Positions 1 to 36,924 of a stretch of DNA of 36,924 bases are shown here, in pieces. The translations under genes and the position numbers were made by a program. The DNA is from Candidatus Freyarchaeota archaeon (GTDB lineage Archaea; Asgardarchaeota; Jordiarchaeia; Jordiarchaeales; Jordiarchaeaceae). A model generated the notes under the pieces. That model was not told where the DNA came from, did not search any database, and saw only the letters and a program-made list of their open reading frames with translations. Numbering within the stretch: the stretch's first letter is position 1; each line of letters opens with the position of its first letter. The DNA is taken from contig JAUQZE020000289.1 in the NCBI GenBank assembly GCA_030587365.2, positions 1-36,924 on the forward strand. Reading direction: 5' to 3'.

Positions 1-999
1 GCATGATGGGCAAACCCATAAGGGTAAAAGACAGCTACGAGATAATGCAGCCCATCGAATGGTACTCGAGAGACTATTCTGAGGTATACAGTTTGAGGGG
101 GTGGGGCTACGTCTATGGAGCAAGAAAGGTGCCGTTCAGGGTGATGAGGAGGATTTTTAGGGAGGCTGAGAAGAGGGGCAGAAAAACACTGACCGAGAGT
201 GAGTTGAAGCGGGAGATAATGAGGGAGTGCGGCGTAACGGAGGAGGAGGCGGAAATGGCAATATATGGGGCGGATCTAACGTTTAAGATAAGGGCTTTGG
301 TGAGTCCCCTCTGGGAGATGTGGAGTATGGAGCCGTTCGCTGGGGAGCGGAGGTACTACTGGTCTGGGACGACGGCCGGATACCCGCCGTTTACGTATCA
401 GGACAGAATATTCACGTTGATAACGAGGACGCTTCTGGAGGCTGAGGCTGAGGGGAGGCAGGCGCTAACACATGGGGAGCTTGTCAGCGGGGTTTACAGA
501 AACTATGAGGGGTACAGGTGGAAGCCAAGAGCCATATCAATGAGGGCGCTGGAGCTGGAATTCGTTGAAACACTAATAGAGGACGCAGAGGAATTACAAA
601 TAATAATAGCGCAAAGGGAGAATGGTGAAATAAAGTATAGGTTGAACCACCAAATATTTGATGCAATACAAAAGAGTAAGCAGAAAAAAGGGCCGAAAAA
701 AGGGAAACGAAGGGGAAAAAGGCCTAAAAAAGGAAAACGAAGAAAAGGGAACACAGTCTAGTGTAACTTCAATGTATAATCGCTCGATTCTACCCAGCTA
801 AGCCACTCTACAACTCCCCATTAAGTGAAACAGAGTGATGCAGCTTCACCCGATTCCAACCCTCAAAGCTCCCAAGAACAGAGCTCCCTTAACTGTGGAA
901 CCCAAAATGAGGAGCAAAATTAGGTGAACCCACTTACCTATAGGAAGAAGATGTTGGGCTAAGTGGAATGCTGAACTCGTGTAAATTGATATAGTGAGG
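1..999. mobile_element. Probable right-hand end of an integrated element (virus or plasmid), truncated by the window edge
   Basis: This stretch is visibly richer in G+C than the rest of the window: a hand count of nt 1-120 gives about 50%, against about 35-42% in hand-counted host stretches. Codon usage is AGG/GAG-rich. The stretch ends at the 3' (CCA) end of tRNA-Ala at 1000. No integrase or att repeat lies inside the window. Confidence 0.4.
3..761 (+). CDS. Hypothetical protein with no recognisable family and a strongly basic tandem-repeat C-terminal tail; possibly 5'-truncated by the window edge
   Basis: A 252-aa ORF with protein-like composition. It ends in GPKKGKRRGKR-PKKGKRRKG, two copies of PKKGKRR. 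It is GC-rich relative to neighbouring genes. Confidence 0.55.
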   Translation: MMGKPIRVKDSYEIMQPIEWYSRDYSEVYSLRGWGYVYGARKVPFRVMRRIFREAEKRGRKTLTESELKREIMRECGVTEEEAEMAIYGADLTFKIRALVSPLWEMWSMEPFAGERRYYWSGTTAGYPPFTYQDRIFTLITRTLLEAEAEGRQALTHGELVSGVYRNYEGYRWKPRAISMRALELEFVETLIEDAEELQIIIAQRENGEIKYRLNHQIFDAIQKSKQKKGPKKGKRRGKRPKKGKRRKGNTV

Positions 1000-1100
1000 T
1001 GGTGGACACTGTGGGAATCGAACCCACCGCCTTCTGGTTGCGAACCAGACGCTCTGGGATACCGCTTGTTTGGCGGTATCTTCCACTGAGCTAAGTGCCC
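1000..1100 (-). tRNA. tRNA-Ala(CGC) with a ~24-25 nt intron in the D-loop and an encoded CCA
   Basis: The reverse complement reads GGGCACU-UA-GCUC-[33-nt D-loop region]-GAGC-G-UCUGG-UUCGCAA-CCAGA-AGGCG-GUGGG-UUCGAUU-CCCAC-AGUGUCC-A-CCA. The G3:U70 Ala identity pair is present and the anticodon is CGC. The D-loop region contains the hairpin GAUACCGC-CAAACAA-GCGGUAUC. Confidence 0.85.
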
Positions 1101-1295
1101 TTTTTTTGTTATTTTTTTTCTTCTGCAGGAGTTTTTTAGATTTTTGGATATTTTAGCTTTTCTAGTTTAAATAGTTCATCCCTAAACTATTTAAAGCATT
1201 TTTGCATATGAGTTGAGGGAACAACAGGTTTTGGTTGTGAAAACCTGTGATATCTTAATCGGTTTGGTTTTACAGTTTTGTAGAAGGGCTTTGAA

Positions 1296-3749
1296 GTGAA
1301 CGAACCTAAGCTTAGGAGTAAAAGATGGGATCTGAGTAAGGAGTCGGAAATTTGGGAACTTTGGCAGAAGGAAGAAATCTATAGGTTTAACATGAACAGC
1401 GGTAAACCTATTTTCATTATTGATAACCCTCCCCCATATGTTTCCGGAAGATGGCATGTCGGCGGTGCTATTCACTACGCTGCGATTGATTACATTGCAC
1501 GTTTCATAAGGATGAAGGGGTACGAAGTTCACTATAAGTTTGGCTTGGATCGTAATGGATTGCCTGTCGAAGTCAGTGTGGAGAAAGAGTTTGGGATCAA
1601 GATGAGGGAGACGCCGCGAGAGGAATTCATCGCCAAGTGTAAGCAGTACCTTGATAGGGTTGGAGACTCGATACTGAATATTTGCAAAAAACTTGGTTTT
1701 TCCAATAATTCTTGGAAGTGGGAAGAAATATACAAAACGGATCATGAGACTTACAGAGCTCTAACGCAGGAAACGTTTATTCAACTGTGGAACGAAGGGC
1801 TAATCTATGAGGATGATCGGCCAAACAGCTGGTGTACAGATTGTCAAACAGTCATAGCTGACGCCGAAGTAGAACGTAGAGAACAGGTTACTACACTTGT
1901 CACAATTAACTTTAAGGTTAAGGAAAGCGGAGAAAATCTGCCTATAGCCACCACTAGACCTGAACTGATATGTGCCTGTGACGCGGTTCTAGTTAATCCC
2001 GAGGATGAAAGATATAAACAGTTACATGGAAAAACAGCAATTACGCCCCTCTACAATAAGGAAGTACGCATTATTCCGCATCCCTCAGCCAAACCAGAAT
2101 TCGGTACGGGGGCGCTCATGGTTTGCTCTTATGGAGACATTACCGATTTGAGACATTTTAGAGAATTAAACCTTAAGCCAACATTTTCTATTGATAAAGA
2201 TGGCTATATGACTGAAGCAGCTGGTAAATACAGGGGCATGAAGGTTGAAGAGGCAAGGAAGGCTATCATTAACGATTTGAAAAGACAAGGGTTATTAGTG
2301 AAGGAAGAAAAAATCATGCAAAGCCAACCGATATGCTGGAGAAGTAAAACGCCTATAGAATTCGTGGGTATGAAAGAGTATTATCTTAAACAGGTGGACT
2401 TCGTTGAACCATTAAAGGAGATAACCGAAGATATCATCTGGCATCCGCCTACTGCAAAGAAGCTTTGGCTTGATTGGCTGAACTCAATCACTATGGACTG
2501 GCCCATATCTCGTCGGAGATACTATGGAACAGAAATACCCGTATGGTACTGTAAATCATGTGGAGAACCACACCTACCAAAACCCGGAAAATACTATCAA
2601 CCATGGAGAGAAAAAGCGCCGTTCGATAAATGTAAGAAGTGTGGCTCAACTGAGGGATTCATAGGAGATGAACGCACACTAGACACTTGGATGGACTCCT
2701 CAATCAGTCCTCTATATATATTAAAATACCCCCATGCATCAAATGATACTGAGTTCTTCGAAAGAGAAATCAAAAGGGATTATGTATCAGACCTCCGACC
2801 TCAGGGAAGAGACATAATAGGGACATGGCTTAGTTACTCGCTACTCCGAATATATCAACTCTATAAAAAACCCGCGTTTAAACACGTTTGGATAAGTGGC
2901 CATGTAGTAGACGCTGAAGGAAGAAAACTATCAAAAAGCCTCGGAAATGTGATTTATCCAGAACCACTCATCGAAAAATATGGCGCAGATGCAGTAAGAC
3001 TATATGGGGCGATGGCAAGTACATTAGGCTCCGATATCAGATTTGATGAGAAACGTCTAGGTGGAATCAGCAGATTCATAAACAAACTGTACAACATAGC
3101 TAGATTTATATCCACATTCCCAGAGCCTAAAGAAGACGAAATAAAACTCTCAGCTACAGACAAATGGATAATATCAGAACTAAACAAACTAATCCAAAGG
3201 GTAAATGAAAGCTATGAAACATTTGACTTCCATATTGGAGCCGAAGAAATATATAATTATGTATGGAACATTTTTGCAAGCCATATAATAGAAATGGTTA
3301 AAACTAGGGCTTATAACCGAAATCAAGACTTTACAGAAATAGAGCAAAGAAACGCAGAATGGACGTTACATCAGTGCCTCAAAACCATACTGAAACTACT
3401 TGCACCAATTACGCCCTTCGTAACAGACTACATATGGAGAAGCATCTACAGCAAAGAAAGCATACACATACAAAAATTTCCAGAAGCCGACCCTAGACTA
3501 ATACTAACCGAAGACCCGACTCCCATAATAATGAAAACGAACTCCGCAATTTGGAAAGCCAAGAAAGACGCCAACATATCTCTAAAACAACCCATAGAAT
3601 ATGCGAATCTACCAAAAGAACTAGAGCCATTCGCACAAGACCTAAAACAAATGCACAACATAAAACAAGTCACATTCATGGATCAACCCAAACTAAAAAA
3701 TGTAAGGACCTATCAAGTTGAAGGAAAAGAAATCCAACTCAAAATCTAA
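1296..3749 (+). CDS. valS: Valyl-tRNA synthetase (class Ia aaRS), GTG start
   Basis: 817 aa. Rossmann-fold start PPPYVSGRWHVGGAIHY (HIGH-like), CP1 editing-domain motifs (TTRPE..., EFGTGALMVCSYGD), WPISRRRYYGTEIPVW, TLDTWMDSS, and the KMSKS-type loop GRKLSKSLGN typical of ValRS. Confidence 0.8.
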   Translation: MNEPKLRSKRWDLSKESEIWELWQKEEIYRFNMNSGKPIFIIDNPPPYVSGRWHVGGAIHYAAIDYIARFIRMKGYEVHYKFGLDRNGLPVEVSVEKEFGIKMRETPREEFIAKCKQYLDRVGDSILNICKKLGFSNNSWKWEEIYKTDHETYRALTQETFIQLWNEGLIYEDDRPNSWCTDCQTVIADAEVERREQVTTLVTINFKVKESGENLPIATTRPELICACDAVLVNPEDERYKQLHGKTAITPLYNKEVRIIPHPSAKPEFGTGALMVCSYGDITDLRHFRELNLKPTFSIDKDGYMTEAAGKYRGMKVEEARKAIINDLKRQGLLVKEEKIMQSQPICWRSKTPIEFVGMKEYYLKQVDFVEPLKEITEDIIWHPPTAKKLWLDWLNSITMDWPISRRRYYGTEIPVWYCKSCGEPHLPKPGKYYQPWREKAPFDKCKKCGSTEGFIGDERTLDTWMDSSISPLYILKYPHASNDTEFFEREIKRDYVSDLRPQGRDIIGTWLSYSLLRIYQLYKKPAFKHVWISGHVVDAEGRKLSKSLGNVIYPEPLIEKYGADAVRLYGAMASTLGSDIRFDEKRLGGISRFINKLYNIARFISTFPEPKEDEIKLSATDKWIISELNKLIQRVNESYETFDFHIGAEEIYNYVWNIFASHIIEMVKTRAYNRNQDFTEIEQRNAEWTLHQCLKTILKLLAPITPFVTDYIWRSIYSKESIHIQKFPEADPRLILTEDPTPIIMKTNSAIWKAKKDANISLKQPIEYANLPKELEPFAQDLKQMHNIKQVTFMDQPKLKNVRTYQVEGKEIQLKI

Positions 3750-3795
3750 TAGAAACCAAAAGTCTTGACCTACAGGACCGAAGCGGAGAATCTAA

Positions 3796-4329
3796 TTATA
3801 GCATATACTTCTCATACAACCTTTTCGCCATTAACTCAAAAACATCATCAACTTTTTCTCCAGTCTTAGCTGATGTCTCAAAAAATTCTAAACCTAACTT
3901 GGAGGCCAATTCAGCCCCCACAGCCCTAGAAATCCGTCTATCATTTTTTAAATCCGTCTTATTCCCGATAAGGAAACAAGGAATGTTGCCACAAATACTC
4001 ATAACATCATTATGCCAATTAACAATATGCTCGAAGGAAGCTGTATTGGTCACATCAAAGACAATGAAACATCCGCGGGCGCCACTCAAATAAAATCTAC
4101 GTAAAGTCCTATATTGTTCTTGTCCTCCCAAATCCCAGCAAGCCAACTTGATGGCTTTCCGCTTATTATCGTCACCCTTGAGTTCAACAACCTTAACGGC
4201 AAAATCTGTACCCAGTGTGGGAATGTAACTTTCGACGAATCGCCTTTCCGTATATCTTATTAGTATCGAGGTTTTCCCCACATTTGCATCTCCCACCAGG
4301 ACCACTTTGTACATGAATTCTTCAGTCAT
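3796..4329 (-). CDS. Rab/Ras-like small GTPase
   Basis: All five G boxes are visible: G1 GDANVGKT, G2 YIPTLGTDF, G3 WDLGGQE, G4 NKTD, G5 ETSAK. There is no C-terminal Cys prenylation motif. Confidence 0.85.
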   Translation of the reverse strand: MTEEFMYKVVLVGDANVGKTSILIRYTERRFVESYIPTLGTDFAVKVVELKGDDNKRKAIKLACWDLGGQEQYRTLRRFYLSGARGCFIVFDVTNTASFEHIVNWHNDVMSICGNIPCFLIGNKTDLKNDRRISRAVGAELASKLGLEFFETSAKTGEKVDDVFELMAKRLYEKYML

Positions 4330-4441
4330 TGGTGCTTCCTCAGATTGTTCTTTATTTAGGAATTTTATTTTTCATTGTGATGTTATTTATCGTTGAACTT
4401 TTAATAATTTTCCTTTAAGTTTTGGTATTTTTTTAAGAGTT

Positions 4442-5272
4442 TTATTTTTGATTTCTTGTTAGTTCTTCTATTCTTTTTTTGGCGGGTGTATTGAGGGATA
4501 ATAGTCTTTCCGTTAAGTATTCAAATGGTCTTACGTATGTGGGGTTTCGGATCCATATTCCTAGGTCGTAAACTAGGAGTGGTTCCCATTTTCCTATGAA
4601 GGTGACTAGGCAGTCTTTGCCGTCTGCTATATATGTTCCTATGGGGATTTCTCCGAGAGTCCAGTGGTATATAGTTCCGTTTTGGCTTAGTTTTTGGGCT
4701 ATTTCTAGGGTGTTTTTGTCAATTTTCCATCCCGCGATAACTTCTACTTTTTGTTGGACTTTTTCTTCCAGTATTTTAAATATTCTGTTCGGCTCTTTGT
4801 CCGATTTCGTGAATGTGGGAGTTATTATGGAGTGTATATTGTTTCTTGCTCGTTGCAGTATATCTTCTATTATTTCGTTTATTCTCTTTTCTCCATCTAT
4901 TAACCAAGCAGTGGGTACTCTTCCTGGTGCTACGACTTGCCCTTCTTGGAACCATTTCTTAAGGTTCTGAGCATATTGTTCTTTATTTTTCAGGTCTTTT
5001 TCCACATCTGCGAGAACTATGTCGGGAGGGACTGCGGAGTAAAGCGGGGCGCGTTTTACAGCTTCTCTTTCTGCGTATCCTTTTCTTATTAATTTTTTCA
5101 GAACTGCATAGACGTTTGGTCGGGGCACTCCTGAGAGGTTTGATAATTGTGTGGGGTTTAGAGAGCCTTCAGTTACCAGTGTTATGTAAACTCTAGCCTC
5201 GTAGTCAGTGAAACCAATTTTTTGCATAAGGTCTAGTACCTTTTCTTTTTCTACTGGACTCATTATACTCAC
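4442..5272 (-). CDS. TrmB-family transcriptional regulator
   Basis: The N-terminal wHTH (GFTDYEARVYITLVTEGSLNPTQLSNLSGVPRPNVYAVLKKLIRKGY) matches the TrmB signature. A C-terminal effector-type domain follows. Confidence 0.75.
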   Translation of the reverse strand: MSIMSPVEKEKVLDLMQKIGFTDYEARVYITLVTEGSLNPTQLSNLSGVPRPNVYAVLKKLIRKGYAEREAVKRAPLYSAVPPDIVLADVEKDLKNKEQYAQNLKKWFQEGQVVAPGRVPTAWLIDGEKRINEIIEDILQRARNNIHSIITPTFTKSDKEPNRIFKILEEKVQQKVEVIAGWKIDKNTLEIAQKLSQNGTIYHWTLGEIPIGTYIADGKDCLVTFIGKWEPLLVYDLGIWIRNPTYVRPFEYLTERLLSLNTPAKKRIEELTRNQK

Positions 5273-5683
5273 ATCGTACCTTTAAACTGAATATATTAAT
5301 TAGAGAGAAGGTTTGGGACTGGTAGTGGATTTAAAGATGGTTTTTAGAATGATTTTATCCCCTTCTGAAACGAAACTTGTAGTAGGTTGCTACTTTCTAG
5401 AATATGCTTATTTTTCGGTAATTTAAGTTTTTCTGTTGCATTAATACATCATTATAGGGAATTTATAGTTTTCTTTTTATATTTATTATGATGAATTATA
5501 TAGTTAAGTTATTTTGGACACTATTAATTTCTATCTTATGCAAACCAAAATATTTATGTAGTAGAACAACAAAAATATAGATAGAAATATTTGTAGCTTA
5601 GCTACATTATTATTTCCCCCTACCAACCCAAAAAATGCCCCCACCACCATCAAATAAAGGAGACCCCCAAACGACAAACTCCC

Positions 5684-5711
5684 GGAGGAGAGAAAAAATC
5701 TTCTCTCCTCC
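5684..5711. repeat. Perfect 11-bp inverted repeat (hairpin) in a C-rich tract of a 670-bp intergenic region
   Basis: GGAGGAGAGAA (5684-5694), loop AAAATC, TTCTCTCCTCC (5701-5711). It lies downstream of the aRF1 gene on the minus strand. Confidence 0.6.
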
Positions 5712-5949
5712 CATCACTCTGTCAAACCCCTAATTTTTTGGGGGGAAAGCACTCTTTTTATCACTGAACCAATATAAAGTATACTATTTTTGGAGATAAA
5801 CTTCTTAGCCCCAATTTTCCAGTAAAAAGTCTAGGAGTGTCCATCCAGTTAGGGGCGAATCTCGTTGTCTGTCTCCGCAAAAGTAAACGCTAAAACTAAA
5901 GGCATTATCCTATAAGTTCCAAAGGCTTACAAAATTATTATCATGTACG

Positions 5950-7230
5950 TCAATTGTTGAGATTGTATCGTAGTAGTGCTGCGATGCCGCCGAATGCTTG
6001 TTTTAGCTGTTGTCCCTCTTCTGTCTCTGGGGATATTATTTCTACATTGGCTCCTGTTTGCTCGGCGAGTTCACCTAATTCATCGATTAAGGGTATTACC
6101 TTTTCGATAGATAGCAGGGAGCTGGCACAGTTTGGGCAGCTTCGGCTCTGAATTTGCTGCTCTAAAGATGGCAGTTCACTCTTTTTAATTGTCAATTCTT
6201 CTTGGTATTTGCAGTTAGGACAACTAATTATGACACGTAGTATGTCAAGTTCTTCAGATAGCAGTAAGGTGTCTACTGCTCCTTGGTTAAGGGCTTTTCG
6301 AACTTCCTTTTCTCCGTAGGCTACTAAGCTATCGTCTTTCACTAGCTGAGTCAGAAATTTTTGCACTAAAACTTTCTCTTCGGAGTATCGAATGTTTTGG
6401 AGTAGGTCTTGGGATTTATCAATTAGTTCGTCGATTCCGGAGCTTCCAGTATATGCTAGATCAACCACGCCTCGAATGACGTTCTTTAAACGATAGTCGA
6501 GGTAGCTGCTTTCGGCAAATTTATTTTTTGAGGGGCCAGGGCCTCCTATTATTATGCCTTTTAAATCTGGGATTTGGAGGTAAAGTTCATTGGCGTAATC
6601 TCCAGCTCGTTTAAAGAATTCATGGCCTGCCTGTTCAATTAGTCTTTCAAATCTTCTTTGTGATTGTCCCCCTGCGTGGTGTTTTCCTGGAGCTCCAGAA
6701 GTAATTTTTTTGAGAATTTCCAAATGGTTTCCTTTTAGAATGGCAAAATCTGCTTCAGATCTATCAATCACTATGAGTCCATAGGTGTCTTTTTCAACCA
6801 GCATTTCCTTAAGGGGATCTAAGAAAAATTTACTATCACAGTGGTATTTGTAGATTTTAATAGGTTCAGGTGGAACAATGGTGGTCAGCTCCATTCGCTC
6901 TGTGCCCTGACCATTAGTAGGAATCGCACCACAGAAAATGACTAGACCAGTAGGTGGAGGTCTGGGCACGTTTTTGAGCAGAGCCAGAATTTTTTGAATG
7001 GCATCCATCACGTTTTTCCTAGTGGATTTAGACTTAATGTTGGAAGCAGTTCCATACTCTTGTTTTAGGTAGTTGGTAACATCGCTGATTTGCCTGTCTG
7101 GGGGTATGTATAGGGAAACCAGCTCAGTATGATAACCTCTCTTTTTTTCTAGAGCCTCCAACTGCTGTTTTAATTTGTATTTTTCAAACGATGACCTTTT
7201 TTTCTGCTCCTGTTGCTCCAATACTGACAC
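5950..7230 (-). CDS. prf1: Peptide chain release factor aRF1
   Basis: NIKS motif (TASNIKSKS) and GGQ motif (HHAGGQSQRRF). The C-terminal domain carries a CxxC...CxxC mini-insertion. Confidence 0.95.
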   Translation of the reverse strand: MSVLEQQEQKKRSSFEKYKLKQQLEALEKKRGYHTELVSLYIPPDRQISDVTNYLKQEYGTASNIKSKSTRKNVMDAIQKILALLKNVPRPPPTGLVIFCGAIPTNGQGTERMELTTIVPPEPIKIYKYHCDSKFFLDPLKEMLVEKDTYGLIVIDRSEADFAILKGNHLEILKKITSGAPGKHHAGGQSQRRFERLIEQAGHEFFKRAGDYANELYLQIPDLKGIIIGGPGPSKNKFAESSYLDYRLKNVIRGVVDLAYTGSSGIDELIDKSQDLLQNIRYSEEKVLVQKFLTQLVKDDSLVAYGEKEVRKALNQGAVDTLLLSEELDILRVIISCPNCKYQEELTIKKSELPSLEQQIQSRSCPNCASSLLSIEKVIPLIDELGELAEQTGANVEIISPETEEGQQLKQAFGGIAALLRYNLNN

Positions 7231-7579
7231 CTTCTACATTGTAATTTGATTAAAAACAAGGGGTAACCCCACAATTTTTAGGGTGGTAAGCTATGAACAC
7301 ATGAGAGTTCCCTACTCGAAAAGTCAAAGTAGTATCTTTAGTTAATAAAGGTAGATAGAGTTAGTTTATCTAATTTTTGGAATCACCCAACTAACTTTTT
7401 CAAAGGCATGCTAAGCAAATACAATTAACAGTATTAAACCTTTCTTAGCTTCTAGATTCTTTAAGGGGAAGGAGGTTCTTTAAGGAAGAGTCTAATTATA
7501 TAAAGGGGGATACAGCAATATTTAACAAAATATAAAAGAGTTTATTATTCGATTTCAAATTGGAGAGTGATTCAACAAA

Positions 7580-8269
7580 ATGAAGGTTGTACTAAAAATT
7601 GGGGGTTCCTTAATCCAAGACGAATCGGGAAACATTATCTTGGAGAGATTTGCCGAGTATGCCAAAATAATTTTGAAACTCAGAAAAGAGAACATAGACA
7701 TACCAGCTATTATTCTTGGGGGAGGCAAAATAGCGAGAAAGTACATCGAGGCCGCACGTAAACTAGGAGCCCCCGAAGGTCTTTGTGACGAGATTGGAAT
7801 AAGAGCCGCCCAGTTAAATGCTCAATTGATGGTAGGTGCTCTAGATAGAGAGGCCTATCCTACAATTCCAGACACCTTACAAGAGGTAGCTGGTGCAGTT
7901 GCCACGGGAAAAATAGTAGTTGTTGGCGGTTTACAACCGGGACAATCAACTAATGCCGTGGCAGCACTAGTTGCAGAGCGAATAAAGGCAGACATGCTAA
8001 TAAACGTTACAGACGTAGATGGGGTTTACACCAAAGATCCCAAAAAGGATCCAAATGCGAAAAAAATTGATAAAATCACAATCAAGGAAATCCAAAAAAT
8101 AATAAGTGAAAAGGGCTTCTCTGCAGGTAAATACGAGTTATTCGACCCAGTAGCATTAAAGATTCTAGAAAGATCAAAAATTCCTGCATGGATAATTAGT
8201 GGGGAAGACCCTCAGAACATACTGAAAGTAGTTGCGGGTGAGAATATAGGAACAAGAATAGTATACTAA
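7580..8269 (+). CDS. pyrH: UMP kinase (archaeal type)
   Basis: 229-aa amino-acid-kinase fold. Motifs: KVVLKIGGSL, GGGKIARKYI, VVVGGLQPGQSTNAVAA, DVDGVYTKDP. Confidence 0.9.
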   Translation: MKVVLKIGGSLIQDESGNIILERFAEYAKIILKLRKENIDIPAIILGGGKIARKYIEAARKLGAPEGLCDEIGIRAAQLNAQLMVGALDREAYPTIPDTLQEVAGAVATGKIVVVGGLQPGQSTNAVAALVAERIKADMLINVTDVDGVYTKDPKKDPNAKKIDKITIKEIQKIISEKGFSAGKYELFDPVALKILERSKIPAWIISGEDPQNILKVVAGENIGTRIVY

Positions 8270-8286
8270 TCCTAGGTGAACCCGTT

Positions 8287-8565
8287 TTGAGAGAATTAGA
8301 GCAAATTTTCGGTAGTTTAGCTCAAACTCGAGTATTACAGTTCCTACTAGAGAATAAAGGCAAAGCCTTTAACTTATCCGAAATTGCAGAAAACACAAGA
8401 GTAGCCCATAGCACAGTGGGAAGAGTAATAAAAAAACTCCTAGACCAAGATTTAATCGAAGAAATAACAAGATGGAAACAAATGAGAATCGTAAGATTAA
8501 ACAACGAAAACGAAAAAACAAAAATCTTACTAAAGTTCCTAGAAGACATTAAAAAGACAAAATAA
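8287..8565 (+). CDS. Small winged-helix (MarR/ArsR-like) DNA-binding protein, TTG start
   Basis: 92 aa with an HTH-like segment FNLSEIAENTRVAHSTVGRVIKKLLDQDLIEE. It starts 17 nt downstream of pyrH. Confidence 0.6.
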   Translation: MRELEQIFGSLAQTRVLQFLLENKGKAFNLSEIAENTRVAHSTVGRVIKKLLDQDLIEEITRWKQMRIVRLNNENEKTKILLKFLEDIKKTK

Positions 8566-8938
8566 ATTCATGAAGATGCTTCACAAACAAAACCAATAAT
8601 TAATTAAACAATCTGAAAATTGCTTCTGCCGATTGAAAACATTATGTTTATGTATAAGTTAACACATGTCAAAAGGTTTCTTTGAATAATCACCAACAAG
8701 AGGGGTTAAATTAGACAAAATCTAAAAGGCAAACAATTATCCTTCTACACAATATGCAGAATTAAGTTTTACAACATTGTCTACTATGACAGTTATTCTC
8801 CAGTAGGACCCTTTTACCCATTTGAATTGAATTAGTAATAATAAATAGTATTAAAAGAAATGCCGGCAACCCGTTAATACGCTTTAGAGCCAGACTATTT
8901 GAACGTAGAAAAAGCTGGTTAAATAAGGGGAAGAAGCT

Positions 8939-9082
8939 TGGTGCAGGGCAGGAGAGTTTCGGGAGATTAAGCCAATCTCCATTCGAACTCCTGAACCCCT
9001 ACGGGACTGGATTTCTTAGCTATTTGCTGTTTTTCTCTTTGATCTTGAGTCCAGCGCCGTTGACCTGCTTGGCTAGCCCTGC
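8939..9082 (-). tRNA. tRNA-Leu(CAA), class II, with two introns (31 nt at the anticodon loop, 26 nt at the T-loop/T-stem junction) and an encoded CCA
   Basis: The reverse complement reads GCAGGGC-UA-GCC-AAGCAGGUCAAC-GGC-G-CUGGA-CUCAAGA-[31 nt]-UCCAG-long variable arm (UCCCGUAGGGGUUC)-AGGAG-UUCGAAU-[26 nt containing the GGAGAUU...AAUCUCC hairpin]-CUCCU-GCCCUGC-A-CCA. Total length is 144 nt, giving 87 nt mature. Confidence 0.85.
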
Positions 9083-9103
9083 AACCATTTCTTCTAGGCT
9101 TTC

Positions 9104-9111
9104 TTTATATT
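9104..9111 (-). promoter_or_regulatory. Candidate TATA box for tRNA-Leu
   Basis: An A/T octamer (plus strand TTTATATT, minus strand AATATAAA) is centred about 26 nt upstream of the tRNA 5' end at 9082. This is the usual archaeal spacing. Confidence 0.4.
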
Positions 9112-9297
9112 GTTTATTTTAAATATTTGTCGGGTGGAGTCTATAAGGATTATTAATATATATTTAATGTTGCCATTTAAGGATTTAAAAGTCCTGGATA
9201 TACTATTAAAATTGCTAAGATTACAATAGTGGATACAATCCAAATTTGAGCGTAAAAATATTTTCAATTTTTTGGTTACATTTAGGAGGTATAAATT

Positions 9298-9693
9298 ATG
9301 AGAAGTGGTGAGGTTCATAATAAAGGTGAGATTTCCCTTATGGATATTATTGGCGAAATTAGGAAAAATCCGAATATTAATAAGGCTGGCGCTATTGCCT
9401 GTTTTATTGGGATTGTTCGTGGCGAGTCGCAAGAGGGAGTTCCTGTGGAAAAGCTAGAGTTGGAAGCATATGAGGAAAAGGCAAACGAAACACTAACTGG
9501 TATCTGTGAGGATATTAAGCGTAGGAAAGGTATCATTGATGTGCATATTCATCATAACGTTGGAGAATTTGGTGTAGGTGAGGAAGTGGTTTATGTGGTA
9601 GTTGCGGGAAAGCATAGGAAGGAATTGTTCTCGGCGCTTATCGACGCTGTAGAGAGATACAAGAAAGAAGCTCAGATATGGAAAGCTGCCTAA
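9298..9693 (+). CDS. moaE: MoaE-like protein (molybdopterin synthase catalytic subunit family)
   Basis: 131 aa. GAIACFIGIVRG..., LELEAYEEKA, HIHHNVGEFGVGEEVVYVVVAGKHRKELF and a terminal IWK parallel the MoaE pattern (GAVVTF.G.VR ... HR.GEL..GE..V.V.V...HR..AF ... WK). Confidence 0.8.
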   Translation: MRSGEVHNKGEISLMDIIGEIRKNPNINKAGAIACFIGIVRGESQEGVPVEKLELEAYEEKANETLTGICEDIKRRKGIIDVHIHHNVGEFGVGEEVVYVVVAGKHRKELFSALIDAVERYKKEAQIWKAA

Positions 9694-9782
9694 AAAGCAG
9701 CCCATAAAAAGGAGTATACTTTAAGTGGAGCCCGCTGGGTGAAGGAATAATCACTAATTATTACTATATGGGAGGTTTTTGA

Positions 9783-10295
9783 TTGTTAGTCGGTATGATT
9801 TCAGATAGTCATGATAGGGTTGAGGCGATTCGAGCTGCAGTTGAAAAGTTCAATTCGGAATCGGTTGAGCTAGTGCTTCACGCTGGGGATATTGTGAGCC
9901 CCTTCAGTGTTAGGGAATTTGAGAAATTGAAATGTAAAATTGTATGTGTTACCGGTAATAATGATGGTGATCGGACTGCTTTGAGAAAGTTTTTGGGCAG
10001 ATTTGGTGGAGAATTGAAGGACGGTTTTTATAAACTTGATGTTGATGGTAAGAGAGTGGCGCTTATACATGGAGAATTTCCTGAAGTTGTTGAGGCTCTT
10101 ATTCTCTCCGGAAGGTATGATGTTGTAATTAGTGGTCATAGTCACGAGGCGTATATTAGGGAGCAGAATGGGGTTTTGGCAATAAATCCGGGTAGCTGTA
10201 GTTACCCTATTGTGAATGGGGTTGTCACCATTGGGAAAGGAACAATTGCTATTCTGGATTTGAGGAAGATGAGAGCGAATCTTTTAACAATTTAG
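9783..10295 (+). CDS. MJ0936/YfcE-family metallophosphoesterase, TTG start (ATG alternative at 9795)
   Basis: Motifs ISDSHD, HAGD, GNNDGD, HGHSHE in the canonical order. Confidence 0.8.
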   Translation: MLVGMISDSHDRVEAIRAAVEKFNSESVELVLHAGDIVSPFSVREFEKLKCKIVCVTGNNDGDRTALRKFLGRFGGELKDGFYKLDVDGKRVALIHGEFPEVVEALILSGRYDVVISGHSHEAYIREQNGVLAINPGSCSYPIVNGVVTIGKGTIAILDLRKMRANLLTI

Positions 10296-10302
10296 GCAGG
10301 CC

Positions 10303-11487
10303 TTAGGGTCGAGTTAGGACGGCAATAAAGTTTCCGGGGGTTCCGTGTAGATCTGGTTCGAATCGTATGGTTTTTCTTGCCTCTGAAAAGTAGTGTGATA
10401 GCCCTGGAGAGCCAAAGTTTTTGGATAGGTCTTTGAGTTCTAGTCCGAGTTCTTCTAAGCAATATTTTATGTTTAGTTCATTTTCTTCGACTGTCAGTGT
10501 GCATGTGCTGTAGATCATTGTGCCTCCCGGCTTTAATAATTTTGCAGCGACCTTTAAAAATTGGCGTTGATATGCCGATGTGGATATGATTTGTTTCTCG
10601 GTGGTGTTGTCATAGAGTTTTGGTCTTACCCCTATTGCGGTGCATGGCGGATCTAGTATGATTCTGTCCGCTTTAAGACATGGGTATTTTTTATTTAGGA
10701 TTCGGGAATCTAAATTTATTGAAATTACGTTTTTGATTCCTAGGCGTTTTATGTGGCTTCTGAGTTTTTCTATCTTTTTTTTGGAGCGGTCTAATGCAAG
10801 AATTTTGCCAGTGTTCTTCATTAATTGGGCAGTGTGTGTAGTTTTTCCTCCAGGCCCTGCGCACATGTCGATTATGAACTCATCTTGCTGTGGTTCAAGA
10901 AGTATGCTAGCAATAATTGCGGGAAGACTTTGAAAGTAAATTAGTCCTTGTGAATAGAGCCAAGAATCTTTTAGGTTGGGGACTTTGTATATGGACTTTG
11001 TTGTTTTCACCGCAACACCATTTTTTCTATTCATTATGTCCTTACTATCCATTACCGCCACCCCCTCTGCCACCTTTAATCCAGATCGATCCTCAATTAC
11101 GACAGGGTCATTTTTCTTTATTCTTTCGAGTTTAACTATTCCTGAAGAGTATAGGTCAGAGCCTTGCATGACAGCTTCACATGCGAATTTATCTGCGATA
11201 ACTTTTTTTCCTATTGCTTCTATTGGAAATGGACCTTTGACTTCTAGGAGAATGGCCTCACTAATGTCGGGGTGGATTTTAGCACTTATGGAAGACTGTT
11301 CTAATTCTCTTAACACATGGTTGGCGGATGTTAACAGGGTGTTTATTCTAATTGAGAAAATTCGGCTTGGTGTTTTCAATTCTTTTATAATTTTTTCTGC
11401 CCTTGTGTATCCATAGTATTCGATTAGTCTAGAAACCACACTTGGAGAATAATTATATTGAATAGAGAGTTGAGTGGTTTCATCCAA
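10303..11487 (-). CDS. NOL1/NOP2/Sun-family RNA (cytosine-C5)-methyltransferase with a PUA-like N-terminal region
   Basis: SAM motif DMCAGPGGKTTH and catalytic motifs DPPCTAIG and YSTCT. Confidence 0.85.
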   Translation of the reverse strand: MDETTQLSIQYNYSPSVVSRLIEYYGYTRAEKIIKELKTPSRIFSIRINTLLTSANHVLRELEQSSISAKIHPDISEAILLEVKGPFPIEAIGKKVIADKFACEAVMQGSDLYSSGIVKLERIKKNDPVVIEDRSGLKVAEGVAVMDSKDIMNRKNGVAVKTTKSIYKVPNLKDSWLYSQGLIYFQSLPAIIASILLEPQQDEFIIDMCAGPGGKTTHTAQLMKNTGKILALDRSKKKIEKLRSHIKRLGIKNVISINLDSRILNKKYPCLKADRIILDPPCTAIGVRPKLYDNTTEKQIISTSAYQRQFLKVAAKLLKPGGTMIYSTCTLTVEENELNIKYCLEELGLELKDLSKNFGSPGLSHYFSEARKTIRFEPDLHGTPGNFIAVLTRP

Positions 11488-11571
11488 TTTGGATATTCAC
11501 TCTCTTACATAGTTGGTTAGTTAATTTTGGCGCCTTTTTTCTGTAAGAATATTGAAGAATAAAAAATGTTT

Positions 11572-12093
11572 TTAACTAACTTTTTTTGATATCCGTCTCT
11601 TTATGTCTCCACCACATATTTCACAAACTTTCTCAGAATAGATGGCAGGATATTGTTTTTTACAGGAAACACAATATTTCACCCAATAGAAGCGTTGTTT
11701 CACACCTTCTCTAATTACAGTTTTGAAGGGTATACCCAAAGTTTTTGCAGCGTTTTGAAGAGAGTAATCGTCCGTGACTAGTATGGGATTTTTATTTTCA
11801 TTCTTTAAATCGAGAGCCAGAGCTAGAATATGAATATCTACTGAAGATAGGGTAAAATCGTCACCTGTACTTTTCGCTGCATTACTCGCGACTCTAATTG
11901 AAGCGGGTGTGGGTTCTCTAACCTTTACTAGGTTGTTTGATACGGCTAAGTTTAGAATTATACGTGAGCGGTTATCTATTACCTCCTCAAAGACCTCGGG
12001 CACTATTAGATGTTGAGCGTTTGTCAAATTGGGATTATAACCACCAATTAGTGCGGAAGAATCCAAAATGTAAATTTCATCTTTTTCGTCCAT
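11572..12093 (-). CDS. nob1: Nob1-like PIN endonuclease with a C-terminal zinc ribbon (pre-16S rRNA 3'-end maturation)
   Basis: PIN start YILDSSALIGG, VTDDYSLQNAAKTLGIPF, then CVSCKKQY...CEICGG. I chose Met34 of the tracked ORF (ATG at 12093). The longer form would extend to 12192. Confidence 0.8.
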   Translation of the reverse strand: MDEKDEIYILDSSALIGGYNPNLTNAQHLIVPEVFEEVIDNRSRIILNLAVSNNLVKVREPTPASIRVASNAAKSTGDDFTLSSVDIHILALALDLKNENKNPILVTDDYSLQNAAKTLGIPFKTVIREGVKQRFYWVKYCVSCKKQYPAIYSEKVCEICGGDIKRRISKKVS

Positions 12094-12307
12094 AATTACA
12101 GGATCCTTTGTACTTGTCTGATATTTAAAAGACTCAGGTTTTTGTGGTGGAGGGTAGCTAACGATTCTCATTAATGTGAAAAACATTTTCAAGATTTGTT
12201 TCAGGTATTTGACGTGAGTAGGTTTTTAAAGTAAAGAAATTGTTTGGAAAGGAAATAACGGGTTTACCATTTAAAAAAGGGTATTAACGTACAAAACGGG
12301 GGAGTGG

Positions 12308-12706
12308 TTAGCCCTTTATTCTCATTAATTTTTTCTTACCCATGACACTCCAGTATTCTGCTTCTGCCCCTTCTTTCAGCTTTGATACTATCTCTTCTTC
12401 TTTGGGTTTAGGAATCTCAAAGGTTTCATAGGTTTCCAAGTCCATTAGCATGACAGTGTTTTCTCCGACAGATATTACTTGGCCATTCCTTTTGTCAATC
12501 AATGGAACCTCAACCTTGGAGTCACCAGGAAGTACTATGTCTTTTTTGGTATCATCAAAAAGGTTCACTGCCACTATTCGTGTTTTGGCGTGGCCATGTT
12601 TTCCTGATTTTGAGGTTGCTGTACTTACAACTTTGTAAGGTTCGTTGTCAATTAGAAGGTATGAGCTAACTTTTAGTTTCGAAACCTCAGTTATTTTTTT
12701 GGACAT
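12308..12706 (-). CDS. eif5a: Translation initiation factor 5A (aIF5A)
   Basis: Hypusination loop TSKSGKHGHAKTRIV, 132 aa, OB-fold C-terminal region. Confidence 0.95.
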   Translation of the reverse strand: MSKKITEVSKLKVSSYLLIDNEPYKVVSTATSKSGKHGHAKTRIVAVNLFDDTKKDIVLPGDSKVEVPLIDKRNGQVISVGENTVMLMDLETYETFEIPKPKEEEIVSKLKEGAEAEYWSVMGKKKLMRIKG

Positions 12707-12762
12707 TTATTTCCACCTGCGCGTATTCATTAAGCTAAAGGAATAACTAAGTAGTATTATAA

Positions 12763-13218
12763 TTAGTCTATTTGTATTTTTTGTTTGGTTATTTTTTTGG
12801 GTAGAAATATACGCAGTATGCCTCCTTTAAATTCAGCCTTTGCCTTTTCAGGATCTATTCTGCTCGGTAGTTTTATTGATTTGTGATAACAGTTGAAGGA
12901 TATGTCACGCTGTATTGTTCCCCAGCGTTCGAACCGTATAGAGTTTCTCATTTTTGCGTCTATGTCCAACGTATTTTCTGTAGCATTTATAGTTATGTCT
13001 TCTTTATCCACGTAGGGTAAATCTGCTGTAACTACTATTTCCTCGGGGTACTCTTGAACATCGACGAGGGGAACAAGGCAGCACCTTTGTGGGTCCCAGG
13101 AAGGCTCAGTAAATCTAAAGGGTCTTAATATCGAGTAGAAGGCCTCATCAAATCTTTTCTCAACCTCTGAGATATACTCCATAAATTGTTCAAAAATATC
13201 TTTTTTCTTTTCAGACAT
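12763..13218 (-). CDS. Small heat-shock protein (Hsp20/alpha-crystallin family)
   Basis: Alpha-crystallin core: VDVQEYPEEIVVTADLPYVDKEDITI ... KSIKLPSRIDPEKAKAEFKGGILRIFLPKK. Confidence 0.85.
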   Translation of the reverse strand: MSEKKKDIFEQFMEYISEVEKRFDEAFYSILRPFRFTEPSWDPQRCCLVPLVDVQEYPEEIVVTADLPYVDKEDITINATENTLDIDAKMRNSIRFERWGTIQRDISFNCYHKSIKLPSRIDPEKAKAEFKGGILRIFLPKKITKQKIQID

Positions 13219-13229
13219 TGGTTTCCCTC

Positions 13230-13985
13230 CTACGAATACATTGCAGGTAAATCATATTCCTGCGATTTACCCATAGATTCAAGCTGCTCAGTAGTTCTTT
13301 TCATAAGATCTCTTGATTTGATGCGAATTTCCTCAGCCTTTTCTAGGAGAGCACCAACATCAATGTTCATTTTCAATACTTTATTGATGACTTTAACAAT
13401 TGACGCCGCAGCGCCAGGATCCGGATAGTTAGGGAAGCTCTGTGCTAATAATGCCAGGCAGGGTATATTGTGTTTCGCACAGTCCATTAATATGCTGGCG
13501 TAGGGCCCCGCCATAATACCCTCTTCTAGGCGTTGTAGGGAGAAATCATCAATTATTTTATTGGCGAAGTCGTTTGTAGCCACGGTATAAACATCGGGTT
13601 CATCGATGGCAATTCTATTTGGCACTGGGATGCCTGCGAGCGGCATTACCAGACTTACCTTCTTATCTATTAACCATTTTGTTATTGCATGAGATATGGA
13701 ATTAACTGCTAGTGGGGGTACGGGAATTTCAGATAAGAATAATAGGATATTATCTTTTTGATAAATTCGGAAGGGGTGATATATTTTGCTCCCATGCAGA
13801 ACAATTACTGGTGGAAACAGGTCAGATTCAAGATGAGCGACAATCTTCATATCCAGAGTTTCTACAATGTGAGATGCAGATATCATTCCAACTAAACCTA
13901 CATCAGGGAGACCGATTAGAAATTTTGGTTCACGCACTTTTACAGGGACGTCTTCAATAATTTCGACAGAATCTTTTGCCTCCAT
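13230..13985 (-). CDS. PAC2-family protein (proteasome assembly chaperone-like)
   Basis: N-terminal FLIGLPDVGLVGMISASHIV and the overall ~250-aa length resemble the archaeal PAC2/DUF75 family. Confidence 0.65.
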   Translation of the reverse strand: MEAKDSVEIIEDVPVKVREPKFLIGLPDVGLVGMISASHIVETLDMKIVAHLESDLFPPVIVLHGSKIYHPFRIYQKDNILLFLSEIPVPPLAVNSISHAITKWLIDKKVSLVMPLAGIPVPNRIAIDEPDVYTVATNDFANKIIDDFSLQRLEEGIMAGPYASILMDCAKHNIPCLALLAQSFPNYPDPGAAASIVKVINKVLKMNIDVGALLEKAEEIRIKSRDLMKRTTEQLESMGKSQEYDLPAMYS

Positions 13986-14329
13986 AAATTCCTCACCGCC
14001 AAAAGTTATTAGACACTAAACCTCCTTAATAATAAAGCTATGTTATTAGTATATTCCGCCAATATTTTAGACTTTCCATGGTAATAATAGGATATTCAGA
14101 TTTTTTTAGGGCTTTCCCCCTCGTTTCACATCTCCGAATTGGGGAGACATTCTATAGAGCCTTTTTTCTGTACAAATGGCAAACAGTTTATATTGACTAT
14201 TTACAGCTTAGAAATTGCTTGCTCTCAACCGACTTGTAGAATAAAAGGTTTCAGAAAGACAGGAGTAATTATGCTGAAAATAATTATATTATTATAGTTG
14301 GAATATTTAGTTGGTGTTAAATGGGTTTT

Positions 14330-15814
14330 TTATTCGAGCTCTGCTAGCATTTTTCTTATCAATTTATTTGTAATTTCGGGGTCTGCTTTTCCTCTTGTTT
14401 TGTTCATAACCTGTCCAACTAAGTAATTCACGGCGTTAGGGTCTTTTTTAGCGTCTTGTACAGCCTTGGGGAATTCTTTGAATACTTCGTCAACAATCCT
14501 TTTTATTTGAGCTTCATCACTTATTTTTAAGAGGTTTTCTCTTTTTATTATGGTTTGGGGGGAGTCTCCTGTGCTTACCATTTTACTCAGAAGTTCTTTG
14601 GCTATTTTACCGCTTATTTCACCCTTGTCTATGAGCCTTAACATGTCTGTTAGGTGTTTTGGTTTTATTTTTGATTCGGAAATTTCGATTCCTAAATCCT
14701 TTAGGTTGCGGGTTAGATCCGTCATAATCCAATTGCTAATTTTTTTAGCATCGGGATACAAATGACAGCATTCTTCAAAAAAGTCTGCAAGTGCTTTTGA
14801 GTTTGTGATTACTGTGGCGTCATATTCAGGTATGCCATACTCTTTTACGAAACGTATTTTCCGCTCGTCTGGTAGCTCTGGCATTTTGGACCTAATCTCT
14901 TCAATCCAAGTTTGTGAGATTTCTACTGGAACTAAATCAGGCTCGGGGAAATAGCGGTAATCGCTTTCTGTTTCTTTTGTTCTGAGAGATATTGTTAATC
15001 TTCTATCAGCATCCCAGTGCCTTGTTTCTTGCTTTACAGTTGAGCCCCTTCTTATTAGCTGCTTTTGCCGAATTATTTCGTATTGCAATGCGCGTTTTAC
15101 CTCTAAAAATGATGTGATGTTTTTTATTTCGACGCGTTTTCCATCTTGGAGGGAAATGTTTGCATCGCAACGCATTGATCCTTGTAGGTCGCCATTAGAA
15201 ACACCTAGATGTTCTATAATGGAGCGAAGTTTTTGTAGAAAAAGCCGCGCCTCATCGGGCGAGTTAATGTCTGGTTCTGTGACTATTTCCAATAAGGCAA
15301 TGCCTGCTCTATTAAAGTCAACGAGGGTGTAAGGTGAGCTATCGATGGTTCCATAATAAGACAAACGGGCAGGATCTTCTTCGAGTTGCACTCTTTTAAT
15401 CCTAACTTTTTTGACTGTCCCGTTAACTTCGAAGCTAATAATTCCGCCAGTAGATAGGGGGACTCCACCAGCTTTGTCGTATTGCGAGATTTGAAAATTT
15501 TTAGGCATATCCACATAAAAATAATTTTTGCGGTAAAATGTTGTGCGGGGAGAAATTGTGGAATTTAAGGCAAGGGCTACCATTATCGCGAAATCGATTG
15601 CTCTTTTATTCGTAACAGGCAAAGAACCCGGTAGACCAAGGCAGACTGGACACACAAGAGTATTAGCCTCTTTGCCCCTGTAGTCTGAAGAGCAACCGCA
15701 GAAAAGTTTAGTTTTTAGAGCGGTTATTTGAATATGTATTTCCAATCCAATTTTGACTTGGTCTTTTTCGAGGTTAATTGATCTTTGGGTGTTAACCAAC
15801 TCTTTCACCAACAT
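14330..15814 (-). CDS. gatB: Asp/Glu-tRNA amidotransferase subunit B
   Basis: 494 aa. KIGLEIHIQI...KLFCGC, the CPVCLGLPG zinc motif, and a YqeY-like tail. It is adjacent to gatA and gatC. Confidence 0.95.
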   Translation of the reverse strand: MLVKELVNTQRSINLEKDQVKIGLEIHIQITALKTKLFCGCSSDYRGKEANTLVCPVCLGLPGSLPVTNKRAIDFAIMVALALNSTISPRTTFYRKNYFYVDMPKNFQISQYDKAGGVPLSTGGIISFEVNGTVKKVRIKRVQLEEDPARLSYYGTIDSSPYTLVDFNRAGIALLEIVTEPDINSPDEARLFLQKLRSIIEHLGVSNGDLQGSMRCDANISLQDGKRVEIKNITSFLEVKRALQYEIIRQKQLIRRGSTVKQETRHWDADRRLTISLRTKETESDYRYFPEPDLVPVEISQTWIEEIRSKMPELPDERKIRFVKEYGIPEYDATVITNSKALADFFEECCHLYPDAKKISNWIMTDLTRNLKDLGIEISESKIKPKHLTDMLRLIDKGEISGKIAKELLSKMVSTGDSPQTIIKRENLLKISDEAQIKRIVDEVFKEFPKAVQDAKKDPNAVNYLVGQVMNKTRGKADPEITNKLIRKMLAELE

Positions 15815-15884
15815 GGTACCAGATTTTAATTCATGGATCGTTTAGAATAATCTTTAAAGGGGTTTCTAGTTTCAGGATAAATTT

Positions 15885-17348
15885 TCAAAGGTTTGGTTTT
15901 TTTCTATGAAAGGAGGTATTCTGCTCATAGGAATATGCTAGCCTTATTATGGTTTCTTCGTCGAAAAAGCGTCCTATAATTTGCATCCCTACAGGTAAAT
16001 TGTTTACAAAACCACATGGAATAGAAATTGAGGGAACTCCAGCTAGGTTTATTGGAACAGTATCTATATCAATCATGTACATGCTCAGCGGATCTTCAAT
16101 TTTTTCACCAATTTTAAAGGGGGGTGTTGGCATTGTAGGAGCAATAAGAGCAGAATATTTTGATAGGGCTTTTTCAAAATCATTTTTTATCAATGTTCTA
16201 ATTTGGAGCGCCTTAAGGTAATACTTATCATAATATCCTGCTGAGAGTGCAAAGGTTCCAAGGATTATGCGCCGTTTAACTTCGGGTCCAAATCCCCTTT
16301 GGCGAGTCAGGCTAAACACCTCATTCCAGTCGGCATCATCTTTTTCCGCGCGAAAACCATAGCGAATACCATCAAATCTGGCTAGGTTTGAACTCGCCTC
16401 ACACATTGCTATTAGATAGTAAGTGGGAATGGAATAAACAATGTGAGGCATAGATATTTCGTCATAATGGGCGCCTAAATCCTCAAATTTGTGAATGGCG
16501 TTCCAAACGAGTTTTTCTACAGCACTATCTGTTCCTTCACCAAAAAATTCCCTTGGAACCCCAAGTGTAAAGCCTCTAACATCGTCGACCAAAGCACTCA
16601 TGTAATTTTTATTTGGGAAGGGCGCGGAGGTGCTATCGCGGTAATCATTTCCATTGATTATGCTCAATAACAAGGCGCAGTCTGTAACGTCTTTTGTCAT
16701 CGGGCCTATTTGCTCTAAGCTATTAGCATAAGCCACAAGCCCATAGCGGCTTACTAGTCCGTAGGTCGGTTTTAATCCAACGATGGAACAGAAACTTGCC
16801 GGACACCTTATGCTACCACCAGTGTCGCTTCCAAGGGCTAGTATTGTTTCATCCGACGCTAAGGCGGCTGCGCTGCCTCCTGAAGATCCTCCAGTAACAT
16901 GTTCTAATGACCAGGGATTACGAGAGCAGCCAAAAGCGCTATTCTCGGTGGAGGAGCCCATAGCAAATTCGTCCATGTTGGTTTTGCCGATAATTATGGC
17001 GCCTTCTTTTTTAATACGCTCAATTACTGTAGCATCGAATGGCGGAATATAATTTTCAAGAATCTTTGAGCCACAAGTAGTAACCTTATCTTTCGTAGAA
17101 ATAATGTCTTTAACGGCAATGGGTATACCGCTTAGCTTCCCTACGGTCTCACCCCTCCGAATTCTTTCATCTATTATTATTGCCTCCTCTAGAGCAGAAT
17201 CTCGAAATAGTGAAATGTATGCATGTATCTTTGACTCGAATTTATGTATACGTTCAAAAACCGAGTTTACTATTTCCTCGGAAGAAACTTCTCTTTTATC
17301 TATCATTTCTTTAAGTTCATGACAGGCCAATTTACTGTAATCCACCAT
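15885..17348 (-). CDS. gatA: Asp/Glu-tRNA amidotransferase subunit A
   Basis: Amidase signature GGSSGGSAAALA...GSDTGGSIR. Confidence 0.95.
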   Translation of the reverse strand: MVDYSKLACHELKEMIDKREVSSEEIVNSVFERIHKFESKIHAYISLFRDSALEEAIIIDERIRRGETVGKLSGIPIAVKDIISTKDKVTTCGSKILENYIPPFDATVIERIKKEGAIIIGKTNMDEFAMGSSTENSAFGCSRNPWSLEHVTGGSSGGSAAALASDETILALGSDTGGSIRCPASFCSIVGLKPTYGLVSRYGLVAYANSLEQIGPMTKDVTDCALLLSIINGNDYRDSTSAPFPNKNYMSALVDDVRGFTLGVPREFFGEGTDSAVEKLVWNAIHKFEDLGAHYDEISMPHIVYSIPTYYLIAMCEASSNLARFDGIRYGFRAEKDDADWNEVFSLTRQRGFGPEVKRRIILGTFALSAGYYDKYYLKALQIRTLIKNDFEKALSKYSALIAPTMPTPPFKIGEKIEDPLSMYMIDIDTVPINLAGVPSISIPCGFVNNLPVGMQIIGRFFDEETIIRLAYSYEQNTSFHRKKPNL

Positions 17349-17379
17349 TGCGGGTCACTTTTAGTGGTGAGTGAAGGCT

Positions 17380-17685
17380 TCAGATGATTTTTGGAGCTTT
17401 TATGAAAGAATCTTCTTTTTGTGAAGCATTTCTCAATGCATCTTCTTTGGATAAGGAGGGCTCAACCTTATCTTCTCTCAGAACATTCACTAAATTTATA
17501 ACGTGGTAAGTAGGTTCGATATTTGAGGTATCTATCTCATTAATTTTCTTGAAGTAGTCTAGAACTTCGTTTAATTGTTTTGTGAAGGCTTGCTTTTCTT
17601 CTTCGGTTAACTCTATCCTCGCAAGCCAAGCCACATGTTCAACTTGCTCTTTTGTTATGGTTGAGTTTCTAGCCATTTTAACCAC
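17380..17685 (-). CDS. gatC: Asp/Glu-tRNA amidotransferase subunit C
   Basis: ~100 aa with VEHVAWLARIELTEEE typical of GatC. It lies immediately upstream of gatA. Confidence 0.85.
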   Translation of the reverse strand: MVKMARNSTITKEQVEHVAWLARIELTEEEKQAFTKQLNEVLDYFKKINEIDTSNIEPTYHVINLVNVLREDKVEPSLSKEDALRNASQKEDSFIKAPKII

Positions 17686-17732
17686 AAGCGTTTAACTATT
17701 TGAGGACTAGAATACGTTAAAAAGAAACTAAT

Positions 17733-18416
17733 TTAAAAGTTCTCACATTTGGGTATTAGCTCAGCCCGCTTAACGTTTAAATACCCACTGTCTTTTTGCC
17801 AAATTTTTTCAGATTCAACTATTTTTATAATGTTTTTAAAAAATGGTGCGTCCAGTACTAGAGTTTCATATTCTCCTCCCTCCCCTGACAAGTTTACTCC
17901 ATATTTTTTATTTAGAGTAATTAAATCTTTGAGGGCGGATTCGTCCAATTTGCGTCCTAACCAACTTTCATCGAAGCCTAGAGCGAATACGCCGGTAAAA
18001 ATTATATTAAAATCACGTTTTATCATTTCTTTCAATATGAGTATTGGATCTTTATGCCAAAGTGGGTTTATGCTACGCAGTCCCAATTTGTCTGCGACAA
18101 ATTCTATGTGTGACCTCTGATACTCGCTGGCAATGGCGCCAGAAACAATACCATCAATATCCAATTGTTGAATCACGGCTTCCAAGTCTTTAACCTCTTC
18201 ATCTTTAATCCCAGAAGATTGTCTTATAACATGAGGCAAACCTGCAGCTTCAGCCTGAAGCCTAGTTAACTCGATATTAGGCACATGAAACATATAACTA
18301 TCTGCCCTCCTAGGAAAAATAGACACTAAGGCCTTAATGGTATAAGATTGATCAATACACCACTGGGTAACATAGCTTGAATCTTTTCCGCCACTAAATA
18401 AGACAGCCACATTCAA
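17733..18416 (-). CDS. dph6: MJ0570/DUF71-family N-type ATP pyrophosphatase (diphthine-ammonia ligase, Dph6-like)
   Basis: PP-loop VLFSGGKDSSY and the family motif SGEGGEYETLVLDAPFF. Confidence 0.8.
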   Translation of the reverse strand: MNVAVLFSGGKDSSYVTQWCIDQSYTIKALVSIFPRRADSYMFHVPNIELTRLQAEAAGLPHVIRQSSGIKDEEVKDLEAVIQQLDIDGIVSGAIASEYQRSHIEFVADKLGLRSINPLWHKDPILILKEMIKRDFNIIFTGVFALGFDESWLGRKLDESALKDLITLNKKYGVNLSGEGGEYETLVLDAPFFKNIIKIVESEKIWQKDSGYLNVKRAELIPKCENF

Positions 18417-19088
18417 TTATTATACACCCGAAAAAGACCATACTATTTATTATGATTATGTCGTCTTGGAAAAGGACATCTTAGCGGTCTGTTAGAAATA
18501 CTATCACACTGTTTAATACTTTGAATGCATTGAAACTTAAGGTTATATTAAAAGTTTTTTGAAAATTTGATTTTTGGAGTTCCGAATCTCTAATAATTGG
18601 CACCGAATTGATACTTGAACATACAAAACGGGATATATTCTATATGTTTAGGCAACATTCCTAGTTTTGGGAAAATTTTGCTGGAGTCCTCATTTCCCCT
18701 TTTAACATCTTTCCATAGAAAGGAGACGAGTATTTGCGGAGGCAAGAAACATCCCAAAAAATATAACAACACAGCCGAATAGCATTTTGATTAAAGATAT
18801 GGAATTGTTTGGCTGCCCTGGCAAAAAGGGGTGGTGAGGTCCCAAAAGCCTAAAGAAAGCCAACATCAAATATTTTTGAAGATCCTTCGCCACAAGGAAG
18901 AGAAACCTCAATTAGAGCCTTTTCGAAAAGTAGAAACATTCTGCCGGACTGGTTTTCATGAGCGGAATAAATAAGGTTAATCGAAACTTCTATAAAAGAA
19001 CATTATTTATTTCCTAATGCATAATGTTAATAATTGCAGCGAATATGGTTAAAAATAACACCGCTTCGCTTTTGAGGACGTGAATATA

Positions 19089-20462
19089 ATGGTCTTAGAG
19101 AAATTGGGTGAAGGTCTTAGGAACGCGATAAATAAGATTCTACGTTCAAATGTGGCAGATAGGGAAGCTGTCGAGGAATTAGTTAAAGAGCTTCAGAGAG
19201 CGTTGCTGATGTCTGATGTAAATGTGGAACTAGTTTTTGAGCTAAGTGAAAGGATTAAGGAAAGAGCTCTTGACGAGACATTACCTCCGGGCATAAGTAG
19301 AAGAGAGCATGTTGTGAAAATAGTTTATGATGAGTTAACCAATATTCTCGGTAAAAAAGCGTATCCTCTTGAGATAACACCAGGGAAAGCAAATATTATC
19401 ATGCTTGTAGGGATTCAAGGTTCTGGTAAAACAACCACAGTTGCTAAACTCGCAAGGTACCTCACTAAAAGAGGCGTAAAAACAGGGGTAGTTTGCGCTG
19501 ACACATTTCGTGCTGGTGCATATGAACAACTCTATCAGTTAGTTAGTGAATTGGGTGTAAAATTTTATGGGGATCCAAATAGTAAGAGTAGTGTTTCTGT
19601 AGCCAAGAAAGGAATAGAGGTGCTACAGAAAGAGGGATGTGAAGCGATTATCGTTGATACTTCGGGAAGACATAAGGAGGAAAAGGGGCTAATGAAGGAA
19701 ATGCAAGACATAGCAAAGGCCATTAACCCTCAGGAGATAATATTGGTAGTCGATGGAACCCTTGGACAACAAGCATCTGTTCAAGCCCGAGCTTTTAAGG
19801 AAGCTACAAACATTGGGTCTATAATTGTCACCAAGTTGGATGGCTCGGCTCGTGGGGGCGGTGCTCTTTCGGCAGTAGCAGCTACGGGAGCTCCAATCAA
19901 ATTCATAGGCAATGGTGAAAAGATTGAAGACATTGAGAGTTTTAACCCAACCGGCTTTGTGGGCCGCCTATTAGGAATGGGCGATTTGCAAAGTCTTCTA
20001 GACAAAGTTAGAGAGGCGGAATTAACGCCGGATAAGGAGGCGGCAATGGCGTTTTTGAGCGGAAGGTTTACTTTAAAAGATTTCTTCAATGCTATGGAAC
20101 AACTTAAGAAAATGGGGCCCGTAAGTAAAGTTTTGGAACTGTTAGGAGTTGGCGCCAAATTTCCAAATGAGTTAAAGGATGTTGCTGATGATAAAATGAA
20201 GTACTGGAAGGTGATGATGCAATCAATGACTAGGGAGGAACTGGTTAATCCTAAGATAATCGACCGTTCTAGGATAATTCGAATTGCTAGGGGATCTGGA
20301 ACGCAGCCCAGAGAGGTCAAGGAATTAATCGACCAGTATTTTGCAGCTAAAAAGGTAGCAAAGATGATGGGAAAGCAGAGGTTAAGAGGGAAACATGGAA
20401 TGCAGATACCTCAAGGTATATCGCCAGAACAGATAAAGAAGTGGAAAGGAAAATTAGCATGA
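19089..20462 (+). CDS. srp54: Signal recognition particle protein SRP54
   Basis: N domain; G domain (GIQGSGKTTT, DTSGR, TKLDG); Met-rich M domain. ATG at 19089 gives the usual MVLEKLG start. The tracked GTG at 19080 is the alternative. Confidence 0.95.
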   Translation: MVLEKLGEGLRNAINKILRSNVADREAVEELVKELQRALLMSDVNVELVFELSERIKERALDETLPPGISRREHVVKIVYDELTNILGKKAYPLEITPGKANIIMLVGIQGSGKTTTVAKLARYLTKRGVKTGVVCADTFRAGAYEQLYQLVSELGVKFYGDPNSKSSVSVAKKGIEVLQKEGCEAIIVDTSGRHKEEKGLMKEMQDIAKAINPQEIILVVDGTLGQQASVQARAFKEATNIGSIIVTKLDGSARGGGALSAVAATGAPIKFIGNGEKIEDIESFNPTGFVGRLLGMGDLQSLLDKVREAELTPDKEAAMAFLSGRFTLKDFFNAMEQLKKMGPVSKVLELLGVGAKFPNELKDVADDKMKYWKVMMQSMTREELVNPKIIDRSRIIRIARGSGTQPREVKELIDQYFAAKKVAKMMGKQRLRGKHGMQIPQGISPEQIKKWKGKLA

Positions 20463-21064
20463 GAATTTTTAGCATCGTGTTAAATAGCATTTCTACAATT
20501 AACAAAAGAAAACTTGATTTGGGATTTGTGGATAACACTATTTCAAGGCTTGGAGCATGTATAAGAGCTGCATTTTTTCTTTCTAATGGAATCAGAAAAG
20601 ATACAGTTCTATATATTATAATTCAAGATAAAAATTACACTATCAAGTTAGTAGGCAGTGAGTTAAGATATTTAGGACCAGACATAAGATCTACTTCTAT
20701 TCTGCTAATGAAGGTACTGGGGGAAGTAAAGGAACTAAATAATAAAAAGGTTTTATCGAAGCGAGGAGCTTATATCTTCAAAGATGACGCTGATTTAGTT
20801 GATAGGCTGAGAAATATCGATGCGGAACAGGTAATCTTCCCAAATTTAAAGGGAAGGAATATTGAAGAGATAGTTATTAAAGGCAGTATAAATTGTATTG
20901 TACCGCTTGAATATCCGTTTCCTGATTTTATGAGGAATAAACTAGTTGAGCAAGGATATATAGAAGTACTTTCTAGTGGTAATAGTCCGGTTGATAATTT
21001 CATTATTATGGTACAAAACTGGTTAGACAATTTGTGGGGTAATGGTAACAATGGAACTGATTGA
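20459..21064 (+). CDS. trmY: TrmY-like SPOUT methyltransferase (tRNA pseudouridine-54 N1-methyltransferase family, DUF358); divergent
   Basis: The N-terminal pattern MRIFSIV...SRLGACIRAAFFLSNGIRKDTVLYIII...LGPDIRS resembles MJ1640-type TrmY. Its ATG overlaps the srp54 stop (ATGA), and its 3' end overlaps the pus10 start. Confidence 0.55.
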   Translation: MRIFSIVLNSISTINKRKLDLGFVDNTISRLGACIRAAFFLSNGIRKDTVLYIIIQDKNYTIKLVGSELRYLGPDIRSTSILLMKVLGEVKELNNKKVLSKRGAYIFKDDADLVDRLRNIDAEQVIFPNLKGRNIEEIVIKGSINCIVPLEYPFPDFMRNKLVEQGYIEVLSSGNSPVDNFIIMVQNWLDNLWGNGNNGTD

Positions 21065-22394
21065 CCAGGCTATGGAAATTTTAAAAGCGCATAAGCTATG
21101 CGATAACTGCTTGGGAAGACAATTTGCTTTATTGGGAACAGGACTTAGTAATGAAGAGAGAGGGCGTTCAATAAAGACGGTTCTAACGCTAATGGGTCAT
21201 GAATTTTTCACGAAGGATAAAGTTAGGGGGGAGAATTTATTAAGAACTGTAGCTGTTAACGGGTTTTTTGCTCCCGCATTAGGCATTCTTCAATCAATGG
21301 GCTTGGAACTTAGAATAGAGGGAAAATGTGAAATTTGTGAAAATATTTTTTCCAAAAAGGAGGAAATTGCAAGGAAAATTGCTTCAGAGTTAGGTAAGTA
21401 TGAGTTTAACAACTTCCTTATAGGATCAAAGGTTCCGCCTCGAATTTCTGAAAAGGAGGATGCTCTGAGGGCGACTTTTGGAATTAGCACTGGTGAGGCC
21501 TTAAAGGCGGAAATAAATCGCGAGATTGGTAAGATGTTGACAGTAATTACTGGTAAAAAGGCTGAGTTTAATAGGCCAGATATACTAGTAGTTTTGGATT
21601 TAGAAGACTTTTCAATATCAATTGAGGTTAATCCTCTTCATATTTCGGGGAGATACTTGAAACTTGAGAGAGGTATCCCGCAAACTAAATGGCCATGCCG
21701 GCAATGTCGTGGAAAAGGATGTGAAAGATGCGGGGGCACGGGTAAAATGTATCAAGAATCGGTGGAAGAAATAATTGCTAAACCAGTACTTGAAATCACT
21801 GGAGGGGAGGAATCAAAATTTCATGGGGCAGGTAGAGAGGATATTGACGCCAGAATGTTGGGAAGTGGGCGTCGGTTTGTCTTAGAAATTAAAAACCCCA
21901 AAAAGCGAAATATAGATCTAAAAGAGTTGGAAAATATAATCAATACCTACTCTGAAGGAAAAGTAAAGGTAATGGATCTCAGTTTCTCAAATAAGGATGA
22001 AGTTAGAAATATTAAGGCGATGTCTCAAATCTCTACCAAAACCTACTGTGCATTGGTAGAACTAAAGGATCAAGTACCATTAGAAAAGCTAGAATTATTA
22101 AAGACTAAACTTACAGGAGAGATCATACATCAGCAAACCCCAAAGAGAGTAACACATCGTAGGGCAAACATGGTTAGAGCAAAAAAGGTTTACAGGGTAG
22201 ATTATAAAATACTGGATTCAAATAGGTTGGAGCTAATTATTGAAGGCCAAGGAGGATTATACATTAAAGAGTTAATTTCGGGTGACGAGGGACGAACAAA
22301 ACCAAGCGTATCTTCCATACTAAATACAGAAGCAAAATGTTTACAGTTAGACGTAATTAAAGTGGACGAAAAACGTAGTGAGCACCAAGCCTAA
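21051..22394 (+). CDS. pus10: tRNA pseudouridine synthase Pus10
   Basis: N-terminal zinc motifs (CDNCLGRQFA, CEICE), a CRQCRGKGCERCGGTG ribbon, a THUMP-like region, and the catalytic GREDIDARMLGSGRRFVLEI. Confidence 0.9.
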   Translation: MELIDQAMEILKAHKLCDNCLGRQFALLGTGLSNEERGRSIKTVLTLMGHEFFTKDKVRGENLLRTVAVNGFFAPALGILQSMGLELRIEGKCEICENIFSKKEEIARKIASELGKYEFNNFLIGSKVPPRISEKEDALRATFGISTGEALKAEINREIGKMLTVITGKKAEFNRPDILVVLDLEDFSISIEVNPLHISGRYLKLERGIPQTKWPCRQCRGKGCERCGGTGKMYQESVEEIIAKPVLEITGGEESKFHGAGREDIDARMLGSGRRFVLEIKNPKKRNIDLKELENIINTYSEGKVKVMDLSFSNKDEVRNIKAMSQISTKTYCALVELKDQVPLEKLELLKTKLTGEIIHQQTPKRVTHRRANMVRAKKVYRVDYKILDSNRLELIIEGQGGLYIKELISGDEGRTKPSVSSILNTEAKCLQLDVIKVDEKRSEHQA

Positions 22395-22516
22395 CATTTT
22401 ATCCTTAATCGATCACTAAGGCGTATGGAAGTCAAGTTATTAGGATTAAATTTGAGGTACATTGTAGAAAAAATAAAATGGCGGTGTTGAAGTCAATTTA
22501 ATTCGGGGTATATGAA

Positions 22517-23449
22517 GTGAAAGTGGAACACATGAAAATAGACGAAAATATGAGTGTCTTGGATCTCGTTAAAGAGATGGACGCAGCAGGAGTTTTTTGT
22601 GCGGGTCGCTTGGCTAGAGCTTTGGATATATTTGTCGAAATGGTGAGCGACCCCGACACCACAGTATTCTTGGGGCTTGCAGGCGCTCTGGTGCCCGCAG
22701 GGTTGGGACAGATATTTGCAGACCTGATTCAGGAAGATTTTGTAGATGTTATTGTTAGTACAGGGGCAAATATAACTCATGACTTAATTGAGGCTTTTGG
22801 CGGGCAACATCAAAGGGGTATCGAAGGAGATGACACTGATCTTAGAAGGCGAGGGATTAATCGAATTTATGATGTATATGTTTCTGATGCAGCATTCATG
22901 AAATTTGAAGAAAAGATACAACAGATCTTTAGGGATATAGATGTTGAAAAAAGGAGAGAGGGCATTGCAGTATATGAACTTATAAATGAAATTGGGAAGA
23001 GGCTGAATGATAAGAAATCCTTTGTTAAGGTAGCCGCAGATAAGGGGGTTCCGATATTTTGCCCGGCTATAACTGATTCTATTCTTGGGCTTCAGGCGTG
23101 GCTTTTTTCCCAATTAAATCCATTAAAAATTAACATACTTGAGGATTTGCATCAAATCATAAACTTGGCTTATGAAAGTAAAAAAAGTGGCGCCATAATT
23201 TTAGGTGGTGGTGTCCCTAAAAATCACATTCTGCAGACTATGCTTATTACGGGTAAAGGATTTGATTATGCTATTCAAATTACTCTTGACAGACCAGAGT
23301 CGGGGGGGTTAAGCGGAGCAACTTTGGATGAAGCACGTTCATGGGGCAAGTTGAAAAGTAACGCGAAAAGCGTGGATTTAATAGCAGATGTCACTGTAGC
23401 CTTTCCGATTTTAGTCGCTGCTGCTAAACAAAAACTAAAGGAATTATGA
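22517..23449 (+). CDS. dys: Deoxyhypusine synthase (tracked GTG start; ATG alternatives at 22532 and 22550)
   Basis: Motifs STGANITHDLIEAFGG, CPAITDSILG, ILGGGVPKNH and SGATLDEARSWGK. Confidence 0.9.
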   Translation: MKVEHMKIDENMSVLDLVKEMDAAGVFCAGRLARALDIFVEMVSDPDTTVFLGLAGALVPAGLGQIFADLIQEDFVDVIVSTGANITHDLIEAFGGQHQRGIEGDDTDLRRRGINRIYDVYVSDAAFMKFEEKIQQIFRDIDVEKRREGIAVYELINEIGKRLNDKKSFVKVAADKGVPIFCPAITDSILGLQAWLFSQLNPLKINILEDLHQIINLAYESKKSGAIILGGGVPKNHILQTMLITGKGFDYAIQITLDRPESGGLSGATLDEARSWGKLKSNAKSVDLIADVTVAFPILVAAAKQKLKEL

Positions 23450-23461
23450 ATAAAAAAGTTT

Positions 23462-24784
23462 TCATGGATAGTGCCAGGGTATAAACATAGTTTCTGGTTT
23501 TTTTGATGCTTTGCCAATGCGTTCTTTAGGGCGGGTCAAGTGACGGTGAGCTCGGGGGGGAGGTAGATAAAGTTTTTCGGAAAGAGGTCTGGGAACCTCT
23601 AAAGTAGATTTTTCAGAAATACTTGATTTTAATCCGCATTTCTTGCATTTGAAGCCTTTATTTTTGCCCATGGAGGTCATACTCTTTCCGCACTTGGTAC
23701 ATTTTGGATTAGATTTAATGAATAATGGCGCCAGTTTGAGAATTTCAATTTTTTCCAAATTAATTGTGAGTGGATGAAAAGAGGAGGCGGGGCGTACACC
23801 ACCATATACACGCACCTGATCTCCGGGGATTAGGTGTTTTATTACTTCTCGGAATGGCCCTGTAGGTTCATAGGCAGCACAATCAATTTTTCCAGTCGAG
23901 TCCTTTACCTGCACAATTACGTGGCCTCCAGGAATCGTTTTTGGTTTTCCGCAAACTTCACCATCTAATATTACAGATAAGTAGGGTCTGACTTGGGAAA
24001 TGTTCTGTATGAGCCGCAAATGCATGTCTGTGCCTTGATTCGACCTGAAAATTACCCATCTTTCAATGGGTTCAAGGGAGATGACCATATTGTGCGCCGC
24101 ATAAACGATTTCTGCAGTTTCTCCTCTAATGCCATAAAGTATGGGGTCAGGGCCGTGAGGTGTGATGAGTACACGTCCATCGTCAATATTACAAAAGGTG
24201 TTCGGAGAAGTTGTCGAGTTCATATTTTTAATAGAGGCAAAGTCTAATTTCCGTGGTTTTCCATAATTCTCAGGTACTCTATAGGTTAGGATTTCGTAAG
24301 TGTGATCATTTTCAAGGAGTGAACCTATTGCGGCTAATGCACCAATGATGCCTCTTGTATTTTTTAAGGTGTGGATTTCAGCTCCTACGGTTTTAGCAAT
24401 TTTTAGAGCTTCTTTAACCGTTACAATATCCTGCATAGTCTTTATTGAGAGTTTCTTCAATTCAGGAGGTATTTTTTCTCCTTCATAAAAAACTATACCA
24501 GGATTAGTATTTCTGAATGATAAATTCGCTCCTCTTTTTATTTCTTCAAGAACAATCTGCTTAACTGCTTCTTCCAAATCCTCCTTGATTTTTATTCTTA
24601 AACACAATGCAGCATTTCCCCTAGTACGGAATGGTACATTAGGATTTAAGCGTATTAGCAGCGGGTAATCAATGAAGGTTACATTTAAGGATGAAAGCTT
24701 CTCTACTATTTTTGCGCATAAATAGGTGGTACAACCACCTAAGGGGGAATCAGTATCATCAAATCCTATGTGGAGAAAAGTCAC
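23462..24784 (-). CDS. tiaS: tRNA(Ile2) 2-agmatinylcytidine synthetase TiaS, GTG start
   Basis: N-terminal HIGFDDTDSPLGGCTTY, a central OB-like region, and a C-terminal zinc ribbon CTKCGKSM...CKKCG. Confidence 0.9.
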   Translation of the reverse strand: MTFLHIGFDDTDSPLGGCTTYLCAKIVEKLSSLNVTFIDYPLLIRLNPNVPFRTRGNAALCLRIKIKEDLEEAVKQIVLEEIKRGANLSFRNTNPGIVFYEGEKIPPELKKLSIKTMQDIVTVKEALKIAKTVGAEIHTLKNTRGIIGALAAIGSLLENDHTYEILTYRVPENYGKPRKLDFASIKNMNSTTSPNTFCNIDDGRVLITPHGPDPILYGIRGETAEIVYAAHNMVISLEPIERWVIFRSNQGTDMHLRLIQNISQVRPYLSVILDGEVCGKPKTIPGGHVIVQVKDSTGKIDCAAYEPTGPFREVIKHLIPGDQVRVYGGVRPASSFHPLTINLEKIEILKLAPLFIKSNPKCTKCGKSMTSMGKNKGFKCKKCGLKSSISEKSTLEVPRPLSEKLYLPPPRAHRHLTRPKERIGKASKKPETMFIPWHYP

Positions 24785-25045
24785 CTAGAAACGCCTCTTA
24801 GGATTACAATTTAAACAGATAATTTCTTCATTTATTTTAACACTGCAATCCTCGCAAACTAATGAACCGCAGACATTACACGCCCTATCGGATAACTGCC
24901 TTCTGCAATTGGTACATAAGGTTTCATCACAGATAACACAAATACCTTGGGATAGGCAGTTCGCACAAACCCGCCTTTTACACAAGTAGCATTCTGATAC
25001 TACTACACCTTCTTCACAAATTTCACATATTTTTGAATTGTCCAT
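24785..25045 (-). CDS. Cys-rich small protein (86 aa, eight CxxC pairs), function unknown
   Basis: 16 Cys, all arranged as CxxC, with a unit C-x2-C-x4-C-x2-C repeated three times. Its stop codon (TAG, 24785-24787) directly abuts the tiaS GTG start (24782-24784). Confidence 0.65.
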   Translation of the reverse strand: MDNSKICEICEEGVVVSECYLCKRRVCANCLSQGICVICDETLCTNCRRQLSDRACNVCGSLVCEDCSVKINEEIICLNCNPKRRF

Positions 25046-25254
25046 TTTTTTCTCTTGCTATAAAAGAGCCTTACAATTTATAAATTTTCCATCGATTAAA
25101 AGCGGTGATGAGAGGTTGTTTTGGAAATAAGAGTGAATGGAGTTTTTCTTATTAGAATTTGAGAAATTAGTTTAATAATAAAAAGAATAATGGTAAACGA
25201 TTATTCCTACATTAGACAAGTGCATGTAATAAATGAAAAAAGCTATATCAGTTT

Positions 25255-25494
25255 TTAGTCTCCTTCCTCAGCCACAATAAGTGTGAGAGTTGAAACAACC
25301 CCTTCGATTTTTCGAATCTGCCATATAATTGTCTGTTTCAAATTTTCCATCGATTCTGTTTTAATTTTCGCTAGAATGTCGTATACCCCATATAGAATAT
25401 ATGCTTCTTCTATGCCCTCAATTTTAGAAACTGCTTTAAGAACCTTCTCCTCATTAGCGGGTTCCGTGTTGATTAAAACAAAAGCTATAGGCAA
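25255..25494 (-). CDS. Stand-alone Lrp/AsnC ligand-binding (RAM) domain protein
   Basis: 79 aa. AFVLINTEP...VLKAVSKIEGIEEAYILYGVYDILAKI matches the AsnC_trans_reg fold pattern. There is no HTH domain. Confidence 0.75.
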   Translation of the reverse strand: MPIAFVLINTEPANEEKVLKAVSKIEGIEEAYILYGVYDILAKIKTESMENLKQTIIWQIRKIEGVVSTLTLIVAEEGD

Positions 25495-25707
25495 AATAGC
25501 ATCACCACACGTATAATTTTCAGTTAGTAATTATTATTACATTAAGGTACTTATATTTAATGCAAAAGCAACTAAACCAAAATGCTAATCAATGACAGGT
25601 TATTATTGATTTCCAAGAAAAACAATTATATTTCACTTAAAATAATTCAAATTGCGAGTTGTTTTAAAAAATAAATCTAAAAATTTCGATGAGCCAGTGG
25701 GTAAAAA

Positions 25708-26208
25708 ATGAAATTGTATTTGTACAATGCCAAACAATGCGCACCACATTTATGCACTGGTCTAAAATTAGCTAGATTTAATAAAGTAAGGCTAATAAGT
25801 CGTTTGGCTGAGATACCTAGAGGTAGTTTAATACTCGACCCCTTCGCTTTAAAGGCAATATCACCACAAGATGATAAATACATAATTAAGGGGGGACTCA
25901 CCGTCATAGACTGCTCGTGGAAATTGATTGAAGGGGTTTTTGATAAGATAAAGGGGATAAAACGGGCTTTGCCCTATTTGGTAGCAGCAAACCCGATAAA
26001 CTATGGCAAGCCAACAAAATTAAGTAGTGCGGAGGCCTTTGCAGCTGCGCTTTACATAACTAATCACAAAGAAGAAGCTAGGGAAATCCTTAGCCTCTTT
26101 AAATGGGGCCCGAACTTCATTAGACTTAATGAAGAACTCCTAGAAAAGTATTCTAGAGCAGTAGACAGTACAGAGATAATAAAAATTCAAAACCAGTATC
26201 TTTTCTAA
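25708..26208 (+). CDS. tsr3: Tsr3 (16S rRNA aminocarboxypropyltransferase, DUF367)
   Basis: Motifs C(A)PHLCTGLKLAR, VIDCSW, LPYLVAANPINYGKP.KLSSAEAFAAALYI and KWGPNF. Confidence 0.85.
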   Translation: MKLYLYNAKQCAPHLCTGLKLARFNKVRLISRLAEIPRGSLILDPFALKAISPQDDKYIIKGGLTVIDCSWKLIEGVFDKIKGIKRALPYLVAANPINYGKPTKLSSAEAFAAALYITNHKEEAREILSLFKWGPNFIRLNEELLEKYSRAVDSTEIIKIQNQYLF

Positions 26209-26482
26209 ACAAATACTGGGAGCAAAACGTTCTAGTGCAAGTTGAACGACAAAATGAGCGGCATCTAAGATATTTTATAACCAACGATTAAAATGAATAA
26301 AACAATTCTGAACAGTTACCTTCAACCTATTCATAAATATTTTCTGGCGAGTTTGCGGAGAACTCATTCCATATTGGTTCTGCTTGAACATTTATAGCAA
26401 GTGAAGAGTTGAAAACAACCGTGCAATCATGTAGGTATTAAAGAAAACTTTTGTGAGAATCAGATTTGTAGATGTACTGGGC

Positions 26483-26983
26483 TTATTTCTTAAGAAGTTG
26501 AAATGCTAAAACGCTTGGACAAACCATAAAGATCCTCTTTACAGCAGGATGAGGAGACAATGGAGTTTGGGGGTGATGTGCAGAGAGTAATCCATCTTCT
26601 GTTAAAAGATAAATGTTACCATTTAATCTCTTGACGGCATTCAGCTTAGCGTCCTACCCGCTACCTCTTGTGGGAATCATGGGTAGCCTATTTGGACTTG
26701 CATCCTCGAGGGTGGCCGTTTCAACAATTCCATCTGAATCCTCAGCGGTTTGATTTTGAACAATTACAGTATTTTAATTTTTGTGTTCAAAGGCCGTATC
26801 ATTGTCATCCCTCAGATGGATGTACCGTTTGCAGTCCTTAATTCGCAGGATTTCTGCTCCATTGCCAGGCTTCTCAGCCTGCACTTTACAGTGCTCGAGT
26901 CCCACATGATGGATGGATTTCCTCAGCGCCACGAGGCACCGGCAGCCGTCCTTCTGCTCATCACCCAGTATAAAAGGTATCAA
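26483..26983 (-). pseudogene. Possible decayed gene remnant: a 167-codon frame interrupted by only two in-frame stops
   Basis: My hand translation of one minus-strand frame gives protein-like sequence (...HHVGLEHCKVQAEKPGNGAEILRIKDCKRYIHLRDDNDTAFEHKN*NTVIVQNQTAEDSDGIVETATLEDASPNRLPMIPTRGSG*DAKLNAVKRLNGNIYLLTEDGLLSAHHPQTPLSPHPAVKR...). The stops are TAA at 26774-26776 and TAG at 26654-26656. I did not recognise a family, and the frame closes upstream. Confidence 0.3.
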
Positions 26984-27687
26984 TAAGGAATATAAAAGTA
27001 TTCAATTTAATGGCCGCGGATGGGATAAAATTCATGTGTTACATGCTTCCGTGAGGGTTATTTCTATCAGATGTTTCTGTTGGTAGAGTCTCTTCAAAAT
27101 TGCAGCCATGCATACTTTGCAAAAGCTTCCAGCTTGTTTAATCTTTACTTCTTCCGCGAGGGCTTAGAACATCTCTTCTTGAAGAGCAAAAAGGTGGTTT
27201 TGGTGATTTAACGTGGGGGGATCTTCTGAGCCGTAACTGCGGGTCGTCTACGAAGTTGAAATGCGGGGTCCGCTTATACTTTGCATCCTTTCCTCTTTAG
27301 AGTTACTCCCTGCTTGTGATATGTTCTGGGTTTGATGCTCATATCAGCTACCGAGTTGCTTTTCTTCCGTAGGAGGTAAGTGCTATCAGCAGGTAACAGG
27401 TTAGTCACGTGGAGAATGAGCTTCTAGGGGAAGGCTCATGCTGAACTAAGCATTTTCCCACCTAAGGAGTAAATGCAGGAGAGGCCGTTGATTTTAAAGA
27501 GTGTAGCACCCAAACGCGTGTAGAAAAAGTGTCCAAGCTCAGCGAAGAAGTTCTAAAAGAGGGATATTACTAATTTTGTCTAATCCAGAGTAAAATACAA
27601 TGCGGGTTCTGGATCTCAGAAATGCTTCCTCTCATAAAGCCTCATAAATGTGGGATGTACTTCGCGTTATTTGAATATATTTTTAAT

Positions 27688-28059
27688 TTAATCTATGTAT
27701 GCCGTGGATTTTTTCGGCGTGTATGAATGAATTATTGAGTTCCTTTTATAATCTTCTGCTATTGTTTTGGTGCCTTCCCAAATATCGAATAAATTCTTGA
27801 TTGCTTGCGCTTTTATGTTTTCTATTCTGAATCTAAATATCCTTATTCTTCCAAATATCTTCTCTTGAACCAGCCCTGCTTTTTCTAGAAAGTCTAGGTG
27901 TTGATTGGTGGTAGAATAGTTGAGATTTGCGCGTTTTGCTATTTCTGATATGTTTAGTTCTCCCTCGCGGGCAAGGACTTTGACTATTTTTATGCGACCT
28001 TTTGAAGAAAAAATTTGTTCTAGAGAATTTTCCTCGGTGGTTTCGATTTCTCTTTTCAT
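27688..28059 (-). CDS. ArsR/SmtB-like winged-helix regulator, translationally coupled to the upstream orc1/cdc6
   Basis: HTH segment RIKIVKVLAREGELNISEIAKRANLNYSTTNQHLDFLEKAGLV. Its ATG (28057-28059) overlaps the TGA stop of the preceding gene (28056-28058). Confidence 0.75.
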   Translation of the reverse strand: MKREIETTEENSLEQIFSSKGRIKIVKVLAREGELNISEIAKRANLNYSTTNQHLDFLEKAGLVQEKIFGRIRIFRFRIENIKAQAIKNLFDIWEGTKTIAEDYKRNSIIHSYTPKKSTAYID

Positions 28060-29264
28060 CTAACTCCCTCTAATAAATTCAATATCTCTTGTTCTAAAAT
28101 TGAAGTGGGAATATCTGGCAAGCTTATGAGTGTTGTTTTGCCCTTCATTCCATTCCCAGAGATTTCTGTAGCAATAATTCCCTGCTTTTCTAATTCCTTG
28201 AGGAATCCCCAGAACTGAGTATGTCTTCTAGGTCTAATATTATATTCTTCGCATACAATTTTGTATACTTTCTCTGTTTCACTTGTTGTTACATATGCCC
28301 TCTCTCTGGTAAGCGTTCTTGAAATTGCTAATAATAACGCTTTGTGTTGAAAGGGCAAATCTCGTAGAACATCTTTTCGAATAACAGGGTAAATCTCTGA
28401 TTTGGCTTCTCTTATATGCTCAGGCAAAATACGTGTTATGCCTTGCGCATCAGCAATTTTTCCCGCGCGCCATAAAATCTCTAAAGCATATCTAGCGTCT
28501 CCCTGCTTCGCCGCTATATCCGCAATAAATTTTATTTCTTCATCAGTTATGGTACCTACATGAAATGCTTCTTTGACACGTTCACTCAGAATGGTTTCAA
28601 GCTGATCTGCGGTGTATTCCCTTAGGCGAATAATATTTTTTTGTAGACTGCTGATGATACTTAAATCCAGACTCCTAAATAGTTCTTCGCTTCTCATTAT
28701 TCCTATAAGTGAGAGACGCTGAACCGCATTCAGTTGCTCGTCAAAAAGTCTAACTAGGGAGTATAAAAGCTCCTCTCCCTCTCTTCTCAATAAAAAGTCT
28801 AACTCATCAAGGGTGAGAATGACATTTGCATCTTTTTCTTCTAAATTTTCCTTCATAATTTGAAGCAGTTCTTCTGTGGAAAATCCTCGTCTAGGTATGT
28901 TTGGATTGAATGTTTTGACTATTTTGTTGAGAATGGTGAAACTGGTTCTCTCACGTCTACAGTTTATGTGAATGTAATGAATATTAATCCCCCTTCTGTT
29001 TGCTATAGCCACAATTTGGCTTCCAAAATTTTTAGCTAAAGCAGTTTTCCCAGTACCTATATTTCCGGTAATAATAACCTTTTGACTATTTCCCGGCCTC
29101 TCTAAGACCACTTTGAAAATGAGGGCAAGTTGTTTTAACTCGTTCTCTCTATGTGGAAGGTGCTCTGGGACGTAATCAATAGATAGTTTAGATTCATCCT
29201 TAAATATCGATGATGGGCGGCTTAACTCATCTTCCACTATATTAGACACCGCTTGTCCTTCCAT
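28056..29264 (-). CDS. cdc6: Orc1/Cdc6 replication initiator paralog 1
   Basis: N-terminal FKDESKLSIDYVPEHLPHRENEL, Walker A GNIGTGKTA, Walker B LTLDELD, and a C-terminal winged helix. Confidence 0.9.
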   Translation of the reverse strand: MEGQAVSNIVEDELSRPSSIFKDESKLSIDYVPEHLPHRENELKQLALIFKVVLERPGNSQKVIITGNIGTGKTALAKNFGSQIVAIANRRGINIHYIHINCRRERTSFTILNKIVKTFNPNIPRRGFSTEELLQIMKENLEEKDANVILTLDELDFLLRREGEELLYSLVRLFDEQLNAVQRLSLIGIMRSEELFRSLDLSIISSLQKNIIRLREYTADQLETILSERVKEAFHVGTITDEEIKFIADIAAKQGDARYALEILWRAGKIADAQGITRILPEHIREAKSEIYPVIRKDVLRDLPFQHKALLLAISRTLTRERAYVTTSETEKVYKIVCEEYNIRPRRHTQFWGFLKELEKQGIIATEISGNGMKGKTTLISLPDIPTSILEQEILNLLEGVR

Positions 29265-29437
29265 TGCAGAATGTTTTTTATTATTCTTATTACAAAAATA
29301 ATCTTAATCGTATAAAACATCCTATGTATGTGTCATTTCCAATATTTCCCCTGTCACATTGTTTTAGAAGATTCTAATTAAAAGCAAAGTTATTTTGTGA
29401 AAAATCTTTATTTTTCGTTACTTGTTTACAGTTAACT
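29265..29437. other. AT-rich divergent intergenic region between the two orc1/cdc6 genes; candidate replication origin and/or shared promoter region
   Basis: 173 bp, very AT-rich. It contains the tandem ATTTCC-AAT-ATTTCC(CC), which reads GGGGAAATATTGGAAATGAC on the other strand and so resembles the GGAAAT core of archaeal ORB elements. Position is next to the initiator genes. Confidence 0.35.
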
Positions 29438-30598
29438 ATGATTAGATCCTCTGTGTTCAAAGACGAAAGTACACTGTTCCCCGAGTATGTACCTCCCCTA
29501 CTTCCCCACAGGGAGAAACAGTTGGAACAGTTAATGCGTATTTATCGTCCACTGTTTTCAGATAAACTGGTAAGCATAAATAGCGCCTTGGTAGGGCAAG
29601 CGGGTCTCGGAAAGACAGCCACTTCGAAATTATTTGGACAAAAGATAGAGGAGATGGCTAAACAGTCTGGTTCAAAAATAATTTTTGAATACATGTATTG
29701 CAGTACTGTACGCACCTTACCTGCTGTTCTAAGACAGATAATTATGAAAAATTGGAAGAAAGTGCCAGTTATGGGAATAACTGGAAATGAACTAATAATT
29801 GAATTAAATGACAGACTCAAGAGGGAAAATACTCGCCTTATAATTGCTTTAGATGATGCTAAACTCTTAGGCGGAGAGGCTATACACGGCTTAATTCGTA
29901 GCGCGGAATATTTTGGATATGGAAATGCGTTGGTAAGCACTTTGATTATCAGTAGACCCGAGGATTGGGTAGCACACCTATACCCCCACCTAATAGAGGA
30001 TGTTCACTCTGTAATAGAATTTTTACGATACACAGAACAAGAACTACAGGAGATACTTGCCTACAGGGCATCTCTAAGTTTCTATGAGGGCGTACTTTCT
30101 CGAGAAAATTGTAATATGGTTGCAAAGATAGCAAGCGAAACTGGAAATGCTCGCCATGGAATAGAAATTTTGCGTCATGCAGGATACTTAGCTGAAAACA
30201 GTGAAGACAAAAAAATAACCCCCGAGATGATACGGATTGCGAAAAATGAAGTCTATCCCGAAACTTCTCCGGAAATACTACGAGGTTTACATAGACATGA
30301 ACTAATCGCAGCATTGTCAACAGCCACCGCCCTAAAATACGAAGTTGCAGTACCAATTCACAAGGCATACGAACAGTACCGCATCGTTTGTGAGGAATAC
30401 CAAACTTCCCCAAGATCCACAAGAAATTTCAGAAACTACATCAGAGTTCTTGCAGATATAGGATTATTTAATGCGGTAGTTAAAAATCTCAAACGGGGTA
30501 GAAGAACCGTCATAACATTAACAGATATCCCTGCATCCATTTTAGAAGAGAGAGCCAGAAAACTACTAGAACAGGGAGGTAAAGATAACTACGATTGA
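29438..30598 (+). CDS. cdc6: Orc1/Cdc6 replication initiator paralog 2 (divergent)
   Basis: N-terminal FKDESTLFPEYVPPLLPHREKQL, Walker A GQAGLGKTA, Walker B IIALDDAK (DD rather than DE), and a C-terminal winged helix. Confidence 0.85.
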   Translation: MIRSSVFKDESTLFPEYVPPLLPHREKQLEQLMRIYRPLFSDKLVSINSALVGQAGLGKTATSKLFGQKIEEMAKQSGSKIIFEYMYCSTVRTLPAVLRQIIMKNWKKVPVMGITGNELIIELNDRLKRENTRLIIALDDAKLLGGEAIHGLIRSAEYFGYGNALVSTLIISRPEDWVAHLYPHLIEDVHSVIEFLRYTEQELQEILAYRASLSFYEGVLSRENCNMVAKIASETGNARHGIEILRHAGYLAENSEDKKITPEMIRIAKNEVYPETSPEILRGLHRHELIAALSTATALKYEVAVPIHKAYEQYRIVCEEYQTSPRSTRNFRNYIRVLADIGLFNAVVKNLKRGRRTVITLTDIPASILEERARKLLEQGGKDNYD

Positions 30599-30887
30599 AT
30601 AATAAATTGCAACCATTATTCAAACATGCCAAGTTTTCCAGATTTTGCAAACTTGTTTGGAATAATTATGTGCCCCTTAATTATTAAAACGATGTTATTA
30701 AGGCTTGCTAAAAAACAGAAGACGTGATTATAAGGTGTCTTTGCAACTCTACTAAAAATACCCAAATCCATCAAAGAGGGATTTATACGTGTTTACAACG
30801 TTCATCAAAATCGGGAATGATTCAAAAATAGTGATATTATCGTAATCGTTGGCCATGAGTTCCTCGATATGTATAGAATTATAGATT

Positions 30888-32015
30888 ATGAAGGGAATAG
30901 TTTTGAAGGTATATAGAGACAAGCTGCATAAGGGAGAAATGAAGTTAATACCTGAAACGCTCACCGATCTTTGGCATTTATATAATATTATAGAAAAAGG
31001 CGACACTGTTTATGCGAAAACATTCAGGCGAATAAGAAGTTCCAATGAACCTCTAAGAGCGGATAAGGGCGAAAAGACTCCTGTATACTTGGGTATTACC
31101 GTAGAGGACGCCGCACTTCATAAGTATTCTAATAGGTTAAGGGTGAGAGGAATTATTTCTAGTGCACCAGAAAATGTTTCCAGAGGTTCGTATCATACAA
31201 TAAATGTAGAAACCGGAACACCCATTAAAATAATAAAAAGTAAATGGCCAAAATATATTCTGGACCGAATAGGCGAAGCTGAAAAACTTAGAGAAGAAAC
31301 AAAAATAATTGTAATTTCAATGGAGGAAGGCGAAGCAAGTATAGCGGTAATTGATAGTTATAGCGTAGACATCATTAGTAATATTAGCATGAATATACCA
31401 GGAAAAAGGTTTGCAAGTCAACATGATGAAGCAATTAGGGCTTTTTTTAGTGAAGTCTATAAAGCTCTTAATCAATTTATTACATCCCAAAAGTTTAAGA
31501 TTGGTCAAGACATAAATAAAATTGTAATAGTAGGACCCGGTTTTACAAAAGATAATTTTCTAAATTATTTAATTAGTAAACAACCAGTGCTAAAGGATAA
31601 TTTAGTACTTGAGAGTTCGAGTTATGGAGGTATAAATGGAGTTTACGAGGCTATCAACAGGGGGATAGTTGCAAAAATCTTGGAAGAGAGCAAGGTTGTA
31701 AAAGACTCACAGCTCCTAGAAGAATTTTTCATACATTTATCTAAAGATGATAAACGGGTTGCGTATGGAAATGAGGCGGTTCAAAAGGCGGTGTTACATG
31801 GAGCCGTAGATAAACTACTTATCACCGACGAAAAGTTAAGAACCGCTGATATTGAGGAAAGAGAAAAGTATGATGATCTTTTACGTCAATCAGAGCACAT
31901 GGGTGGGAAAACCCATATAATAAGTACGTTACACAGGGCTGGAGAGCGGCTCCGAGCATTTGGGGGAATTGCCGCAATTTTGAGATTTCCTCTTGCTGAA
32001 CATCTAGCTGAATAA
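30888..32015 (+). CDS. pelA: Pelota (Dom34 homolog, ribosome rescue factor)
   Basis: N-terminal LIPETLTDLWHLYNII.KGD, central and eRF1-like C-terminal domains, ending GGIAAILRF. Confidence 0.9.
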   Translation: MKGIVLKVYRDKLHKGEMKLIPETLTDLWHLYNIIEKGDTVYAKTFRRIRSSNEPLRADKGEKTPVYLGITVEDAALHKYSNRLRVRGIISSAPENVSRGSYHTINVETGTPIKIIKSKWPKYILDRIGEAEKLREETKIIVISMEEGEASIAVIDSYSVDIISNISMNIPGKRFASQHDEAIRAFFSEVYKALNQFITSQKFKIGQDINKIVIVGPGFTKDNFLNYLISKQPVLKDNLVLESSSYGGINGVYEAINRGIVAKILEESKVVKDSQLLEEFFIHLSKDDKRVAYGNEAVQKAVLHGAVDKLLITDEKLRTADIEEREKYDDLLRQSEHMGGKTHIISTLHRAGERLRAFGGIAAILRFPLAEHLAE

Positions 32016-32059
32016 CTATTTAGAAATAGCTTTTATGTAAATTGCTGAGTGTATACTAG

Positions 32060-33148
32060 TTAAAGAGGTGTATATTCGGTTTCTAGTCTAGGTTGCTCTG
32101 TTGGGTACTCCTCTAAAATGCCGACTTTAAATCCTTTCCTTTTGGCTTCTTCCGCAATCTTTTTTACCACACTAACAGATGTTTCAATTCTAAATTTTTC
32201 TTTATTTAAATATATTAACTGGTCAGAAATTTTGTACTTCCTGAAAATCGAATAAATCGGATTTAGGTCTTTATTCGACTCATCAAAAGTGATTACCCCT
32301 TTTAATAAAAGACCTTCTCTCGTAACTTTTTCATAAGGTTTGGCAACATTTTTGGCTCGTCTTAATAATCTATTCTTAAGTTGTACTCCTCCCTTCAACC
32401 TCGATGGGCAGTAATGGATGTTTAAATCAGTATTGCTTAAAGCCCATTCGAGTAAATCCATAGCCGTATTTTCGCTTCCTTCTACAGCTACCATACTATT
32501 TTTATCAAGTCTATAACCACGCTTTTTTAATTGATAAGCATTCGTTTCACTAAATTCCAACTCATTAATATTTAGAAAATTAACCTCGTACCTTTCAAGT
32601 GATTTAATTAATCTCTTGGTAGGTTCTATTCTCCCAGGTATAGCAGGTATTTCAACACCAATACTCAAAGAACTATCTACAGAAGCTAAAACTTTACTTT
32701 CTTTTTCTGTTGAAATATGAAAGCGTATTTCGTCTAGCCCCGCATCAGCTAATTTTTCTATGTCCTCTCTGAAGATTCGTCTCTTACCTGTATAAAGGTG
32801 GATATGATGCTTTTCTCCAAAATAATTTTTTAAAAGGTTAATATAATGGATAGTTCGTTCTAAAACAAGGAGAGGCTCGCCACCTGTGATTCCTGTTCCC
32901 TCCGCACTACAAAGGGTAGCTTCACTAATTACATCATTATCATCTAGGATTAATCTTTCATTAGCAAAAGTAACATCCCTCCCTTTTCGTTCATATGAAA
33001 TAGGGCAGTACCACGAGCAGCTTGGGGGGTGCTCACATAAACCAGTCACAAACAAAACCAATTTGGTGCCACGAATGCAGAGTTGGCAACCTTCAGATAG
33101 TTCACCAATAAAAATTGACCCAACCCTCGTCTTAGAAATTTTACGCAA
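32060..33148 (-). CDS. Radical-SAM-like Fe-S protein (pyruvate formate-lyase-activase-related family) with non-canonical Cys spacing
   Basis: Cys cluster GLCEHPPSCSWYCP (C-x5-C-x3-C) preceded by CQLC. A SAM-binding-type motif GITGGEPLL follows. Confidence 0.7.
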   Translation of the reverse strand: MRKISKTRVGSIFIGELSEGCQLCIRGTKLVLFVTGLCEHPPSCSWYCPISYERKGRDVTFANERLILDDNDVISEATLCSAEGTGITGGEPLLVLERTIHYINLLKNYFGEKHHIHLYTGKRRIFREDIEKLADAGLDEIRFHISTEKESKVLASVDSSLSIGVEIPAIPGRIEPTKRLIKSLERYEVNFLNINELEFSETNAYQLKKRGYRLDKNSMVAVEGSENTAMDLLEWALSNTDLNIHYCPSRLKGGVQLKNRLLRRAKNVAKPYEKVTREGLLLKGVITFDESNKDLNPIYSIFRKYKISDQLIYLNKEKFRIETSVSVVKKIAEEAKRKGFKVGILEEYPTEQPRLETEYTPL

Positions 33149-33158
33149 AGTATCACCT

Positions 33159-33872
33159 TCATCTTTTTATTTGTACACGTTTACGTACAATAGGGTCTTT
33201 ATCAGATATTCTTTTTATTACTTGCTCAAAGCTCTCATTTTTCTCCAAAACCCTCTTAAGATAAACACCAGTTCGCCCAACATCGTCGCGTTTAGTAAGC
33301 ACTCTTACTCTCTGATTAACTATATCTAAACTAACCCCCAAACTTTTAGCTACAGTCGCCTCCCTCCCAATCACCGGACTTTCTATATGCCCATACTTGG
33401 TCGGCTCTATAAACATCAGCCTTTTATCAACACCAGGTACTCTTTTATCCTCTTTTAACTCATCTAAGTCTAAAGCGCCACCAAAATAATAAAATTCTTT
33501 TTCTAAGCGTCTAAGATCTACTAAAGGAAAAGACACACTTACTTTATCCTCAAGGTAAATGTAAGCTTTAGGGGCATATTGGGGAGTAGCTTGAACAATC
33601 TCCCTTGAGAAAAAATCCTCCTTAATATTCTCAAGAGCGTGCTCAACTAGAAAAGATGAAACTACGTGAGGGATAAAAACATCCACATCACTTGTCTCTT
33701 TTACATCCCCCCTAGCAATACTGCCATGAATAATTGTTTGAATCCCGTACCTAAATAGTATTTCCATAATATGAATAGCTTTCTTTCTCAATTCTCTCAA
33801 AAGCATCCATCTACCAGCATCGTACCTTACCTCAATCTTATCTCCAATTCTCACTGGTTTCTCAGCCATCAT
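33159..33872 (-). CDS. Pol-beta-superfamily nucleotidyltransferase domain protein
   Basis: Signature HGSIARGDVKETSDVDVFI (GS...D.D) plus a ~150-aa C-terminal extension. It lies 10 nt upstream of the radical-SAM gene. Confidence 0.7.
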   Translation of the reverse strand: MMAEKPVRIGDKIEVRYDAGRWMLLRELRKKAIHIMEILFRYGIQTIIHGSIARGDVKETSDVDVFIPHVVSSFLVEHALENIKEDFFSREIVQATPQYAPKAYIYLEDKVSVSFPLVDLRRLEKEFYYFGGALDLDELKEDKRVPGVDKRLMFIEPTKYGHIESPVIGREATVAKSLGVSLDIVNQRVRVLTKRDDVGRTGVYLKRVLEKNESFEQVIKRISDKDPIVRKRVQIKR

Positions 33873-34130
33873 AAGTCACCGGAACTTAATAGAAGCTCAA
33901 AATAACCCCTCTTATCGCATTCAAAAAAACATTACCCCTTTTATTTCAAAAATTTTAATCACGCAACCCAAAAAAGTAACCATGACATTTCAAGGATAGT
34001 TTTTTAAGCATCACTCTATCTGGTTTATCAGAAAACTACTAGCACATAGTAAGCCTCCCGAAAAAAATTATTGAGAACGCTAAGCTAGCGCCCTAAAAAC
34101 TTTAATTTACCCAAAAGGAAGGAGTAATCT

Positions 34131-35327
34131 TTGCCAGACGCATACTTAATTTTAGGGGCAATTTTTCTATTTTGGATGATACTATTTATTATAGCAAAGT
34201 ACCTGAAATTAGAAAAATACGGTTTCGACATCGCCCCCTTCTTTCTGATGTATAAAACCAAGCGATTTAACAAGTTCATCTCAGAAATTGCACAAAAATC
34301 TCCAAAATTCTGGAAAACTACTGCTACCCTGGGGGTGGCACTAAGTTATGCAGCGCTCGGTTATGGAATCATGGCGTTACTAAGAAACTTAATCAACGTA
34401 TTTGTCCAACCACAAAACGCCTCACCCCTAATACCAATAATTCCCGGAATTACAATAACTGGCAATTCAATAATTTATGTACTAATTGCTATAATTATCA
34501 CATTAGTTACACATGAATTGGCGCACGGAATAGCTGCCATCGCGGAAGGTTTACCCATAAAATCTGCAGGTTTACTATTTTTTATACTAATACCCGGCGG
34601 CTTCGTAGAAATAGATGAAAATTTTTTGAAAAAAGCCCCCTCTCGCTGTAGATTCAGAATATTCAGCGCTGGCTCCGCAGTAAATCTTGTGTCAGCTCTA
34701 TTTGCATTACTACTTTTTAGTAACTTTGCACTAGCTTTGTCTCCCTGGTATGGTCCCCCAATTGGTGTCTTTGTTACTGACGTAGACCCTAACTCTCCCG
34801 CATACTTTAAACTCCCACCCTCCACGGTAATATTTGCAATTAATGGTACTCCTGTTTTCTCCGACGTAAGTCTCACCCTTTACCTTATGAATGTTAAACC
34901 TTTTGAAACTTTAGTGCTGGAAACGAGTATAGGAACAATTACCCTAACTACAAGTATAAATCCTCGAAATCCTACTCGAGGGTATATAGGAATAACTTAT
35001 CCCCGCCCATTCTATTTGCCGTATCCTTCGGTATGGTGGCTTGGAATAAGTTTCCCAGCGCACCTATACTTGACACTTTTCTGGATTTTTATTGTCACCT
35101 TCAGTGTAGCTATGTTCAACATGCTTCCAATATACTCTCTTGATGGGGATAAGATATTTGAAGAAATTATAAGAAACTCTATATCGAGGAAGAAAATGCT
35201 AAAAATTGGAAAAAAATCCTACTCACAAAGAAAAATTCTACTTAATGGTGCACGCATCGCTGCGATTACCCTGCTCGTCGCAAATATAGTTTTGCCTATA
35301 TTAACCATAGGCTTCACTCCCCTTTAG
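34131..35327 (+). CDS. Site-2 protease (M50 family intramembrane metalloprotease) with an internal PDZ-like region, TTG start
   Basis: HELAHGIAA (HExxH), NMLPIYSLDGDKIF (NxxPxxxLDG), and multiple hydrophobic segments. Confidence 0.85.
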   Translation: MPDAYLILGAIFLFWMILFIIAKYLKLEKYGFDIAPFFLMYKTKRFNKFISEIAQKSPKFWKTTATLGVALSYAALGYGIMALLRNLINVFVQPQNASPLIPIIPGITITGNSIIYVLIAIIITLVTHELAHGIAAIAEGLPIKSAGLLFFILIPGGFVEIDENFLKKAPSRCRFRIFSAGSAVNLVSALFALLLFSNFALALSPWYGPPIGVFVTDVDPNSPAYFKLPPSTVIFAINGTPVFSDVSLTLYLMNVKPFETLVLETSIGTITLTTSINPRNPTRGYIGITYPRPFYLPYPSVWWLGISFPAHLYLTLFWIFIVTFSVAMFNMLPIYSLDGDKIFEEIIRNSISRKKMLKIGKKSYSQRKILLNGARIAAITLLVANIVLPILTIGFTPL

Positions 35328-35348
35328 CAATCGGAGGAAATACGCCCA

Positions 35349-36263
35349 TTGACGCAGTGTAAAAAATGCACAAAAAACGCGGTGGTTTTCCTACCCTACT
35401 CAGGAGAAAAACTTTGTCGTAAATGCTTTCTTACCTCCGTTGAGAAGAGAGTTCAAAAAGCAATTTCCCATTATAAAATGTTGGATAGATCAGACCGCAT
35501 AGGAGTTGCTGTATCTGGCGGAAAGGATAGCGTGGTGCTTCTGCACATTTTGAATAAGATTGAAAAGAACTTCCCTGAAAGTAAATTATCAATAATTTAT
35601 GTTGATGAAGGCATATCTCAGTACAGCAACAACAACCTAAAAGTGGTAAAGAAACACTCATTGGACTTGGACATACCTCTCATTCAATCTTCGTATAAGA
35701 AAATTTATGGCAAAACACTAGACGACATTATTAAACGTGCAGAAAAAGAGGAGAACAAAAGATTAGGCGCTTGTTCCTACTGCGGTGTACTCAGAAGAAA
35801 AGCCTTGAACAGAACCGCCCTAGAAGCTAATGTAGACTGCATAGCAACCGCCCACAACCTTGACGACGAAACTCAAACAATATTACTAAACTTTCTTAGA
35901 GGAGACCTAAATAGACTCGCGAGGAACAGCCCAACAAATAAAAGAGTACACCCCAAACTTGTTCCACGCATAAAACCTTTAAGAACAATACCTGAAAAAG
36001 AAACCACCCTATACGCCTTCTACAGAGGCCTAAAACACAATTCAAAACCCTGCCCATACGCACCTGAAGCATACAGGGACGATATCCGCTCCTTCCTCAA
36101 CCAAATAGAAAGAAAAAGGCCAGGCACTAAATATAACATATTACGCCTTTACGACAAAATTAGCCCTCAAATTACCACTAGCCAAAACTCAATACAAGAA
36201 TGCTCAATATGCGGCGAACCCTCCGTAGAAAAAATATGTAAAGCATGCCAACTACTATCATAA
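35349..36263 (+). CDS. ncsA: NcsA/TtuA/Ctu1-type tRNA 2-thiolation PP-loop ATPase, TTG start
   Basis: N-terminal CKKC...CRKC, PP-loop VAVSGGKDS, CSYCGVLRR, AHNLDDE.QT.LLN, and C-terminal CSICG...CKAC. Confidence 0.85.
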   Translation: MTQCKKCTKNAVVFLPYSGEKLCRKCFLTSVEKRVQKAISHYKMLDRSDRIGVAVSGGKDSVVLLHILNKIEKNFPESKLSIIYVDEGISQYSNNNLKVVKKHSLDLDIPLIQSSYKKIYGKTLDDIIKRAEKEENKRLGACSYCGVLRRKALNRTALEANVDCIATAHNLDDETQTILLNFLRGDLNRLARNSPTNKRVHPKLVPRIKPLRTIPEKETTLYAFYRGLKHNSKPCPYAPEAYRDDIRSFLNQIERKRPGTKYNILRLYDKISPQITTSQNSIQECSICGEPSVEKICKACQLLS

Positions 36264-36497
36264 ATAACATTAACTCTCGGCTTTTCTCATCACATAACTA
36301 GAATATAACAAAATAGGGAAACGAGTTCAAGGTTCCCCTAACACACGCTCAAATGCCCAAGGCAAGGTGACCAAGATAAAGAATACTAATTACACCTACT
36401 CAAAAGGGCAAAAAACTAATTATTAGGAAGCCGAAATAGTGCGGGCAAAAATTTGTATGACGCGCGACATGAAAGAGAGGTTTCATGCAGCCTTTTT

Positions 36498-36502
36498 AAA
36501 AA
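36498..36502 (-). terminator. Oligo-T tract downstream of the SRP RNA 3' end
   Basis: Minus strand reads ...UUAUUAGUUUUU about 16-20 nt past the end of the terminal helix. Archaeal RNA polymerase commonly terminates at T runs. Confidence 0.35.
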
Positions 36503-36517
36503 CTAATAAGTATTTTA

Positions 36518-36882
36518 GGTGGCAAGTCCTGATGCTCGTCAAATCGCCCCGCTAACGTATCTAACACCTGGTCTCCAATCCGGGATACTGGAAGCACCGG
36601 GCGTCCAGAGTTAGGCTGCTCCTTCAAGGCGTAAGTATCACTATACTCACACTCTCCCGGGCCTAACCGGTTCCTCCGACGAAGGATGAACCAACTTTCC
36701 CTACGGAAAGCCGCCATCCACCGCCGGTCCTCCAGTGCGGATCTTCACTGCCTTAGTGATAGACCGTTTTAGCGGTTAGGATAAGCCTCGCATCAGCTTT
36801 CGGCCCGCCTTAAAGAGGATTTGCGGTCGAGAGGAGAACCTCTCTCAGGCGACCCCTAGCCGCTCCGCCTAGACTTGCCACC
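36518..36882 (-). ncRNA. Signal recognition particle RNA (7S RNA) candidate with a 32-nt insertion in the helix-8 apex
   Basis: A GC-rich island in AT-rich DNA. An 11-bp terminal helix forms (GGUGGCAAGUC / GACUUGCCACC). A helix-6-like hairpin CUUUCC-GUAG-GGAAAG has a GNAR loop. The conserved helix-8 strands AGGCCCGG...AAGGAGCAGCCUAAC are present. Long complementary helix-5 strands pair (ACUGGAGGACCGG with CCGGUGCUUCCAGU; CCGCUAA with UUAGCGG). Confidence 0.75.
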
Positions 36883-36905
36883 ACCTAATGAACACTCTTA
36901 CCAAA

Positions 36906-36913
36906 AATATAAA
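36906..36913 (-). promoter_or_regulatory. Candidate TATA box for the SRP RNA gene
   Basis: Minus-strand TTTATATT is centred about 27 nt upstream of the proposed RNA 5' end (36882). A purine-rich BRE-like AGAAATG lies just upstream. Confidence 0.45.
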
Positions 36914-36924
36914 CATTTCTTTTC

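Follow-up and report, generated by a model that had tools for sequence, protein, structure and literature searches.

The window analysed here is the whole 36,924-nt stretch of contig JAUQZE020000289.1, from a Candidatus Freyarchaeota archaeon that belongs to the Asgard lineage Freyarchaeia/Jordarchaeia, and has a GC content of about 38%. It carries core genes for ValRS, aRF1, Pelota, two Orc1/Cdc6 proteins, TiaS, Pus10, GatA/B, deoxyhypusine synthase, SRP54 and TtuA, together with genes for tRNA-Ala(CGC), RNase P RNA and signal recognition particle (SRP) RNA (Table 1). The Orc1/Cdc6 genes are divergent, with a 173-bp spacer between them; this arrangement, kept in all Freyarchaeia/Jordarchaeia loci, is likely a replication-origin region. 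At a distance of 16 kb from the SRP RNA gene is the SRP54 gene, whose product has an N, a GTPase and an M (SRP_SPB) domain, the last of which is the partner of SRP RNA helix 8. A Pfam scan of the 20 larger ORFs of the window found no gene for a splicing endonuclease or RtcB.

Using cmscan on the whole window at gathering thresholds, we identified the SRP (7S) RNA gene as a match to Archaea_SRP (RF01857) that scored 131.4 bits (E = 6e-30), where the gathering score is 96.5. All helices follow in order and the alignment is colinear, which sets the gene apart from the permuted SRP RNA of the Thermoproteus type. The encoded RNA is 361 nt long. On the minus strand its helix-8 region reads GGUUAGGCCCGG-GAGAGUGUGAGUAUAGUGAUACUUACGCCUUG-AAGGAGCAGCCUAAC and includes the AGCA motif. 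The cmscan alignment places an insertion, given there as [33], between CCCGG and AGGAGCA, that is, at the helix-8 tetraloop position. This agrees with the sequence-only reading, which had assigned helix 8 to this hairpin, proposed a covariance-model search as a check and described helix 6 as keeping a normal GNAR loop (GUAG), as it does in the alignment.

The same SRP RNA gene was found, letter for letter, in four independent NCBI metagenome-assembled genomes (MAGs), in each case beside an identical TtuA-like gene. Because of this identity, and because nine further variants carry an insert at the same site, the insert is not an assembly artefact. Upstream of the predicted RNA 5′ end, TTTATATT may serve as a TATA-box-like element, and a U-run follows the RNA 3′ end near 36495-36500. 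The contig ends only 44 nt from the gene (36881-36924). Three conspecific MAGs with identical TtuA and SRP RNA genes (L001, L002 and L004) diverge directly upstream of the SRP RNA gene, where one has a CBS-domain gene, one an ATP synthase D gene and one a DDE_3 transposase gene together with HTH genes. Such divergence points to an IS insertion, to a rearrangement or to a break in the assembly beside the SRP RNA gene.

Table 1. Features of the SRP RNA gene, its predicted intron and other loci considered in the analysis. Positions refer to the window unless a relative's locus is named.
Feature	Position	Strand	Basis or remark
SRP (7S) RNA gene, colinear	36520-36880	-	Rfam RF01857, model positions 1-317 in order
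5′ exon, ending ...UAGGCCCGGGAG	36654-36880	-	alignment to uninterrupted SRP RNAs and BHB cut rule
Predicted BHB intron, 31 nt, A-GUGUGAGUAUAGUGAUACUUACGC-CUUG-AA	36623-36653	-	homology and BHB geometry
3′ exon, starting GGAGCAGCCUAAC...	36520-36622	-	homology and BHB registration
Outer helix h, 5′ strand CC	36660-36661	-	pairs with GG at 36621-36622; same pairs as mature helix 8
H1, exon strand of the 4-bp central helix, CGGG	36656-36659	-	invariant; pairs with H2 in 39/40 cells
5′ bulge B1 (AG^A), predicted cut after G36654	36653-36655	-	geometry; rule validated on relatives' tRNA genes
Inner helix h′, 10-bp hairpin with AGUG loop, wholly intronic	36629-36652	-	folding, BHB drawing
H2, intron strand of the central helix, CUUG	36625-36628	-	CCUG, CUCG, CCCG or ACCG in relatives
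3′ bulge B2 (AA^G), predicted cut after A36623	36622-36624	-	BHB geometry
Helix 6 GNAR tetraloop (GUAG), uninterrupted	36701-36704	-	cmscan alignment
Helix 6	about 36690-36716	-	scores as BHB-like
Extra Alu-domain hairpin, UGA-GAGAGG-UUCU-CCUCUC-GA	about 36826-36847	-	between helices 3 and 4
TATA-box-like element (putative), TTTATATT	36906-36913	-	about 26-33 nt upstream of the RNA 5′ end; read from sequence
tRNA-Ala(CGC) gene, G3:U70, encoded CCA	1003-1100	-	Rfam scan
Archaeal RNase P RNA	26576-26961	-	Rfam scan, 171 bits
SRP54 gene	19080-20462	+	
Orc1/Cdc6 gene	28056-29264	-	
Orc1/Cdc6 gene	29438-30598	+	
Control tRNA-Val genes of relatives	L005:19682-19773, L010:20120-20211, L009:20511-20606		inserts at variable-loop junction or anticodon stem

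We defined the insert by homology with uninterrupted SRP RNAs, in which the gap falls exactly between CCCGGGAG and GGAGCA (alignment A3). This gives 31 nt (36623-36653), with boundaries that leave no ambiguity, there being no repeated bases at the junctions. An insert had been correctly recognized at the helix-8 tip by the sequence-only reading and, while the 32 nt that it named do lie at 36625-36656, its extent needs revision: the predicted 5′ boundary lies 3 nt, and the 3′ boundary 2 nt, downstream of the one it gave. It had also argued that deletion of the 32 nt recreates CC-GGAA-GG. Applied to relatives whose 3′ flank is GAUGG or GACGG, the same deletion leaves non-GNRA loops (GGAU or GGAC) and a stem one pair short, and we rejected it; comparison of the sequences indicates that the match is a coincidence of the window species.

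Joining the exons at the homology-defined boundaries would instead give UAGG-CCC-GGGA-GGG-AGCA-GCC, in which three C-G pairs (CCC/GGG) close a GNRA-type tetraloop, GGGA, beside the AGCA loop, and H1 supplies the closing C and the GGG of the tetraloop. This predicted helix-8 tip equals the Rfam consensus (CCC-GGAA-GGG-AGCA) in length and shape, and the predicted mature RNA is 330 nt long. We searched for the junction YAGGCCCGGGAG/GGAGCANCCTAAC as an exact 25-mer, YAGGCCCGGGAGGGAGCANCCTAAC, and found it uninterrupted in 13 loci, of which 6 belong to GTDB representative genomes and 7 to JGI metagenomes. The product UAGGCCCGGGAGGGAGCAGCCUAAC thus has an exact counterpart in the uninterrupted SRP RNA genes of these loci, whose carriers include the Asgard archaea Asgardarchaeum abyssi and Baldrarchaeum yapensis as well as Marsarchaeota and Desulfurococcaceae. 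Leaving out one duplicate (L032, of L025), 10 of the 12 junction loci scanned lie inside insert-free Archaea_SRP matches of 110-193 bits, and the other two (L031 and L034) are contig-end fragments with no SRP match. Among the JGI contigs, the junction scan returned only uninterrupted genes of other lineages and no spliced Freyarchaeia/Jordarchaeia transcript. One carrier, L025 (QNBN01000162.1, positions 1-204), belongs to a MAG labelled 'Spirochaetes bacterium', and its archaeal SRP RNA is near-identical to that of Asgardarchaeum abyssi, with one mismatch over the stretch compared; this contig is evidently mis-binned.

We then compared the insert with the motif known as bulge-helix-bulge (BHB), whose geometry is 5′-h-H1(4)-B1(3)-h′ ... 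h′-H2(4)-B2(3)-h-3′, with cuts after the second base of each bulge (PMC4090602). This arrangement follows from canonical pre-tRNAs, in which the central helix is formed between the intron and anticodon-loop bases, the first two of the anticodon included, and the bulges adjoining that helix hold the splice sites (PMC4090602). Drawn accordingly, the window insert reads CC / CGGG / AG^A / GUGUGAGUAU-AGUG-AUACUUACGC / CUUG / AA^G / G, where ^ marks a cut, and its central helix consists of C-G, G.U, G.U and G-C pairs. The motif is near-canonical, being 3-4-3 with a 1-bp outer helix or, if G36622, the first base of the 3′ exon, pairs with C36660 and leaves a 2-nt bulge, 3-4-2 with the native 2-bp outer helix. 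Either reading of the bulge places the cuts after 36654 and 36623 and removes the same 31 nt. The sequence-only reading had been unable to draw a canonical BHB; a near-canonical one is obtained once a bulge is placed 3′ of each central-helix strand, and the intronic hairpin, which it had given as 8 bp, extends to 10 bp.

A BHB motif alone is not specific, because SRP helix 6 (UGGC GGC ... GUUG GU) also scores as BHB-like, and a generic BHB scanner of low specificity returned about 1.6 unregistered BHB-like motifs per shuffled SRP-sized sequence. Only registration with the homology-defined boundaries is informative, and these boundaries are the BHB cut sites: among 289 boundary-offset combinations, a registered BHB occurs at offset (0,0) only. 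The resemblance of helix 6 raises the question of how EndA, the splicing endonuclease, avoids cutting there.

It is conceivable that the BHB resemblance arose by chance, or that the RNA is cleaved and, without ligation, persists as two base-paired pieces. Fragmented structural RNAs are known and, registration aside, chance alone often produces BHB-like motifs. However, the chance of a registered BHB for a random or shuffled 31-mer at these boundaries is about 1.6e-3, and the registered motif recurs in ten diverged variants. An unligated RNA would also have an open helix-8 tip, which significantly reduces SRP19 and SRP54 binding in Thermoproteus, and EndA cleavage products are normally joined by RtcB (PMC4731332). 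We therefore consider chance resemblance or cleavage without ligation to be very unlikely.

To examine conservation, we retrieved the SRP RNA genes of relatives through protein look-ups, using the conserved order M50 peptidase, TtuA, SRP RNA. The closest homologues of the window TtuA (77-83% identity) bear the NCBI names Candidatus Freyarchaeum deiterrae and Jordarchaeaceae, while at lower identity (52-55%) the names are Jordarchaeales, Freyarchaeota and Baldrarchaeia. In this comparison, which the sequence-only reading had suggested, a helix-8 insert is present at the same site in every Freyarchaeia/Jordarchaeia sequence examined, with a length of 31-32 nt for the close group (alignment A1) and, for the distant one, of 18-24 nt (alignment A2). 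Same-site inserts of 24-25 nt were also found in a genome labelled Baldrarchaeia (L040, GCA_054387395.1) and in a JGI contig (L039). In total, the window and 26 further loci yielded ten distinct insert variants of 18-32 nt.

Across the ten variants, the exon bases around the insertion site are invariant, and H2 is CUUG, CCUG, CUCG, CCCG or ACCG and pairs with CGGG in 39 of 40 cells. The outer-helix pairs are both CG in 8/8 sequences. Since H1 is exonic and invariant, support for the central helix is one-sided, consisting of C/U changes only, and we counted this against the intron reading. In relatives, the 3′ bulge varies freely at its second base (A, U or C). No part of the RNA varies more than the hairpin, whose stem ranges from 2-3 to 10 bp and whose loops are unrelated; three of the four hairpin pairs tested show compensatory changes on both sides. 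A conserved splice motif around a variable interior is what one expects of an intron rather than of a functional appendage. The predicted intron has a GC content of 0.39 against 0.58 for the exons, matching genomic GC in the window species only; in several relatives it is about that of the exons, and we dropped composition as general evidence.

The conserved bases could also be those of a protein-binding kink-turn, for L7Ae for example, with G36654-A36653 and G36625-A36624 as the tandem sheared G.A pairs. Both GA dinucleotides are indeed invariant in all variants, and a 3-nt loop (CUU) separates the hairpin from the second GA. Their invariance is explained equally well by the need for G36654 in the mature stem and for G36625 in helix H, and the remainder of the fold fits poorly: 3b.3n would be A.A, U.A or C.A and 4b.4n G.G, so that the CC/GG pairs could be reached only with three G bases bulged out, and in some variants just 2-3 bp of the C-stem are left. 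As the NC stem lacks pairing unless G.G pairs or a three-G bulge are allowed, we rejected the kink-turn, which we regard as extremely improbable.

In terms of folding energy, the BHB is not the preferred conformer. Nearest-neighbour energetics favour an alternative register (GAG/CUU with a 1-nt bulge and a 2x3 internal loop) over it by 5.7 kcal/mol; this register is preferred in the minimum free energy (MFE) fold and counts against the intron reading. The nearest-neighbour model generally penalises bulged motifs. As a candidate for the conserved structure, the MFE register was rejected on its weaker retention in relatives (25/30 cells, against 39/40 for the BHB central helix).

The MFE fold, a continuous extended helix, is more in keeping with a retained lineage-specific expansion, in which C36659-G36654 would close a GGGA tetraloop and the 31 nt would leave the helix-8 tip on its 3′ strand as the side branch of a three-way junction. 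As the end of the 5′ exon contains C-GGGA-G, such a tetraloop could form without splicing. In addition, SRP RNAs of the same lineage have another extra GC-rich hairpin, located between helices 3 and 4 in the Alu domain. Every Freyarchaeia/Jordarchaeia sequence has it, with compensatory changes; Asgardarchaeum, Baldrarchaeum and the two loci with 24-25-nt inserts (L039 and L040) lack it, and a search for a BHB in it gave no convincing one. This hairpin is probably a retained lineage-specific helix and, lacking a BHB, shows that retained expansions occur in the SRP RNA of Freyarchaeia/Jordarchaeia.

For the helix-8 insert, however, retention would leave unexplained why the four bases before the last two of the intron are complementary to CGGG in 39 of 40 cells, the all-Watson-Crick CCCG included, why the indel boundaries match the BHB cut sites and why a branch of unconstrained sequence ranges from 18 to 32 nt. 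The one-pair stem beneath the tetraloop would be unstable, and in Thermoproteus a perturbed helix-8 tip, like an open one, lowers SRP19/SRP54 binding (PMC4731332). Between the two readings that the sequence-only reading had left standing, an intron or a tolerated expansion, the comparative and structural evidence thus favours the intron, with excision predicted, and the expansion is kept as a lesser rival that we judge unlikely.

As a positive control, we applied the same BHB cut rule to three tRNA-Val genes of relatives. Each gave a single solution, and the predicted products are perfect cloverleaf tRNAs of 73-74 nt. The introns removed start with A and end with AA or UA, as does the SRP insert.

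In the window itself, the tRNA-Ala(CGC) gene, which ARAGORN missed, has an insert of about 24-28 nt in the D-loop. Its best relaxed BHB is GGAA GA^U ACCGC..GCGGU AUCC CA^GAGC, with three of four central pairs; cutting there would leave the D-loop AGUGGAAGA, and a perfect 8-bp hairpin competes with this fold. In the RNase P RNA, the P12 region is longer by 79 nt, and an AU-rich insert of 26 nt (26607-26632) precedes the ACAGAAG motif. We rejected this insert as a BHB intron, since in the window it forms a 3-4-3 motif without an outer helix and the central helix is not kept in Freyarchaeum deiterrae (L005); the predicted product would have a linker 4 nt longer than that of an uninterrupted Asgard RNase P RNA (L037:9677-9980).

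These findings lead us to conclude that the helix-8 insert is most likely a BHB intron in a colinear SRP RNA gene, predicted to be removed by EndA and RtcB. The analysis establishes the gene, the position, geometry and conservation of the insert, and the identity of the predicted junction with uninterrupted homologues. The intron reading draws on the placement of the insert, within a colinear SRP RNA of high score, at the tetraloop of helix 8, on the uninterrupted occurrence in homologues of the junction given by the cut rule, and on the coincidence of the homology-defined boundaries with the BHB cut sites. It draws further on the shared site, invariant exons, near-complete central helix and free hairpin of the ten variants, on the perfect tRNAs that the same rule gives in relatives and on the D-loop insert of the window tRNA-Ala gene. 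Published work agrees as regards tRNA introns, reduced protein binding at an open tip and the type of Asgard EndA, an (alpha-beta)2 enzyme with an L1 loop that gives it broad specificity (PMC5829648). The reading is thus well supported by comparative and structural evidence, from which we infer cleavage and ligation themselves.

In the mechanism that we propose, C-G-G-G at the end of the 5′ exon (36659-36656) would pair in the primary transcript with CUUG of the intron (36628-36625), forming the 4-bp central helix. This helix would be flanked on its 5′ strand by the AGA bulge and then the intronic hairpin, and on its 3′ strand by AA(G) and then the native CC/GG pairs of helix 8. The tRNA splicing endonuclease would cut after the second base of each bulge, and RtcB ligase would join ...CCCGGGAG to GGAGCA..., freeing the 31-nt intron, probably as a circle. 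The spliced product would present a canonical helix-8 tip, CCC-GGGA-GGG beside AGCA, as the surface for SRP19 and the SRP54 M domain.

The hairpin may also be kept at times, although we give this only a small chance. Unspliced RNA could be functional, its 31 nt forming a branch beside a tetraloop, C-GGGA-G, that closes locally, and in this close relative of eukaryotes the platform for SRP19 and SRP54 would then be a remodelled one; alternatively, splicing could be a regulated checkpoint, in which case SRP assembly in these Asgard archaea would be gated by the tRNA-splicing machinery.

SRP RNA is universal. If it is spliced in this lineage, SRP biogenesis would depend on EndA and RtcB, and the proliferation of introns in Freyarchaeia tRNA genes would extend to another essential non-coding RNA. 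For annotation pipelines, intron-bearing SRP genes score 30-60 bits lower and their helix 8 is mis-described, and modelling of Asgard SRP structures should take the spliced sequence. We found no report of a simple colinear SRP RNA intron in the literature searched, within which the permuted gene of Thermoproteus is the sole precedent for tRNA-splicing enzymes acting on SRP RNA (PMC4731332). The splicing mechanism is known; the host RNA and the colinear form of the gene are new.

Introns of the same kind are abundant in related genomes. In complete genomes of Freyarchaeia and Atabeyarchaeia, 92-95% of tRNA genes contain introns, often at non-canonical positions, and 228 tRNA introns have been reported (Valentin-Alvarado et al. 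2024, PMC11291895); SRP is mentioned 0 times in that paper. The non-canonical tRNA introns of these groups and of Thermoproteales resemble the SRP insert in size and in having a 4-bp helix, 3-nt bulges and a short hairpin. Those of Freyarchaeia and Atabeyarchaeia share the lineage of the window and differ in their host, which is tRNA, not SRP RNA. Outside tRNA genes, the introns of crenarchaeal rRNA genes and of cbf5 pre-mRNA likewise have a BHB and are processed by EndA, in different host RNAs. The rRNA introns are usually much longer and often encode homing endonucleases, as is generally known and as described in PMC5829648.

The closest parallel is found in Thermoproteus tenax and T. uzoniensis, whose SRP RNA is permuted and circularised; in it, a BHB likewise sits at the helix-8 tip and is processed by the tRNA splicing machinery (Plagens et al. 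2015, eLife, PMC4731332). There, ligation restores the apical loop for SRP19 and SRP54, as predicted for the window SRP RNA, and the Thermoproteus lineage is, like that of the window, extremely rich in tRNA introns. The two systems differ in gene organization: the Thermoproteus gene is circularly permuted, with the BHB formed between leader and trailer, and its mature RNA is circular, whereas the window gene is colinear with an internal intron, of 18-32 nt across the lineage, and its mature RNA would be linear. The hosts also differ, Thermoproteus being a member of the TACK group and the window host an Asgard archaeon. Plagens et al. speculated on an ancestor with a simple BHB intron at the same place in SRP RNA (PMC4731332), and the colinear gene described here matches that hypothesised ancestor of the permuted Thermoproteus gene, in another superphylum.
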